In this document: positions 1 through 64,000 of the stretch, one piece after another | Layout of the letters: each line of letters begins with the position of its first letter | How positions within the stretch are numbered: the stretch's first letter is position 1 | Source: Candidatus Latescibacterota bacterium | GTDB taxonomy: Bacteria; Latescibacterota; UBA2968; GCA-2709665 | Direction: 5' to 3' | DNA length: 64,000 nt | Assembly (NCBI GenBank): GCA_963667175.2 | Contig: CAXXXF010000005.1 | Span: forward strand, 22,431-86,430 | The notes under the pieces: generated by a model | The model's input: only the letters and a program-made list of their open reading frames with translations | Database searches by the model: none | Told to the model about the DNA's origin: nothing | Translations under genes and position numbers: made by a program

Positions 1-627
1 CATCGCCGGCACTTCCTGTTCATCAAACCGGCTGGCCCCGCGCGCGAAACGAATCCTTATTTCCTGGTATTCGATGCGTTCTCCTCAGACGCCCAACGTC
101 GAAGAGCATCCTTCCTGCTGCACTCCCCAACCCCGCTGCAGCGAGGCGGGACCGCCGTGTATTCCACCGAGGCGCCCGGTCTGTTGGTTGCCACGCCCGA
201 TGCACCGTCCGTTCGAGTTGGTACCGGCATGGCGCATCTCGGCGGAATTCCGAACCAGCGCCCCGCCCGGCGGCCCATCCGGTGGGCATCGCTCGACGTG
301 ATGACTTCCGGCGAAGGCCGGGTGAGCGACCTCGCGGTGGTCCTCTATCCCTTCCGACAGATGCCGCTGCCCAAAGTGGGGGTCCGCCGAGGGGAGAACG
401 GAGGGCCGGGCGGTACGGCGTACCTGCTCGTGGAGCACGGGGGCATCGTGGATCACATCGTCATTTCCGACGGATCCTACCGCACCTTCGGCGCGGACGA
501 CCTTGGCACGGATGCGATTTGCGCCGTCGTCAGGACGGGTTCCGACGGCAGTTACCGATCACACGCGGCCGTTTCGGGTACGAGGTTGACGTTTAACGAC
601 TGGCGCCTGGCCGTGACGTCGCCTTGA
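1..627 (+). CDS. C-terminal fragment of a probable heparinase II/III-like (polysaccharide lyase-type) protein, 5' end outside window
   Basis: Frame 1 is open from base 1 (HRRHFLFIKPAGPARETNPYFLVFDAF...) into the 157..627 ORF. The RxxLFIKP...YFLVFD pattern resembles the C-terminal beta-sandwich of heparinase II/III-like proteins. Confidence 0.45.
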   Translation, partial: HRRHFLFIKPAGPARETNPYFLVFDAFSSDAQRRRASFLLHSPTPLQRGGTAVYSTEAPGLLVATPDAPSVRVGTGMAHLGGIPNQRPARRPIRWASLDVMTSGEGRVSDLAVVLYPFRQMPLPKVGVRRGENGGPGGTAYLLVEHGGIVDHIVISDGSYRTFGADDLGTDAICAVVRTGSDGSYRSHAAVSGTRLTFNDWRLAVTSP

Positions 628-809
628 AAACGACGCGCAACGGGGCCAGAACGGGCATCTATTGTCTTCCGCGTGGAAGCGTCCCTTTGCGATTCCGGTG
701 TGAATCGACCTCTGCCAAGGGCGACAACGATGAATTCCATATCGCCGCATCTCTACTTTTGTGCAGGATTCACCCGGAATTCGATAAATTGGAAATTTGA
801 AATTTTCCC

Positions 810-837
810 TTGACAACTCAATATTTTGTATTATAAT
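810..837 (+). promoter_or_regulatory. sigma70-type promoter of nrdR-nrdJ
   Basis: TTGACA (810-815), 16-bp spacer, TATAAT (832-837), in an AT-rich stretch upstream of nrdR. Confidence 0.8.
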
Positions 838-862
838 AGCATCACCCCACAATATAGGGTCC
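816..862. promoter_or_regulatory. Tandem NrdR boxes
   Basis: actcaatattttgtat (816-831) and ccacaatatagggtcc (847-862) resemble the NrdR consensus acaCwAtATaTwGtgt. They start 31 bp apart, the typical NrdR box spacing. Confidence 0.75.
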
Positions 863-927
863 TTCAACCCCAAGGACCCTATATCTGTCCCTATCCCCAC
901 TCTCGGTGAAGTTTCGGGAGAATTCCC

Positions 928-1392
928 ATGAGGTGTCCCTACTGTGGAACAGTGGAGGACAAGGTCGTGGACTCCAGGTCCAGCAAGGAGGCAACGGCCA
1001 TACGCAGACGCAGGGAGTGTCTGAGTTGCGGCCGACGGTTTACAACCTACGAATCCATCGAAGACACGCCGCTAATGGTGGTCAAATCCGACGGTCGACG
1101 CGAACCTTTCAATAAAGAAAAGCTCTTTTCCAAGTTGCATCTCGCCTGCAACAAACGGCCCATCTCTATGGACCGGCTCGAAGAAATCGCAGACCGGATC
1201 GAAGCCGGGCTGAGCGGCACCGGTGAACGGGAGGTGGAGGCCAACGATATCGGCGAGCTGGTCATTAACGAACTCAAAGAGCTGGACCAGGTCGCCTATG
1301 TCCGTTTTGCATCGGTCTACAGACAGTTCGAAGACCTGAGCGACTTCGAAAGGGAACTCCGGCAACTCGCTTCCCCTCAAGCAGGCGACTGA
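928..1392 (+). CDS. nrdR: Transcriptional repressor NrdR
   Basis: MRCPYC...RRRRECLSCGRRFTTYE zinc ribbon, ATP cone, and the VAYVRFASVY motif. Confidence 0.98.
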   Translation: MRCPYCGTVEDKVVDSRSSKEATAIRRRRECLSCGRRFTTYESIEDTPLMVVKSDGRREPFNKEKLFSKLHLACNKRPISMDRLEEIADRIEAGLSGTGEREVEANDIGELVINELKELDQVAYVRFASVYRQFEDLSDFERELRQLASPQAGD

Positions 1393-1528
1393 ACCAGATT
1401 TCCTCCCCTTGCCCCACGTAACGCGGACGCGCCATTCCCCTTCAGATGCGTCTTCATCACTCGTTTTATTTGCCTGCGGCATCGAAATAACGGCCGGGAA
1501 GGAAAAATACGGCTGTAAACGTAGCGTA

Positions 1529-1743
1529 GGTCCAGTGTCCGGTCCCCCAAATGTGTTGCCACTCATCCGCCGATTCATCCCGCCTGCCTGCGCCAGGCAA
1601 CGCGCGGCAGGCAGGTCTCGCCGCGTCGCTTGCGCTACGCTTGCCGAAGTGGCCTTTCGACGTGCCTTCGTTCACTGACGTTGCCGACCGGGCGGCCCGG
1701 CGGCAGAAAAGGGGCGATCAGTTTCCGGGACAGGACACTGACC
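1529..1743. repeat. ~215-bp element bounded by imperfect inverted repeats with internal hairpins (structured leader RNA or MITE-like)
   Basis: ggtccagtgtccggtccc (1529-1546) pairs with gggacaggacactgacc (1727-1743) with one bulge and one mismatch. Internal hairpins lie at 1583-1615 and 1682-1705. Confidence 0.5.
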
Positions 1744-1807
1744 AGGCGGGTTTCTTTATTGTTTCGCCATTTCAAAACGATCCCAGATACTTGGAGGAAG
1801 TCCCCCT

Positions 1808-4800
1808 ATGAAGCTCGAACGCAGGCATACGATACCCGGCCAGGATCCATTGGACCAGGTCGATTATGTACAGAAAACATCCGTTATCACCAACCCCGAC
1901 GGGTCTGAAGTCTTTCGCATGGACCACGCGGAAGTTCCGGCTGGGTGGTCCCAGTTGGCAACGGATATCGTCGTATCCAAATATTTCAGAAAACGGGGCG
2001 TGCCGGAAACCGGACACGAAACTTCCGTCCGCCAGGTGATGCGCCGCGTGGCCCATACCATCCGCAGGGCCGGCGAGGACCAGGGAGGATACTTCGACTC
2101 AGCCGAAGACGCGGAGACCTTCGAGGCGGAACTTGCGTACCATCTCGTACATCAAAAGGGCGCTTTCAACTCGCCGGTCTGGTTCAACTGCGGACTGTAC
2201 CACGAATACGGCATTCAAGGCAGCGGCGGAAACTGGTACTGGGACAGCGACCGGGACTGTGTGTCGGAAACCGAAGATTCTTATTCGCATCCGCAGTGCT
2301 CCGCCTGCTACATACAGTCCGTCCAGGACGACACCATGGGCATTTTTGAATTGCTGAAGAGCGAAGTGCGCCTCTTCAAATACGGATCCGGAACCGGTAC
2401 TAATTTCTCGAAGATCCGCGGGAAAATGGAAAAGCTCTCCGGTGGCGGCGTTTCATCCGGCCTGATGTCCTTTCTGGAAGTCCTCGACAAAGGCGCCGGC
2501 GCCATCAAGTCAGGCGGGACGACGCGGCGAGCCGCCAAAATGGTCTGTCTGGACATGGATCACCCCGAAATTTCCGACTTTATCAACTGGAAAGTGAAAG
2601 AAGAGAAAAAGGTAGCCGCCCTTATGGCCGCCGGCTACAGTTCCGACTTCAACGGCGAGGCCTACCAGACCGTTTCCGGCCAGAACTCCAACAACTCCGT
2701 ACGCGTCACCGACGCATTTATGCAGGCCTGCAAAGACGACGGCGAATGGCACACCCGGCTGCGCACAACCGGCGAAGTCTACGAAACCCACAAAGCGCGC
2801 GATCTCATGCATCAGATCGGAGAGGCCGCCTGGGCCTGCGCCGATCCCGGCATGCAGTACGACAGCACCATCAACCACTGGCACACGTGCGCCAACACCG
2901 ACCGGATCTACGGGTCCAATCCGTGTTCGGAGTTCATGTTCCTCGACGACACGGCATGCAACCTGGCATCCATCAACCTCATGAAGTTCCTCAACAACGA
3001 CGGCACATTCGACGTCGACGGATTCCGATATGCCTGCAGGATCTTTTTCGTCGCCCAGGAAATTCTGGTTGATTTCGCGTCTTATCCCACCCGAGTGATC
3101 GCGCGGAACAGCCACGATTACCGACCCCTGGGTCTCGGCTACGCCAACCTGGGAACGCTTCTGATGGTACTTGGATTGCCCTACGACAGCGACGGGGCAC
3201 GGGCCATCTGCGCCGCCATCACTGCAATCATGTGTGGTCAGGCCTACGTGACCTCAGCCCGCATGGCGGCCGATAAGGGTCCGTTTCCGGGCTTCGAAAA
3301 GAACCGCGCTCCCATGCTGAACGTCATGAACATGCACCGGGACGCCGCTTACAATATCGATGCCCACGCCTGCCCCCGAGACCTGCTTCGCGCCGCCCGG
3401 GAAGACTGGGACCTGGCGGTAGAGCTGGGCGAAAAGTACGGCTATCGCAATGCGCAGGCCACGGTGATCGCGCCCACGGGCACCATCGGCCTTCTGATGG
3501 ATTGCGACACCACCGGTATCGAACCCGATTTCGCTCTGGTCAAATTCAAAAAGCTCGCCGGCGGCGGCTATTTCAAAATTGTCAACCACGCTGTGCCGAA
3601 GGCCCTGGAGCGACTCGGTTATTCGCCCGCACAAATCGCTGACGTTCTCAACTATCTCTGCGGCAGGCTCTCGCTGAAAGACGCGCCGCATGTCAACGTC
3701 GAATCGTTAATGGCGAAGGGCTTCGGCCCTGGAGATCTGAAAAAGGCGGAAGGCGCGCTGCCCGGTGTGCTTGAACTGGAATTCGCCTTCACACCCTGGA
3801 TTCTTGGAGAAGGCCTGATGAAACGTCTTGGCTTTTCTCCGGAACAGTACGGCACTCCCGGATTCAATCTGCTCGCTGAACTCGGATTCAACGAGACACA
3901 AATCAACGAAGCCAACGAATTCATCTGCGGCCGGATGACCGTTGAAGGCGCGCCTCACCTCAAGGACGAGCATCTGCCCATATTCGACTGCGCGAACAAG
4001 TGCGGCAAACATGGCAAACGCTTTATTGCCCCCATGGCCCACCTCGGTATGATGTCCGCCGCCCAGGAGTTTATTTGCGGCGCCATTTCCAAGACCGTAA
4101 ACGTCCCCGGCGAAACCACCGCCGGAGAGATTGAAGACCTTTACGTCAAGGGTTGGAATCTGGGGTTAAAGGCTGTTGCCATTTACCGGGACGGCTCCAA
4201 ACTCTCCCAGCCGTTGAGTACGGCTGCCAAATCCGACGCTGAAGAGGAAACCGACGAAGCGGAAGCGTCACGCGATGAGTCAGTGGCTGGCGCATCCGGA
4301 AAAACAACGCCAGCGCCTGTTCCGTTGGCGACGCGGCCCACAAGAAGACGCCTCCCTAAAAAACGGCATGGATTCACCCAGGAAGCGCGTGTGGCCAATC
4401 AAAAGGTCTTCTTGCGCACGGGTGAATACGAAGACGGGACACTCGGCGAAATCTTCATCGACATGAGCAAAGAGGGTGCGCCTTTCCGCGCCATGCTGGA
4501 CTGCTTCGCCATTGCCATTTCCAAAGGTCTGCAACACGGTGTGCCCCTCGAGGAGTTCGTGGACCGCCTCACTTTTACCCGTTTCGAACCCTGGGGAGCC
4601 GTCGATCACCCCAACATAAAATTCGCAACCTCCGTCATCGATTATATCTTCCGTGTCCTCGGCTATGAATACCTTGGTCGGACCGACTTTCTGCAAGTCA
4701 AACCGGAAGATATCGCTCCGGACATCAACGACCACCAGGATTTGGAATCCGAGGTGATTTCACTCTCTTCCCAGAGTTCCGTGTCGCCCGGCGAACCCGC

Positions 4801-5074
4801 CGAAACACAGAGCGCTTCCCCGCCCGCAGACCCCACGCCGAAAGCCAATCCGGCGTCCAACGGCGCCGGGAGTGTCGGTTCGCAACAACCGGCGAGGAAC
4901 GGGTCGTCGTCCCAGGCGGAAACGCATGCGCATCCTCAAACGATGGTCCTGGACGATCAACTCTCGCGGATGATGGGAGATGCGCCCTTTTGCGACACGT
5001 GCGGGCACATTACGGTCCGTAACGGTTCGTGCTATCGCTGTCTGAATTGCGGGAATTCGGTGGGCTGTTCGTAA
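1808..5074 (+). CDS. nrdJ: Vitamin B12-dependent (class II) ribonucleotide reductase with TSCPD domain and C-terminal zinc ribbon
   Basis: FNSPVWFN, CSACYI, SNPCSE, IAPTGTI and GAISKTVN motifs; C-terminal CDTCG...CLNCG; GGAGG RBS upstream. Confidence 0.97.
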   Translation: MKLERRHTIPGQDPLDQVDYVQKTSVITNPDGSEVFRMDHAEVPAGWSQLATDIVVSKYFRKRGVPETGHETSVRQVMRRVAHTIRRAGEDQGGYFDSAEDAETFEAELAYHLVHQKGAFNSPVWFNCGLYHEYGIQGSGGNWYWDSDRDCVSETEDSYSHPQCSACYIQSVQDDTMGIFELLKSEVRLFKYGSGTGTNFSKIRGKMEKLSGGGVSSGLMSFLEVLDKGAGAIKSGGTTRRAAKMVCLDMDHPEISDFINWKVKEEKKVAALMAAGYSSDFNGEAYQTVSGQNSNNSVRVTDAFMQACKDDGEWHTRLRTTGEVYETHKARDLMHQIGEAAWACADPGMQYDSTINHWHTCANTDRIYGSNPCSEFMFLDDTACNLASINLMKFLNNDGTFDVDGFRYACRIFFVAQEILVDFASYPTRVIARNSHDYRPLGLGYANLGTLLMVLGLPYDSDGARAICAAITAIMCGQAYVTSARMAADKGPFPGFEKNRAPMLNVMNMHRDAAYNIDAHACPRDLLRAAREDWDLAVELGEKYGYRNAQATVIAPTGTIGLLMDCDTTGIEPDFALVKFKKLAGGGYFKIVNHAVPKALERLGYSPAQIADVLNYLCGRLSLKDAPHVNVESLMAKGFGPGDLKKAEGALPGVLELEFAFTPWILGEGLMKRLGFSPEQYGTPGFNLLAELGFNETQINEANEFICGRMTVEGAPHLKDEHLPIFDCANKCGKHGKRFIAPMAHLGMMSAAQEFICGAISKTVNVPGETTAGEIEDLYVKGWNLGLKAVAIYRDGSKLSQPLSTAAKSDAEEETDEAEASRDESVAGASGKTTPAPVPLATRPTRRRLPKKRHGFTQEARVANQKVFLRTGEYEDGTLGEIFIDMSKEGAPFRAMLDCFAIAISKGLQHGVPLEEFVDRLTFTRFEPWGAVDHPNIKFATSVIDYIFRVLGYEYLGRTDFLQVKPEDIAPDINDHQDLESEVISLSSQSSVSPGEPAETQSASPPADPTPKANPASNGAGSVGSQQPARNGSSSQAETHAHPQTMVLDDQLSRMMGDAPFCDTCGHITVRNGSCYRCLNCGNSVGCS

Positions 5075-5092
5075 CACGAGTCAATTATAAGG

Positions 5093-5132
5093 AAGAAGGG
5101 CCGGACAGTTTTCCGTCCGGCCCTTCTTTTTT
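5093..5132 (+). terminator. Rho-independent terminator after nrdJ
   Basis: aagaagggccggac / gtccggcccttctt stem followed by a T-run. Confidence 0.85.
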
Positions 5133-5146
5133 CCGTCCTGAAACCC

Positions 5147-5746
5147 TCACTCACCGGTCGAGCGAGGCAAGAATGCCGCCGTACCCGCGTGGCAGGTCGC
5201 GCAGGCAACCGGCTTTCCGTCCGTAGTCATCAACGTCCCCTGGTAGTGGTCCATCATGTATTTGGCCATCAGCTTGTGCTTCGTCGGCTGCTCCGGAGCG
5301 AGACGCCCGTCTTCACGCCGGACGTGGCAGTATTCGCAGTTTACTCCGAGCGCCTTCTCAATGGCTTTCATCTTCCTGAAAATCTCCCGCCGGGGCATCC
5401 GCTCGGACAAATTGGAAGGCTTCGCGTTCTCGACGTCACGCGGCATAAACCTGCTCTTGCCCTGGTGGCAGGACATGCAATCCAGCGACTTCCCATCTGC
5501 GGTTTGCAGGCCGTCCACAAAGTGAACCTTCATATGGACGGCTGTCTCCTTGAACAGGGAATGCGCCTCGAAATCAGGTCTTCCATCCGGCCTCCGCGCG
5601 GTGTGACAGTGACTACACTGTACCCCGAGCGATCCGGCGATTCGCTCCATGTTCTCTTCGCTGGTGTCCAGCACGTGTTCCCGGTCGGCGTGGGCGAAAG
5701 CCGCCGAGATTCCCGTGACAACCGCAAGCAGGAACAATTTCGTCAT
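5147..5746 (-). CDS. Secreted tetraheme c-type cytochrome (reaction-centre cytochrome/PufC-like diheme repeats)
   Basis: Signal peptide MTKLFLLAVV...AHA; four CxxCH motifs (CSHCH, CMSCH, CEYCH, CATCH); MxxIxxxLGVxCxxCH pattern twice; GGGAGG RBS before ATG 5746. Confidence 0.85.
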   Translation of the reverse strand: MTKLFLLAVVTGISAAFAHADREHVLDTSEENMERIAGSLGVQCSHCHTARRPDGRPDFEAHSLFKETAVHMKVHFVDGLQTADGKSLDCMSCHQGKSRFMPRDVENAKPSNLSERMPRREIFRKMKAIEKALGVNCEYCHVRREDGRLAPEQPTKHKLMAKYMMDHYQGTLMTTDGKPVACATCHAGTAAFLPRSTGE

Positions 5747-5848
5747 GAACCCTCCCAGAGCGAAATACCCCGGTAACGACGGCACCAGCCGCGTTGCTCA
5801 GCCAGACCCGGCGCAGGCATGTGTACGTCCGGTGCGTTTCATCACGAC

Positions 5849-7210
5849 TCAGTTCACGCTGCCGGCAATGACGGACCGCCCGTCGACACCGGGAGGGACG
5901 TTCAGACCGACGGCGTCAAAAAGCGTCGGGAATACGTCGATCACGCGAATCCGTGGCATTAGATCCACCTTGCGATTGATAAAAAACATCGCGTCCGAGA
6001 AGGTATGGGCGCCGTTTACAGGACCGCGTTCCATCAGTTCGTCTTTGTCGAATCCACCCTTCAAATCATATCCGTCCACCGGCATCGCCACCAGATCCGG
6101 CGCCAGGCCACAGGCATCGCCGGTGTAGAGTTCCTCACGCCTGAAGATCCTCCGGATCACACGTTCACCCGTTGTCGGGTTGCGGAGTTCCATCAGCCCG
6201 TCGGCGACGTCCTGTCTCAACGACTCGTACTCCGCCCCGGGCGCTACGCATCCCCCGCGTTCTCGGCCGCGCAAAGAGAGATAAATGCGCCCGGGAAAAA
6301 GCGAGTAACATCGCGTGTCAGGTCCAAGGTCGCGCAGTCCACTTGCCGTTTTTCCGGGGTGACGGAGATAACCGGCCTGGCGCAACCAGTAATTCAGATG
6401 CACTTCATACTTCAATTTACAAAATCCATGGTCAGAGACAATCATCATCATCACGTCGTCGTCAAGGCGGTTCGCGACTTCACCGATGGCACGATCAACC
6501 CTGGCATAAAACCGGTTGAACCAGGGCAGATAGGCCTCGCTGCCGTCCTCAACAAGGCCCCACAGAAAATGGTGCAATCTGTCCGTTTCCAGAACATGCG
6601 CGACAAACAGGTCCCATGGCTCCTGGTCCAGAAACTCGAACATCGCGTCGAACCGCCGTTCCATAGCCTGGAAGACATCATCCAGAAATCTTTCCGTGTC
6701 ACGGCGGGCAAGCCACGCGTCGACGTCGATTCGGTACCCCATTGCGGACAGCCGGCCCGCCACCTCGGGGGGATAGGTTGCCCGGTTCAGATCCGGCGCC
6801 AGAAAACCTGAAATCTGAATGCCGTTCACCGGTTTTGGGGGGTAGGTCGTCGGCACGCCCATGGAAAAGACACGCCCGCCCATCCCGCTGAAAATTTCCG
6901 TCCAGGTCCGGGCTCGCATGGTTCCGGACGTCGGGATGTACATTTCATGGGTCTGCGGCACACGATCGATGAAGCCATAGATATTGTGCCTGCCCGGATT
7001 GCATCCGGTGACCAGCGACGCCCAGGCCACCGACGATACCGTAGGCAATACGGACTCCATAGCCGCCAGGGTTCCGCCCTGCAGCAGGTTCGCGAAATTC
7101 GGCATCAGGCCGTCGGAGACCAGCCGGTGGATCAGACTGCACGGCGTGCCATCCAGGCCGATAATCATCGCCCGCAAGGGCCCGATTCGAGGGTGGTCGG
7201 CCGAAATCAT
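5849..7210 (-). CDS. Alkaline phosphatase superfamily / type I phosphodiesterase-nucleotide pyrophosphatase
   Basis: IIGLDG, TVSSVAWASLVTG, DRLHH, VSDHGF motifs. The start was moved out of the tRNA-His overlap to ATG 7210. Confidence 0.88.
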   Translation of the reverse strand: MISADHPRIGPLRAMIIGLDGTPCSLIHRLVSDGLMPNFANLLQGGTLAAMESVLPTVSSVAWASLVTGCNPGRHNIYGFIDRVPQTHEMYIPTSGTMRARTWTEIFSGMGGRVFSMGVPTTYPPKPVNGIQISGFLAPDLNRATYPPEVAGRLSAMGYRIDVDAWLARRDTERFLDDVFQAMERRFDAMFEFLDQEPWDLFVAHVLETDRLHHFLWGLVEDGSEAYLPWFNRFYARVDRAIGEVANRLDDDVMMMIVSDHGFCKLKYEVHLNYWLRQAGYLRHPGKTASGLRDLGPDTRCYSLFPGRIYLSLRGRERGGCVAPGAEYESLRQDVADGLMELRNPTTGERVIRRIFRREELYTGDACGLAPDLVAMPVDGYDLKGGFDKDELMERGPVNGAHTFSDAMFFINRKVDLMPRIRVIDVFPTLFDAVGLNVPPGVDGRSVIAGSVN

Positions 7211-7284
7211 GGAAAATGGCGGACGTGAAAAAACCTCTGGTTCACAACCGACAGGGAACCAAAGGCGAGAGATAGCGAAAAAAG

Positions 7285-7362
7285 TGGGGTGAGTGAGGGG
7301 ACTTGAACCCCCGACCTCCTGGGCCACAACCAGGCGCTCTAACCATCTGAGCTACACCCACC
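7285..7362 (-). tRNA. tRNA-His(GTG)
   Basis: Minus-strand cloverleaf GGTGGGTGTAGCTCAG...TTGTGG...GGTTCAAG...CACTCACCCCA, with G-1, C73 and an encoded CCA. Confidence 0.95.
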
Positions 7363-7378
7363 ACGAACTGCCACAATA

Positions 7379-7452
7379 CACTCCCGGCAGGACTCGAACC
7401 TGCGACCTACTGCTTAGAAGGCAGTTGCTCTATCCAGCTGAGCTACGGGAGC
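7379..7452 (-). tRNA. tRNA-Arg(TCT)
   Basis: Minus-strand GCTCCCGTAGCTCAGCTGGATAGAGC...TTCTAA...GGTTCGAG...CGGGAGTG; CCA not encoded. Confidence 0.95.
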
Positions 7453-7496
7453 CACAAGTCCGGCACACGAAGCCGTCCGTTGAAAAGCGGTGGTTA

Positions 7497-7525
7497 AAGA
7501 TAGCCCAATCGCCCGGCGGTGTCAA
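7497..7525 (-). promoter_or_regulatory. sigma70-type promoter for the tRNA-Arg/tRNA-His pair
   Basis: Minus strand TTGACA, 17-bp spacer, TATCTT. Confidence 0.7.
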
Positions 7526-7603
7526 GCGAAAACAGCGCGACGGCGGGCTATGTAAAGATATGTAAATTTGGGCTCTATGTCGTATCGCGAATCAAAATCC
7601 GTC

Positions 7604-7632
7604 TTGCCATGCAGACCCATGTAAGGTATATT
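7604..7632 (+). promoter_or_regulatory. Putative promoter for the beta-barrel gene
   Basis: TTGCCA, 17-bp spacer, TATATT, about 60 nt before ATG 7695. Confidence 0.55.
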
Positions 7633-7694
7633 TCAACCCGTAAAACCCGGACGCCAGCCTCCCGTTCAAGAACCAGAGATCGAGGAAACCCGGT

Positions 7695-8660
7695 ATGCGT
7701 TTGTACTCAGCGTTCTGTCTGTTCATCATCACGCAAGGCATCACGGCCCCGGCCGCCAACGCACAAGGCGGCGTCAGCTGACGCCGCCCCGTGCTTCCGG
7801 GCGGAAGCCTGATGCAGAACAGCCTGGGCGTACAGGACCACCTGAAGCTCAGCGTTCACTACGACTACGAGTTCCTGTCCGACCCCCACTACGGGTCTCG
7901 CGCGATCCCGAACGTCAATCGCGAACGAACCGATAATGCCACGACCACCATCTTTGCCTCGTACGGTGTCACCGGACGCATCGGTCTCGCGCTCGCCGTC
8001 CCTTTTCGTTCCGTGACCAACGAAAAGGTGCTGCTGCGCGGCCAGAACCGCAATCAGTATGAAGGGGGGAAGTATGTCCGGCATGCTTCCGGGCTGGGCG
8101 ATATTGTGGTCATGTTAAATTACGCCGCCCCTCAAATCGCGGGCTTTCCCGGTATGAACGTCGGCGTTGGATTGAAGCTGGCAAACGGATCCGTCAATGC
8201 AATAGACCAATACGGCGAACGTTTCTCCGACAATCTTCAGATCGGATCGGGAAGCGTGGATCCGATTCTCGCGTTCAGTGTGTATCATGGACTCGAGGAC
8301 CTCACGGTCTCCGGGAGCGTCTTCACCCGCATCACCACACGGCAGAACATTTACGGCTACAAATACGGAAACGAACTGCACGCAAGCCTGTCTCTGGAAT
8401 ACGCCGGCGGCGGCCGGTTCTTCGGCGGTTTGAGTCTGAAGAATCTGGTCACGTCAAGGGACCGATACCAGTTCGGCAAGATTACAAGGGAACGCGGCGG
8501 GAGGTGGACGTATCTTTCGCCGGAACTGGGGATCCATGTCCTGGACAATCTGAGCGTTGAATTTCACTTGCCCATCGTCTTATTTCAAAACGTGAACGAA
8601 AGCCAGTTGACGTCCGACTATCTGATTGAACTGAGCACGTCCTATGTCTTCTCGCTCTAG
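7695..8660 (+). CDS. Outer-membrane beta-barrel ('transporter'/MetA-pathway-like), probable selenoprotein via in-frame TGA at 7779-7781
   Basis: GAGG RBS and ATG 7695 give signal peptide MRLYSAFCLFIITQGITAPAANA|QGGVS*RRPVLPGGSLMQ, in frame with ORF 7791..8660. The body has SGLGDI and GSGSVD motifs, amphipathic beta strands and a C-terminal YVFSL. A SECIS-like hairpin lies at 7793-7808. Confidence 0.65.
7793..7808 (+). promoter_or_regulatory. Candidate bacterial SECIS hairpin
   Basis: gcttcc-gggc-ggaagc begins 11 nt after the in-frame TGA, and its apical loop starts with G. Confidence 0.5.
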
Positions 8661-9912
8661 TGTCCCGTCCCAAAAACACCTCAGCATTCGGCCGCCGATT
8701 CATTCCGTCTCGCAGCGTTGCCTTCGCTCGCCGACCCCGCCCGGGTCGCCTGCACTCAGGCGCCTTGCGAGCCTGGGGACTCGTCGGCCGAATTCAGGCA
8801 ACCTATCTCCGGGACGGAACGCCTGGCGATCCGGCGTTCGCCTCATCGGAAAAACAAGCGGCCGGTTCGTCTTCTTTGCCCTGTCCATGTTTGTTCTTGT
8901 ATCGGGTTGTTCGCTCTATTTCGACGACGAAGAGCCGGAGCAGTTTTACGAAATCGAAGATTTCGAGATCCTGAAACTCGGCGTGAATATTTCTGATATG
9001 GTCATGGACCCGATCCAGCCGTATCTGTACCTTGCCGACTACGGAAACAACCGGATACTGCGCATTCACACCGGCAGGCAGATGGTGGTGGAAGGGAGCC
9101 TTCAGGTAGGTTCGCACCCCATCGACATCGACGTCACTCCGGACCAGCGCCGTCTGGTGGTGGGACTGAACGGCGAATCGAACCTGAAAATAATCGACCT
9201 GAATGCGTTCGCCATCCTGAAGACCGTTCCGTTTTCGCTGAATGACATATCCCACGTCGTCTGCGGGACCGATTCGATTGTCTACGTGTCCTCGCTGGAT
9301 GAACCGCTGCTGATTGCGGTATCCATTGCAGACAATCTGGAAACCAGCGGGAACGTGCGTTCGGGCGCACTGCTGATGAACCACCGCGACCGTAAGCTTT
9401 TCGTTGCCGCCAGGAACAATGTCCTGAAATACGACGCCTCAGGGCATTTCCCAACGACAGAGACCACCTCAACCCGCTTCAGTTTCTCCGCCAGGATCAA
9501 CGATTTCGTCATGGGACCTTCCAACGACCATCTCTTTCTTGGGCTGGCGGACCCGGACGATCGCGGCAACGTCAAGGATCTGTGGGTATTCAGCGCCCGC
9601 GATCTGACGCTGACGGGCAAATACGAAATCAAGTCTCCCGCTCTGGGGCTTGCGTTGAGCCGCGACGGCCGACGTCTGTTCGTCGCGCCCACAGACGCCG
9701 ATGAAGCAGGTGTGTTTATCGTTGAATTCAATACGCAGACAAAACTGGAGACGAACTATCTTCTCGCGGCCGGAAATCTCAAAGAACGCGGCATCGTCAT
9801 CGATAACGACGATCGGAATCTTTACGTCGCGGTCTATACGCCCGGCGACGACGATACGTTCGAGCCCTACAATGTCGACTCGTTCGATCTTCAGCGAATC
9901 AGAATCGACTGA
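8644..9912 (+). CDS. YncE/YVTN-like beta-propeller lipoprotein (true start uncertain, possibly near 8887)
   Basis: Hydrophobic stretch ending in lipobox LVSG|C; repeats such as VGSHPIDIDVTPD and LGLALSRDGRRLFV. Confidence 0.7.
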   Translation: MSSRSSVPSQKHLSIRPPIHSVSQRCLRSPTPPGSPALRRLASLGTRRPNSGNLSPGRNAWRSGVRLIGKTSGRFVFFALSMFVLVSGCSLYFDDEEPEQFYEIEDFEILKLGVNISDMVMDPIQPYLYLADYGNNRILRIHTGRQMVVEGSLQVGSHPIDIDVTPDQRRLVVGLNGESNLKIIDLNAFAILKTVPFSLNDISHVVCGTDSIVYVSSLDEPLLIAVSIADNLETSGNVRSGALLMNHRDRKLFVAARNNVLKYDASGHFPTTETTSTRFSFSARINDFVMGPSNDHLFLGLADPDDRGNVKDLWVFSARDLTLTGKYEIKSPALGLALSRDGRRLFVAPTDADEAGVFIVEFNTQTKLETNYLLAAGNLKERGIVIDNDDRNLYVAVYTPGDDDTFEPYNVDSFDLQRIRID

Positions 9913-9963
9913 CGAACCCGCACCGCCCGGGCAATCCGTTGTTGCGGCCGTACGCAGAACGGT

Positions 9964-10692
9964 TTACGGTCGGACGCGTCCGCCCTGTATTTCGCGATAG
10001 GTTCTGCACAGACGGGAAACAGGACAAACGCCGCAGGAAGGGTTTCTGGCGGTACACACCGTCTTGCCGAAATCAACCATGTTCATGTGAAACGGCCTGG
10101 CCTGGCCCTCAGGGACCAGAGGCGCGAGTTCCGTGTGTGCTTTCTCGCGACCGCATCGCGCCGAGACTACCCCAACCCGACGCAGAACGCGATACACGTG
10201 CGTATCCACCGCGCACAGGTCGCGGTCGAAGGCAAAGGCCAGCACAATGTAGGCCGTCTTGATCCCGATGCCTCGATGTTCCGTCAACAGGGTGACCGCG
10301 GCCCGGTTCGGCAGGTCCCTGAGAAAGTCCAGATTCAAGCTCCCCCGTTCTTGGTCCAACCAACATAGAAACCCCTGCATATTCGGGGCCTTCGAATTCG
10401 CCAGGCCCGCCACGCGGATGGCGTCCTTCAGTGCCGTTGCGTCTGCTGCCATCACGTCACGCCAATCCGGAAACCGCGCACGCATCCTGTCGTACGCCCT
10501 GTCCCGGTTCTCGTCATTCGTGTTCTGGGACAGGATGGTCCGCATCAGCGCATCGAGGCCGTCCGGACGTACGCGTTTGAGGTCCCGGGATGAGCCGCCG
10601 AACGTTTCATCGAGCACCCTGCACATTTCTGCAATCACTGCCACACGCGCCTGACGCGGCGGGCCTTTCCACCACGCATCCAGAGCAATCAT
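9964..10692 (-). CDS. nth: Endonuclease III-family HhH-GPD DNA glycosylase with 4Fe-4S motif
   Basis: ILSQNTND, GIGIKTA, VDTHV and CTARNPSCGVCPVSRLC motifs. Confidence 0.88.
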   Translation of the reverse strand: MIALDAWWKGPPRQARVAVIAEMCRVLDETFGGSSRDLKRVRPDGLDALMRTILSQNTNDENRDRAYDRMRARFPDWRDVMAADATALKDAIRVAGLANSKAPNMQGFLCWLDQERGSLNLDFLRDLPNRAAVTLLTEHRGIGIKTAYIVLAFAFDRDLCAVDTHVYRVLRRVGVVSARCGREKAHTELAPLVPEGQARPFHMNMVDFGKTVCTARNPSCGVCPVSRLCRTYREIQGGRVRP

Positions 10693-11009
10693 CGGCGACC
10701 TCTTCGAAATGCGGTCGGCCTCCGGCAGCCGATATCCAGGCGTTGACGGCGCCCGTCCGGCGTCAACGTCCGTTCACGCTTTTTCTGCCGCGGAATACCG
10801 AACCGTAATGCGAATTTCAATTTCGACAACCTGCGCCGGGGAAGTTCCCTTTCAGGCCGCGAGACTTGACTTGCAACCCGTCGATACCGATATTTCGAAT
10901 AGGCCAACACGGGAAAGTCGCCGATGACGGACATCATGCCAGTGTTTTAGGGACCGATCGTGTATGGCGATTCTCCTTCCGATAGCGGCCTCTCACCGGG
11001 CATCCTTCT

Positions 11010-12359
11010 ATGCGCATCGACCTCCGGTTTCTGGATACGGGCAAGGCCATCCGGGACCCAATCTGGGGACACATCCACGTTCCCCACTATCTGGTTCCGC
11101 TCGTTGACGCCGAGGAATTCCAGCGCCTGCGCGACATCTCGCAACTTGGCCATGTACTTCTCGTGTATCCAGGGGCGCGCCACTCCCGGTTCGAACATTC
11201 TCTGGGTGTCTTTCATATCACAGGGCAGTTTCTGCGCCGGCTTGTCCTTGCGGACCCGCCCCTGGACGTCACGACCGATGATGCACGCGTCTTGCTGGCG
11301 GCCAGCCTGCTGCACGACGTCGGACACTACCCGTTCTGCCACGTGCTCGAAGAAATGCAGATGTTCTTCTCCGATCACGAGGAGCGCGGACGGCAGATCA
11401 TCCTCGACGCCTCTACGGAAGTCAACCGCGCCCTGAACCTGGCGGAGACGGACCCCCTTCGGGTGGCGAACGTGATCGACTATCGCAACCAAAACGTATC
11501 CATCCCCGATGAGGACCTGCGCCTGGCGCACATTCTGAGCGGCACACTCGATCCGGACAAAATCGACTACCTGCTGAGAGACGCGCGCTACTGCGGCGTG
11601 CCGTTCGGAGAATCCGTCAACCGCGACCGCCTGTTGGGCTCGATAACCTACGATCCGAAGGGACAGCGCCCTGCAATCACCTACAAGGGCGTCTCAGCGG
11701 TGGAAGCCCTTGTATTCACCAGCTATCTGATGTACCGAAACGTGTACTGGCACCACGCGGTGCGGTCTGCCAACGCAATGTTCAAACGTGGCGTCCAGGA
11801 CCTGTTGCACCATGACGCGTCCAGCCTTGGCGAAGTAGACTTCAACCGGGCGACGGAAGCCGACCTGATTCATCGTCTGGAACTGGAAATGGACCGACTG
11901 GGCGTCGATCGACGAAACAGCATGATCGGGCGTCTGAAACGCCGAAAACTGCATAAGGTCGCCCGAGTCTTCTTCCCCCACGAGCGAGAAAAGGGACTGG
12001 CCCCCAAACTCGAAAGGTTGTATTACCATCCGACGGACAGGCGCATGCTCGAAATTGAACTGTGCAGGGCGTTCGGCACGAAGACCGGGCTCCCCCTCAA
12101 CGGCGACGAAATCCTCATCGATATTCCCCGAATTGGCAAGAGCCCCGAAGTAAACCTGAACGTCTACTTCGGGTCCCACATCCCTGTCGACAAGGCCGAC
12201 CCCCTCCAATTCGACGACCCGGAAGTATCCATGCTCAAGGAGTACTTGATCGGCAACTTTGAAACGCAGGCCAGGGTCGCACGTATCTTCTGCGTCGATA
12301 ACCCGTTGCTGAGAGAGGCACTGAAGGCCGACGTAATCGACCACATCAAGGCTGCCTGA
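11010..12359 (+). CDS. HD-domain phosphohydrolase, SAMHD1/dNTP triphosphohydrolase-like
   Basis: DPIWGHI, FQRLRDISQLG, HSRFEHSLG, LLHDVGH, DPDKIDYLLRD, MYRNVYWH motifs. Confidence 0.9.
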   Translation: MRIDLRFLDTGKAIRDPIWGHIHVPHYLVPLVDAEEFQRLRDISQLGHVLLVYPGARHSRFEHSLGVFHITGQFLRRLVLADPPLDVTTDDARVLLAASLLHDVGHYPFCHVLEEMQMFFSDHEERGRQIILDASTEVNRALNLAETDPLRVANVIDYRNQNVSIPDEDLRLAHILSGTLDPDKIDYLLRDARYCGVPFGESVNRDRLLGSITYDPKGQRPAITYKGVSAVEALVFTSYLMYRNVYWHHAVRSANAMFKRGVQDLLHHDASSLGEVDFNRATEADLIHRLELEMDRLGVDRRNSMIGRLKRRKLHKVARVFFPHEREKGLAPKLERLYYHPTDRRMLEIELCRAFGTKTGLPLNGDEILIDIPRIGKSPEVNLNVYFGSHIPVDKADPLQFDDPEVSMLKEYLIGNFETQARVARIFCVDNPLLREALKADVIDHIKAA

Positions 12360-12557
12360 CGAAGCAATTGAAGACCCGCTCCGAGACCCGCGGCGGCGTG
12401 CTCGATTGGCCCGTACGCTCGCGGGTACCGGATCCCCTGATGCGCAAGATCGGTCGAGTTTTGCCTTGACACAAACCGGTAAATGTTCTTACCTTTCGGT
12501 TTGTCATGCTTACAAACACTCTTTGGCACAAAAGCAACTGACGAAAGGCGCTTTCGC

Positions 12558-13532
12558 ATGTTGAAAAGAAACCTGACGCTGATGGTCATACCGCACAATA
12601 GAGATCAGATGCGTCAAGTCAGGGCCTCGCGCCCCACCGTGTGGGGTATCGGGGCCGTATTGCTGTTCGGGAGTCTTACCCTCGCCGTCGTCTTCTATAC
12701 GCTTGGGTATTTTGTGAATCACCAGCAGGAGAAAAGACTGCTGGCGCTGACGTCTGAAAACTCCGTACTCAAACAACAGGTCAACCGGTTGCAGCAGAGG
12801 GTGGAAGGTTTACGGGAAAACGTCAACGATCTCACGGAGATGGACCGCATGTTCCGGTCCTGGGTCAATCTGGCGGAACCGGGTGATGAGATGCGGAAAG
12901 TGGGCGTGGGCGGCAATTCCAATGGTGAACCGGAGTGGGAAGGCCGCGTGCCTCAGGAAATTGGCAACCGGCTTTCAAAGGCACACACCGACGTGGACCA
13001 GCTCTTGCGGGAAGCCCGTTTCCTCGAAGACAGTTACGAGCACATTGCCTCCATCCTCAATCGGAACGAAATCGCCCGGCTGCATACCCCTTCCATTCTT
13101 CCTGTACCGCCTGAGTCTGGCTGCTGGATTTCATCGGGTTTTGGCTACCGCACGAATCCTTTTTCCGGCGCCAGGCAGTTTCATAAAGGCATCGACATCG
13201 CCGGGCGGTCCGGCACGAAGATTCTCGCCACCGCCAACGGCCGGGTGGAGTCAGTGGGCAAAGACAGGCATCTGGGCTGGTACATTTCTCTCGATCACGA
13301 CCCGTTTTACAGGACGTTGTACGCCCACTTGCAGGAAAAACCGTCGCTGGGAGCGGGCGAACTCGTCACACGCGGCCAGGCGATTGGAAAAATGGGAAGA
13401 TCCGGTCGCGCAACGGCGCCACATCTTCACTATGCCGTTACCAAGAGAGCCGGGGAGAAGGAAATCCTGGAAAATCCCCGCAAATACATCCACGAAAAGA
13501 ACGGCCGTAGAAGCCGCCTGTCCCGTTTCTAA
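12558..13532 (+). CDS. M23 family metallopeptidase with N-terminal TM helix and coiled coil
   Basis: HKGIDIA, YAHL and PHLHY M23 motifs. Confidence 0.92.
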   Translation: MLKRNLTLMVIPHNRDQMRQVRASRPTVWGIGAVLLFGSLTLAVVFYTLGYFVNHQQEKRLLALTSENSVLKQQVNRLQQRVEGLRENVNDLTEMDRMFRSWVNLAEPGDEMRKVGVGGNSNGEPEWEGRVPQEIGNRLSKAHTDVDQLLREARFLEDSYEHIASILNRNEIARLHTPSILPVPPESGCWISSGFGYRTNPFSGARQFHKGIDIAGRSGTKILATANGRVESVGKDRHLGWYISLDHDPFYRTLYAHLQEKPSLGAGELVTRGQAIGKMGRSGRATAPHLHYAVTKRAGEKEILENPRKYIHEKNGRRSRLSRF

Positions 13533-13564
13533 TGGTCTTTCCATAAATCAAGCCCCGGGAGGAA

Positions 13565-13589
13565 GGCGCATCGACGATGCGCCCTTTTT
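13565..13589 (+). terminator. Rho-independent terminator after the M23 gene
   Basis: ggcgcatc-gac-gatgcgcc stem-loop followed by ctttttc. Confidence 0.65.
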
Positions 13590-13609
13590 CTTGTACGGCG
13601 TCGAATCCG

Positions 13610-14680
13610 CTACCGTCTGGTCCTGGCCAGCAAGCCAGCGCCCAGACACAAAAACAGGATATTGGCGGCCCAGGAGCTCCACAGCGGTGGGAGAATGCCG
13701 TTCCAGCCCATGACCCGACCGGCCTGAATGCACCCATAATAGACAAACGAAATCAGCAGGCAGAAACCCACAAGAAGAGGCTTCCCCGCACGCTGGGTCC
13801 GGGACGAAAGGGAGATACCGAATAACGCCATTACGAAACCTGAGAACGGAAACGACAGGCGCATATGGCGCGCGACCTCTACCCGTATCGAGTCGTCGCC
13901 CATGCGTCGTTTGCGAAGAATGAACTCGCTAAGCTCGGAATAGCTGAGCTCATCCGCGGATCGAACTTCCCGCGCAAGGTCCTCGGGTCTCAGCGTGACA
14001 CGCCGCGCTGGCATCTCCTGGAACCGGATCACATGTTCGGCGCCGTCCGCTGGAAACCGTCTCAATTCGCCCCTGAGAAACGTCCACCTATCGTTCTGCC
14101 ACGTCATCTCCCCGGCACGCAGTTTTTCGACCAGACGCGTTCCGTCGTACCTGTCGAGCATCACTTCCGTTCCGCGCGCTTCATTGCGGAAGTAGGCGCC
14201 GACCGATAGGATTTGTCCGTCCACGTCCTGCAGGATAACCTGCGAGACCATGGGATTGAAGACGGCCTGACGCCTGACTTGAGAAATGGACGCTCGTTTG
14301 CGGTTTGCGCCCGGCATCACCCGGTCGGTCAGGAAAAACGATACGGCACACACCAGAAAGGCCGCCGCAAGAACCGGCGCGGCAACACGGTAGAGAGATA
14401 TACCGGCGGACTTCATTGCTGCGAGCTCACCGAAACGAGCGAGACCGCCAAAGCAAAAGAGACTCGCCAGCAACATCGCCATGGGCAACGTCAGAACTCC
14501 CATATATGGGATGGATAGCATATAGTACAAAAGGATCGTTCCACCGCCCACACCTCTGTCTATGAAGCCACTGAGCCGTCCTGCCAGGTCCACAACAACG
14601 AATACGGCCAGGAATCCCGAAAAGCAAAGCGCCAGGTATACGAGGAACTGTCTGCTTACGTATCGACTCAGGATGCGCAC
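13610..14680 (-). CDS. lptG: LPS export permease LptG (YjgP/YjgQ family)
   Basis: VRILSRYV start (GTG 14680), GELAAMKSAGISLYR motif, 3+3 TM layout; overlaps the lptF stop. Confidence 0.88.
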   Translation of the reverse strand: MRILSRYVSRQFLVYLALCFSGFLAVFVVVDLAGRLSGFIDRGVGGGTILLYYMLSIPYMGVLTLPMAMLLASLFCFGGLARFGELAAMKSAGISLYRVAAPVLAAAFLVCAVSFFLTDRVMPGANRKRASISQVRRQAVFNPMVSQVILQDVDGQILSVGAYFRNEARGTEVMLDRYDGTRLVEKLRAGEMTWQNDRWTFLRGELRRFPADGAEHVIRFQEMPARRVTLRPEDLAREVRSADELSYSELSEFILRKRRMGDDSIRVEVARHMRLSFPFSGFVMALFGISLSSRTQRAGKPLLVGFCLLISFVYYGCIQAGRVMGWNGILPPLWSSWAANILFLCLGAGLLARTRR

Positions 14681-15966
14681 GGCCTGCCTCTCCACACCCC
14701 GAAACGCCACTCGAGCAAGGCGCCCCACACGAGCCAGGAACCGCACGAGAGAACGATGAAGTTGGGACTCCACATGGCAACCCACGGCGCGACGTACCCG
14801 CGATCGGCGAGCGTTTCCCCGCTGATCAGACAGAGCCACCATAGGAGAAAAAACCCAATGCTGATTCCTGCGCCGACAGCGGGGCTGCTCCCACGTACCC
14901 GGATGCCGAGCGGGGCGCCAACCAAAATGAAGACAACGCAAGCAACGGGAATCGAGAGCTTCTTATGGATCTCCACCCGGTACCGATCCGCCTGGCGGAG
15001 CTTGTGACGTCGAATCGCGGTTTCGGTACGGAAACGTGTGGCCAGGTCCGCCACGACACCGTAAGCCCTGCGTTCGGCCCCCGGCGCGAAAAGCAGGCGT
15101 TGCAGAGCCGAAGCCGCGCTGTCCGCAGTTTCGGTCTGCAGGGCCGACGCCTCCCGCTGATAGGCATTCACCCTGTCCATCATTGCCCCCAGTCCCATCT
15201 CTCTGTCCGTCCGATACTGCGACATGGTGCGTATGAGTTGCCGCCCGGCTTCGCCGAGTCGCAGATTCTTCCTTTTGAAACTTGCCCGGAAATAGACGTC
15301 GGGATCTGACGCATCCACCCGATGCCACTCCCCGTTCTCCAGCGTCACCAGCGCTTCGTCGTTTTCGCCGTCAATTCGAATCCGGCCGGTTTCGGCCGCA
15401 ATGGATACCGGAAATCCCCCTGCTTCGTACTTATATATCAGGACGTCCCTGAGTACCGAAGTCCGCCTGTCGATATCGCCTATCAGAATCCGGAAGTTGG
15501 CGAAATCATGGATGAAGACGCCGCTGCGGTCATCCAGGGCGACTGCGGGACGCTTGCGCTGAATATCCCCCATGAGCAGCCGCGCTCTATAGTTGAACTC
15601 GGGCAGTACCCGGTCATTGAAGGCAACCAGCCCGATCGAAAGCGCGACCCCTGCCATCAGCACCGGCCAGATCACCCGGAAGACCCCGATACCGAGGGCT
15701 TGCATGGCGGAGATTTCACCGTCGGCGCCCAGTCGGCCAAAGGCCATCAGGGTGGCGACCAGAACCGCCATTGGTACCGCCAGGGCGATCATCCATGCGG
15801 TATTCAGCAGGAACAACTCCAGAACCACGCCCGGCGCAATGCCCTTTCCCAGCATCAGATCCATCTTCTGAAGAATCAGATCGACGACCAGGAGAAACAT
15901 GATAACCGAGAATGCGAAAACAAACGGCGTGACGTGCTCTTTAAGGACATATCTGGACAGCACCAT
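14668..15966 (-). CDS. lptF: LPS export permease LptF (YjgP/YjgQ family)
   Basis: MVLSRYVLKE, FGRLGADGEISAM and EIHKKLSIPVAC motifs. Confidence 0.9.
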   Translation of the reverse strand: MVLSRYVLKEHVTPFVFAFSVIMFLLVVDLILQKMDLMLGKGIAPGVVLELFLLNTAWMIALAVPMAVLVATLMAFGRLGADGEISAMQALGIGVFRVIWPVLMAGVALSIGLVAFNDRVLPEFNYRARLLMGDIQRKRPAVALDDRSGVFIHDFANFRILIGDIDRRTSVLRDVLIYKYEAGGFPVSIAAETGRIRIDGENDEALVTLENGEWHRVDASDPDVYFRASFKRKNLRLGEAGRQLIRTMSQYRTDREMGLGAMMDRVNAYQREASALQTETADSAASALQRLLFAPGAERRAYGVVADLATRFRTETAIRRHKLRQADRYRVEIHKKLSIPVACVVFILVGAPLGIRVRGSSPAVGAGISIGFFLLWWLCLISGETLADRGYVAPWVAMWSPNFIVLSCGSWLVWGALLEWRFGVWRGRPCAS

Positions 15967-16287
15967 GTCACGTCTCCGGGGAACCGTGTGTTTTCAAAAG
16001 AGTTAAAGATACTGGCCCAAGAAGACGCAAGAATATACGGGAAATTTTCGCCGACGGTAGCCCTTTCTCGCCCCCTTACGCGTCCCGGATGTGGATTTTT
16101 CTATATAACTATTTGTTTATATTATTCTTATTCGCAATCTTCCCGGTTAGGGTTTTCCCTTGATCTTTAACGCGGTGTTCGGTATTTTTAACCTGACAGG
16201 CCGTTGATAAGGTCCATCCGGGCTGCGTCCGGTCCTTGTGACCGAAATACGGCGTCGCGCTCCCCGCATCTAAAGATTCGAGTCGGT

Positions 16288-16321
16288 CGCCTGCCTGTGC
16301 GTGTCCGCACGCAGACAGGCG
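16288..16321. repeat. REP-like GC-rich palindrome
   Basis: cgcctgcctgtgcg-tgtc-cgcacgcagacaggcg shares the CCTGCCTG...CAGGCAGG arm with the hairpin at 1583-1615. Confidence 0.5.
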
Positions 16322-16440
16322 CGCCTTGTCTCCGGCCACAACGACTCGACCTCGCCTGCTAAGCGACTTTTTCAACGGACTGCAGACTCTCTTCCACTTC
16401 GCCTGGACCCTTTCCCTTTCGAGAACTGTCCGAATCACGC

Positions 16441-19400
16441 ATGCAGATCCCAAATATCTTCAAAGATTCACAGAGGGGAACGTACCTTCCGTCGCGTGCG
16501 GTCCTCGCCTGGGCATTTTGCACGTGTCTTCTTGCCGATTCGGAACCGCTCCGGGCCGAACCGGGCATCAGGCTCTCCTTCGGAAAGACACCTGCGCACG
16601 TTTTCCATCGTTCCCCCGGAAAGCTGACCTATTCCCGTTCCACCGCCTTTCAGCCTCTCTTTCGACAGCGCCGGAAGTTCACCCAGACGGTGACCCGCCT
16701 GCTCAGTACGGGTACCGGCACACTGATGGTCTATCGCGCCAGCGGCGACGTTGTCCATGGCATACCGGCCGTCATCACCTTGAAGGGTCTGTCCGCGTAC
16801 AAATTCGACGCGGATTTCGGTCGTGTGGCCGCTGAAAAGCTAAGCCTGCCCGTGAGGGCACGGCGGGGCGCCGGCGGCGCGCTGGTGGATATCAAGATTC
16901 CCGTCAAGGTACCCAGGGCCCTGAGTGTCATTACCGGTGAAGGCGACACCAATATCAAGATAACCGGATCGCGGCGCATCGATCTGTCCGGCGTGAATAC
17001 CACAGTGGGCGGACAGGCGCAGACCGTGCGCGCAAGGGCGGCCGAAGGCTTCACCGTCAATTTCGAGCAGGAATCCCAACTGAATGTCCAGGGCACCATC
17101 GGCGACCGCATTACGCTGAACCTCCAGCAGGACAGCCGCGGTCAATCCGATATCAGTGAATCGCTCCAATTCCGGTACGACGGAGACGAAGACGACATTA
17201 TCCAGGAGATTGAGGCGGGCAGGACGTCGCTCAGCCTGCCCGGCACCCGACTGGTCGGCTTCAGTTCGTCCAACCGAAGCGGTCTGTTCGGACTCAAGGG
17301 CCGAGGACGCCTGGGCGGATTGGACGTGACGGTGGTGACAAGCCACGACCGTGGCGCAAGCAACCGGAAATCCTTCCAGGGTCAGGCGGAGGAAGTCGCA
17401 CACAGAATACGTGACTATGAATACGAAGAAAACCGTTACTTTTTTCTCGATCTTGTGTATCGCCAGAGTTTTCCGGACGAACCCGCCCTTCAGGACCTGG
17501 TGGACATCGGATCCGTACGGGTCTTCATTAACGACTTCAACGACCGCAACGACATCGAGCAGCGCGCCGGGCGCGGGATCGCTTACGCGTTCTGGTCCAC
17601 CGGACCCGCTCCGGCGCCCGATGCCGGCGCCAATGGGGCGCAGAGCGGGGGCGTCGAAGAGGGGTTCTTCCACGAACTGGAACGCTCCGAGTTTCTGGTG
17701 GACGCCAGGGGATATCTGATCATGACCCGCCAGAGAGTCCTGCGAGGTCATACGCTTGCGGTCGCATACCGGACGTCCGACGGGCGGGTCTTCGGCGACC
17801 TGAATTTCATCCAGGACCCCTCGAATCCGGACGCGAAGATCAGCCTGAAGCTCATTCACGCCCGACAGCAGCGGCCGGAATTCCCAACCTGGGACCTCGC
17901 GTGGCGAAACGTGTACTTCCTGGGAGACCGCGACATCGAGCCTGAGGGTTTTGAACTGGAGATCCTCAGAGACGTGGCCGGTCAGGAGGCGATTGACAAC
18001 CAGCGTGGTACGCCTTTCCTCCAAATCTTCGGCCTGGACAAACACACCAACGGCGCGTCGGAGTCCTCCCCTCCGGACAACCTCATCGACATCGACGGCG
18101 GCACGAACCTGCCCGGACTCAATCTGCTGACCGGCCACCTTGTCTTTCCGGACCTGGAGCCATTCGGCGAACGCGGCGCCGGCGCGGAGGCGCTGTCGGA
18201 CGACGCCCGCGTGCCCGAAATCTACAACACCACAAATAACACCACACGAGCACAAAAGGGACAGTACTTCCTGCGCATCCGTTCGAAGTTCAGGTCCACG
18301 AAGTTCAACCTGGGTTTCGGCCTGATCGAAGACAGCGAGGAGGTCCTGTTGAACAATCGCCGGCTGACGCGCGGGCGGGACTACCTCATCGAATACGAAC
18401 GCGGTCAGGTCGAGTTGGTTGGCGAAGCGGCGGACCTCGCGGCCGATCCCTCCGCCAACCTGGTGATCAATTACGGGTCCAAGGGCCTGAGTGGACTGGG
18501 AGGCGGGCAGAAGAGCCTCGTCGGCATCCGGGCGGAACACCCGTTCCGCGACAATGTCTCCATGGTAGGAATGAGCCTGCTCTACGGTAGCGAAAGCGCC
18601 AGGACCCAGCGGGTTCGCGTGGGCGAGGAGCCGGCCCGGACGTTGATCTGGGACTTGAACGGCAGATTCCGTTTCAAACCGCAGATCCTCACCGACTTCG
18701 TGAACAGGCTGCCGTTTATTTCCACCCAGGCGCCCTCGGCATTCAACGTGGACATGGAAATCGCGCAGAGCCTGCCCAACCCGAACGTCAAAAACGTGGC
18801 ATATATTGACGATTTTGAAGGCGCAGAGACTCGCAAGACGTTTTCCACCTTCAAATACGTGTGGTCGGCCGGCAGCAACCCAACGCGGAACGGTCTCCCG
18901 CTATCCGAGCCGAAGGGACGCCTCACCTGGTATAATCTGGTGGACCGCGACCGGTTTTCCATCTACGAAATACAACCGGGGCGAGACGATATTCCGGTGG
19001 AAAGCAGCATTGTCGACGATGTTCTCAGCATTCGGTTCGAGCCGCATCGGACCAACGGCTTTCCTGAAACGTCACGGAATCCTGCAGGCGGCCTCCCTCA
19101 AAACTCCTGGGCGGGGATTTCGACGTACCTGTTTGGCATGGACTTCTCTCGATCCAAGTTTATCGAACTCTGGATACGGGGTAATTCGGGCCGGCTGCAC
19201 ATCGACCTCGGTGAAATCTCCGAACGTGCCGATCTGCTGCTCGATCACGCAACGTTTCATCCGCCGCCTCCCGGGCAGTTTCGTACCGAAGACCAACCTC
19301 TCCCGGGCTTTCCTACGGGCGACGACGTGGCGATTCCCGAAGAGGACATCGGCCTGGACGGCCTGACCGACGCGCAGGAAGATTCGGTCTTCAGGCTGAT

Positions 19401-22400
19401 CTTCCCCGGCGTCACCGTGCCGGACGACCCGTCGGATGACAACTTCAAGGACGTGGACTTCGACCAGGAGGACCTTCGTTTCCGGTATCCGTCCGGTGTA
19501 AATGGCACTCAGAATAACAATCCGGAACGGGAGCAGAGGCCGGATTCCGAAGACCTGAACCAGAACGGCATCCTGGACACCCGGAACAACTACCTGCACT
19601 ATAGCGTCAATCTGGCATCCGATCGGGGCTGGAATCCGGCAACGGGCGTCTACGACGGGCCTTCGGTGCTCGTCGTGGGCAGCCAGTCGGATCCTTCAGA
19701 CCGCCCCTGGAGGCTGTTGCGCATCCCGTTGCGGGGCAGCAACGCACCGCGCAGCGTCGAAGGCAATCCGGACACCACTTTCGCCGGCGTATTCGATTTT
19801 GCACGAATCTGGATCGAACACGACGATACGACCTCGCTGGACATCTACACACTTGCAGCGGTGGGCAGCGACTGGCTCGAAGATGAATCCCCCGAACACC
19901 AGAGATCGGGCGACTTCAGAGTGGCCACCATCGGTACCGACAATCAGGTCTATGAACTGCCGCCCGGCCTCGAACGTGAAACCGACCCGCAAACCGGAAG
20001 GCAACTCCTGGAACGGTCGCTGGTTCTCCGTTTTGAAGACCTCTTTCCGGGCGAAAGCGTGTCGGCATCGCGAACCTTCACGGACGGTCAGAATTACACG
20101 CGATACGGTCTGATGACCATGTTCGTTCACGGAGGCAATCCAACGTCCACGACCTATGAAGACAATTTTCCGGTCGGACCCGATTCGACGACCGGCAGCT
20201 TCAGCCCGATCGAGCTCTTCGTGAGGTTTTCACCCATCGGCGAGGATACGCTCAATTTCTACGAGTTCAGAAAGCCCGTATATCGCGGCTGGTCACCGGA
20301 ACACAACACACTCAAGATCGAGCTCGATGTTCTTTCTCAGATCAAGGGCAAACTCACGGACCTGAAGGCCACAGGGCAGGCGTCCGACACCCTGCGTCTT
20401 TCCCTGCCTACGGAGGAAGTCCTTGCGGACTATGACAGGGAAGCCAGTCAGATACGCGCGGACCTGCACGGCGGCACGTATATCGTTCGAGGCAACCCGG
20501 CGCTTTCGAAAATCAAGTCGTTCGTGATCGGCGTCGCCAATAGCGGGGATTTTCCGCTGGAGGGTGAAAACGAGATCTGGCTGGACGAACTGCGTGTCGA
20601 TCGGATCCGAAAGAAGAATGCCGTGTCCATGCTGTTGAACGTACAGACCACGTTGGCCGATCTGGGCAACGTGAACCTCAATCTGGAACGAAGGAGCGGC
20701 GACTTCCAGGATCTTCAGGGCCGCTCCACCGGCAACACGACGACACAGGTCAGCATGAACGGTTCGTTCAATCTCAACAAGTTCCTGCCCGATCGATGGA
20801 ACACTGCCATTCCTGTACGCTTCAACTACCTCCGGAACGGGTCCGTTCCACGTATTCGACAGGGTTCCGACGTCGTGCTGACCGACCAGCAGAAGACCAG
20901 AGAGAGCGCGGTCCGCGCGTCGTCCCGATTCAACGTATCCGTGCGAAAACGTCGGGCAACCAGAGACCCTCGCTGGATCGCCCGGCTCTTATTCGACCGG
21001 ATCAATGCGTCTCTGAACTTTCTGACCAACAACGCAGTCAGCGGGGCGATCACACGTCGCCGGTCCAACAACGAACAGAACTTCAACGGCAACTTCAGCT
21101 ATGACGTCAACTGGCCCAATCAGAAGGGGGTGAAAATCCTGAACTGGGTCCCGCTTCTGGGCTCCCGGTTTGACGAGGTCCAGTTCTTCTACCTGCCCTC
21201 AATGCTCCGATACAACATGCGTTTTGATCGAAAGAACATCAACAGACGCTCCTTTTCCGCCGTTGAAGGCGACACGTCCGACGTCATTGCCGTGTTGAAC
21301 CAGACGTTCAATCTCAATGAGAGCTTCGTGATAAAACTGACGCCCTTCAGAAGCCTGACCGCCAACTACTCCCTTGCGGTAAACCGGGACCTCCGAAACG
21401 CTTTCGATATTTCCAGGCTGCAGTTCGGCCGCGAGACCACACGAAATCAGGAAGTGGGCTTCAACTTCACACCCCGGGTTTCCAAGTGGCTCAACGTCAA
21501 CACCGTCTATTCCTCCCGTTTTCGCGAGCGTCTTGAAACCGGCGGCCAGCGGACGTCCATCGGCAACGAACGCAGGGGTCTTAGCGTGAGCAACAACAGC
21601 AGCGTCGGCGGCAGGGTCAGCCTGAACCTGCCCGGGCTCTTTCGCCCCCTGGCGCGTCCGTCAAAAGGCCGGACAGGGTTTTCGGTCATCCGGCTTATCG
21701 GAAGGCTCGGCGGATCGCTGGAAGCCGTGCAGGCCAATGTCTCTCGAAAGCGCACGTTTAATCTCTTCGGCCTCAGGCGGCGACCTGAATTCAGATTTCA
21801 ACTCGGCCTGGCCGACACCACGACGTCGCCCCGTTACGGATCCGGGGGCGTTACACGCGTAAATACCAGAAACATCACCGACAATGCGACGCTCAAAGGC
21901 GGTGTCCGCCTGCCTGCCGGCTTTCGCGGCGATACCCACCTGACGTTTAATCATGCCAGGAGTTTCGGCAATGCCAATACGGAAGAACAAAAGCTGGAAT
22001 TCCCCAGTTTCTCCGCGCAGTGGCGGGGTCTCGGCGAACTTCCGGTCCTGAGGTGGTTATTCGTCAGTTCGAACCTGAACTTCAATTATAAGTCAAACCG
22101 TATCTTCCGCGGCGACGGCGGTCTCGATGACGATGTTTTGACCAGCGATACCCGGAGAACGGACTTCAGGCCTCTCATCAGATGGCAGGCCCGGTGGAAG
22201 AACAAGATGAGCACGAATTTCAGTATGAACCGGAGCCGGCAGAACGACCTCCGGTACCAGCGCAACGTGGCTGCCGACACCACCGTGGCACAACCGACGC
22301 TGGAAGAGCGACTGATCGGAACGACGATCACCGAGACCTCCCAGTTCACGGCATCCCTCAGATATTCGCTGAGTTCCAAGTTCTTCAGTAAACTGCAAAG

Positions 22401-22665
22401 CAACCTGGACCTGACTCTCGAGTACGGCGCCAACACCAGCCTTAAGAGGGAAGTCCCACGGAACGCGGAAGCCACCGAGACCGAACAGGCCGTTGTGCGC
22501 CAGAGCGAAGACCGCTGGCACGCCAGCCTTGCGGGTCAATATCAGTTCAGCAGCAAATTTACGGGCGGCACCCGCTTCCGGCACGAGAACCGGAAGGACA
22601 AGCTCCGCGACCTGAACAACAGGGTCTGGGAATTCAAGATTTGGGGAGAAATCCGATTCAATTGA
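16441..22665 (+). CDS. sprA: SprA-like cell surface protein (type IX secretion translocon-like giant beta-barrel)
   Basis: 2074 aa. YDGDEDDIIQEIEAG, GLFGLKG, AYIDDFEG, HIDLGEISE, EDLNQNGILD and EIWLDELR are SprA signature stretches. The C-terminus is beta-rich and ends in IRFN. Confidence 0.88.
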   Translation: MQIPNIFKDSQRGTYLPSRAVLAWAFCTCLLADSEPLRAEPGIRLSFGKTPAHVFHRSPGKLTYSRSTAFQPLFRQRRKFTQTVTRLLSTGTGTLMVYRASGDVVHGIPAVITLKGLSAYKFDADFGRVAAEKLSLPVRARRGAGGALVDIKIPVKVPRALSVITGEGDTNIKITGSRRIDLSGVNTTVGGQAQTVRARAAEGFTVNFEQESQLNVQGTIGDRITLNLQQDSRGQSDISESLQFRYDGDEDDIIQEIEAGRTSLSLPGTRLVGFSSSNRSGLFGLKGRGRLGGLDVTVVTSHDRGASNRKSFQGQAEEVAHRIRDYEYEENRYFFLDLVYRQSFPDEPALQDLVDIGSVRVFINDFNDRNDIEQRAGRGIAYAFWSTGPAPAPDAGANGAQSGGVEEGFFHELERSEFLVDARGYLIMTRQRVLRGHTLAVAYRTSDGRVFGDLNFIQDPSNPDAKISLKLIHARQQRPEFPTWDLAWRNVYFLGDRDIEPEGFELEILRDVAGQEAIDNQRGTPFLQIFGLDKHTNGASESSPPDNLIDIDGGTNLPGLNLLTGHLVFPDLEPFGERGAGAEALSDDARVPEIYNTTNNTTRAQKGQYFLRIRSKFRSTKFNLGFGLIEDSEEVLLNNRRLTRGRDYLIEYERGQVELVGEAADLAADPSANLVINYGSKGLSGLGGGQKSLVGIRAEHPFRDNVSMVGMSLLYGSESARTQRVRVGEEPARTLIWDLNGRFRFKPQILTDFVNRLPFISTQAPSAFNVDMEIAQSLPNPNVKNVAYIDDFEGAETRKTFSTFKYVWSAGSNPTRNGLPLSEPKGRLTWYNLVDRDRFSIYEIQPGRDDIPVESSIVDDVLSIRFEPHRTNGFPETSRNPAGGLPQNSWAGISTYLFGMDFSRSKFIELWIRGNSGRLHIDLGEISERADLLLDHATFHPPPPGQFRTEDQPLPGFPTGDDVAIPEEDIGLDGLTDAQEDSVFRLIFPGVTVPDDPSDDNFKDVDFDQEDLRFRYPSGVNGTQNNNPEREQRPDSEDLNQNGILDTRNNYLHYSVNLASDRGWNPATGVYDGPSVLVVGSQSDPSDRPWRLLRIPLRGSNAPRSVEGNPDTTFAGVFDFARIWIEHDDTTSLDIYTLAAVGSDWLEDESPEHQRSGDFRVATIGTDNQVYELPPGLERETDPQTGRQLLERSLVLRFEDLFPGESVSASRTFTDGQNYTRYGLMTMFVHGGNPTSTTYEDNFPVGPDSTTGSFSPIELFVRFSPIGEDTLNFYEFRKPVYRGWSPEHNTLKIELDVLSQIKGKLTDLKATGQASDTLRLSLPTEEVLADYDREASQIRADLHGGTYIVRGNPALSKIKSFVIGVANSGDFPLEGENEIWLDELRVDRIRKKNAVSMLLNVQTTLADLGNVNLNLERRSGDFQDLQGRSTGNTTTQVSMNGSFNLNKFLPDRWNTAIPVRFNYLRNGSVPRIRQGSDVVLTDQQKTRESAVRASSRFNVSVRKRRATRDPRWIARLLFDRINASLNFLTNNAVSGAITRRRSNNEQNFNGNFSYDVNWPNQKGVKILNWVPLLGSRFDEVQFFYLPSMLRYNMRFDRKNINRRSFSAVEGDTSDVIAVLNQTFNLNESFVIKLTPFRSLTANYSLAVNRDLRNAFDISRLQFGRETTRNQEVGFNFTPRVSKWLNVNTVYSSRFRERLETGGQRTSIGNERRGLSVSNNSSVGGRVSLNLPGLFRPLARPSKGRTGFSVIRLIGRLGGSLEAVQANVSRKRTFNLFGLRRRPEFRFQLGLADTTTSPRYGSGGVTRVNTRNITDNATLKGGVRLPAGFRGDTHLTFNHARSFGNANTEEQKLEFPSFSAQWRGLGELPVLRWLFVSSNLNFNYKSNRIFRGDGGLDDDVLTSDTRRTDFRPLIRWQARWKNKMSTNFSMNRSRQNDLRYQRNVAADTTVAQPTLEERLIGTTITETSQFTASLRYSLSSKFFSKLQSNLDLTLEYGANTSLKREVPRNAEATETEQAVVRQSEDRWHASLAGQYQFSSKFTGGTRFRHENRKDKLRDLNNRVWEFKIWGEIRFN

Positions 22666-22721
22666 AGTCATCCGCCATCAGTTCAGTTCAGTTTCATCCC
22701 AAGATGGATACCGGAGTCCGT

Positions 22722-23108
22722 ATGTTTTCCTTCAATCGGAAAGAACGGGTTGTGTTGCTGGGCCTGGCGGCCGCGTTGCTGATCGGCGGGGCAGTCAATC
22801 TGGTAGAGCGCTACGGAGACCGCGATCTCCCGGACTTTCACGTTCAAAAGGGCGCCGTGCCCGTTCCCGAAAGCCTGCACGAGGCCGAGAACGTAAAGCA
22901 GGACACCGGCCCGATCGATCTGAATCGGGCTTCCGCCGGACAACTGACCCGGCTGCGGGGAATCGGTCCCAAAACCGCGCGCCGAATCGTGGACGACCGC
23001 AATCAGCGCGGGCCGTTCAAAACCGTGGACGATCTGACGCGGGTTAAGGGGATCGGCAGAAAAACCGTGGAGAGACTGGGTCCGAAGATTACGGTGAGCA
23101 CCCCTTGA
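22722..23108 (+). CDS. comEA: ComEA-family helix-hairpin-helix DNA-binding protein
   Basis: N-terminal TM helix; IDLNRAS...LRGIGPKTARRIV...GPFKTVDDLTRVKGIG. Confidence 0.9.
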   Translation: MFSFNRKERVVLLGLAAALLIGGAVNLVERYGDRDLPDFHVQKGAVPVPESLHEAENVKQDTGPIDLNRASAGQLTRLRGIGPKTARRIVDDRNQRGPFKTVDDLTRVKGIGRKTVERLGPKITVSTP

Positions 23109-24061
23109 ACCGGGCAACAGGGATTCAGATTTCGGGGAATTTGCTTCGGATGGCGAGTCTGGAGCGGACGCACGCGGGATACCGCCTCTGCGCCCTCTTC
23201 GAGTCGAGGCTGACGTCGCCCCTGCTTCCGCGGTGGCCTGTTCCCGCCCGGACCCGGCAATGCATTGTTGAAAGTCTGCAGCGAGGATTCGATGAGGTCA
23301 AGGACGCGCCGGGATTGGTTGTAATTTCTCCGGGAGGCGGTTTCTTCCATCTGCAGAAAACACCGCTGGAACAGGCTTCTGCCAGCGACAGGCTGGAACA
23401 CGTCACCTGGGAGGCGGCGCAGACTCTGGTCGACCCCATTGACCGGTACGTCGTGGATTACGTCGCCTCCGGACGAACAGCGTTCTGGTTTGCCGTCCGC
23501 AAGGAGGTCTTCGAATTCTGGTCTGAATTACTGATGTCCCTGGGTGTCGGGCAGTTTCGGCTGGAAGCCGAGCCAATGGGCCTGTTTCACGCCTGTCTTC
23601 TAATGAAAAACGAGACCGGGTCCCGGATCGCAGGGTTTATGGTTGTACATCCCTGGATCTATTTTGTGGCGGCGGAGTCTGATTCCCTGATTGCAGCCGA
23701 GGCTTCCTGCCTGGATCGCCCCGACACGGACAACGAGCTGGCAGGGGCACACGCACGCGCTAAGACCTACGGGCAAAAATCCGGCGCCACGATACGTCGT
23801 TGGCTCGGTGGAGGCCCCCATGCCCACAGACGCCGGTCCGGCTATCGCCGGGTTTTGTTGTGTGGCGAGGAGAAACAGATCGCGACCCTTCCGGATCATC
23901 TTGAGGCGGCGCAGGTACCAAAACTCGAAACCCTCGCGCCTTTTTCGATGTGCGCGACAGAGACGCTCCCAGATCCACAGCGGCATTTTCTGACGAGCCA
24001 ATCTGCATTCAGCATTGCAGGCGGATTGGCTCGCCTGGCACTCGAAACGGAGAAATCATGA
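23105..24061 (+). CDS. Divergent PilM-like (actin-fold) protein
   Basis: N-terminal GIQISGNLLRMASL and C-terminal VLLCG...IAGGLA patterns are typical of PilM/FtsA-like proteins. Translationally coupled to comEA and coaD. Confidence 0.5.
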   Translation: MNRATGIQISGNLLRMASLERTHAGYRLCALFESRLTSPLLPRWPVPARTRQCIVESLQRGFDEVKDAPGLVVISPGGGFFHLQKTPLEQASASDRLEHVTWEAAQTLVDPIDRYVVDYVASGRTAFWFAVRKEVFEFWSELLMSLGVGQFRLEAEPMGLFHACLLMKNETGSRIAGFMVVHPWIYFVAAESDSLIAAEASCLDRPDTDNELAGAHARAKTYGQKSGATIRRWLGGGPHAHRRRSGYRRVLLCGEEKQIATLPDHLEAAQVPKLETLAPFSMCATETLPDPQRHFLTSQSAFSIAGGLARLALETEKS

Positions 24062-24534
24062 CCGCGGCGATCTATCCTGGCACCTTCGATCCGCTAACGT
24101 ACGGTCATCTGGATCTGATCGAACGAACGGCAAAAATCTGCAGCCGGCTGATCGTAGCCGTGGGACTGAATCCCGAGAAGCAACCGCTGTTTTCGCCCGA
24201 CGAACGTGTCAGCATGATACAGGAGGTCTCATCACATTTTCCCAACGTGGAAGTCACGAAATACAGCGGACTGCTCGTTGACTTCGCCAGGAAAAACGGC
24301 GTATTCACCGTTGTGCGCAGTCTTCGTACGACAACCGAATATGAGCTGGAAATCGCAATGGCGGTTGCCAACCGCCGGATGGAACCTCGATTGGAGGTCC
24401 TCTTTCTGATGCCCAGCTTGAACTATGCGTATCTGAATTCCACGCTTGTTCGTGAAATCGCGCGATTTGATGGCGACGTGACGGCATTTGTGCCGCCTGC
24501 GGTCGAAAACCGACTGAAGAGGAAGTTCTCGTGA
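24058..24534 (+). CDS. coaD: Phosphopantetheine adenylyltransferase
   Basis: AIYPGTFDPLTYGHLDLIER and NSTLVREIA motifs. Confidence 0.97.
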   Translation: MTAAIYPGTFDPLTYGHLDLIERTAKICSRLIVAVGLNPEKQPLFSPDERVSMIQEVSSHFPNVEVTKYSGLLVDFARKNGVFTVVRSLRTTTEYELEIAMAVANRRMEPRLEVLFLMPSLNYAYLNSTLVREIARFDGDVTAFVPPAVENRLKRKFS

Positions 24535-24611
24535 ACTGTCTATTCAGCACACGGCGGTTTGATGGAACGCACGTCGGCACGCGATATCCATCCCCGGAGA
24601 CGGAGGCGTAA

Positions 24612-25670
<1,059 letters not shown>

Positions 25671-25913
25671 TCATTCGCTGACGTTCCCCGCCGGGTCCCG
25701 CAGACGATCGCTTTCCCTGTAGAATCCTTCCTGCACGTTTCTTTCGAGGCCGGTACCACGTTCTGAAAGCCGCTTTCACCCCGCCGCGTGCTTTCCGCCG
25801 CGATAGCGTGTTTTTCTCATGGCACGTCTATTGCCTTCAGGTAGACCAGGTCCGTCACACACCCCGCCCCTGTGGCCACCGCTGGTTGCAACGTACCGGT
25901 TTTCCATGCCAAG

Positions 25914-27026
25914 ATGTCCAAAGATATCCTAGACTGGTTGACGCTTCATTCAGTGTCCGGACTGGGGCCCGTCGCGTTCTCCTCGTTGCTGCGTCAGTTT
26001 TGCAGCCCGCAGGAGATCTTGCGAGCTACCCGCGCACACTTGTGTTCCGTGCCAGGCATCGGCCCCGAACTCGCCGGGGCCATCCGCACGGAACGCGACC
26101 CGTCCTGGGCGGAAGAACAGCTTCGACGGGCCGAAGATACAGGGGTTCACCTTCTGACTCTGCAGAGCCCTGACTATCCGGGTTATCTTTGTCAAACCTA
26201 TGCGCCGCCGCCCATTCTCTATGTGCTTGGAGGCATCGACGCCTGTGCGCTTCCTTCCGTCGCGGTCGTCGGCTCCCGTTCATTCACAACCTATGGCCGG
26301 GACATTGCCTTTCAGATCTCCGGAGAACTGGTTCGCCACGGAATAACCGTGGTCAGCGGACTGGCAACCGGCATCGATACTCACGCGCACAGGGGAGCGC
26401 TTGCCGCCCATGGATACACCGTCGCCGTATTGGGCAGCGGGCTGGACAGGCCGTATCCACCGCAAAACAAGGATCTGCTGCAGGTCGTCAGTGAAAACGG
26501 CGCCGCAATTTCCGAATTCCCGATGGGCGCATCCGCAGAAGCCCACAACTTCCCCCGCCGAAACAGGATTATCAGCGGACTCAGCCTGGGGGTCGTGGTT
26601 ATCGAAGCGGGTGAACGCAGTGGCGCGCTGATTACCGCCCGGCTGGCCCTGGAACAGAATCGGGAGGTCTTCGCCGTTCCCGGCCCCGTTCATTCAGGCC
26701 GAAGCCGCGGCACAAACCAGCTCATCAGGCAGGGCGCGGTTCTCGTACAATCGGTCGATGACATTCTGGATGAACTCCGTCCGCACCTGACGCGACTCCA
26801 GCCGCGACACAGCCGCGAACCCCCTGCGGCGGTGCCCGAGAATCTCTCGAAATCCGAACATCTGGTCTTCAAGTGCCTTTCGGTCGACGCGCCCGCCCAC
26901 ATCGATGCCATTGCCGACCGGACGGGAATGCCGGCCTCAAACGCGCTGACGGTATTGCTCTCCCTGGAACTGGCCGGTTTTGCGGAGCAGCTCCCGGGCA
27001 AACGGTTTGTTCGGAAGACGGTTTGA
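25914..27026 (+). CDS. dprA: DNA-processing protein DprA
   Basis: VAVVGSR, VSGLATGID, NFPRRNRIISG, GALITA and REVFAVPG motifs; C-terminal winged helix. Confidence 0.97.
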   Translation: MSKDILDWLTLHSVSGLGPVAFSSLLRQFCSPQEILRATRAHLCSVPGIGPELAGAIRTERDPSWAEEQLRRAEDTGVHLLTLQSPDYPGYLCQTYAPPPILYVLGGIDACALPSVAVVGSRSFTTYGRDIAFQISGELVRHGITVVSGLATGIDTHAHRGALAAHGYTVAVLGSGLDRPYPPQNKDLLQVVSENGAAISEFPMGASAEAHNFPRRNRIISGLSLGVVVIEAGERSGALITARLALEQNREVFAVPGPVHSGRSRGTNQLIRQGAVLVQSVDDILDELRPHLTRLQPRHSREPPAAVPENLSKSEHLVFKCLSVDAPAHIDAIADRTGMPASNALTVLLSLELAGFAEQLPGKRFVRKTV

Positions 27027-27108
27027 TCCGGATCCACCGGCTGCGGAGACGAAAAAAACTCCCTCGAAAAGCAAGGGAGCGTACGATTTGGGCCATTACT
27101 GAGTTCGC

Positions 27109-27738
27109 TCAGAAACGACGCATCAGGCCCACGATCTTTCCTGCAATGCGGAAGTCATCCCGGCCCGGACGCACCTCAATGGCTTCGAACGCCTCGTTTT
27201 CCGGGATGAGCCGTACCCGCCCGGCTTCTGGGAAATACCGCTTCACGGTCGCCTCCTCCCCGATGACCGCCACGACAATTTCACCCGGATTCGCCGTATC
27301 CTGCTGACGCGCCACGACGTAGTCTCCATCCAGAATCCCGGCATCGCGCATGCTCTCACCATTGACCCGAAGGACGAAGACGTCTTCAGAGGGCAGAAAG
27401 GACCGATCCACGGCCACCGTCCCCTCGACGTTCTCGGTTGCCAGGATGGGCTCTCCGGCAGCCACGCGCCCAATAACCGGGACCTCTCGCGACGCGGATT
27501 CCCCTGGATTTTCCCGTTCGACGTAGTCCGTAAGTTCGATACCCCGGGACACCATGGGACGTCTGCTGATGTAGCCCTTTTTTTCGAGTGCGGCCAGCGT
27601 GGTTCTTACGCCGTTGGTGGAAGCGATGTTGAACGCATCCATGGTCTCGCGAATTGTTGGAGGAGCGCCGCCGTCTCGTATCGTCCGGGCGATAAATTCG
27701 TAAATGTCTCTCTGTCTGTCCGTTAGCTTCTGACGCAT
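27109..27738 (-). CDS. lexA: SOS repressor LexA
   Basis: LTDRQ...PPTIRE winged helix, VAAG cleavage site, GESM catalytic Ser, TVKR catalytic Lys; AGGAGA RBS. Confidence 0.97.
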   Translation of the reverse strand: MRQKLTDRQRDIYEFIARTIRDGGAPPTIRETMDAFNIASTNGVRTTLAALEKKGYISRRPMVSRGIELTDYVERENPGESASREVPVIGRVAAGEPILATENVEGTVAVDRSFLPSEDVFVLRVNGESMRDAGILDGDYVVARQQDTANPGEIVVAVIGEEATVKRYFPEAGRVRLIPENEAFEAIEVRPGRDDFRIAGKIVGLMRRF

Positions 27739-27837
27739 AACGCATCTCCTCGATAACCAACGCCATGCGGGACGGGTCGCCAGGACCCGGTTCCGCTCGA
27801 TCTGCAGGAGACCACCTGAGCGCGTACTGCTCATTTG

Positions 27838-27866
27838 AATATAGTGAACATTAGTTCATTCGTCAA
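27838..27866 (-). promoter_or_regulatory. lexA promoter with SOS box tGAAC-atta-GTTCa (27845-27858) in the spacer
   Basis: Minus strand TTGACG, 17-bp spacer, TATATT. The spacer holds a GAAC-N4-GTTC palindrome. Confidence 0.85.
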
Positions 27867-28023
27867 CCTCTGTTTTTGAGGCGCGGCATGGCGCCGCCAC
27901 CGCGGAACAGACTGACAGCTTGTTGAACGTAAACGGGCGCCAGAACTGAAATCCACGTGATCCTGACTCGAAGACTCAATACAAATCATTGCAAAACCTA
28001 TACTTAGTTAAATCACAAAGTTC

Positions 28024-28051
28024 TTGACAGGTGTGCCGGGGTACGTATATT
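28024..28051 (+). promoter_or_regulatory. Putative sigma70 promoter of the hypothetical/PqqD pair
   Basis: TTGACA, 16-bp spacer, TATATT. Confidence 0.6.
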
Positions 28052-28096
28052 TATTCATTCGATATCCCGGAATCTTTCGGCCGAGGGTGGCGTCCC

Positions 28097-29056
28097 TTGA
28101 AGGCTTTGCGTTATTCAGACTGGTCCCTGTTCGGATGGCACGGGCTGACAGTCGAGGTCCCGCTGGAGTGGAATCCCGGTAAGATTACGGGGGATTTCAA
28201 GGCGGGCAGCGTCCGCCTCGACGATCCGACGCTTGCCAGAATGGAGATTGAGTGGAAGGACGCCCGCGGCGACCAGAGGGTCGCGCCAATCGTGGATCGC
28301 TTTGTCGACGGACTCTTTCAGAGTGCCCGCAAGGAGAAGAAGAAACTCGACGTCGAACGCACTCCCGATGCGGGATGGCTGGACCTGCCCGATGCGGGCA
28401 CACCAGTCGTTTTCACCTGGCAGGCCGAATACCGAATCCATGCGCTGACCTTCTACAGCATGTTGTCGGATCGGCTTTTCCTGATTAAAATAAGGACAAA
28501 GCTGGACGAGGACGCCGGGCGCAATATCAGACGAATCTTAAACTCCGTTCGGGATACAGCACCCGACGGGGACCGGACGTGGGCGCTTTACGACCTCGTC
28601 TGCTCGTCGCCTCCGGAGTTCTCATTGGAGTCCTACGATCTCAAGTCCGGACACCTCCGCCTCTGTTTTCAGCAAGGCCAGAATATCCTTCAGTTCGACC
28701 GGCTCAGCCTTGCCGAAGTGCTCCTGAAGAAGCGAACCCTTCTCGATTGGTACCAGGAATTCTTCCGCAAGAATCTGCGCCAGGTCAATCTGGACGCGAG
28801 AGAAACCAACGTGGGAGACCATTTCGGCCTGAGCCTCCATGGAAGACCCAAGAGCCGATGGCGGGGCCTGCTGATGCCGCTGCCGTTCTGGAACGTGCGA
28901 CCGCGTCTGAACATGGAGGCCCGCGTCTGGACCTGCAGACAGGTCAACAAGATCTATGCGGTACACACCTATTACAAGAGGCGCAAGGATGTGCCGGACA
29001 TCGAGAATGCCCGGCGCGCCGTTATCTGCCACCGGGAGTCCGTTCCGCCGGGTTGA
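28097..29056 (+). CDS. Conserved hypothetical protein (two similar halves)
   Basis: Long ORF. TTG start follows a GAGGG RBS downstream of the promoter. No family recognised. Confidence 0.7.
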   Translation: MKALRYSDWSLFGWHGLTVEVPLEWNPGKITGDFKAGSVRLDDPTLARMEIEWKDARGDQRVAPIVDRFVDGLFQSARKEKKKLDVERTPDAGWLDLPDAGTPVVFTWQAEYRIHALTFYSMLSDRLFLIKIRTKLDEDAGRNIRRILNSVRDTAPDGDRTWALYDLVCSSPPEFSLESYDLKSGHLRLCFQQGQNILQFDRLSLAEVLLKKRTLLDWYQEFFRKNLRQVNLDARETNVGDHFGLSLHGRPKSRWRGLLMPLPFWNVRPRLNMEARVWTCRQVNKIYAVHTYYKRRKDVPDIENARRAVICHRESVPPG

Positions 29057-29104
29057 ACCGCCCGGCCCACGTCCCTTTGACATCTCAGGACCACCGGAAG
29101 ACGA

Positions 29105-29530
29105 ATGTCCCTGTTCTCATCAAAAAGACAGCCCAAGATCAGCCGGGAGGCGATGTTCAACTCCAAACCCACCCGAAACGACCGGCTGGAATGGAAGACG
29201 AACAAAGACGACGAAGTCACGATCACGTTAAAGCGTGCGGATACCACGAAGGTGAAGATCCTTTCCAAAATCTTCTGGGTGCCTGAGAAACGAACGCTGG
29301 TGCTGGATGAGATTGGCTCTCAGGTCTGGAAAATGTGCAACGGACGCACCTCGGTGGCTTCGATGATTAAGCAGTTGTGCGAAACCCACAAGCTCAACGC
29401 AAAGGAAGCCGAAATCTCTCTATTGACCTATCTCAGAACCCTCGGACGCAAGAATCTGCTTGGTTTTCTGGTCGAGAAAGGCGATCTGAAGAAGAGAAAG
29501 AGAAGCGCCAGCGGTAAAGCATGGGGATAG
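29105..29530 (+). CDS. PqqD-family (RiPP recognition element) protein
   Basis: LDEIGSQVWKMCNGRTSVASMIKQL...LLTYLRTLGRKNLL is the PqqD winged-helix signature. Confidence 0.85.
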   Translation: MSLFSSKRQPKISREAMFNSKPTRNDRLEWKTNKDDEVTITLKRADTTKVKILSKIFWVPEKRTLVLDEIGSQVWKMCNGRTSVASMIKQLCETHKLNAKEAEISLLTYLRTLGRKNLLGFLVEKGDLKKRKRSASGKAWG

Positions 29531-29549
29531 GCGCCGCATCCCTGGTTCA

Positions 29550-29590
29550 GAAAAGAGGCCCCGCGAGACAATACCGCGGGGCCTTCAGTT
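29550..29590. terminator. Likely bidirectional terminator between the PqqD gene and the nuo operon
   Basis: aggccccgcg / cgcggggcct stem, with a T-run on the minus strand (agaaaag on plus). Confidence 0.7.
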
Positions 29591-29681
29591 TGCCTGGTGT
29601 GTAAAGGCGTATGCCTGTGGGGACTCATGAGATGCGGCGCACAGCGGTATGGGCTCCGCGCCCGCCCGGGACGCCGCGCGC

Positions 29682-31211
29682 TTACCGGACCATCGCCTGC
29701 ACTGCGTCACTTCCATTCAGAAAGATCGCGGTAGACGTTTCGGCCAAATCCGCCAGCGGCGCCCAGTACACACCGAACAGAAGCGTACCGACGAATAATA
29801 CCGCCAGGGTACCCGTGGCGAACGGAGATATCAAAACCGGCGTGTCGGAAAGAGGCTTCTCCAGGTACATGGCGCGCACGACCCTCGCGTAATAATACAG
29901 GGAAACGGCGCTGTTTAGCGCCCCTGCCACCGCCAGCCAGTAGAGCCCGCCGTCAACCACGGCGGCAAACAGATACACCTTTCCAACAAATCCCGCCGTA
30001 GGCGGCAATCCCGTGAGCGAAAAGAGAAACGCGGACATCGCCAGCGCAATCCAGGGCGACCGCCAGCCCAGACCCCTGTAATCCTCAATGTCTTCGCTGC
30101 CGATTTTTTCGGCCAACAGCAGTACGACCAGGAATGCACCCAGATTCATAAACAGATACGCGCCCGCGTAAAACATCACGGCTTTCAGACCCGACGACGA
30201 CAGCATCACCACGCCCATCATCATATAACCCGCGTGGGCGATACTCGAGTACGCCAGCAGTCTTTTCAGATTTCGCTGCCAGATGGCCGTCAGATTACCC
30301 AACGTCATCGTAAATGCGGAAATAAGGGCGAGCAACTGCGGCCAGGCCACGCCCAGTGCGACGCCGGCGCCCGAAGCGCCATCGTAAGCGGACAGACCCA
30401 CGTAAAAGAACCGCGCCAGCATGGCGAAACCGACCGCCTTCGGCGCAACCGAGAAAAACGCCGTCACGGGTGTGGGCGCGCCCTCGTAGACGTCAGGGCA
30501 CCAGAAATGAAACGGAACCGAGGCCACCTTGTAGCCGAATCCCGCCATCGCGAGGGTCGCTCCGAGAAACAGCGTCAGTTCATACGGCGAGGTGGTCTCC
30601 AGTCGAGCCGCGATTCCATAGATGTCCAGCGTCCCCGTCAATCCGTAGATCAATGAAAATCCGTACAGCATGATGCCCGACGACACCCCGCCGTAGACCA
30701 CGTATTTCAGCGCTGCCTCGTTGGATCGCCGGACCTGCTTCTGGTAACCGGCCAGTACGTACGACGGCAGACTGACCAGTTCGAGCGCCAGATACATCAT
30801 CAGCAGATTCGTGGCGCCGGCCATCAGGAAGCCGCCCAGCGCAACAGATAGAAAGAGCGCGTAGAATTCACCGATGCGATCGGCGCCGACGTCCCGCGAC
30901 TGCAGACCGAACAGCGTGACCACGATCGTTGTGACCACAATCAGCAGCTTGAAGAACAGGGCGAAGCCATCCAGTGCGATCATCCCCATGAACAGCGACC
31001 TGGGCGCCTCGTCGTACAACCCCGCGATCGAAGACAGGCAGAGTACGAGCGCGAGAAGCGACAGCGCCGTCAACACCGCCTTCTTCTTTCCGGTCAGGAC
31101 CAGATCGACGATCACGATGCCAATGATCGCGAACGTGACGATGATCTCCGGCCAGATGTATTGCAGGCCGTCCAGATTCACTGCGATCGCGTTTCCGATG
31201 GCCTCGGCCAA
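29682..31211 (-). CDS. nuoN: NADH-quinone oxidoreductase subunit N
   Basis: EAALKY, FKxxxVPFHFWCPDVYEGAP-type motif, KRLLAYSSIAHAGY. TTG start after an AGGAGG RBS. Confidence 0.95.
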   Translation of the reverse strand: MAEAIGNAIAVNLDGLQYIWPEIIVTFAIIGIVIVDLVLTGKKKAVLTALSLLALVLCLSSIAGLYDEAPRSLFMGMIALDGFALFFKLLIVVTTIVVTLFGLQSRDVGADRIGEFYALFLSVALGGFLMAGATNLLMMYLALELVSLPSYVLAGYQKQVRRSNEAALKYVVYGGVSSGIMLYGFSLIYGLTGTLDIYGIAARLETTSPYELTLFLGATLAMAGFGYKVASVPFHFWCPDVYEGAPTPVTAFFSVAPKAVGFAMLARFFYVGLSAYDGASGAGVALGVAWPQLLALISAFTMTLGNLTAIWQRNLKRLLAYSSIAHAGYMMMGVVMLSSSGLKAVMFYAGAYLFMNLGAFLVVLLLAEKIGSEDIEDYRGLGWRSPWIALAMSAFLFSLTGLPPTAGFVGKVYLFAAVVDGGLYWLAVAGALNSAVSLYYYARVVRAMYLEKPLSDTPVLISPFATGTLAVLFVGTLLFGVYWAPLADLAETSTAIFLNGSDAVQAMVR

Positions 31212-31283
31212 AGGGTCGTCCTCCTGTCTGCGTCGAGCCCGTACCGCACTGACGCTCAGCAAATCGGAGTTCCTGTTAAGCGA

Positions 31284-32861
31284 CTACTGCTGCAACGCGG
31301 ACACAACCGGTCCGTTCAGGTCCTTTACGAGCTCTCCAAGAGACTGCGCGAGAAGATCGAGAACCGGCGCCGGATAGACGCCCAGAACGATAACAATGAC
31401 CGCCAGCGGGGCCAGGCTGAAAATCTCGCGGCCGTTCATCTCGGGCAGGTCCTTCCACCGTTCGTTAAACGGACCCATGAACAGTCTCTGAAAGGCCCAG
31501 AGCATATACGCCGCGCCCAGAAGCACCCCGAGCGTGCCCAGGATGGTCATGGTGCGATGGACCTGGAATGCGCCCAGGAAACAGAGCGCCTCACTGATGA
31601 AACCCGAGAGGCCCGGTAATCCCAGTGCGGCGAAGTACGCCACCATCGTCAGACTGCCGTATACCGGCATCTGCGACCACAGACCGCCGAATCCCAGTTT
31701 TCCGCGCAGATCGGGATCTTCGTAATCATTGGGATACACGATATACCGGTGGTGCGCACGGTCGTATATGACACCCACCAGCAGAAACAACATCGCCGTA
31801 ATGGTGCCGTGGTTGAACATCTGGAATACCGCTCCGTTGATACCGTGGGGCGTAAACGAGGACATACCGAGCATTACGAACCCCATGTGACTGATGCTCG
31901 AGTATGCCACCAGCTTTTTCAAATCCGACTGCGCCATTGCGACGAGCGCGCCATAGATGATGTTTATGACCCCGATCACGGCCAGAAAATAACTGAAATC
32001 GCGGGTCACGTCCGGCAGCATCGGATAATTGAACCTCAGAATACCGTACGTGCCCATTTTCAGGAGCACGCCCGCCAGAATCACGCTGATGGCCGTCGGC
32101 GCTTCAACATGGGCGTCGGGAAGCCAGGTGTGGAACGGAAACAGCGGCACCTTTATGGCGAAACCGATGAACATGGCAATCCAGATCATTAGCGGAGCCG
32201 AATACCCGAAGATCACTCCGGCCCGCAACCATTCCGAGTGGTTCGCCTGGTCCATCATCACCAGCATATTGAACGTGTGTTTCCCCGTATCGGGATCGGT
32301 GACGTTGAAGTAGAACGCAAGCATCGCCAGCAATAGCAGAACGCTGCCCGCCAATGTATAAAGGAAGAATTTGATGGCCGCATATTCCTTTCGAGGGCCT
32401 CCCCAGATCCCGATGAGGAAATACATCGGCAACAGCATCACTTCCCAGAACACGTAGAACAGAAAGAAATCGAGCGACACGAACACACCCTGCATGCCGG
32501 TCTCGAGGAGCAGAAACAGTGCGAAATATCCCTTTGCCCCCCGTTGGATGTTCCAGGATGCGGGAACGCATAGGAAGCCCAGCAGCGCCGTCAACAGCAC
32601 CATCGAGACGCTCAGGCCGTCGATGCCCATATAATACTGGATGTTGAACGACTCGATCCAGGGAAGCCGCACCTCGTACTGCATATCGGGCACGGACCGA
32701 TCGAAATCCTGGAACAGCCAGACCGCCAGCAGAAGACAAAACCCGGTCGCAGCCAGCGCAACCCGGCGAATCGCATTCACCGACTTTCCGGGCAGGAGCA
32801 AAATCACCACGGCGCCGAGCACGGGAATAAACGTCAACAGTGTCAGAATCCATTGAGCCAT
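31284..32861 (-). CDS. nuoM: NADH-quinone oxidoreductase subunit M
   Basis: FYVFWE, AAIKFFLYT, HTWLPDAHVEAPT and AYSSISHMG motifs. Confidence 0.97.
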   Translation of the reverse strand: MAQWILTLLTFIPVLGAVVILLLPGKSVNAIRRVALAATGFCLLLAVWLFQDFDRSVPDMQYEVRLPWIESFNIQYYMGIDGLSVSMVLLTALLGFLCVPASWNIQRGAKGYFALFLLLETGMQGVFVSLDFFLFYVFWEVMLLPMYFLIGIWGGPRKEYAAIKFFLYTLAGSVLLLLAMLAFYFNVTDPDTGKHTFNMLVMMDQANHSEWLRAGVIFGYSAPLMIWIAMFIGFAIKVPLFPFHTWLPDAHVEAPTAISVILAGVLLKMGTYGILRFNYPMLPDVTRDFSYFLAVIGVINIIYGALVAMAQSDLKKLVAYSSISHMGFVMLGMSSFTPHGINGAVFQMFNHGTITAMLFLLVGVIYDRAHHRYIVYPNDYEDPDLRGKLGFGGLWSQMPVYGSLTMVAYFAALGLPGLSGFISEALCFLGAFQVHRTMTILGTLGVLLGAAYMLWAFQRLFMGPFNERWKDLPEMNGREIFSLAPLAVIVIVLGVYPAPVLDLLAQSLGELVKDLNGPVVSALQQ

Positions 32862-33089
32862 CTGTCGGCTACCTCCCTCATCGAAATCTCACGGCATACG
32901 GCGGACGGCTCGCAGGCCTGCCAGTGGCGCGCGCCTCATGCATTTCACCCGCGAGTGACCTGTTCCGAAAACGTCGTCATCATCCGGTTGCCGGTTCATC
33001 CGGTCCGGCTGTGTTGCGCTTGTCGAAGGGTCGAAGAATGCCGGTCGGACGGCTACGGGCAACCTGTTTCCGGGACACTGCGCGACGGA

Positions 33090-35177
33090 TCACGCAACCA
33101 TCAATCTGATGACCATCAGCGCCAGAATGCCTCCCATAACCAGGACCACGTACGTCTGAAGGCGACCTGTCTGAATGCGTCTCAGCCCGCCGCCGGCCCA
33201 CCTGATCACCCCGGCAACGGCGTTCACGAGGCCGTCGACTACCCATTCGTCAAACAGACGATCGATAAAGGAAATGCCGCGGGTTAACGTCGCGGACAGA
33301 TTCACGAGCCCGTCTACGACGCGGGCGTCGAACCAGTCCAAAACCGTGCGCCCGACCATGACCGCCCGAACAAAGCTGGCGTCGTACAGTTCGTCGAAAT
33401 ACCACTTGCGGTTCAGCGTTCGGAATAATCCACCCGACTGAAGCGACGACGCCTCCAGTGCGATCATCTCATCCCGCCGGTTGTAGTACTTGCGATATGC
33501 CGTATAGATGCCGGCCCCGGCAACAAGCAACGAGAGGACCATCGCCGGGTAGTGCGCCGCGTGGGAAGCGTCGCCGCCCGACCCGGCCGCATAAACTTCG
33601 GCGCCTGCCCCAACCGGCGACGTTGCGCCTCCAGCGGCTTGCAGCCCCACGTCAGGCGCCCTCACGAGGTGGTGAAACCAGCCCTCTCCCCCCAGCGGGT
33701 TCCAGGCATAGAAGATCCAGAAACTCAGTGCCGCGAGCACAACCAGCGGAACGGTCATGACGCCAGGGGACTCGTGGGCGTTTTCGACAAGGGACTTCTC
33801 CCGCGGCTCTCCGTAAAACGTGAGGAAAATCAGTCTGAACATGTAAAAGGCCGTCAATCCGGCCGCGGCAAACCCGATCAGCGGCAACAGGAAATGGACC
33901 GGCCGGGAGAAACCGCCAAACCCGAGTGCTCCCGCCAGTATTGCGTCTTTACTGAGAAAACCGGAGGTCAGCGGCACTCCCGCCAGGGCCACGGTCGCAA
34001 TCAGAAAGGTCCAGAAGGTCAACGGCATCTTCGCCCGCAGCCCGCCCATATTCCGCATATCCTGCGGGTCGAGGTCGTTCTTCGTCTTATGGAACGCGTG
34101 TTCCACCGCATGGATGACGCTGCCCGATCCGAGGAAGAGACAGGCCTTGAAGGCCGCGTGCGTCATCAGATGAAAAAACCCCGCCACGTACGCGCCGACG
34201 CCCAGCCCCATGATCATGTATCCCAACTGGCTGATGGTCGAATATGCCAGGACACGTTTGATATCGTACTGCGCCACGGCGATGGTCGCGCCCAGAATTG
34301 CCGTGATCGCTCCGATGTAGGCGATCACAACAAGCGCGTCCGGCGTGAGGATCGGGAACATCCTCGTTACCATATACACACCCGCGGCAACCATGGTCGC
34401 GGCATGGATCAGGGCGCTGACGGGCGTGGGGCCCTCCATGGCGTCTGGCAGCCAGACGTGCAGTGGAAACTGCGCCGACTTTCCCACCGCGCCGCAGAAC
34501 AGACACAGACCCGCAGCGGTCAGCAGTCCCCCGCCGAGCCGCCCGCTGGCAACCCCGTCGTAGACACTCGCGTAATCGAAAGCGCCGACCTTCCAGAAAA
34601 CGATCATGATGCCCACGAAAAAGCCCAGGTCCCCCACCCTGTTTACCAGGAACGCTTTCTTGCAGGCCGCAGCCGCCGAAGGCCTTTCGTACCAGAAGCC
34701 GATAAGCAGATAGGAAGAGAGACCCACGAGTTCCCAGAACACATAGAGCAGCAGAAAATTGTCGACCAGAACCAGGCCCAGCATCGAGAACGAAAAAATG
34801 GCCAGGAACCCGAAAAACCGCGAATAGCGCGGGTCTCCGTGCATATAGCCGACCGAATAGAGGTGCACCAGTCCGCTTACGACCGTGACAACCATCAGCA
34901 TGACCGCGGTGATATTGTCGAGCAGCACGCCGACGGCAATCTTCGCAACGCTCAGGTCCAGCCAGACCCACGAATCGAGTTCGAGGCGCCAGGCCGGGTC
35001 GTAGGCAGAGAACGCGAGGATGAAGTACCGGAGAGAAAGCAGAAACGAAATGGAAATCGCAGCGAGGGGTACCCAATCGCCCCCGCGGGGCAGGCGCCGC
35101 CCCCAGAACGCCTGTATGGCAAACGCCATGAGGGGCAGTACAGGGATCAACAGGATCAGGAGCAGATCTAAGGGCAT
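33090..35177 (-). CDS. nuoL: NADH-quinone oxidoreductase subunit L
   Basis: GKSAQFPLHVWLPDAMEGPTPVSALIHAATMV; C-terminal IQTGRLQTY. Confidence 0.97.
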   Translation of the reverse strand: MPLDLLLILLIPVLPLMAFAIQAFWGRRLPRGGDWVPLAAISISFLLSLRYFILAFSAYDPAWRLELDSWVWLDLSVAKIAVGVLLDNITAVMLMVVTVVSGLVHLYSVGYMHGDPRYSRFFGFLAIFSFSMLGLVLVDNFLLLYVFWELVGLSSYLLIGFWYERPSAAAACKKAFLVNRVGDLGFFVGIMIVFWKVGAFDYASVYDGVASGRLGGGLLTAAGLCLFCGAVGKSAQFPLHVWLPDAMEGPTPVSALIHAATMVAAGVYMVTRMFPILTPDALVVIAYIGAITAILGATIAVAQYDIKRVLAYSTISQLGYMIMGLGVGAYVAGFFHLMTHAAFKACLFLGSGSVIHAVEHAFHKTKNDLDPQDMRNMGGLRAKMPLTFWTFLIATVALAGVPLTSGFLSKDAILAGALGFGGFSRPVHFLLPLIGFAAAGLTAFYMFRLIFLTFYGEPREKSLVENAHESPGVMTVPLVVLAALSFWIFYAWNPLGGEGWFHHLVRAPDVGLQAAGGATSPVGAGAEVYAAGSGGDASHAAHYPAMVLSLLVAGAGIYTAYRKYYNRRDEMIALEASSLQSGGLFRTLNRKWYFDELYDASFVRAVMVGRTVLDWFDARVVDGLVNLSATLTRGISFIDRLFDEWVVDGLVNAVAGVIRWAGGGLRRIQTGRLQTYVVLVMGGILALMVIRLMVA

Positions 35178-35194
35178 TCACTCCCCCGGAAACG

Positions 35195-35500
35195 TCAACC
35201 GCTTAATGAGTCCAGTCTGTCTATATTAACCATCTGATAATTACGATAGATATTCAGAACGATCGCCAGCGCAACCGCCGCTTCGGCCGCGGCGAGGACG
35301 ATAACGAACACGGCGAATACCTGGCCCCCGAATCCAGAATCGGTGAACCGCGCGAACGCGACCAGATTGAGGTTGGCGGCATTCAGAATGAGTTCCACCC
35401 CCATCAGGATGCTGATTGCGTTGCGGCGGGTGGCAACGGCCAGAATACCCAGACAAAACAGAATGGCCGCCACGACCAGATAGTGCTCCAGCGCGATCAT
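35195..35500 (-). CDS. nuoK: NADH-quinone oxidoreductase subunit K
   Basis: RRNAISILMGVELILNAANLN and AAEAAVALA motifs. Confidence 0.96.
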   Translation of the reverse strand: MIALEHYLVVAAILFCLGILAVATRRNAISILMGVELILNAANLNLVAFARFTDSGFGGQVFAVFVIVLAAAEAAVALAIVLNIYRNYQMVNIDRLDSLSG

Positions 35501-36018
35501 AACTCCCCCTCATCCTCCTCCTGCCCCTTTCCTGTGCCGGCCAGCATCGAAGCGCCGAGCAGGGCCGCCAGCAGCAGCATTCCGGCCGCCTCGAACGGCA
35601 GGACGTACGTCGTCATGAGGGACTTCCCGATTTCCGCTGTACTGGAAGCCGCCGACGGACCTTCGGACAGCGGCCACGCCGTCTTCATGATCACCAGGAC
35701 CAGCAGTGCGAATCCGGCGCCGACGACAACCACACTGGGCAGAAACTGCACCCGCTCGGCCAGAAGATTCAAATCGTAGATCCGGTTGGTCAACATCACA
35801 CCGAAGAGCAGCAGAATCAGAATCCCGCCGACGTAGATCAGTACCTGCGCGCCCGCCAGGAAGTCTGCGTCGAGAAAGACGTACAGTCCGGCGACACCGA
35901 AAAACGTAAACAAGAGGGCAAACACCGCGTAGATCAGACGGCTTGCGAACACGACCGCGGCCGCCGACCCGACGGTCACCGCGGCGAAGAGGTAGAATAC
36001 GATCGTCGATAGTTCCAT
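35497..36018 (-). CDS. nuoJ: NADH-quinone oxidoreductase subunit J
   Basis: QVLIYVGGI and YVLPFE motifs; position between nuoI and nuoK. Confidence 0.95.
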   Translation of the reverse strand: MELSTIVFYLFAAVTVGSAAAVVFASRLIYAVFALLFTFFGVAGLYVFLDADFLAGAQVLIYVGGILILLLFGVMLTNRIYDLNLLAERVQFLPSVVVVGAGFALLVLVIMKTAWPLSEGPSAASSTAEIGKSLMTTYVLPFEAAGMLLLAALLGASMLAGTGKGQEEDEGEL

Positions 36019-36108
36019 ATGCCAACCAATCCTGGGCGTCCCGCGCCCGCGGCAGATTGCTTGCGTGTGCCGGGACCGGCGCAGGCGTTTCTCGCGCTTC
36101 ACTTCCCG

Positions 36109-36594
36109 TTATCGTTCCGAAGACTCCGCCCCGGCGGGCTTTTTTTCGTAATCCCAGGGACGTGCGTAGCGGTAGATCAGGTCCGTCCGGTCGTAGACGG
36201 ACGATTCGTAATTCGGGGTCATGATCAGGCATTCCGTAGGGCAGGGATACGTACACAGGCCGCAATAGCAGCAGAGCCCCATGTCGATGTCGAAACGGAG
36301 AACCTTCAACCGTTTCTTGGTCCCCTTGGACGTCAGGCCGAGATCCTCGTCAGGACCTGCTTTTTCGCACTCGATGTAGATGCAGTCCACCGGACATGCT
36401 CTTGCGCACTGATCGCACCCGATGCAGTCGTCGATATCGTTGAACAACTGGTTGCGCGACCGTTCCGGCATCTGCCAGCGCTCGTCCGGGTACTCCAGCG
36501 TAATCGAAGGCGTGAACAGATGCTTCAACGTGATATTCAAGCCTGTCCAGATGGATGCCGCCGACTGATAGAGATTCCTGAAATACGATGCCAT
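36109..36594 (-). CDS. nuoI: NADH-quinone oxidoreductase subunit I (2x[4Fe-4S])
   Basis: TLEYP, CIGCDQCARACP and CCYCGLCTYPCP motifs. Confidence 0.95.
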   Translation of the reverse strand: MASYFRNLYQSAASIWTGLNITLKHLFTPSITLEYPDERWQMPERSRNQLFNDIDDCIGCDQCARACPVDCIYIECEKAGPDEDLGLTSKGTKKRLKVLRFDIDMGLCCYCGLCTYPCPTECLIMTPNYESSVYDRTDLIYRYARPWDYEKKPAGAESSER

Positions 36595-36655
36595 TGCGTC
36601 ACCTATGGAGAAGGAGTCCGTAAGATTCCGAGTGTGGACCAACGCCCCGAACTTA

Positions 36656-37828
36656 TCAGCCCGTGTGGGCGCGCTGCGTCCGCCCCTGCATCAAGCCCTG
36701 GGCGGCGGAACGCAAGAGGAAGGCGAGACCGACCGCCGTCACGCCCATCAGTCCTACCTTGGCGAGTTCCTGCAGCCACTCCGGAGCGGCAAAGTGCCAG
36801 ACAACCGACCCCAGCAGGCACAGAAACGCGGCCGGCGTGAGTACCTTCCAGCCCACGAACATCAGCTGATCGACGCGCAACCGCGGAAGGGTCCAGCGAA
36901 TCCACATCTGCACCGCGACCAACAGCAGTCCCTTTCCGATCATCCAGACGGGACCGGCCGGAAACGAACCGCCCCACGGCGCCTGCCAGCCGCCCAGAAA
37001 CACGACCGCCCCGACCATGCCCACGGCAACCATCGCCGCATATTCCGCCACGAAAAAGAACGAGAATCGCATGCCGCTGTATTCGGTGTGATACCCCGCC
37101 ACCAGTTCGGATTCGGCTTCGGGGATATCGAACGGCGTCCGGTTGACCTCTGCGAGCGAGGCGATGAAGTAAAGAATGAACGCGAGGAACGTAAAGGGAT
37201 TGCGAAAAACGAACCAGTGATACATCGATCCGGACTGCGCCGCGACCAGTTCCTGCGTGCTCAGAGTGCCCACAAGAGGGATCACACTCAGAAACGCCAT
37301 GGCCACGGGAATCTCGTAGCTGACGACCTGCGCCGCCGAGCGCATCGCACCGAGCAGAGACCACTTGTTGTTGGACGCCCATCCGGCCATGAGAATGCCA
37401 AGCACGCCCAGCGACGAAATGGCGAGAATATAAAAGATCCCGATGTTCAGGTCGCTCACGATAAGGCTGCCGCCGAAAGGAATGCACACGAAGATCGCCA
37501 GGGTTCCGGAAAAGACGAGGAGGGGCGCCAGAATGAACAGGCCTTTATCCGCGGCTGCCGGAATGATGTCCTCCTTAAGCAGCAGCTTGACGCCGTCGGC
37601 AATCGGCTGGGCCCAGCCGTGCCAACCCCCGGTTCGCATCGGCCCCAGACGGTCCTGGATGTGAGCGGAAATCTTCATTTCCATATAAACCATGATCAGG
37701 CCCAGAACGGCGACGAGCGTGACGACGACGATCCCGGCGAGCAGACCCAGCGCAACGGACAACAGACCGATCGGCACCTCGCTCAAGAGTTCCACCTGAT
37801 CTACGAGAGCCGCCGCTAATTCGAGCAT
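36656..37828 (-). CDS. nuoH: NADH-quinone oxidoreductase subunit H
   Basis: QDRLGP, ADGVKLLLKE, NRTPFDIPEAESELVAGYHTEYSG and PRLRVDQL motifs. Confidence 0.97.
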   Translation of the reverse strand: MLELAAALVDQVELLSEVPIGLLSVALGLLAGIVVVTLVAVLGLIMVYMEMKISAHIQDRLGPMRTGGWHGWAQPIADGVKLLLKEDIIPAAADKGLFILAPLLVFSGTLAIFVCIPFGGSLIVSDLNIGIFYILAISSLGVLGILMAGWASNNKWSLLGAMRSAAQVVSYEIPVAMAFLSVIPLVGTLSTQELVAAQSGSMYHWFVFRNPFTFLAFILYFIASLAEVNRTPFDIPEAESELVAGYHTEYSGMRFSFFFVAEYAAMVAVGMVGAVVFLGGWQAPWGGSFPAGPVWMIGKGLLLVAVQMWIRWTLPRLRVDQLMFVGWKVLTPAAFLCLLGSVVWHFAAPEWLQELAKVGLMGVTAVGLAFLLRSAAQGLMQGRTQRAHTG

Positions 37829-37837
37829 AAGGCAATC

Positions 37838-39037
37838 CTAACGGTCGATCTCACCCAGTACGATATCGATGCTTCCGATAATGGCGATAATGTCCGCCAG
37901 ATAATGGCCCCGGGCAAGTTCGTCGAAAACACTCATCACCGTAAAGCAGGGCGACTTCACCCGTACCCGGTACGGCACGTTCGATCCGTCGCTGATCACG
38001 TAAACCCCCAATTCGCCCCGGGGGTTTTCGCTTCGCACGTAACACTCGGCGTCTTTGGGTGGACGCACGTTCCGGGGGACCGCCGCCTGTACGTCGCCGC
38101 CTTCGGGCAACTGATCGAGCGCCTGGGACACGATCCTTGCGCTTTGCTCCATCTCGCGAATCCGCACCATGTACCGGTCCCAGCAATCCCCCAGGGTCCC
38201 CATCTCGCCCCTGCCACAGGGCACGTCGAATTCGAACCGGTCGTATATTGAATACGGTTCGTCGCGGCGCAGGTCCCACTTCACCCCGCACCCCCGGAGA
38301 TTGGGGCCGGTAACGTTGTGGCTGTACGCCGACTTCAGGGCAAGCACGCCGACGTTGGCCGTGCGTTCGATAAAGATCTTATTGTACGTCAGCAGGTCGT
38401 TATACTCTTTCAGCTTCCCTTCGAACGCGGCCAGGAAGTGCCGGCAGCGCTCCACGAATCCCGGCGGCAGATCGTGAGAGACCCCTCCCACCCAGATGTA
38501 GTTGTACAACATCCGGGCTCCGCACGTCATTTCAAACAGGTCGAAAATGTCCTCCCGTTCTCGGAAGGCAAACAAAAAGGGCGTAAACGCCCCGATATCC
38601 ATTCCATAGGTCCCGAACGAAACCAGGTGGCTCGCAATCCGGTTCAACTCGCACATGATGACCCGGATGTACTCCACGCGCTCCGGAATCTCGAGCCCCA
38701 GGAGTTTTTCGACCGCCAGCACGTACCCCAGGTTGTTGTTCATTGCCGCCAGGTAATCCATTCGGTCCGTGAATGGGATCACCTGCGGATACGGCAGGTT
38801 TTCGGCATGCTTTTCGAAGCATCGATGCAGATAACCTATATGGGGTTTCGCCTCCTCGACGATTTCTCCGTCTGTCCTGATTTCCAGACGCAGCACCCCG
38901 TGCGTACTCGGATGCTGGGGTCCCATATTTATGGTCATCAGTTCACTGTTGAGATTGTCCTCCCCCGTGTCCGCTGCCGGCGGCAGACCCGGCCGCTCTA
39001 CCGTCACGTCTGCCGCCGCCCGTGGAATCCCTGCCAT
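37838..39037 (-). CDS. nuoD: NADH-quinone oxidoreductase subunit D
   Basis: NMGPQHPSTHGVLRL, GYLHR and a C-terminal GEIDR. Confidence 0.97.
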   Translation of the reverse strand: MAGIPRAAADVTVERPGLPPAADTGEDNLNSELMTINMGPQHPSTHGVLRLEIRTDGEIVEEAKPHIGYLHRCFEKHAENLPYPQVIPFTDRMDYLAAMNNNLGYVLAVEKLLGLEIPERVEYIRVIMCELNRIASHLVSFGTYGMDIGAFTPFLFAFREREDIFDLFEMTCGARMLYNYIWVGGVSHDLPPGFVERCRHFLAAFEGKLKEYNDLLTYNKIFIERTANVGVLALKSAYSHNVTGPNLRGCGVKWDLRRDEPYSIYDRFEFDVPCGRGEMGTLGDCWDRYMVRIREMEQSARIVSQALDQLPEGGDVQAAVPRNVRPPKDAECYVRSENPRGELGVYVISDGSNVPYRVRVKSPCFTVMSVFDELARGHYLADIIAIIGSIDIVLGEIDR

Positions 39038-39040
39038 AAT

Positions 39041-39511
39041 TTATACCTCAACCCTGATGCCGCGATAATATTCCTGCACCTCGTAATCCTTGCGCAGGGG
39101 CCAGCCTTCCCAGTCGTCGGGACACAGGATGCGCCGCAGGTCGCCGTGGCCGTCGAAAACGATCCCGAACATATCGAACGTTTCGCGCTCGTGCCAGTTC
39201 GCCACCCGCCATACCCCTTCCACGGACGGCATATGGGGATCGTCTCTACCCACCTCCGTCTTCAATGTAATCTTGTGCCCCAGAGACGTGGAGAACAGAT
39301 GATAGATCACCGCAAGGTGTTTCGGATAATCCACCCCGCTCAGACACATCAGAGACTCGAACCGCATCGCCTCGTCGTCCCGAAGGTACAGGCCGATTTC
39401 GGCAATTGCGCCGGCATTCACGCGAATGAACGGATCCACGTTTTCCGTAAGATCCACAACCCGGTCGCCGAACGTCGACTTCAGCCGGTCGAAGATCTCC
39501 TGCGGTGTCAT
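39041..39511 (-). CDS. nuoC: NADH-quinone oxidoreductase subunit C
   Basis: ANWHERETFDMFGIVFDGHGDLRRILCPDDWEGWPLRKDY. Confidence 0.96.
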   Translation of the reverse strand: MTPQEIFDRLKSTFGDRVVDLTENVDPFIRVNAGAIAEIGLYLRDDEAMRFESLMCLSGVDYPKHLAVIYHLFSTSLGHKITLKTEVGRDDPHMPSVEGVWRVANWHERETFDMFGIVFDGHGDLRRILCPDDWEGWPLRKDYEVQEYYRGIRVEV

Positions 39512-39554
39512 TGACTGCCTCCAGCCGCTCTCCGGCAAAGACTGCTGTCGAAAC

Positions 39555-40040
39555 TCAACTCACTTTCGCGATGGAATCGATGCGGATCTTGTCCTGGAGT
39601 TTCATTACGCCCTCGAGCAGGGCCTCCGGCCTCGGCGGGCAGCCCGGGACGTAGACGTCGACCGGCACGACCCGGTCAACACCCTTCAAGACGTGGTAAC
39701 CGTGCTGCCAGTACGGGCCACCGGACGTGGCGCAGCAACCCATGGACATCACGTACCGGGGCTCAGCCATCTGGTCGTACAATTTCTTCACGCGCGTGGC
39801 CATTTTCAGGGTCACCGTACCGGCCACGATCATCAGATCGGACTGCCGGGGCGTGGCGCGCGGGACCATGCCCAGTCGCGACCAGTCGTATCTCGACGCG
39901 CCCGTGGCCATCATTTCGATGGCGCAGCACGCCAATCCGAACGTCATCGGCCAGAGCGAAGACAACCGCGCCCAATTTACGAAATAATCGACCGACGTCA
40001 CGATGACGTTATCCTGGAAACGACCTGTGAGCTTTCCCAT
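39555..40040 (-). CDS. nuoB: NADH-quinone oxidoreductase subunit B (operon copy)
   Basis: [15 protein letters not shown] and PGCPPRPE motifs. Confidence 0.96.
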
Positions 40041-40174
40041 AGAAGGGCCTGCCTCCTGAAGCACTCAGCGGGACTGATTAACGTGAAACGCCGTGAATGA
40101 AACGCGGGTACGCAAGAGAGGGCGGCCTTGATTCGGTTCCCGCGCCCGCGACGGGCTCAGTTCCGGCGGGCGGA

Positions 40175-40594
40175 TCAGCCCGCGCGGCCACCCGTTGTCG
40201 AAGCGGCCACCGGCGCCTGCCGCTCCGACAGCTTGGGACGGACCCATTCCAGGGCCCCCTTCCGCCAGGCGTACGCCAGGCCGAGAAGGAGCACCACCAC
40301 GAAAACAGACATTGCGCCAAAGCCGTACCAGCCGAAATCATTCGCCACCACCGCCCACGGATACAGCAGTACGACTTCGACGTCGAAGATGATGAAATCC
40401 AGGGCGATCACGTAAAACCGGATATTGAATTGAATCCACGATCCGCCCACGGGCTCTTCACCGCATTCGTACGTACTCAGTTTCTCCGCACTGGGATTCC
40501 GGGGCCGGATCAGACTCCCAATGAACAGATTGACGACCACGAAGAGCCCGCCGATCCCCAGAAAAATCAGGACGTTGGCATATTGATCCAGCAT
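40175..40594 (-). CDS. nuoA: NADH-quinone oxidoreductase subunit A
   Basis: YECGE, FIIFDVE and WRKGALEW motifs. Confidence 0.96.
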   Translation of the reverse strand: MLDQYANVLIFLGIGGLFVVVNLFIGSLIRPRNPSAEKLSTYECGEEPVGGSWIQFNIRFYVIALDFIIFDVEVVLLYPWAVVANDFGWYGFGAMSVFVVVLLLGLAYAWRKGALEWVRPKLSERQAPVAASTTGGRAG

Positions 40595-40817
40595 GGGTTC
40601 GGGGCCTCATGAAGTGACACGCGATGAGGAGGGGCGGCGTGACGGCGCAGGCCGGAATTCCAACGCCGCGCCCATTTGGAACCGACGGCGATAAATAAGC
40701 GAAAACCTGACGCTTCTGTCAAGGGAAAAGCACCCGTCAGACATCCCATTCGCCGGACGCCTCGGGCCCGGCTCGAGGCAGATCCGGAAAACTTGACTTT
40801 TTCGTACATTTTTAATC

Positions 40818-40846
40818 TTGACACGTGGTTGCGGATTGGGTATGTT
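40818..40846 (+). promoter_or_regulatory. Putative sigma70 promoter of the suf cluster
   Basis: TTGACA, 17-bp spacer, TATGTT, in the AT-rich nuoA/sufB divergent gap. Confidence 0.65.
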
Positions 40847-40932
40847 AGGGTTGAATTCAGGAAACGTTATTGTCACGTCATAGAAAATGCAACAAAACTA
40901 ATGCCCTTTTAAGCTGATGAAGGGAGCGCCCG

Positions 40933-42399
40933 ATGGGTGGGGAAGTACAGGAACTCGAAGAACTCGCAACGAGAGAATACAAATACGGCTTCGTAACGGA
41001 CGTCGAACAGGACGCCGCGCCGCCCGGCCTGAACGAGGACATCATCGCCTTCATTTCCCGGAAGAAGAGCGAACCGGACTGGCTGTTGCAGTGGCGGCTC
41101 AAAGCCTATCACAACTGGCTCAAGATGGAGGATCCGACCCGTCGCAAGCGAAGCCGGCAGTGGGCTATGGTCGACTATCCTGATATCGACTACCAGAATA
41201 TCATCTATTATTCGGCGCCCAAGGAGGCGGAGACGCTGCAGAGCCTCGACGAGGTAGACCCTGAAATCCTTCGGACCTACGAAAAACTGGGCATCCCCCT
41301 CGAGGAGCAGAAGATACTGGCCGGCGTGGCGGTCGACGCCGTTTTCGACAGCGTTTCCGTAGCCACCACGTTCAAGGACAAGCTTTCCGAACTGGGAGTC
41401 ATCTTCTGTTCGTTTTCGGAAGCGGTGCACGAGCACCCCGAACTGGTGAGAAAATATCTCGGTTCCGTCGTGCCGTACAACGACAATTTCTTCGCCGCGC
41501 TAAACTCCGCCGTCTTTACCGACGGCTCTTTCTGCTACATCCCGCGGGGTGTGCGGTGTCCGATGGAACTGTCCACGTACTTCCGCATCAACGCCGCCAA
41601 CACAGGCCAGTTCGAACGGACGCTCATCGTCGCCGAAGAAGGGGCCTACGTATCGTATCTCGAAGGTTGCACCGCCCCGCAGAGAGACGAGAATCAGCTT
41701 CACGCCGCCGTTGTGGAACTGGTTGCCCTGGACGACGCGCAGATCAAGTACTCGACCGTTCAGAACTGGTATCCCGGCGACGAAGACGGCGTGGGCGGCA
41801 TCTACAATTTCGTAACCAAACGCGGCGCCTGCCGAGGCGCGAATGCCAAGATCTCCTGGACACAGGTGGAGACCGGGTCGGCCATCACCTGGAAATATCC
41901 CAGCTGCATCCTCCAGGGCGACAACTCCATCGGAGAATTCTATTCCGTGGCCGTTACCAGTGGGCGCCAGCAAGCCGATACGGGCACCAAGATGATTCAC
42001 CTCGGCAGGAATACGCGCAGCACAATCGTATCGAAAGGCATCTCCGCGAAGAACGGTCAGAACACGTACCGGGGGCGAGTGCAGGTTCTGAAGGGCGCAG
42101 CGAGCGCCAGAAACTTCACGCAATGCGACTCCATGCTCATCGGCGACCAGTGCGGGGCGCACACCTTCCCTTACATCGACGTAAGGAACACCACCTCGCA
42201 GGTAGAGCACGAAGCCTCCACTTCAAAGATCGGTGAAGATCAGATCTTCTACTGCAACCAGCGCGGTATTTCCACCGAAGACGCCGTCTCCATGATCGTC
42301 AACGGCTTCTGCAAAGAGGTGCTGGCCGAACTCCCCATGGAATTCGCCGTCGAAGCGCAGAAACTGCTTGGCATCAGTCTGGAAGGCAGCGTCGGATAA
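40933..42399 (+). CDS. sufB: Fe-S cluster assembly protein SufB
   Basis: [24 protein letters not shown] and EHEASTSKI motifs; ends LEGSVG. Confidence 0.98.
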
Positions 42400-42525
42400 T
42401 GCTCATCCGGCGACGAACGGAGAAGCCGAAAACGCATCGACGGCTTCCCCGGAGGCCTGCGTAAACGACCCGTTACCCCGGGCTTCATCCCCGTAACATC
42501 GACGATTTTCCGTAGAGGAACACGA

Positions 42526-43299
42526 ATGCTGGAAATCAATGACCTGCACGCAAGCGTCGAGGGCGCCGTCATCCTTGCCGGTATCGACCTGAGAATCAAC
42601 GCAGGCGAAATCCACGCCATTATGGGTCCCAACGGATCCGGCAAGAGCACCCTCGCCCAGGTACTGGCCGGACGGGAAGAGTACGAGGTGACCCGGGGCT
42701 CGGTACACTACGAGGGGGTAGACCTGCTGGAACTGGACCCGGAAGAACGCGCCCAGGCCGGCATCTTCATGGCCTTTCAATATCCTGTGGAAATTCCCGG
42801 CGTAAACAGTGCCTATTTTCTCAGGACCGCACTCAACGAACTTCGCAAGGCACGGGGCCGAGACGAACTCGACGCGATGGATTTTCTTGCGCTTTCCAGG
42901 GAGAAGCTCGAACTGGTGGAGATGGACGAGTCCTTTCTCAACCGTTCGGTGAACGAGGGCTTCTCCGGTGGTGAAAAGAAACGCAACGAGATTTTTCAGA
43001 TGGCAATGCTCGAACCCAGGCTGGCCATTATGGACGAAACGGATTCCGGGCTTGACATCGACGCGCTGAAAATCGTGGCCAACGGCGTGAATACGCTTCA
43101 CCGAAAGACCCCCGGGGGCGCGGTCCTGGTGGTCACCCACTATCAGCGGTTGCTGAACTACATAGTACCCGACTTCGTGCATGTACTTCTGAATGGCCGT
43201 ATCGTCAAATCGGGCGGCAAGGAACTCTCTCAGAAGCTGGAAGCCGAAGGCTACGATTGGCTTCGCGAGGAGTCGGCGGTCCGACTCGCCAATGATTAG
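42526..43299 (+). CDS. sufC: Fe-S cluster assembly ATPase SufC
   Basis: [30 protein letters not shown] and DETDSGLD motifs. Confidence 0.98.
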
Positions 43300-43315
43300 G
43301 AGAGGAAGCCGCGCC

Positions 43316-44641
43316 ATGGTCAACACGGGCATGCACGCCTACCTGACGGCATTCGCCACACTCGAAGAGAGCCTTAACGGCCGGTCCGCGGCGCCCCTGC
43401 ACGAACTTCGCAGGTCGGCAATCAGACGATTCGAGAAACTCGGGTTTCCGGGCACGAGAGACGAAGCCTGGTTTCACACAAATGTCGCGCCGCTCGCCCG
43501 CACTTCGTTTCGCACGTCGACGCAAGCCGATGCGCGTCGGCTCTGGAAAACGGAAGACGCCATCGAGGATCTGGCGTCATCGCGCCTGGTTTTCATCAAT
43601 GGCTTCTTCAGCGCCGAGAATTCGCGGACCGAAGATCTTCCCGACGGCGTACGCGCCGGCAGTCTTGCGGCGTTATTGGCGACCGAACCCGAATGGGTTG
43701 AAGACCATATCGCGCGGCACGCCGCGTACGAAGAGCGCCCCTTCGTCGCCCTCAATACCGCGTTCCTGCAGGATGGCGCCTACGTATATATCCCACGGGG
43801 CGCCGCCGTAGAGACGCCCATTCACGTGGTTTTCGTTTCATCCGCGTCAGACTCGGCTTCCGTCTCACACCCCCGCATGCTGGTCCTGGCCGAAGAAAAC
43901 AGCCAGGCCACGATTGTCGAAACCTATACCGGCGGCGGCGCCTATTTCACGAACGCCGTATCGGAAGTTGTCGCGGGCGACGGCGCTATAGTGGACCACT
44001 ACAAGCTGGAGCTCGAGAGCCCGGAAGCGTTTCACGTTGCCACCATGCAATGCCGGCAGGGCGCGCGGAGCGACCTCTGCACGCACGCCATCTCTCTCGG
44101 AGGCAAGCTGGTGCGTAACGAAGTCAACGCGCTGCTGGCCGGTGAAGCCGGCGAAGCCACGGTCAACGGCTTCTATCTGACCGACCGCGAGCAGCATATC
44201 GACAACCATACCCTGATCGAACACGCCGAACCCAATTGCAACAGCCACGAACTTTACAAGGGAATACTCGGCGGCCGGTCCAGCGGCGTGTTCCGCGGCA
44301 AGATACACGTTCACCAGAAAGCGCAGGAGACCGACGCCTACCAGAGCAACCAGAGCCTGCTCATCTCCGACGACGCGGACGTCAATACCAAGCCCCAGCT
44401 CGAAATCTATGCCGATCAGGTCAAGTGCTCACACGGCGCGACGATTGGGCAACTCGACCGGAACGCGGTCTTCTACCTGCGCTCGCGCGGGTTGAATGAT
44501 GACACCGCACAGCGTATCCTGATACACGCATTCGCTATCGACATCCTGAACAGAGTCAAACCCGAACCCGTCCGAAATTATCTGGAACGGATTGTCATGG
44601 AAAAATTCGAACGGGCGAGAGATACCGGGAATCTGCCATGA
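43316..44641 (+). CDS. sufD: Fe-S cluster assembly protein SufD
   Basis: KPQLEIYADQVKCSHGATIG and FYLRSRG motifs. Confidence 0.96.
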   Translation: MVNTGMHAYLTAFATLEESLNGRSAAPLHELRRSAIRRFEKLGFPGTRDEAWFHTNVAPLARTSFRTSTQADARRLWKTEDAIEDLASSRLVFINGFFSAENSRTEDLPDGVRAGSLAALLATEPEWVEDHIARHAAYEERPFVALNTAFLQDGAYVYIPRGAAVETPIHVVFVSSASDSASVSHPRMLVLAEENSQATIVETYTGGGAYFTNAVSEVVAGDGAIVDHYKLELESPEAFHVATMQCRQGARSDLCTHAISLGGKLVRNEVNALLAGEAGEATVNGFYLTDREQHIDNHTLIEHAEPNCNSHELYKGILGGRSSGVFRGKIHVHQKAQETDAYQSNQSLLISDDADVNTKPQLEIYADQVKCSHGATIGQLDRNAVFYLRSRGLNDDTAQRILIHAFAIDILNRVKPEPVRNYLERIVMEKFERARDTGNLP

Positions 44642-45918
44642 GCCCGTCAGCACATGCCCTCGCCGAACGGCTCTCCTGCCCGCTCGTCGAGCATGCGGGT
44701 CCGTTCGATCCTTACCGTATCCGTCGGGATTTTCCGGTTCTGAGCCAATCCATTCGGGGCAAACCGCTGGTCTACCTCGACAATGCCGCGACAACCCAGA
44801 AACCCAGGCATGTGCTCGACGTCCTCGAAGTCTTTTACGAAGCGGCAAATGCCAACGTGCATCGCGGGGTCCATCATCTCAGCCAGGTTGCAACGGATTC
44901 CTACGAGGGCGCGCGCGGCAAGGTCCGTCAGTTTCTGAACGCGGCCCACGACCGGGAAATCGTCTTCACCGCCGGCACGACGGACAGCATCAATCTGGTT
45001 GCGCAGACGTTCGGGCGAACGCATGTGGATTCGGGAGACGAAATCCTCGTTTCCGCAATGGAGCACCACTCGAATATCGTGCCGTGGCAGATGCTCTGCG
45101 AGGAAAAAGGCGCAACACTGCGCGTGATTCCCATGAACGACCGGGGGGAGTTGCTGATTGAAGAGTGCGAACGGCGGATGAACGAGCGCACGAAGCTCGT
45201 CGCCGTCGTTCACGTGTCGAACGTCCTCGGCACACGCAATCCCGTCTCCGCCATTGTAGAACTCGCACGCAAACGCGGTATCCCCGTTTTGCTCGACGGA
45301 GCCCAGGCAGTCCCGCACTTCAAGGTGGACGTTCAGGCGTTGGGATGCGACTTTTATGCCTTTTCGGGGCACAAGCTGTACGGTCCGACCGGCATCGGGG
45401 TTCTGTACGGAAGAAGCGAACTGCTGGATTCGATGCCTCCCTACCGGGGAGGAGGCGGGATGATTCGCGAGGTGGCTTTTGAGAATACCACCTATGCCGA
45501 CCCGCCAGCCCGCTTCGAGGCCGGCACGCCCCATATTGCCGGCTGTATCGGCCTGGGCGCCGCGATCGACTATCTGAACCGGATCGACCTGGAAGCCGCC
45601 GCCGCATACGAGAATGACCTGTTCGCCTATGCCACCGATGCCCTGTCCGAGATTTCAGATCTGAGAATTGTCGGCACGGCGGAAGAGAAGGTCAGCGTCA
45701 TTTCCTTCGTGATGGATGGCGTCCACCCGCACGACGTCGGTACCATCGTCGACCAGCAGGGCGTGGCGGTACGTGCCGGACACCACTGCGCACAGCCCGT
45801 CATGCGTCATTTCAACGTCCCCGCAACGACGCGAGCGGCCACCGCGTTCTACAATACGCGAGAAGACGTCGACACGCTTGTACGCGCGTTGCATACGGCC
45901 AGTGAGGTCTTCCTTTAA
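44638..45918 (+). CDS. sufS: Cysteine desulfurase SufS
   Basis: YLDNAATTQKP, SGHK (PLP Lys) and RAGHHCA motifs. Confidence 0.97.
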   Translation: MSPSAHALAERLSCPLVEHAGPFDPYRIRRDFPVLSQSIRGKPLVYLDNAATTQKPRHVLDVLEVFYEAANANVHRGVHHLSQVATDSYEGARGKVRQFLNAAHDREIVFTAGTTDSINLVAQTFGRTHVDSGDEILVSAMEHHSNIVPWQMLCEEKGATLRVIPMNDRGELLIEECERRMNERTKLVAVVHVSNVLGTRNPVSAIVELARKRGIPVLLDGAQAVPHFKVDVQALGCDFYAFSGHKLYGPTGIGVLYGRSELLDSMPPYRGGGGMIREVAFENTTYADPPARFEAGTPHIAGCIGLGAAIDYLNRIDLEAAAAYENDLFAYATDALSEISDLRIVGTAEEKVSVISFVMDGVHPHDVGTIVDQQGVAVRAGHHCAQPVMRHFNVPATTRAATAFYNTREDVDTLVRALHTASEVFL

Positions 45919-46370
45919 TGTCCGACCTTCGGGAACTCTACCAGCAGGTCATCCTGGACCATAACAGGAGTCCGCGAAACTTCCGGATCATGGTCGATCC
46001 GGACCGGACGTCCGAAGGCAACAATCCGCTGTGCGGCGATCACCTGAACGTCTTTGTCAAATTCGAGGGCGACCGGATCGCGGATATCGCCTTTCTGGGC
46101 GCCGGATGCGCCATTTCGAAGGCGTCGGCTTCCCTGATGACCGATGCGGTCAAGGGCCGGACGCTGCAGGAAGCGGAGTCGCTATTCCGTAAGTTCCACG
46201 ATGTCGTGACCAGCGATGTCTCGTCTCAGCCCGATACGGACGGTATCGGTAAACTGGCCGTCTTTACCGGAGTGCGTGAATTTCCCGTGCGCATCAAATG
46301 CGCCACCCTCGCCTGGCACGCCCTTCTGGCCGCACTTGAGAACCGGAGCCAGCCGGTAACCACCGAGTAG
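45918..46370 (+). CDS. sufU: SufU (NifU-like sulfur-transfer protein)
   Basis: LYQQVILDH, NPLCGD, GCAISKAS and RIKCATL motifs. Confidence 0.96.
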   Translation: MSDLRELYQQVILDHNRSPRNFRIMVDPDRTSEGNNPLCGDHLNVFVKFEGDRIADIAFLGAGCAISKASASLMTDAVKGRTLQEAESLFRKFHDVVTSDVSSQPDTDGIGKLAVFTGVREFPVRIKCATLAWHALLAALENRSQPVTTE

Positions 46371-46393
46371 TCGAAGATGAGGAGGATTTCGCT

Positions 46394-46897
46394 TTGCTCG
46401 ACCGATTGCTGAACCGTCTGTACAGTAACGACAAGGAAGACGAGCACGCGAATCGAGAAGGCGCACTGGACGCAGGCGCGGAAGACCATGCGACTCCCGT
46501 CGATACGAGCGCGCTGGAAGCGCACGCCGCCGGACGCGCAGAAGAACGGCAGGCAACGGCCGAGGCGGCCGAATCCGACGGCCCGGCAGACACCGAGGCC
46601 GTCACGGAGAACATCATCGCGGCCCATCGTACGGTATTCGACCCTGAGATTCCTGTCAACGTCTACGATATCGGCCTCATTTACGACGTCAAGGTCGAAC
46701 CCTCCGGGATGGCGTACGTCCGCATGACCCTCACCTCCCCCGCCTGTCCGGCGGCGGGAATCCTTCCGGGGCAGGTAGAGAGCGCCACCCGATCGGTCGA
46801 CGGCGTCCGGGACGTCAACCTGGACCTGACCTTCGACCCGCCCTGGAACCCGGAAATGATGTCGGAAGCCGCAAGGCTCGAACTCGGACTGCTGTAG
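46394..46897 (+). CDS. sufT: DUF59/SufT-type Fe-S maturation protein with acidic N-terminal extension
   Basis: DPEIPVNVYDIGLIY, MTLTSPACP and FDPPW motifs. Confidence 0.88.
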   Translation: MLDRLLNRLYSNDKEDEHANREGALDAGAEDHATPVDTSALEAHAAGRAEERQATAEAAESDGPADTEAVTENIIAAHRTVFDPEIPVNVYDIGLIYDVKVEPSGMAYVRMTLTSPACPAAGILPGQVESATRSVDGVRDVNLDLTFDPPWNPEMMSEAARLELGLL

Positions 46898-47040
46898 CCT
46901 GATTTCAGCGACTCGCCACAACACGCTTCCATCGCGGGTATGGAATCCCGACCCGCGGCATTGAAGGATCCTTGCTACAGTTAACCGGACGGATGGAATC
47001 ATCCAGACCTCCAACCCGTACAGAGGAATACGATAGCGCC

Positions 47041-47520
47041 ATGAAATTGAGCGCTGGGGAAGAATACGGGCTTCGGTGCCTGCTTCAGATCGGCCGGCGG
47101 CAGAGAGAAACCGGCGGCGGCCTCTCCATATCGGAGATCAGCCAGATTGAGGGCCTTTCCGTTCCCAATGTCGCAAAGCTGATGCGTCTCTTGCGCCTCG
47201 GGGGATTCGTGGAGAGCGTTCGAGGTCAGTCGGGAGGGTACGTACTCGCGCAGCCGGCCGACGTGGTTGTGGTTGGCGACGTGCTGGCTGCACTCGGCGG
47301 TCGCCTCTTCAGTCCGGAATTCTGCGACGAACACGCTGGCCAGGAAGCGCTGTGCACGCACTCCGTCGACTGTTCGATCCGGTCGCTCTGGACCTCGGTA
47401 CAGTCCGTGATCGATCAGCTGCTGAGCCGCGTTACCCTGAATGACCTCCTGAGAGAAGAACAGGCCACGGATGCGTGTCTGCAGAACGTGACGAGGGAGC
47501 TGATTCAGGTAACGGACTGA
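47041..47520 (+). CDS. Rrf2-family (IscR-like) regulator with three C-terminal Cys
   Basis: YGLRCL, ESVRGQSGGY and FCDEH...LCTHSVDCSIRSLW motifs. Confidence 0.9.
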   Translation: MKLSAGEEYGLRCLLQIGRRQRETGGGLSISEISQIEGLSVPNVAKLMRLLRLGGFVESVRGQSGGYVLAQPADVVVVGDVLAALGGRLFSPEFCDEHAGQEALCTHSVDCSIRSLWTSVQSVIDQLLSRVTLNDLLREEQATDACLQNVTRELIQVTD

Positions 47521-47624
47521 CTTCCCGCCCGGTTTTGTGGTGCGGGCGACAGGATTGCCCGCGGCTCAATGCCTCCGACGCCGGCCAGAAGCAACGAATA
47601 CAACCACACTGCCAGAGGTGATCC

Positions 47625-48119
47625 ATGGGACTTGAGACGGGACTCGGGGACAACGTTATCACGACCACTCTGTCCAAGATGATAAACTGGGCGCGCAAGT
47701 CATCCCTCTGGCCGATGCCGTTCGGCACGGCCTGTTGCGCCATCGAAATGATGGCCACGCTTTCGGGTCGCTTCGACATGGCCCGGTTCGGCGCCGAAGC
47801 GGTTCGGTTTTCGCCCCGTCAGTCCGATCTGCTCATTGTATCCGGACGGATTTCGATCAAGATGATGCCGGTACTTAAGAAGATCTACGATCAGATGCCG
47901 GATCCGAAATGGGTGATATCGATGGGCGCATGCGCATCGTCAGGGGGTGTATTCAATACGTACACCCTGGTGCAGGGCGTCGACCAGTTCCTGCCGGTAG
48001 ATATCTACGTGCCCGGCTGCCCGCCCCGCCCCGAGGATCTGCTGTTCGCGCTGATGAAGATCCAGGAAAAAATCGACCGGGAACATCCTGCGAAGCCAGC
48101 CGTGGCGCTGGAATCCTGA
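47625..48119 (+). CDS. nuoB: Second, orphan NuoB-family [4Fe-4S] subunit
   Basis: [25 protein letters not shown] and PGCPPRPE; all four Cys ligands intact. Confidence 0.93.
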
Positions 48120-48159
48120 CCGCCCTGTCAACGCACATCTCTCTGAGGGGAAGGTCGAT

Positions 48160-48744
48160 ATGAACATCACCGTTACTGAAGCCGCGCAGAAGGAGGTCGT
48201 CAACCTGATCCGGAACCAGGAGTCGGCCATCGTCGGCGTTCGTGTCAAGGCGGAAGCCGTATCGCCGCTGCAGGCCAACTACCGACTCGCGTTTGTTGCC
48301 CGCGGACAGGAAGGGGAGGCGGACGAGGTCACGCCATTCGACGGATTCAACATCTACGTCGATCCGGAAAGCGTCCCGTACGCGCAGGACATCACACTGG
48401 ACTTTGTGGACAGCCTGATGGGCCGCGGATTTAAAATTGAGAATCCCAACAAGGTGCCGCCGCACCTCAAGGGCACCGCCGCGGAGAAGATCCAGAACAT
48501 CATTGACGAGAAGATCAATCCCAGCGTGGCGATGCACGGCGGTCATATCTCTCTGGTCGACGTGAAGGACAACAAAGCATACATTCAGTTCGGGGGCGGA
48601 TGCCAGGGCTGCGGCATGGTCGACGTGACACTCAAGCAGGGCGTCGAGGTTCTGATAAAGGAGGCCGTGCCCGAAATTGATGAGATCCTCGACATTACCG
48701 AACACGCGGACGGCGAAAACCCGTACTACCAGGCCTCAAAATAA
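48160..48744 (+). CDS. nfuA: NfuA-like Fe-S carrier (degenerate A-type domain + NifU C-terminal domain)
   Basis: GFKIENPN, INPSVAMHGG, GGGCQGCG and TEHADGENPYY motifs. Confidence 0.92.
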   Translation: MNITVTEAAQKEVVNLIRNQESAIVGVRVKAEAVSPLQANYRLAFVARGQEGEADEVTPFDGFNIYVDPESVPYAQDITLDFVDSLMGRGFKIENPNKVPPHLKGTAAEKIQNIIDEKINPSVAMHGGHISLVDVKDNKAYIQFGGGCQGCGMVDVTLKQGVEVLIKEAVPEIDEILDITEHADGENPYYQASK

Positions 48745-48751
48745 CACCGGC

Positions 48752-48807
48752 GAAAATGCAACGGCAGACGACCGGGGGTCTCCCCTCGCGTCTGCCGTTG
48801 CATTTTC
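48752..48807. terminator. Long perfect inverted repeat (19-bp arms) after nfuA
   Basis: gaaaatgcaacggcagacg (48752-48770) and cgtctgccgttgcattttc (48789-48807). Confidence 0.65.
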
Positions 48808-48824
48808 AGGCGATTGAAAAGGTC

Positions 48825-50252
48825 ATGCAAACGTCTATCCGGACACGTCCATTCAGGATCGTTCTCGTTTCGACGTACGAACTCGGGCGGCAGCCATTCG
48901 GTCTCGCATCGCCGGCCGCATGGTTGCGTGCGCATGGAATGGACGTTGTGCTCGCGGACGTCTCGATCGGCGATTTTCCGCACGAAGCCGTTCGCGCCGC
49001 AGACCTTGTGGCGTTCTACGTCCCGATGCATACCGCCACGCGGCTGGCCGTGCCCCTGGTGGGGAAGGTGCGCGGCTTGAACGCCAATGCACACCTCTGT
49101 TTCTACGGTCTTTACGCGCCGGTCAATGAATCTTATCTGCGCGGTCTGGGCGCGCAGACGGTCCTCGGCGGGGAATTCGAAACGGGCCTGCTTCGTCTCT
49201 GCAACCGGCTCCGGGCGAAACCGGAAGCCTGGCGCCGCCGGTCCGAACCCGTCGTCTTTCTGGGCCGACAGCGGTTTCTTCCGCCCGACCGAAGGGGTCT
49301 GCCGGACCTCTCAAAGTATGCACGGCTCTCCACGGGCGCCGGACAGGAAAGGATCGTGGGCTATACGGAGGCCAGCCGGGGCTGCAAACATCTTTGCCGC
49401 CATTGCCCGGTGGTTCCCGTATACAACGGCCGATTCCGTATCGTGCAAACGGACGTCGTGCTGGACGACGTCGCGAAACAGGTTGACGAAGGGGCCGCAC
49501 ACGTCACGTTTGGCGATCCCGACTTTTTCAACGGCATCGGACACGCGGTACCCCTGATTCAGGAACTCCACGCGAGGTTTCCCGAGTTAACGTACGACAT
49601 TACCGTCAAGGTCGAACACCTTCTGAAATACAGCCGTTTTCTTCCCGTACTGCGGAATACCGGGTGCGCCATTGTTACGACCGCCGCGGAGTCACTCGAC
49701 GACGGCGTCCTCACGCTGATGGACAAGGGCCATTCGGTCGACGACTTCATCCAGGTCGTACGACTTTTCCGCCGGTACGGCCTGGTATTGAACCCCACGT
49801 TCATCCCCTTCACACCCTGGACCACCGCTGATCAGTACGCGGGTTTCCTTGACACCCTCGCAGAACTGGACCTGATCGAAAACGTCTCCCCGGTGCAACT
49901 GACCATCCGGCTTCTCATTCCCCGGGGATCGAGACTTCTGGAACTCGGCCGGGTCCGGGGCCTGGTCGGGCCGTTTTCAGACGAGGCGCTGACCTACCCC
50001 TGGAGTCATCCCGATACCCGTCTGGACCGGCTACAGCGCGAACTCACCCGGTTGGTTACGCGGCTTCAGAATCGGGACGCCACCCGGCGGCGGATCTTTC
50101 ACCGGATCCGTTCGACCGTCGATACACGGCTGGATCGTCCGACGTCCGTTCGAGATCCGGATTTCGAGCCGCCGCACCGGCCCGTCCCCCACCTCACCGA
50201 ACCCTGGTACTGCTGAGCGGAGCCGACCGAAGAGCAGTTTGCTCTTGTGTGA
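48825..50252 (+). CDS. CUAEP-tail radical SAM selenoprotein (TGA 50214-50216 read as Sec)
   Basis: Contains STYELGRQPFGLAS and CKHLCRHC (CxxxCxxC). The C-terminus reads EPWYC*AEPTEEQFALV*, matching the CUAEP/CCAEP tail. A hairpin follows the TGA. Confidence 0.88.
50230..50246 (+). promoter_or_regulatory. Candidate SECIS hairpin for the CUAEP tail
   Basis: aagagca-gtt-tgctctt. The loop starts with G, 20 nt after the TGA. Confidence 0.6.
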
Positions 50253-50302
50253 TCGAACGCATCGCCCTGAACGAACCGCGCGACAAACGGTTTGCAGTTT
50301 CT

Positions 50303-51532
50303 CTACTCTTCAATCCCGATATCGAGCCGTCCGCTGGCCTCCCTGAGCGCCGCTTCCACGGCAGCGGGTGTCTTCGCGCGTGCGAAGATGAACCCCAGGT
50401 AACGGTCTCCCTCCGGCAGCGGTTGTACGCGCTGACCCAAAGGAACCGTGACAGCGACGTCGGTGATTCCTCTCACGCGTCGTGACGCGGCCGTCCCCCG
50501 CACGTACTGCAGGACTCCCCGTTTCGGCGCCGGCAGCATCATAACGCCGGCTGCGTCGTCTTCCATTCGCAAATCGCCCGGAGGCAACCCGCTCGCCTGG
50601 CGCAGAATCAGTTCCTCGAGCGAGGCGCCGGCGCCAAAGCACAAAATGCGCGAACACAGCCCGCCGATGGACCGCGCGGCGATTTCCACCACGTAGATAC
50701 CGCGTCTGTTCAATCGAAGCTCCGCGTGCACCGGCCCCACGCTCAGCCCCAGGGCGCGTGCGGCCTGCTGTGTGGTCTCACGTATCTCCGCCTGGATGCA
50801 TTCGGCCAGCCGGGAGGGCGTGATATACAGCGTCTCGGCGAAATATGGACCGCGCAGGGGATCCGGCTTGTCGAACAACGCCAGGGTCTTCAACTCTCCC
50901 TCCACCAGCAATCCTTCCAACGCCACCTCCCGGCCGGGAATGTAGTCCTCCGCGAGAATACAATCTCCGCCTTCCGGTGTGTTGTGCGCAGACCCGGAAA
51001 TCATCGCTGCAATGCGGCGGTACGCCGCCACGAATTCCGCATCGTCATCCGCCCGAATCACCCCCCGGCTGGCGGAAAGAAACACGGGTTTCAGTACGCA
51101 TGGAAAGTCGACCGTCGCGACGGCGGACTCCGGGCCCTCTGAACACGAAAAAAGCCTGAACCCAGGCGAGGGCAGGCCTTTTTCCGCAAGCATGCGGCGC
51201 ATGATGTGTTTGTATCGGGATGCCCGGACGGACGCCACCGAGTTGTGCGGAAGTCCGAGCGCCCTGCAGGCCATCGCGGCGAGCACGACGGTCTCGTCGT
51301 CTACCCCGACCACCGTCCGGACCGGGTACTCCCTGTTAAAGGCGACAATCCTCTCGACCGACGCAGCCGGCCTTGCGAAATCCAGAACCAGCGTGCTCCC
51401 GGGTGTCTCAGCGGCGAGCGCCTGCCGGCGATCGGACCCCACGACCACGGCGACCTCGAGCGCATCCGCCGCCGCCATGAAATCATGCGTGCGATAGGTC
51501 GTTGTCGGAAGGAGGAGCAGAAGCCGGACCAT
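50303..51532 (-). CDS. ATP-grasp domain protein, convergent with the radical SAM gene
   Basis: FPCVLKPVFLSASRGVIRA, EDYIPGREVALEG, HAELR and EIAARSIGG motifs. Confidence 0.9.
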   Translation of the reverse strand: MVRLLLLLPTTTYRTHDFMAAADALEVAVVVGSDRRQALAAETPGSTLVLDFARPAASVERIVAFNREYPVRTVVGVDDETVVLAAMACRALGLPHNSVASVRASRYKHIMRRMLAEKGLPSPGFRLFSCSEGPESAVATVDFPCVLKPVFLSASRGVIRADDDAEFVAAYRRIAAMISGSAHNTPEGGDCILAEDYIPGREVALEGLLVEGELKTLALFDKPDPLRGPYFAETLYITPSRLAECIQAEIRETTQQAARALGLSVGPVHAELRLNRRGIYVVEIAARSIGGLCSRILCFGAGASLEELILRQASGLPPGDLRMEDDAAGVMMLPAPKRGVLQYVRGTAASRRVRGITDVAVTVPLGQRVQPLPEGDRYLGFIFARAKTPAAVEAALREASGRLDIGIEE

Positions 51533-51544
51533 GGCTGCCCCGGA

Positions 51545-51943
51545 CTATGCGCTCACATCGTCGTTGGAATCCGTCTCGGCGTCGGTTTGGGCTTTCCTGC
51601 GTTCTCTCTTCTCCTTGAACCCTTTTACCTTCGACAGAATGTCCGGCGCCAGATCCAGTAGCCCCTTTATAGAGCCTTCTTTCTCCTGAACGGGCAGGAT
51701 CTGGGCTTTTCCGTCTCGAATGACGACGAATGCCAGGGGTTCGACGGATGCCCCGCCTCCGGTGCCGCTCCCGCCACCGTCCGACTTGTCCGAACCCCCG
51801 CCCGCGCCGAATCCGAACGAAATCCTGGAGACAGGAACCACAACCGTGCCTCCCACGTCGATCGGCTCACCCACGACCGTCTCCGCGTTCACGATTTGTC
51901 GGAATTCCGTCATGACCGTTTTGATGAGATCCTCGACAGACAT
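51545..51943 (-). CDS. GerW/YtfJ-family protein
   Basis: TVVGEPI...VPVSRISFGFGAGGG...GGGASVEPLAFVVI. Confidence 0.9.
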   Translation of the reverse strand: MSVEDLIKTVMTEFRQIVNAETVVGEPIDVGGTVVVPVSRISFGFGAGGGSDKSDGGGSGTGGGASVEPLAFVVIRDGKAQILPVQEKEGSIKGLLDLAPDILSKVKGFKEKRERRKAQTDAETDSNDDVSA

Positions 51944-51952
51944 AATGCCTCC

Positions 51953-52633
51953 TTAACAGCCCGTTGACAAAGTCCATCCTCGGCTGCGCCGTTCGGAGAA
52001 CCATGCAAGCCCCGCCCGCCACCCGATACCGACAAACGCACACAGTAGGCGATGGGGATAAATCCAGAATTCCACTTCGGCTTCTCCATCCAGACGCCGC
52101 CTCGTGAAGTCGGGCGTTACATCTACGAATCCCCTGGCCCCAATGAGGGACGAGGCCGCCATTCCATATCCGAAAACCTGCCCCGTGGTGGCCGGGTCGG
52201 ATGCGCCGAAAACGACCTTGCACGTGATGCGGCGCAGACGAAACCCGTTCAGGAGGCGAAACGCAGACCGTCGCAAAGGCGCCCACTGTTTTTTTATATA
52301 GAAACCGGCCCTCGCCATCCGTTCGACCATGGCCGGCAAGCCTTCCGGATCGTCCGGCTCCTTCCCGCCGCGTTTCCCGCCGCTTCGTTTCTTCTTTTGA
52401 CCCTCTTCCTTCGTCAAAGACGATGCCCCCACGGCCCACCAACCCAGAAGCGCGCCGGCGCGCCAACCGCCGTCAGCGTAGAAAAGCCGGAAACCGGCGA
52501 AACCAATCCACGGTCTCAAACGTATTTCCAGCGCCGGTCCCCGCCCGCCGCCATTGTGGCCGCGCGCCCGGAGACGGAACGGCGGCAGAACGATCATGGC
52601 GAGCGCAAGCAGCAGTAAACAGAGTATCGCCAT
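51953..52633 (-). CDS. DUF2953-like (YtfI-type) membrane-anchored protein
   Basis: N-terminal TM helix, GASDPATTGQVFG motif, PDF; sits upstream of the YtfJ gene as usual. Confidence 0.75.
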   Translation of the reverse strand: MAILCLLLLALAMIVLPPFRLRARGHNGGGRGPALEIRLRPWIGFAGFRLFYADGGWRAGALLGWWAVGASSLTKEEGQKKKRSGGKRGGKEPDDPEGLPAMVERMARAGFYIKKQWAPLRRSAFRLLNGFRLRRITCKVVFGASDPATTGQVFGYGMAASSLIGARGFVDVTPDFTRRRLDGEAEVEFWIYPHRLLCAFVGIGWRAGLAWFSERRSRGWTLSTGC

Positions 52634-52837
52634 TTGACCAACTCCTTATAACTGTTTCACTTACGGACAATATGTACAATGCCCACCGAAAGTCAAGCGA
52701 TTTATCTGTTGATCGGGCCTTCACAAAGGATATATTAGTAGACGCGGGTTCGACGTCCACGTGCGGAGGTTCTTCCTCTCCGTATTCAACGGAGTTGACT
52801 CGTATTCGGCAGGAGCGCTCATGAACAAAGAGTGGCG

Positions 52838-54667
52838 ATGGACCCGATAAGGCAAATCCAGGTCTGGGTCGATGAGGGCAGGCTTTCCAATGCCGTGGGA
52901 AAGAACGTCTCGCGCTGGCTCAGCGATCCCGGGTACGCCGCGTCGGTCGAGGAAATCAGAACCCTGATTCGGGCGGAAGACCTGGACGAACTGGAAGACG
53001 CATTTCGCGTCCGGATCGAATTCGGCACCGGCGGCATACGCGGCGCGATGGGACCGGGCCCGAACCGCATCAACCCGCGAACCGTCGGCGAAACCGCGCA
53101 GGGCATCGCGCAATACCTCCTCAAATCCGGCGCCGACGCTCCGCGGCGCGGCGCAGTCATCGCATTTGACACCCGCAACAATTCAAAGCGTTTCGCCGGC
53201 GAGGTGGCGGCCATTCTTGCCGGAAACGGGATCCGCGCCAGAATCTTCGAGTCCTGCCGGTCTTCCCCCCAACTCTCCTTCGCGGTCCGGCTGACCAACG
53301 CGGTCGCCGGCGTGGTGATCAGCGCCAGCCACAACCCGCCTGGCGACAACGGAATCAAGGTGTACTGGTCCGACGGCGGCCAGATCGTACCGCCTCACGA
53401 CAGAAATATCACCGCGGAAGTCAACTCGGTACGCACGATAGAAAGACTCGACTTCGACCGGGCGGTCGAACAGGGTCTCATCGAAACACTCGACCGCACC
53501 GTCGACACCCGCTACCATCGTGAGTTGGCCAACCTTTCCCTGGGATCGGAACGGAACGTCCGGGTTGTCTACACGCCACTCCACGGCGTGGGGGCGACGT
53601 CGATATTGCCGGCACTCGAAGTCCTCGGCTACGGGGACCTGCACGTCGTGCCCTCGCAGGCGCAACCCGACGGCAACTTCCCGACAGTCCTTAAAGGCGT
53701 CGCCAACCCGGAAGATCCCAGTGCCCTCGCTCTGGCCGTCCAAAAAGCCGCCGAGACCAACGCCGATCTGGTGATCGCGAGCGACCCGGATGCCGACCGG
53801 CTCGGTTGCGCCGTTCCGGATTCCCGGTCCGGTTGGGGCGCGCCTCTCGAGGAGCTTGCGCTCAATGGCAATCAGATTGGCGTTGTTCTCTGCCACTACC
53901 TCCTGCAGGCGAAAAAGAACCGCCGGGAACTGCCGGCGGACGGGGTTGTCGCAAAGACAATCGTCACAACGGATCTGACGTCGATCATCGCACGCGCCTT
54001 CGGCGCCAGGGTGGTGGACGACCTGCTGGTCGGCTTCAAATACATCGGCCGGATCATCGCCGATCTACCGCCCGGTTCCGAATTCCTGTTCGGCGCCGAA
54101 GAAAGCCACGGCTATCTGGCCGGATCGTTCACCAGAGACAAGGACGCGGCCGCTGCCGCCGTCCTCCTGTGCGAATGCGCCGCGGACCTCAAAACCCGTG
54201 GGCGCACATTGCGGGAATACCTGGACGATATCTATGAGGAATACGGCTACTTCAGGGAGATCCAGCGGCCCGTGTCCAGGATCGGCGCGCAGGGGAGCCG
54301 GGACATCGTCTGCATTATGGAATCCCTGCGGAATCGTCCACCGCGAGAAATCGGCGGCCGTGACGTCGTGGAGATCTTCGACAGGAGGGAAGGACTGGCG
54401 ATGGACCCGCACACGGGAACCACCCGGACGATCGGAGGCGCAACGGGCGACGTCATCGCCTTCACTTTCACCTCGGCCGGCCACACGCGCGTGACCGCAA
54501 GACCGTCGGGGACCGAACCCAAGATCAAATACTACGTCTCCGCCGCATCGGTGGACCATCCCCGCCTGCGCGGGCCCGGCCTGCGGGAGACGAAAGCCGC
54601 GATCGACCGGCTTGCAGCGCAAATTCTGGAAGGTATGGTGGACGAGGCTGAATCGCGCATCGCCTAG
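52838..54667 (+). CDS. Phosphoglucomutase/phosphomannomutase
   Basis: FGTGGIRG, SASHNP, DPDADR, EESHG and RPSGTEPKIK motifs. Confidence 0.95.
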   Translation: MDPIRQIQVWVDEGRLSNAVGKNVSRWLSDPGYAASVEEIRTLIRAEDLDELEDAFRVRIEFGTGGIRGAMGPGPNRINPRTVGETAQGIAQYLLKSGADAPRRGAVIAFDTRNNSKRFAGEVAAILAGNGIRARIFESCRSSPQLSFAVRLTNAVAGVVISASHNPPGDNGIKVYWSDGGQIVPPHDRNITAEVNSVRTIERLDFDRAVEQGLIETLDRTVDTRYHRELANLSLGSERNVRVVYTPLHGVGATSILPALEVLGYGDLHVVPSQAQPDGNFPTVLKGVANPEDPSALALAVQKAAETNADLVIASDPDADRLGCAVPDSRSGWGAPLEELALNGNQIGVVLCHYLLQAKKNRRELPADGVVAKTIVTTDLTSIIARAFGARVVDDLLVGFKYIGRIIADLPPGSEFLFGAEESHGYLAGSFTRDKDAAAAAVLLCECAADLKTRGRTLREYLDDIYEEYGYFREIQRPVSRIGAQGSRDIVCIMESLRNRPPREIGGRDVVEIFDRREGLAMDPHTGTTRTIGGATGDVIAFTFTSAGHTRVTARPSGTEPKIKYYVSAASVDHPRLRGPGLRETKAAIDRLAAQILEGMVDEAESRIA

Positions 54668-55731
54668 AATATATCGCTCCACCAGTAGAAGGGTCCTTCG
54701 CACTTCGGCAGCGATGCCATCCATCCCGCCAGCGACCCATCCATGATTTCCACGTCCTGACCGTACAACGCGCGCCAGAACGCCCCCTCGTCCACCGGCG
54801 GGAAACCCCACGGCGGATCCGCGTTCAACCTGTCGCTGATTGTGCGCCAGTTGATCCCCTTCAACATCATTTCATCGTGGCTGTTCCACCTTGCTGCGGA
54901 TCCACAGACCCGTTCGAACGCGCGCACCAATCCGTGGCCCGCGGGGAGACTGCCCTCTACCCGCGTCGCTCCGCGCCGGCGGGCGCACCGGCAGATCCAC
55001 GCTGCCAGGTCGTCGAATGCATCTTCGTGTGCCGGCTTAATGCATCCTTCTTTCACCCAGATCCGATCGGCGGACGCGTCGAAGGTCGCGTAGCCCCGCA
55101 ACTCCGAATCCTGCGACACGCCCCACGATGGGAAAACGCCCCGCAGCCTCGAGGGCCCGGCGCTCCAGTACTCTCTCGGTCTTGACTCGGGGCCAGTCAG
55201 GCAACCGGAACATTGTGCGTAGATTGCCATCACGGCATCCAGATCCCGGTCCGCGTGCAGGGCACGCACACGGGTTGGCAGACGTTCGCCGGGCGCCGAC
55301 TTCATGTAGACACAAAACGTCGGCAGCGGGACGGACGTCCAGCCCAGGGCTTCGTAAAACGGTGTGCCGATAATCGAGAAGAGGAGTCCCACGTCGTACC
55401 CGGCGCAAAGCAGATATTCCTCGGTATTCCGCATCAGCGCGCGCGCGTATCCCCTGCCCCGGAAATCGGGGTGGGTCAGCACGCTGCCGATGCCTCCGGC
55501 TCGAAACAAGGCGCCCCGCACGCGGATTTTTCGATCCCAGACCCGCAGATGCGCCACGATTCGCCCGCCTTCGAGGAGAACGCGCGACTGCTCGGGACGG
55601 TAGCTCGGATCGTCCCGTACGTACGACCGGTACCGATCGAGCGCTCCTTCCCCCTCGTCCGGCCGGAAGACCAGCCGCTGCAGTTCGAGCGTCTCCTCGA
55701 TTTCGTCCTCGCGGACGGCCCGGATTTCCAT
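54664..55731 (-). CDS. GNAT acetyltransferase (Eis-like)
   Basis: GGIGSVLTHPDFRGRGYA and FYEALGW motifs. Confidence 0.85.
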   Translation of the reverse strand: MEIRAVREDEIEETLELQRLVFRPDEGEGALDRYRSYVRDDPSYRPEQSRVLLEGGRIVAHLRVWDRKIRVRGALFRAGGIGSVLTHPDFRGRGYARALMRNTEEYLLCAGYDVGLLFSIIGTPFYEALGWTSVPLPTFCVYMKSAPGERLPTRVRALHADRDLDAVMAIYAQCSGCLTGPESRPREYWSAGPSRLRGVFPSWGVSQDSELRGYATFDASADRIWVKEGCIKPAHEDAFDDLAAWICRCARRRGATRVEGSLPAGHGLVRAFERVCGSAARWNSHDEMMLKGINWRTISDRLNADPPWGFPPVDEGAFWRALYGQDVEIMDGSLAGWMASLPKCEGPFYWWSDIF

Positions 55732-55799
55732 CGTCGCCCCAAATTACGGGCCCTGTGGGCGTGCTACCATTCCGCAGGGCGAACCATTGACAACTCGTG

Positions 55800-56573
55800 T
55801 CAAACGGGCGCCAGCCAGCCGCCGTCCACCGGCAACGCCACTCCCGTGATCCACTCCGCGTCCGAGGACGCAAGGAAGACGCACGCCCGGCCGATGTCCC
55901 TGGGCAGTCCGAATCGGGGAAGCGGCGTCTTTTCCAGCGCATCCCGGATCTGTTCCTCCGTCAGATAGTCCTGGATGGCGGTCTCGATGTAGCCCGGACA
56001 GACTGCGTTCACCGTGACGCCGTCGGGAGCCACTTCCATCGCCAGGTCGCGCGTCAGATTGACCACACCGGCCTTGGCCGGCGCGTACGCGGGACCCCCG
56101 CCCCCACCAAACGAATGCACCGACGCGACGTTGATGATCCTCCCGGCCTTGGATCGCTTCAGGTGCGGGATCGCTGCGCTCGACGCAACGAAGACGCCGC
56201 GGATATTGACGCCCATCACACGGTCCCACGCCTCCATCGTCAGCGTCTGGCTGTCCCCGGGAATATGGATGCCGGCATTGTTCACCAGAATGTCCAGTCC
56301 GCCGTAGACGCCGACCGTCTCGTCCACCAGAGCCCGGACCGCGGCGGCGTCGCCCACGTCGGTCTCGACGAAAACCCCGTCGCCTCCAAGTTTCCGTATC
56401 TCTTCAACGGTGGGGGTCCGAACCTCCTGCTCGTGATATTTGCCCTGCTTCGGCGCTTCACGAACGTCTGCCACCGCGACCGCCGCACCCTCTCTTGCGA
56501 ATTCCAGGGCGACACCCCGGCCGATTCCCGAACTCCCACCCGTCACGATGGCCACGCGGTTTTTCAGCACCAT
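55800..56573 (-). CDS. SDR-family NAD(P)-dependent oxidoreductase
   Basis: TGGSSGIG, NNAG, YAPAK and VNAVCPG motifs. Confidence 0.95.
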   Translation of the reverse strand: MVLKNRVAIVTGGSSGIGRGVALEFAREGAAVAVADVREAPKQGKYHEQEVRTPTVEEIRKLGGDGVFVETDVGDAAAVRALVDETVGVYGGLDILVNNAGIHIPGDSQTLTMEAWDRVMGVNIRGVFVASSAAIPHLKRSKAGRIINVASVHSFGGGGGPAYAPAKAGVVNLTRDLAMEVAPDGVTVNAVCPGYIETAIQDYLTEEQIRDALEKTPLPRFGLPRDIGRACVFLASSDAEWITGVALPVDGGWLAPV

Positions 56574-56685
56574 GATGGACCTCCATTCCTGACGTTGCGC
56601 CGGCGGTGATTAACCAAAACACTTGCGACTTGACGCCGGACCGCTTCCGCCGATACGCCACGTTCGCCTTCCGATTCTCCCACAA

Positions 56686-58188
56686 TCAGCCCGACACCCA
56701 GATGGGGCTGGCCCAGGCCCACTGGTTGTTCTCCTGCGCCACGCGGACGTAATAGAAGTCGGTCTCGCGCTCGGGCCCGGCGTCTTCAAACGCCACCGCC
56801 GCCTGCAGCTGGCGCTCGGGTACCGCACGGTGCACGAGCATCGCCTCCGAGCGCCATCCCCGAATGAACTCGCTCCTGGAACCCGTGACGAGGTCGGACA
56901 CCAGGTACCGATAGGCCGCGCCGTTGACGGTGAATTCCAGAGCGGCGGACCGCGGCGCGTCCATTTCCAGGATCAGCGCGTTCGTCCCCCGAAGGTACGG
57001 ATGCGCATTGCCGCGCGTATGCGAAAACCACGCCACGTGCCGTTCATCCTTCGCCAAAATGCCGTGAACGGGTTCCTCGCCGGTTGCCGATACCGCGCCG
57101 TCCGCCGAAGGCGCCAGCACGGGGTCGCCCGTGAAGCAGGGTTCCACGGAAAGAAGCCGTCCGTCGGAGAGCCGCACCTTCGCGTCCCAGCGCACCCATT
57201 CGTCTTTGTCACCCCATCCCCATTCCACCCGCACCTTCGCCCGGACGGGATCGGGCGGCGCCACCGAGGGCGCGGGTCCGAACACCCGCTTCAGCGGCCG
57301 GTTGTTCTTGACGACCTCTATCCGGTCCAGTGCGTCGGCGCCGCTGGCGGACACCCTGATTTCCCGGGCGCCGGTACCGGTCGTTTCCTCCCCCATATTC
57401 GCATCGTTTATGGCAAAGCACAGCCCGATGCGATCCCCCGTTACCGCGTAACATCGTCTGGCGCGAATCGCGTCCCAGACGGCTTCGCGAGTGAGTTCCG
57501 TCGCATACACGCCGGTTCTTCCCTCGCCGTAATGTCCGGGATACCCTCCGTGATGGTCCGTGCCACCCAGAAATCCGAACTTATGCCCGAGCGCAAGTCC
57601 GTACGCGACCGTGCCCCGGTACTGTCTGGGACCCATGGTATGATACATGGGGTAAGGGCCGCCGTCCCGCTCCGAGCCCCCGTGGCCGGACAGTATTTCG
57701 ACGGCCGGAGACCGGCGCGCGTCGAAATGCGACCAGTTTATTCCTCTGAAGCCTTTACCGTAACCTATATGGTGGGGGTGGATCATGACGTCCTGTCCCG
57801 CAAACGCCTCGTCCAGTTCCTCCAGGCTGTCCCGTTCGACGATACCGCCGCGGTCGTCCGGGTAGTAGACGTTATGGTCGCCGTACGCGCACGAATGCCA
57901 CTCGTAGCCGAGAAACGTGACGAACCGTCCCGGCCGGTTGTACTTTGCAACCGTCTCCCGCACCATTTTCCAATTGCGTTTCAGCCGTGCGAATCCCTCC
58001 CTGTGATAGTCGATCACGTAACCGTGCCGCTTTCGATCCGTCGGCATGTCGTGCCACGTTGCATGCCCCACCACCGAACAGAAATCCAGATGCTCGCTCG
58101 CCAGTCTGAACGCCCTTTCCAGACTGCCGTAGCCATAGCTGACGGCACAATGCGCGTGCAGGTCTCCCCAGAACAGCGAATGGTTCAT
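56686..58188 (-). CDS. DUF3604/PHP-like putative metallohydrolase
   Basis: WGDLHAH, FLGYEW, IHPHH, GGTDHH and a C-terminal WASPIW. Confidence 0.75.
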   Translation of the reverse strand: MNHSLFWGDLHAHCAVSYGYGSLERAFRLASEHLDFCSVVGHATWHDMPTDRKRHGYVIDYHREGFARLKRNWKMVRETVAKYNRPGRFVTFLGYEWHSCAYGDHNVYYPDDRGGIVERDSLEELDEAFAGQDVMIHPHHIGYGKGFRGINWSHFDARRSPAVEILSGHGGSERDGGPYPMYHTMGPRQYRGTVAYGLALGHKFGFLGGTDHHGGYPGHYGEGRTGVYATELTREAVWDAIRARRCYAVTGDRIGLCFAINDANMGEETTGTGAREIRVSASGADALDRIEVVKNNRPLKRVFGPAPSVAPPDPVRAKVRVEWGWGDKDEWVRWDAKVRLSDGRLLSVEPCFTGDPVLAPSADGAVSATGEEPVHGILAKDERHVAWFSHTRGNAHPYLRGTNALILEMDAPRSAALEFTVNGAAYRYLVSDLVTGSRSEFIRGWRSEAMLVHRAVPERQLQAAVAFEDAGPERETDFYYVRVAQENNQWAWASPIWVSG

Positions 58189-58195
58189 CGTTCAC

Positions 58196-59407
58196 TCACC
58201 CGCGGTGTGACGTCGTCTCAAGCACCTCGGCAATCGATTCGCACAGGTAGTCCACATTCGCCTCGGTAATGCCCGCCACGTTGATCCGCCCTGAACCCAC
58301 CATGTAAATCGAATAGTCTTCCCGGAGCGCGTCCACCTGTTCGGCATTCAGCCCCGAAAACGAGAACATTCCCCGCTGCCTGGCGATGAAGGAAAAATCG
58401 CGCCGTACCCCCTTCCGTTCGAGGGTGTCCACAAACAACGACCGCATCCGGTTGATCCGGTTCCGCATCTGCTTCACCTCGCCTTCCCACTGGCTGCGAA
58501 GGCCGGAATCGCTGAGTACTTCGGTCACAATGGCCGCGCCGTGCGCCGGCGGATTCGAATAGTTGGCCCGGATGCAGATCATCACCTGGCTCATCAACGC
58601 GAGGGCCGCATCGGAAGACGACGCCACCAGCGTCAGCGCCCCCACGCGCTCGTTGTAAAGGCCGAAGTTCTTCGAGTACGAGCTGGAGACCATCAACTCG
58701 GCGCCCGGGCGGCAGAGCGACCTCAATCCCGCGCTGTCCCGCTCGATCCCGTCCCCCAGCCCCTGATAAGCGATATCCACAAGCGGTATCCAGCCGCGCG
58801 CGCCGGCCACGTCGGCGATCTGCGCCCACTGTTTCGGGGTGGGATCGATACCCGTCGGGTTGTGACAACATCCGTGCAACAGTACGACGTCTCCCGCGGG
58901 AATCCCGCTCAGGGCGTCCAGCATGGCGGCGAAATCCAGACCGTTCGCCGCCTTGTCGAAATAGGGATACGTCGCCACCGCCACACCCGCGTGACGGTAG
59001 ACGTTGGGATGATTCGCCCAGGTCGGGTCGCTCAACCAGATCCTTGCACGCGGATACAGCTTGCGGACGAAATCACCGGCAATCCGAAGCCCCCCGGTCC
59101 CGCCCGGGGCATGGACGGTCGCCGCCCGCTTCCCGGAGACGATTTCGTGATCCGGGCCGAACAAGAGTGCCTGTACTGCCGACGCATATTCGGGCGCACC
59201 GGAAATATCCAGGTAATCCTTCGTGGTCTGTCGATCAAGGATCCGGGTTTCCGCACGCTGTACCGAGTCGAAGACGGGGGTGTTGCCGTCGCCGTCCTTA
59301 TAGACACCGACGCCGAGGTTGATTCGATTGGGGTTGGTGTCTTCTTTATATGCGGCAGTCAGACCCAGAATCGGATCCGCGGGCGCCATTTCCAGCGTTT
59401 CGAACAT
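58196..59407 (-). CDS. aspC: Aspartate/aromatic aminotransferase
   Basis: DPILGL, NLGVGVY, HGCCHNPTG, SKNFGLYNERVG and GRINVAG motifs. Confidence 0.93.
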   Translation of the reverse strand: MFETLEMAPADPILGLTAAYKEDTNPNRINLGVGVYKDGDGNTPVFDSVQRAETRILDRQTTKDYLDISGAPEYASAVQALLFGPDHEIVSGKRAATVHAPGGTGGLRIAGDFVRKLYPRARIWLSDPTWANHPNVYRHAGVAVATYPYFDKAANGLDFAAMLDALSGIPAGDVVLLHGCCHNPTGIDPTPKQWAQIADVAGARGWIPLVDIAYQGLGDGIERDSAGLRSLCRPGAELMVSSSYSKNFGLYNERVGALTLVASSSDAALALMSQVMICIRANYSNPPAHGAAIVTEVLSDSGLRSQWEGEVKQMRNRINRMRSLFVDTLERKGVRRDFSFIARQRGMFSFSGLNAEQVDALREDYSIYMVGSGRINVAGITEANVDYLCESIAEVLETTSHRG

Positions 59408-59538
59408 CTTGTTTCCTTTCCGGGTTATGACTGTCCGGGTGAATGAAAAACCGATCTTGCCTCAAAGACAGATAATGAGTTGCATTGACTCTCGCCGAGG
59501 CGTAAACCCGGGCAGGAACCCTGATTCGCGCCAAACGC

Positions 59539-61107
59539 TCATCGCACCCCCAATGCCATTCCGGGCGAACCGGGATCGGCCCCCCCGTCGAGGGTACCCG
59601 TTGTCGGATCGAGAATAATGCCGTGCACGGAGGCAATCCCACCGTAGCCGGCCAGCAGGGACTGGACCTCGTGGCCCATCGCTCTGACGCCTTCACATAC
59701 GGAAGGCGCGACTCTCGAGTGGGCGACGATCACGTCGCTCTGACAGTCGAACCGGGGGGCCGCAATCGCCTCCGTGGCGGACATGCCCTGGTCGACCACG
59801 TTCAGAATAGCGTGCAGAATCCCTGTCACAATGCGGGTTCCTCCCGGTGCGCCCACGCTGAAGTAGGGTTCGTCACCCAGTTTCACCAGTGTCGGCGCCA
59901 TACCCGTGGTTCTCGACTTGCCCGGTTCGATCGAATTCACCTGCCCGGGCACGGGATTGAAACAATTCATACAGTTGTTGTACATGAATCCCAATCCCGG
60001 GGCAATCACGTCCGATCCCGATCCAAGCGAGTGCGTGAGCCCAACCACGTTGCGCCATTGGTCCACGACGGAGATATGCGTGGTACAGGGTGGCTCCTGC
60101 GGTTGCCAACGCGGGATCGTGATCTTCTCCCGGGCGCCGATCCGCCGTCGCCAGGCCGCCGACCGTTCTTCACACAGCAAGTCTTCCACCGGAACGTCAA
60201 CAAAGGCGGGATCGCCGACAAGATTCGCCCGGTCCGTCCAGGCCGCTTTCATCGCCATGGACACGGTATACACGTATTCGGGCGAAAGGTAAGCCATCTC
60301 CGCGAGGTCGTATCCCTCCAGGATCCTGAGCATCTGCAGGATGGTCAGGCCCCCGCCGGGAGGCCGGTTGGATGCGACGGTGTATTCGCGATACCTGGAA
60401 ACCAGCGGCGAGGTAACGGTCACCCTATAGCTGTTCAGATCTTCAATCGTCACGAATCCGCCGCCCCGCTCCATGTCGTCGGCGATCGTCCCGGCCAGGT
60501 CCCCTCGATAGAATACCTCTTCCCCGCCTTCGGCCAGAGTCGAGAGCGTCCTGGCCATTTCCGGGTTGGCGATCAGCACGACGCCCCCATCGTGGGGAGA
60601 CGTCGCGACGGTGATCCACGGCGTCGTTTCCGGGGTCGGGATCTGTTTCCAGGACGCCGCCTCCGTTCGGGTCACCTCGTATCCTTCGGTTGCAACCGCG
60701 ATGCCGGGTTGGAGCGCGTCCCGCCACGACATGCTCCCGTAGTCAGCCTGGGCCCTGTAAAGACCGGCTACGGTACCGGGGGTCGTAACCGCGCCGTAAC
60801 CGACTTCGTTGACGCGCCCCCTCAGGGTGTATCCGTACCCCGTGGCGTTCTCACGAACGATTTCAGACTCCCACATGTCCGGTCGTACACGCGCGCCGGC
60901 CTTGCCGTGAAAGTCCAGAATCGTATCCGTCCGGGGCGTATGGATATACATCATGCCAAAGCCGCCGACGCCACAACTGCGCGGCGTTGTCACCATCTGA
61001 ACGAACGCCGCTGCTACGGCAGCGTCTACGGCATTTCCGCCATCGGCCAGCACTTTGCCGCCCGCGTCCACCGCCAGCGGCTGTGGCGCGGTTAGCATGC
61101 CTTTCAC
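59539..61107 (-). CDS. ggt: Gamma-glutamyltransferase family protein
   Basis: GGNAVDAAVA, TTHISVVD (nucleophilic Thr), GAPGG and GGADP motifs. Confidence 0.92.
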   Translation of the reverse strand: MKGMLTAPQPLAVDAGGKVLADGGNAVDAAVAAAFVQMVTTPRSCGVGGFGMMYIHTPRTDTILDFHGKAGARVRPDMWESEIVRENATGYGYTLRGRVNEVGYGAVTTPGTVAGLYRAQADYGSMSWRDALQPGIAVATEGYEVTRTEAASWKQIPTPETTPWITVATSPHDGGVVLIANPEMARTLSTLAEGGEEVFYRGDLAGTIADDMERGGGFVTIEDLNSYRVTVTSPLVSRYREYTVASNRPPGGGLTILQMLRILEGYDLAEMAYLSPEYVYTVSMAMKAAWTDRANLVGDPAFVDVPVEDLLCEERSAAWRRRIGAREKITIPRWQPQEPPCTTHISVVDQWRNVVGLTHSLGSGSDVIAPGLGFMYNNCMNCFNPVPGQVNSIEPGKSRTTGMAPTLVKLGDEPYFSVGAPGGTRIVTGILHAILNVVDQGMSATEAIAAPRFDCQSDVIVAHSRVAPSVCEGVRAMGHEVQSLLAGYGGIASVHGIILDPTTGTLDGGADPGSPGMALGVR

Positions 61108-61315
61108 GGGATATCCTTTCGATCGCGGGGACGAGACTCACATCCATGAGAAAGATCGGTCACACCGCGGCGATCGGCCGGGCCGCGTGACCCCTCGAAC
61201 GTGCGCCTGCGCGCCTGACGAACAGGAAGCGCTGGCAATGCGTACGGCGGGATATTATATTCGCAGGCCAATGCAAAAGCAAGCGCAAACCCGATCCAAC
61301 GACGGAGGCAACCCC

Positions 61316-62134
61316 ATGGAAATCTCGCTCGCAGGCTGGAGCATCCAGCGGCGGTTCAGGAGTCAGGAGAACCCGCTGCGTCTACTGGACTTTCCCGCCC
61401 TTGCCGTTGAAGCGTTCGACATTCGCCTGCTGGAACTCAACAGCCCCTTCTTCGTCTACAAGAATCCGGACAGCCCCGCCACCAGTCGTCTGGCCAGAGG
61501 CTATCCTGACGAACTTCGCCGACGCGCGGAGGATGCAGGCGTCGGGCTGCTGAACATCGCCGTCGACGCCCACGGCGACCTTTCCTCTCCGGACGAAAAG
61601 GAACGAAAACAAGGCGTTGAGAATCACAAGAAATGGATCGACGCCTGCCTGGCGCTGGGCTGTAACGCGTTTCGCGCCAACACCGGTCCCGGTCGGGGCC
61701 AGCCGGTCAGCGAAGCGCATATTGAACAGTGCATCAACAGCTTCGGCGAACTCACGGAACTCTGCGCGCAGGCGGACGTACGACTGCTGATGGAGAATCA
61801 CGGGGGCGTATCGGAATCGCCGGACAACATCCTGCGGGTTATGGACGCCGTGGGAAGCGACCACTGCCGTGTCCTTGCGGATTTTCTCAACTGGCCTCCC
61901 GATGACGACAAGCTCGAAAATCTCAGAAGGGTCGCTCCGTACGCATGGGCGACCCACGCGAAATTCCTGAGCTTTGACACGGACGGCGAGTCACGGGAGA
62001 TCGAATGCGCCGCCGCCATCGGCATCCTCAGGGACGCGGGATATGGAAACCCCTACGGAATTGAATTCGAAGGCAAAACCGATGATACCGAGGGTGTTCT
62101 GAAGAGCAAGGCGCTTCTCGAAAAGCATGCGTAG
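61316..62134 (+). CDS. Sugar phosphate isomerase/epimerase (xylose isomerase-like TIM barrel)
   Basis: MENHGG, LADF, THAK and IEFEG motifs; GGAGG RBS. Confidence 0.88.
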   Translation: MEISLAGWSIQRRFRSQENPLRLLDFPALAVEAFDIRLLELNSPFFVYKNPDSPATSRLARGYPDELRRRAEDAGVGLLNIAVDAHGDLSSPDEKERKQGVENHKKWIDACLALGCNAFRANTGPGRGQPVSEAHIEQCINSFGELTELCAQADVRLLMENHGGVSESPDNILRVMDAVGSDHCRVLADFLNWPPDDDKLENLRRVAPYAWATHAKFLSFDTDGESREIECAAAIGILRDAGYGNPYGIEFEGKTDDTEGVLKSKALLEKHA

Positions 62135-62141
62135 TCATGTC

Positions 62142-62603
62142 TCACGACGCTTTGGCCACGGGAATCCGGATTTCGGTCACGTTGTCCTTCGGGTCTCCCC
62201 CGGGCGCGAAGCGCAGGTAGACTTCACGGCCGGGTCCCGTGACCCGGTAACCGTTGTCCCCGATCCAACGGCGAACGGTCTCGTACGACTTGCGGAGACC
62301 GTCGAAAGCGCCGCGGTGGACCACGCAGGCCATTTCGCCACCAGGCAACTCCCGAACGTCGACGCGATCGCCGACCGGCAGCGCCCTATCGATGGGCAGC
62401 GCGGCCTCCGCGTCCAGGGAGCCGTGCCAGATGGTGATTCCCGGTCCCGCGATCTTCCCGTTACGTTCGCCGATATACGAGACGACCTCTTGGTACATGC
62501 GGTCCATGGCCGAACCGATCGCGCTGAAGTCCGAAACGGATTCGCGCCGGGAAGCAACCCGGATCGGTTTTACGGACTTGACAACGACATTGTATTCGGA
62601 CAT
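62142..62603 (-). CDS. GyrI-like small-molecule binding domain protein
   Basis: LPGGEMACVVHRG...REVY...TEIRIPV. Confidence 0.85.
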   Translation of the reverse strand: MSEYNVVVKSVKPIRVASRRESVSDFSAIGSAMDRMYQEVVSYIGERNGKIAGPGITIWHGSLDAEAALPIDRALPVGDRVDVRELPGGEMACVVHRGAFDGLRKSYETVRRWIGDNGYRVTGPGREVYLRFAPGGDPKDNVTEIRIPVAKAS

Positions 62604-62726
62604 CAACGCCTCCAATTCGACGTGCGGCGCCGGACTTCAACAAGAGGAGCACACTCAAGCGCATCAAACTTGACGTCCGGAAATCCGGAACCGAAAAAAC
62701 CGGTGCTTTCAGCGACGCTGCCGGCA

Positions 62727-64000
62727 TCACCCGGGCGACGTGAACTGAAACGCGTACAGCTTGCAGTCGCGCATGACAAAGCGTATCCTGACCGGTTGGC
62801 CCGACAGTTCGCCCAGGTTGGTTCTCTCGCCCCAACGCACCGGCATTCGAACCGAATTGCCGCAGAGATAGGACGCGTCCGATTCGGCGAATTTCGCGAT
62901 CGGCCGGCCCAGATGATCCTGTAGTTCAACCTTCGCCGATCCTCCCCCGCCGGTATCCAGGTTCAATTCCAGTTGCGTCCCCTCGAATCGAACCGGTGGC
63001 GTGACCAGTTCACCGCCTCCGTAGCCGGCATCGACGGACACAAATCCATCCAACCGCATCACGGCGCGCCCGATGCCACTGAGAAGCTTTCCTGCCATTG
63101 GATCGACGATGCCGTCATGGTCCCTGTTCATTCCACTGTAATAGATCCACAACTCGTCCTCCATTTGTATGGGATTCGGCATCGCCCACACCATGCGGGA
63201 CGAGAAACTTCCCTCCCTGCCGGGCTTCAGAAAGGGCTTGCGCCCGCCGCATCGCCGAAATTCGACGCCGTCCCGGCTGACGGACAGACGGGCGTCGAAA
63301 CGGCTGGGGCCGTAGATATTCTGCGTCTCCTCCCGCGCAACGCCCATATCGTCGCGGACCACGGTGACCACGGGTTCGCGGTCGAACCAATACCAGTTAG
63401 CGTTGGCCAGCATGACGTACACACCGTCGGGGTCCGGATATTTGAACACCGATGCCCCGTAGTAGTCCATCGGCGTCCGCCCGTAGGGACGTTCCGGTCC
63501 CTCCGGGCGAAGGGGATAGGGCGTATCGTAGGCGCCCATATCCGCGTCGTCCGGCCGCATGACGATTCGCTGATTCCCCCACTCCTCGAGATCTTCGGAT
63601 TCCAGCCTGCGCACCGTCCGGTAGTTTAGATTGCCTTCTGCCGTCCCATGCCGTTTCGCAAACCAGTGCCGGGTGTACATCGCGTAGCGCCCGACCGGCG
63701 GATCCCAGAATACAATGGATTGGGTATCCCACCCGCCGCGGCTGAGCCGAACGTCGCGCACCAGCTTCCAGTGGATACCGTCGGGCGATCCGTGCATATG
63801 CAGATGGCCCCACACCTCCGGCGGCGAATAGACTTTCGACTGGTTCTTGTACCGGAATTCAGGCGGCGCGTGCGGATCGATCCACACGGAACTTCCCCCG
63901 ATATTGGCGGGAATCACGACGTTGTTTTCTGTCGTTCCGTTCGAATCAACCAGATTCAGGACCGGCCTGGTGAAATGGATGCCGTCGGCGGACTCGGCGT
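62727..64000 (-). CDS. GH32/GH43-like five-bladed beta-propeller protein, 5' end outside window
   Basis: Frame stays open to the window edge (AESADGIHFTRPVL...). Contains SPDGIHW, SRDG and RLDGFVS motifs. Confidence 0.7.
   Translation of the reverse strand, partial: AESADGIHFTRPVLNLVDSNGTTENNVVIPANIGGSSVWIDPHAPPEFRYKNQSKVYSPPEVWGHLHMHGSPDGIHWKLVRDVRLSRGGWDTQSIVFWDPPVGRYAMYTRHWFAKRHGTAEGNLNYRTVRRLESEDLEEWGNQRIVMRPDDADMGAYDTPYPLRPEGPERPYGRTPMDYYGASVFKYPDPDGVYVMLANANWYWFDREPVVTVVRDDMGVAREETQNIYGPSRFDARLSVSRDGVEFRRCGGRKPFLKPGREGSFSSRMVWAMPNPIQMEDELWIYYSGMNRDHDGIVDPMAGKLLSGIGRAVMRLDGFVSVDAGYGGGELVTPPVRFEGTQLELNLDTGGGGSAKVELQDHLGRPIAKFAESDASYLCGNSVRMPVRWGERTNLGELSGQPVRIRFVMRDCKLYAFQFTSPG

Follow-up and report, generated by a model that had tools for sequence, protein, structure and literature searches.

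We believe that the stretch of Latescibacterota DNA analysed here (64,000 nucleotides; hereafter the window) contains an overlooked selenoprotein gene at 7695..8660. One polypeptide would be made from it, comprising a signal peptide, the segment QGGVS-U-RRPVLPGGS and a COG4313/FapF-like outer-membrane beta-barrel. Judged at the sequence level, the in-frame UGA at 7779-7781 is very probably a selenocysteine (Sec) codon, because the TGA is conserved, the hairpin after it covaries, selA, selB, selC and selD are present in the genome, and distant homologues have Cys at the aligned column. The reading as a whole, in which a Sec-bearing barrel has its selenol kept reduced by a reductase and captures a chalcogen-seeking substrate with the assistance of a lipoprotein, is in our opinion likely. 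The features of the locus are given in Table 1.

Table 1. Features of the barrel locus and its downstream neighbour (positions in the window)
Feature	Position	Strand	Comment
Sigma-70-like promoter match TTGCCA-17-TATATT	7604..7632	+	Consensus match only, 10/12 positions
Shine-Dalgarno-like GAGGA	7682..7686	+	8 nt 5' of ATG 7695; read off the sequence
Selenoprotein barrel CDS (putative)	7695..8660	+	321 residues, Sec = residue 29, stop TAG 8658-8660; frame open under TGA=U
Signal peptide, 23 residues, A-N-A end then Q	7695..7763	+	Leader pattern in related loci; cleavage site inferred
UGA, very probably read as Sec	7779..7781	+	Mature residue ~6, within the motif S-U-R-R-P; same frame as the listed ORF 7791..8660
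SECIS-like hairpin GCTTCC/GGGC/GGAAGC	7793..7808	+	Stem 7794-7798/7803-7807, extra pair 7793-7808, loop GGGC 7799-7802
Dispersed ~160-bp repeat between barrel and lipoprotein genes	8661..8822	.	Not part of the system
Beta-propeller lipoprotein gene	8845..9912	+	Lipobox Cys 8908-8910, stop TGA 9910-9912; start codon uncertain

The preliminary description of this DNA had proposed a promoter, a GAGG ribosome-binding site, the start ATG 7695, a signal peptide, the TGA and the hairpin, and all of them are found where it had placed them; the promoter is to be read against the four sites of its type within 7400-10000, where 1.2 are expected. The signal peptide reads MRLYSAFCLFIITQGITAPAANA and is followed by QGGVS. 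A hydrophobic leader with the same ending (A-x-A, then Q) stands in frame 5' of the TGA in the related loci too, and the tblastn matches in these loci cover residues 1-321 of the full-length product. The proposed place of Sec, at about residue 6 of the mature protein, also holds, the cleavage site being taken from this conserved ending. The mature barrel protein is without any Cys that could resolve an oxidised Sec. A 16-bp palindrome around the TGA (7770-7785) was considered and dismissed as incidental, because the codons GTC AGC TGA CGC produce it; it is absent in AT-rich lineages.

In 57 of 58 related loci an in-frame TGA stands at the corresponding column, preceded by a signal peptide in the same frame and followed by an intact barrel, and it is never replaced by TAA or TAG. 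These loci bear six phylum-level labels (Latescibacterota, Gemmatimonadota-labelled MAGs, KSB1, Calditrichaceae, Fidelibacterota and Marinimicrobia), and protein identity across the TGA loci ranges from 93 to 33%. When the phylum was scanned, a barrel homologue was found in 18 of 168 genomes, and each of the 34 matches has exactly one TGA. The genome under study itself holds a second TGA-containing barrel paralogue on another contig (C12). The family alignment has 38 invariant columns, including U6, R7 and P9; around the Sec, the residues U, R, P, L, P and G are invariant in 56 sequences. The Arg-Arg after the TGA is kept by both CGN and AGR codons in the related loci, therefore selection acts on the protein. 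The UGA is thus conserved in frame among orthologues with coding conservation on both sides of it, which is the pattern expected of a selenoprotein gene.

An assembly error does not explain the TGA, because contigs assembled from other runs retain it: one (X1) covers 7625-8041 with 1 difference, another (X6) covers 7600-7907 with 0 differences, and one from an RNA library (X18) covers 7674-7941 with 10 differences, none of them within the TGA (run X2 and most of X18 cover parts of the stretch only). A sequencing error or a strain-specific nonsense mutation had been named beforehand as a finding that would overturn the proposal; these contigs and the distant lineages contradict it. The homologue search suggested at the same time, for Cys or a conserved TGA at this column, returned both: the TGA in the related loci and Cys in distant homologues.

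The hairpin just 3' of the UGA, earlier suggested as a bacterial SECIS element, can indeed be called SECIS-like, as one of its pairs covaries without a single break in 53 distinct sequences. These share a 5-bp stem with an NGGN loop; the stem, 5-6 bp long at a fixed spacing, begins 11-12 nt past the UGA, and the loop occupies nucleotides 21-24 counted from the T of TGA. In the window the onset is 11 nt past the TGA and the stem reaches 6 bp with the pair 7793-7808. Hairpin cells are paired in 94.3% of cases versus 26-70% in slid controls. Pair 18-27 is CG in 30 sequences, UA in 18, UG in 3, AU in 1 and GC in 1, and is unpaired in 0 of the 53; it joins the wobble base of a Leu codon with that of a Gly codon, so that two synonymous third-codon positions covary. 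The observed covariation score was reached by 0 of 500 shuffles. Considering this silent-site covariation together with the recurrence of the TGA, the two are far beyond chance. Measured by the published SECIS spacing rules, the hairpin stands at a SECIS-like distance and has a G in its apical loop. The Rfam scan of the window returned two tRNAs only, and no bacterial SECIS family at gathering score.

The four Sec genes whose presence the preliminary description wished to see confirmed are all there. A cluster on contig C6 contains selA (551 bits), selB (355 bits) and tRNA-Sec (73 bits), and selD (360 bits) has one in-frame TGA; all of these scores exceed the curated cut-offs. A GGTC loop follows the TGA of this selD at the same distance as the loop of the barrel hairpin. 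The second Sec-type gene with a CUAEP tail reported earlier in the window is likewise genuine: read through its TGA, 48756..50216 matches NF040546, the CUAEP/CCAEP-tail radical SAM (seleno)protein and a known selenoprotein family, with 604 bits against the 500-bit cut-off. The gene selB is found in 17 of 18 barrel-holding genomes, which discriminates little given its occurrence in 128 of the 168 genomes scanned from the phylum; it was not found in one holder (G044), a genome that is 80% complete.

Among 92 full-length wider-family representatives with a leader, CC stands just after the leader in 58 and C-x(1-4)-C in 20, which makes a Cys pair at the mature N-terminus in 78 of 92. In 12 of 14 distant Cys-pair homologues (21-24% identity) the first Cys is the residue opposite the Sec, and the profile-profile alignment (hhalign, probability 100%, E 4e-44) again pairs the two. 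No Cys form was seen within the close TGA family, where just two members without the TGA were found, both of them Ser forms known as protein entries (P0017 and P0019). With one Cys-Cys relative (P0139) as the query, 8 loci were reached, all in Flavobacteriaceae; in 7 of 7 loci scanned there, a DUF3179 (PF11376) partner of about 360 residues lies directly downstream of the Cys-Cys barrel. The link to DUF3179 holds for Flavobacteriaceae alone, because the query reached only that clade. These relatives share with the window the barrel family, a putatively reactive chalcogen at the same mature N-terminal position and a downstream partner gene; they differ in having CC instead of U-R, and DUF3179 instead of the propeller lipoprotein as the partner. 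DUF3179 is itself entered as a selenoprotein family in the selenoproteome review (PMC13188914).

Three other explanations of the TGA were weighed. That it is a genuine stop codon (owing to nonsense mutation, pseudogene decay or misassembly), with a dead or leaderless barrel ORF behind it, has practically no probability in our estimate. Gene callers do end there, and public predictions of the family do so systematically, 65 of 69 database homologues being annotated without the N-terminal part; however, a decaying gene would not retain 38 invariant residues, the TGA recurs at one column in distant lineages with barrels intact and leaders in frame, the hairpin covaries, and independent contigs agree. 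We also regard it as highly improbable that the locus consists of two cistrons, in which the TGA terminates a leader peptide of 28 codons, the barrel restarts at GTG 7791 or ATG 7812, and the hairpin couples or regulates the two. It is true that a GTG start-type codon follows three codons after the TGA in the window and that short upstream ORFs with hairpins do regulate genes. Nevertheless, the codon aligned to GTG 7791 elsewhere is ATT, CTG, GCG, ACC or TCA, with non-start codons in many loci, therefore it is not a conserved start; the RRP between the TGA and this position is kept at the protein level through synonymous codon changes. The supposed leader peptide has every feature of a cleavable signal peptide, with the A-x-A then Q ending conserved, and the barrel would be left without the signal peptide it needs, while the distant homologues are each one continuous protein that has Cys where the Sec stands.

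The remaining explanation is that UGA is read as Trp, Cys, Gly or Arg, owing to a reassigned code or to hairpin-helped near-cognate suppression, which we find very unlikely. It could draw on the Trp that stands at the Sec column in about 3-5 database entries (P0037, P0054, P0072, P0179 and P0193), but loci with near-identical peptides have TGA where these entries show W, and the entries probably result from gene calling with TGA=W. In this genome TGA does serve as a stop codon, as in the lipoprotein gene, whose stop at 9910-9912 coincides with the exact end of its orthologues; selB, selA and other long matches are without internal stops. The G+C content of the genome is 56-64%, unlike that of known UGA-reassigned lineages. 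Finally, the full Sec machinery is present, with a selD hairpin of the same geometry. On the comparative evidence, SelB and tRNA-Sec very probably decode UGA 7779-7781 as Sec, with the hairpin 11-12 nt downstream as the directing element. Expression of the full-length barrel should depend on selenium supply.

The ORF 7791..8660 had been called an outer-membrane barrel from its letters, and the PF13557 (Phenol_MetA_deg) match agrees with this, with 26.3 bits over residues 95-290 against a 22-bit cut-off. The AF2 model of the barrel has pLDDT 84.9 and pTM 0.83. In a Foldseek comparison with the PDB it comes closest to FapF (5o65) and to the COG4313 channel 4rl8 (TM 0.69-0.76). The latter is Pput2725 of P. 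putida F1, in which the first ~14 residues fold into the lumen on the periplasmic side (PMC4493636); the same paper also names SphA and TcpY, and links channels of this type to the uptake of hydrophobic compounds. The window barrel resembles Pput2725 in PF13557, in fold (TM 0.69/0.76) and in being a small, monomer-sized barrel after a short N-terminal segment. Unlike Pput2725, to which it is 12% identical, it carries an invariant Sec in that segment, and its gene type is accompanied by genes for a TlpA-like reductase and a propeller lipoprotein; a reactive Cys or Sec is not among the features that the sections consulted of PMC4493636 describe for Pput2725, whereas the wider relatives of the window barrel have Cys-Cys. 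The N-terminal segment may form the plug that the preliminary description proposed, which fits the family by analogy, and it probably lies in or at the periplasmic mouth of the barrel; the plug position of the Sec is taken from homology to Pput2725 because model residues 1-20 have pLDDT of ~50. The amyloid-secretion barrel FapF of Pseudomonas ranks first in Foldseek (E 1e-12, TM 0.69) and is similar in barrel size, but the identity is 15% and no Fap-related Pfam match is found among the scanned neighbour genes. FapF exports unfolded protein (PMC5557850); nothing points to an amyloid-type export of this kind by the window barrel.

The pairing of the barrel with a beta-propeller lipoprotein, suggested earlier from the window, is real: an ortholog lies directly downstream of the barrel in 44 of 57 related loci as well as in the window. 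By tblastn the lipoprotein was found in 12 congeneric loci only, the others being recognised by Pfam scans, alignment and HMM. The lipobox Cys is invariant in its orthologs and precedes an acidic stretch; no other Cys is invariant. The start candidates in the window are ATC 8845, ATG 8887 and a far-upstream ATG 8644; in congeners the start is 24 codons 5' of the Cys, where the window has GTT. The genome contains 40 matches to the repeat inserted between the two genes, 16 of which are nearly complete (79-89% identity); its depth is 10-30x the flanking depth, and loose ends occur at 8660-8662 and 8820-8821.

Another gene, encoding a TlpA-like protein with a signal peptide and an invariant WCxxC, lies directly upstream of the barrel in 25 of 57 related loci and upstream of the second TGA paralogue of the genome; no such gene stands beside the window's own barrel copy. 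Along with the signal peptide and WCxxC, the protein shares a cis-Pro TPT with the TlpA/ResA/DsbE reductases; it differs in that its weak NCBIfam matches (StoA, ResA, TlpA, DsbE) fall far under the cut-off (best 54 bits vs 210), and in that its proposed client, by analogy, would be a barrel of the outer membrane containing one Sec. ScoI and CoxB have metal-binding cysteines that TlpA maintains in the reduced state. The TlpA-like reductase, the second paralogue and the Cys-Cys motif of the wider family were all absent from the preliminary description.

On this basis we propose that the N-terminal segment would sit at the barrel's periplasmic opening or inside it, as in Pput2725, with the single selenol as the reactive group, in place of which the wider family would use a Cys-Cys pair. 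The TlpA-like CxxC protein would be a dedicated periplasmic thiol:disulfide reductase keeping the selenol reduced, and the barrel, working with the propeller lipoprotein, may capture a sulfur- or selenium-seeking substrate and pass it through that membrane; the substrate might be a soft metal, a metalloid, or a sulfane-sulfur or disulfide compound. The metal or metalloid binding and the uptake or sensing role put forward in the preliminary description would be candidate functions. It might be argued instead that Sec is inserted mainly as a selenium-dependent expression switch or a structural residue, with no reactive group acting on a substrate. The residue does sit in a poorly modelled tail, the mature barrel has no partner Cys, and Ser forms exist. 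We nonetheless regard this as rather unlikely: against it stand the invariance of the Sec site, the Cys pair that replaces Sec in most wider relatives, and the reductase gene linked in 25 of 57 loci, which points to redox or ligand chemistry at the Sec residue.

A more specific version of the reactive-selenol proposal is a long shot. The Sec (or Cys-Cys) arm would be a covalent carrier that attacks poorly soluble sulfur or selenium species and hands the adduct into the periplasm; elemental sulfur, polysulfide, a disulfide nutrient or selenite would be held as an Se-S or S-S adduct, and the TlpA-like reductase would release the substrate in the periplasm. If true, this would be a thiol/selenol-mediated outer-membrane uptake device. 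To our knowledge, outer-membrane thiol proteins for sulfur mobilisation have long been postulated and never identified.

As to novelty, neither the full-length nor the mature barrel has a family in NCBIfam release 20.0 (0 at E<=1 and at E<=0.001), and the window barrel matches neither the outer-membrane selenoprotein models NF041027 and NF049945 nor any other NCBIfam selenoprotein model. A search with the N-terminal 70 residues returned the same truncated database entries only; the database entries are without a signal peptide because the gene predictions are cut at the TGA. Predicted outer-membrane selenoprotein families have already been tabulated (PMC13188914); the consulted tables of this 2026 selenoproteome review have no COG4313/PF13557 entry. 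The known families NF041027 and NF049945 are likewise predicted selenoproteins of the outer membrane, but they are other barrel families, and the window barrel differs in having its Sec at the mature N-terminus, in the motif SURRP.

With this finding the bacterial selenoproteome would gain a widespread family, which would also be the first from among the COG4313 channels. The Cys-Cys motif at the mature N-terminus of many COG4313-like barrels is apparently undescribed, and it suggests that chalcogen chemistry takes place where an outer-membrane channel opens. The TlpA-like reductase, the Sec or Cys-Cys barrel and the propeller lipoprotein would constitute a conserved extracytoplasmic module, found in mostly uncultured phyla of the FCB group, including the abundant marine Marinimicrobia.

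The evidence strongly supports the reading that the window gene 7695..8660 is one gene for one exported polypeptide, an outer-membrane beta-barrel protein, whose UGA is decoded as selenocysteine (Sec, U) via a SECIS-like hairpin. This is the core of what the preliminary description had proposed (UGA as Sec in a barrel that bears a signal peptide), and it is upheld by the conserved TGA, the covariation in the hairpin and the presence of the Sec machinery. The local features named there (promoter match, ribosome-binding site, ATG, leader, in-frame TGA and hairpin) were all found in place and are collected in the Table; the leader and the TGA share the frame of the mechanically listed ORF. Promoter-like sites as good as the one listed number four in 7400-10000, against 1.2 expected. 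The read-through protein matches the Pfam family PF13557 (Phenol_MetA_deg) with 26.3 bits at a cut-off of 22.

Table. Features of the barrel gene and of other genes discussed here (window numbering)
Feature	Position	Strand	Remark
tRNA-His (GTG) and tRNA-Arg (TCT)	7285-7452	-	just upstream of the promoter-like site of the barrel; position kept in the genus
Sigma-70-like match TTGCCA-17-TATATT	7604-7632	+	10 of 12 consensus positions
GAGGA (Shine-Dalgarno-like)	7682-7686	+	
Start ATG	7695	+	
Leader MRLYSAFCLFIITQGITAPAANA	23 codons from ATG 7695	+	typical leader sequence
QGGVS, then TGA, then RRPVLPGGSLMQ	TGA 7779-7781	+	directly after the leader
Mechanically listed ORF	7791..8660	+	
Hairpin GCTTCC-GGGC-GGAAGC	7793-7808	+	
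Dispersed repeat	8661-8822		gap between barrel and lipoprotein genes
Lost start codon of the lipoprotein gene	8836-8910		
Possible lipoprotein start ATC	8845		
Possible lipoprotein start ATG	8887		leader too short
Possible lipoprotein start ATG	8644		far upstream, through the repeat
Stop TGA of the lipoprotein gene	9910-9912		
Radical SAM gene	48756..50216		TGA 50214-50216; region 48756-50252

A protein database search with the barrel gave 69 homologues, 65 of which are annotated without the N-terminal part (typically 282 residues, starting at MLPGGS or the next Met); the four that reach past the Sec column have Ser (two) or Trp (two) there. The DNA of 67 related loci was considered at the nucleotide level, fetched from one-genome-per-species contigs; it comprises 58 family members and nine remote PF13557 relatives. 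The preliminary description had asked whether homologues show Cys or a conserved TGA at this column. In 57 of the 58 family loci it is TGA that stands directly ahead of RRP (RIP in one locus), and an in-frame leader with A-x-A at its end, followed by Q-G-G-[VI]-S, leads up to it. Only L062 departs from this: its match begins at residue 123, and no N-terminal part could be recognised in it. By record title these loci belong to Latescibacterota, Gemmatimonadota, KSB1, Calditrichaceae, Fidelibacterota, Marinimicrobia/Neomarinimicrobiota and the "FCB group", and they share between 93% and 33% identity with the window protein. A scan of the window's phylum found a homologue in 18 of 168 genomes; all 34 matches, including a second paralogue in the window's own genome (G000:C12:204955-205884, minus strand), have exactly one TGA.

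The preliminary description had named a sequencing error and a strain-specific mutation as alternatives. The TGA is retained in three independent contigs from other sequencing runs: one (X1, covering 7625-8041) has one difference from the window, another (X6, 7600-7907) has none, and a third (X18, 7674-7941), from a metatranscriptome library, spans leader, TGA and hairpin with ten differences that leave the TGA unaffected. The last is a weak hint of transcription, as DNA can occur in such libraries. Judged by these comparisons, the TGA is conserved and not accidental. TGA terminates translation in the usual way too, as at the end of the lipoprotein gene, which is where all the orthologues of that gene end.

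The Sec machinery, which the preliminary description wished to see confirmed, is complete: selA (551 bits), selB (355 bits) and tRNA-Sec (73 bits) lie together at G000:C6:264741-268256, and these and selD (360 bits) are all over their cut-offs. The selD gene (G000:C13:163286-164209) is a selenoprotein gene in its own right, a single in-frame TGA occupying the catalytic Cys/Sec position. The second Sec-type gene proposed for the window, with a CUAEP tail, does match a known selenoprotein family: the radical SAM gene, read past its TGA, gives ...WYCUAEPTEEQFALV with a hairpin downstream and scores 604 bits (cut-off 500) against NF040546, the CUAEP/CCAEP-tail radical SAM (seleno)protein, the next best family being the arsinothricin radical SAM protein ArsL with 295 bits, below cut-off. 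In the phylum, selB occurs in 128 of 168 genomes and in 17 of the 18 barrel holders, the exception being an 80%-complete genome; this is consistent with the Sec reading and barely discriminating.

The minimal E. coli SECIS is a stem-loop about 11 nt after the UGA with a G needed in the loop. In an alignment of 53 distinct 45-nt stretches, each starting at the TGA, columns 16-20 pair with 25-29 around a four-base loop NGGN, and RNAalifold returns the identical five pairs; a sixth (columns 15-30) is present in 36 of the 53, window included. The stem codons are Leu (CTN), Pro (CCN), Gly-Gly (GGN GGN) and Ser (AGY), so that the third base of Leu pairs with that of the second Gly codon, both being synonymous positions. 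This pair is C-G in 30 sequences, U-A in 18, U-G in three, A-U in one and G-C in one, and is unpaired in none of the 53. Of the stem cells 94.3% are paired; moving the 3' partners by one, two or three columns lowers this to 26-70%. The covariation score was not equalled in any of 500 shuffles, a figure that related sequences can inflate; we consider the shifted control and the silent-site pattern the stronger argument, and by them the hairpin is under selection as RNA. The genome's own selD has a stem after its TGA with the loop GGTC at nt 21-24 from the T of TGA, and the barrel loop GGGC lies at exactly equal distance.

Whether homologues carry Cys at the Sec column depends on how distant they are. 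A profile of 56 mature read-through proteins, searched against 1.84 billion representatives, gave 2247 proteins at E<=0.001. Close relatives start after the TGA or show Trp at the column. A Cys pair, usually ...AQ[GST]CC[ST]xGxP, opens the mature protein in nearly every more distant relative of full length (21-24% identity, E about 1e-17 to 1e-27). By a crude proxy for full length (at least 280 residues, Met start, hydrophobic leader), 92 of 147 new representatives pass; in the 25 residues that follow the leader, CC is found in 58, C-x(1-4)-C in 20, a single Cys in three and no Cys in 11. MAFFT places the first Cys in the Sec column in 12 of 14 such sequences (Ser and Glu in the remaining two). 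When the profile of the Sec-type set is compared with a profile of 23 Cys-Cys-type sequences (probability 100%, E 4e-44), S-U-R falls opposite T-C-C, with low column confidence at that end. The classical Sec/Cys correspondence therefore holds, between subfamilies only. Where the relatives carry two Cys, members of the Sec subfamily have one U followed by Arg-Arg. In Flavobacteriaceae (L085-L092), a DUF3179 gene is next downstream of the Cys-Cys-type barrel in 7/7 loci scanned; a table in the 2026 prokaryotic selenoproteome review counts DUF3179, with the motif UxxC/T, among the selenoprotein families (PMC13188914). One of these loci, L089, has a DsrE/DsrF-like gene two genes upstream.

In the window's genus the whole neighbourhood is kept in 12 loci: a type I phosphodiesterase-family gene (minus), two tRNAs, barrel, lipoprotein, an endonuclease III-like gene (minus) and an HD-domain gene. 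In other phyla the flanks differ, yet three neighbours recur. Two partners were counted by HMMs from alignments A4 and A5 across the 57 loci, the window and its own paralogue. The suggested pairing with a beta-propeller lipoprotein is borne out, with an ortholog directly downstream of the barrel in 44 loci and the window (134-542 bits). An alignment of 14 lipoproteins (25-52% identity) has an invariant lipobox Cys, then an acidic stretch (CSLYxDDExP), a conserved C-terminal motif PGDxDSFEPYNxxSFDLQRIxI and no further invariant Cys; there are weak lactonase/NHL-type propeller matches. The start codon of this gene is lost in the window: congeners have ATG/GTG 24 codons before the lipobox Cys, the window GTT and its closest relative, L008, ATT. 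The gap before it is a dispersed repeat of about 160 bp with 40 matches in the own genome (16 near full length, 79-89% identity); in metagenome contigs it has 10-30 times the depth of its flanks and loose ends at both borders. It resembles a REP-like repeat or a small mobile element of the non-autonomous kind.

Directly upstream of the barrel, a TlpA/ResA-like gene (150-210 residues, leader, invariant FWATWCxxC, cis-Pro TPT) occurs in 25 loci. Thirteen of these belong to the 44 of lipoprotein type; the others are the paralogue-type loci, which number 12 among the 57 and without exception have the gene. In the own genome the best TlpA-like match (172 bits, next 59) is immediately upstream of the second TGA-barrel, whose motif is AQPGVS-U-RRPVLPGGRML; its operon (G000:C12:200955-209884, minus) comprises an NHL propeller, the TlpA-like reductase, the barrel, a SAM methyltransferase and a glutamate-synthase-domain protein. 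An FG-GAP/ASPIC-UnbV protein of about 590 residues with a type IX secretion C-terminal domain adjoins the barrel module in 10 of 16 distant loci scanned (L020, L025, L026, L030, L031, L055, L057, L059, L063, L065).

AlphaFold2 with the 56-row alignment gives a barrel (mean pLDDT 84.9, pTM 0.83), with about 50 for residues 1-20 including Sec. The top Foldseek match in PDB is FapF (5o65; E 1e-12, TM 0.69), followed by the COG4313 channel Pput2725 (4rl8; E 6e-10, TM 0.69/0.76), with FadL/TodX-type and porin barrels far behind. The channel of Pput2725 is constricted by its own N-terminus, whose first ~14 residues enter the lumen from the periplasm and fold there (PMC4493636). If the window protein is built alike, the arm of ~25 residues that precedes its first strand and bears Sec should be located at or inside the mouth on the periplasmic side.

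The sections consulted of the 2026 review (PMC13188914) name as outer-membrane selenoproteins the MtrB/PioB-type barrel GSU2204 and an FCYXU-type TonB-dependent receptor, and no COG4313-type barrel. No COG4313/PF13557-type selenoprotein was met in the consulted parts of a 2022 review (PMC9312934), Haft's 2022 preprint, deep-Sep (PMC12013277) and the text of BSepDB (PMC13326102). A full-text literature search gave no paper that mentions selenocysteine and also COG4313, Phenol_MetA_deg or "MetA-pathway of phenol", and neither the window protein nor any of eight Cys-Cys-type relatives is covered by a model in NCBIfam 20.0. We regard the barrel as an unlisted selenoprotein family because reviews, full-text search and NCBIfam 20.0 hold no match; the Cys-Cys motif of the wider family also appears undescribed. 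The decoding mechanism is ordinary and the protein context is unusual.

We presume that the selenol on the N-terminal arm would be the working group of the channel, that the TlpA-like reductase would keep it reduced in the oxidising periplasm, and that the propeller lipoprotein may be a second subunit. Three kinds of chemistry would suit a barrel that has one Sec, lacks a resolving Cys and is accompanied by a dedicated CxxC reductase: ligand chemistry involving a soft metal or metalloid, covalent capture of a sulfur or selenium species that the reductase then sets free, and a redox gate. Each specific substrate for the channel, taken singly, is clearly less likely than not; the generic statement, that a reactive chalcogen sits at the channel mouth and is serviced by a reductase, has about an even chance of being right.
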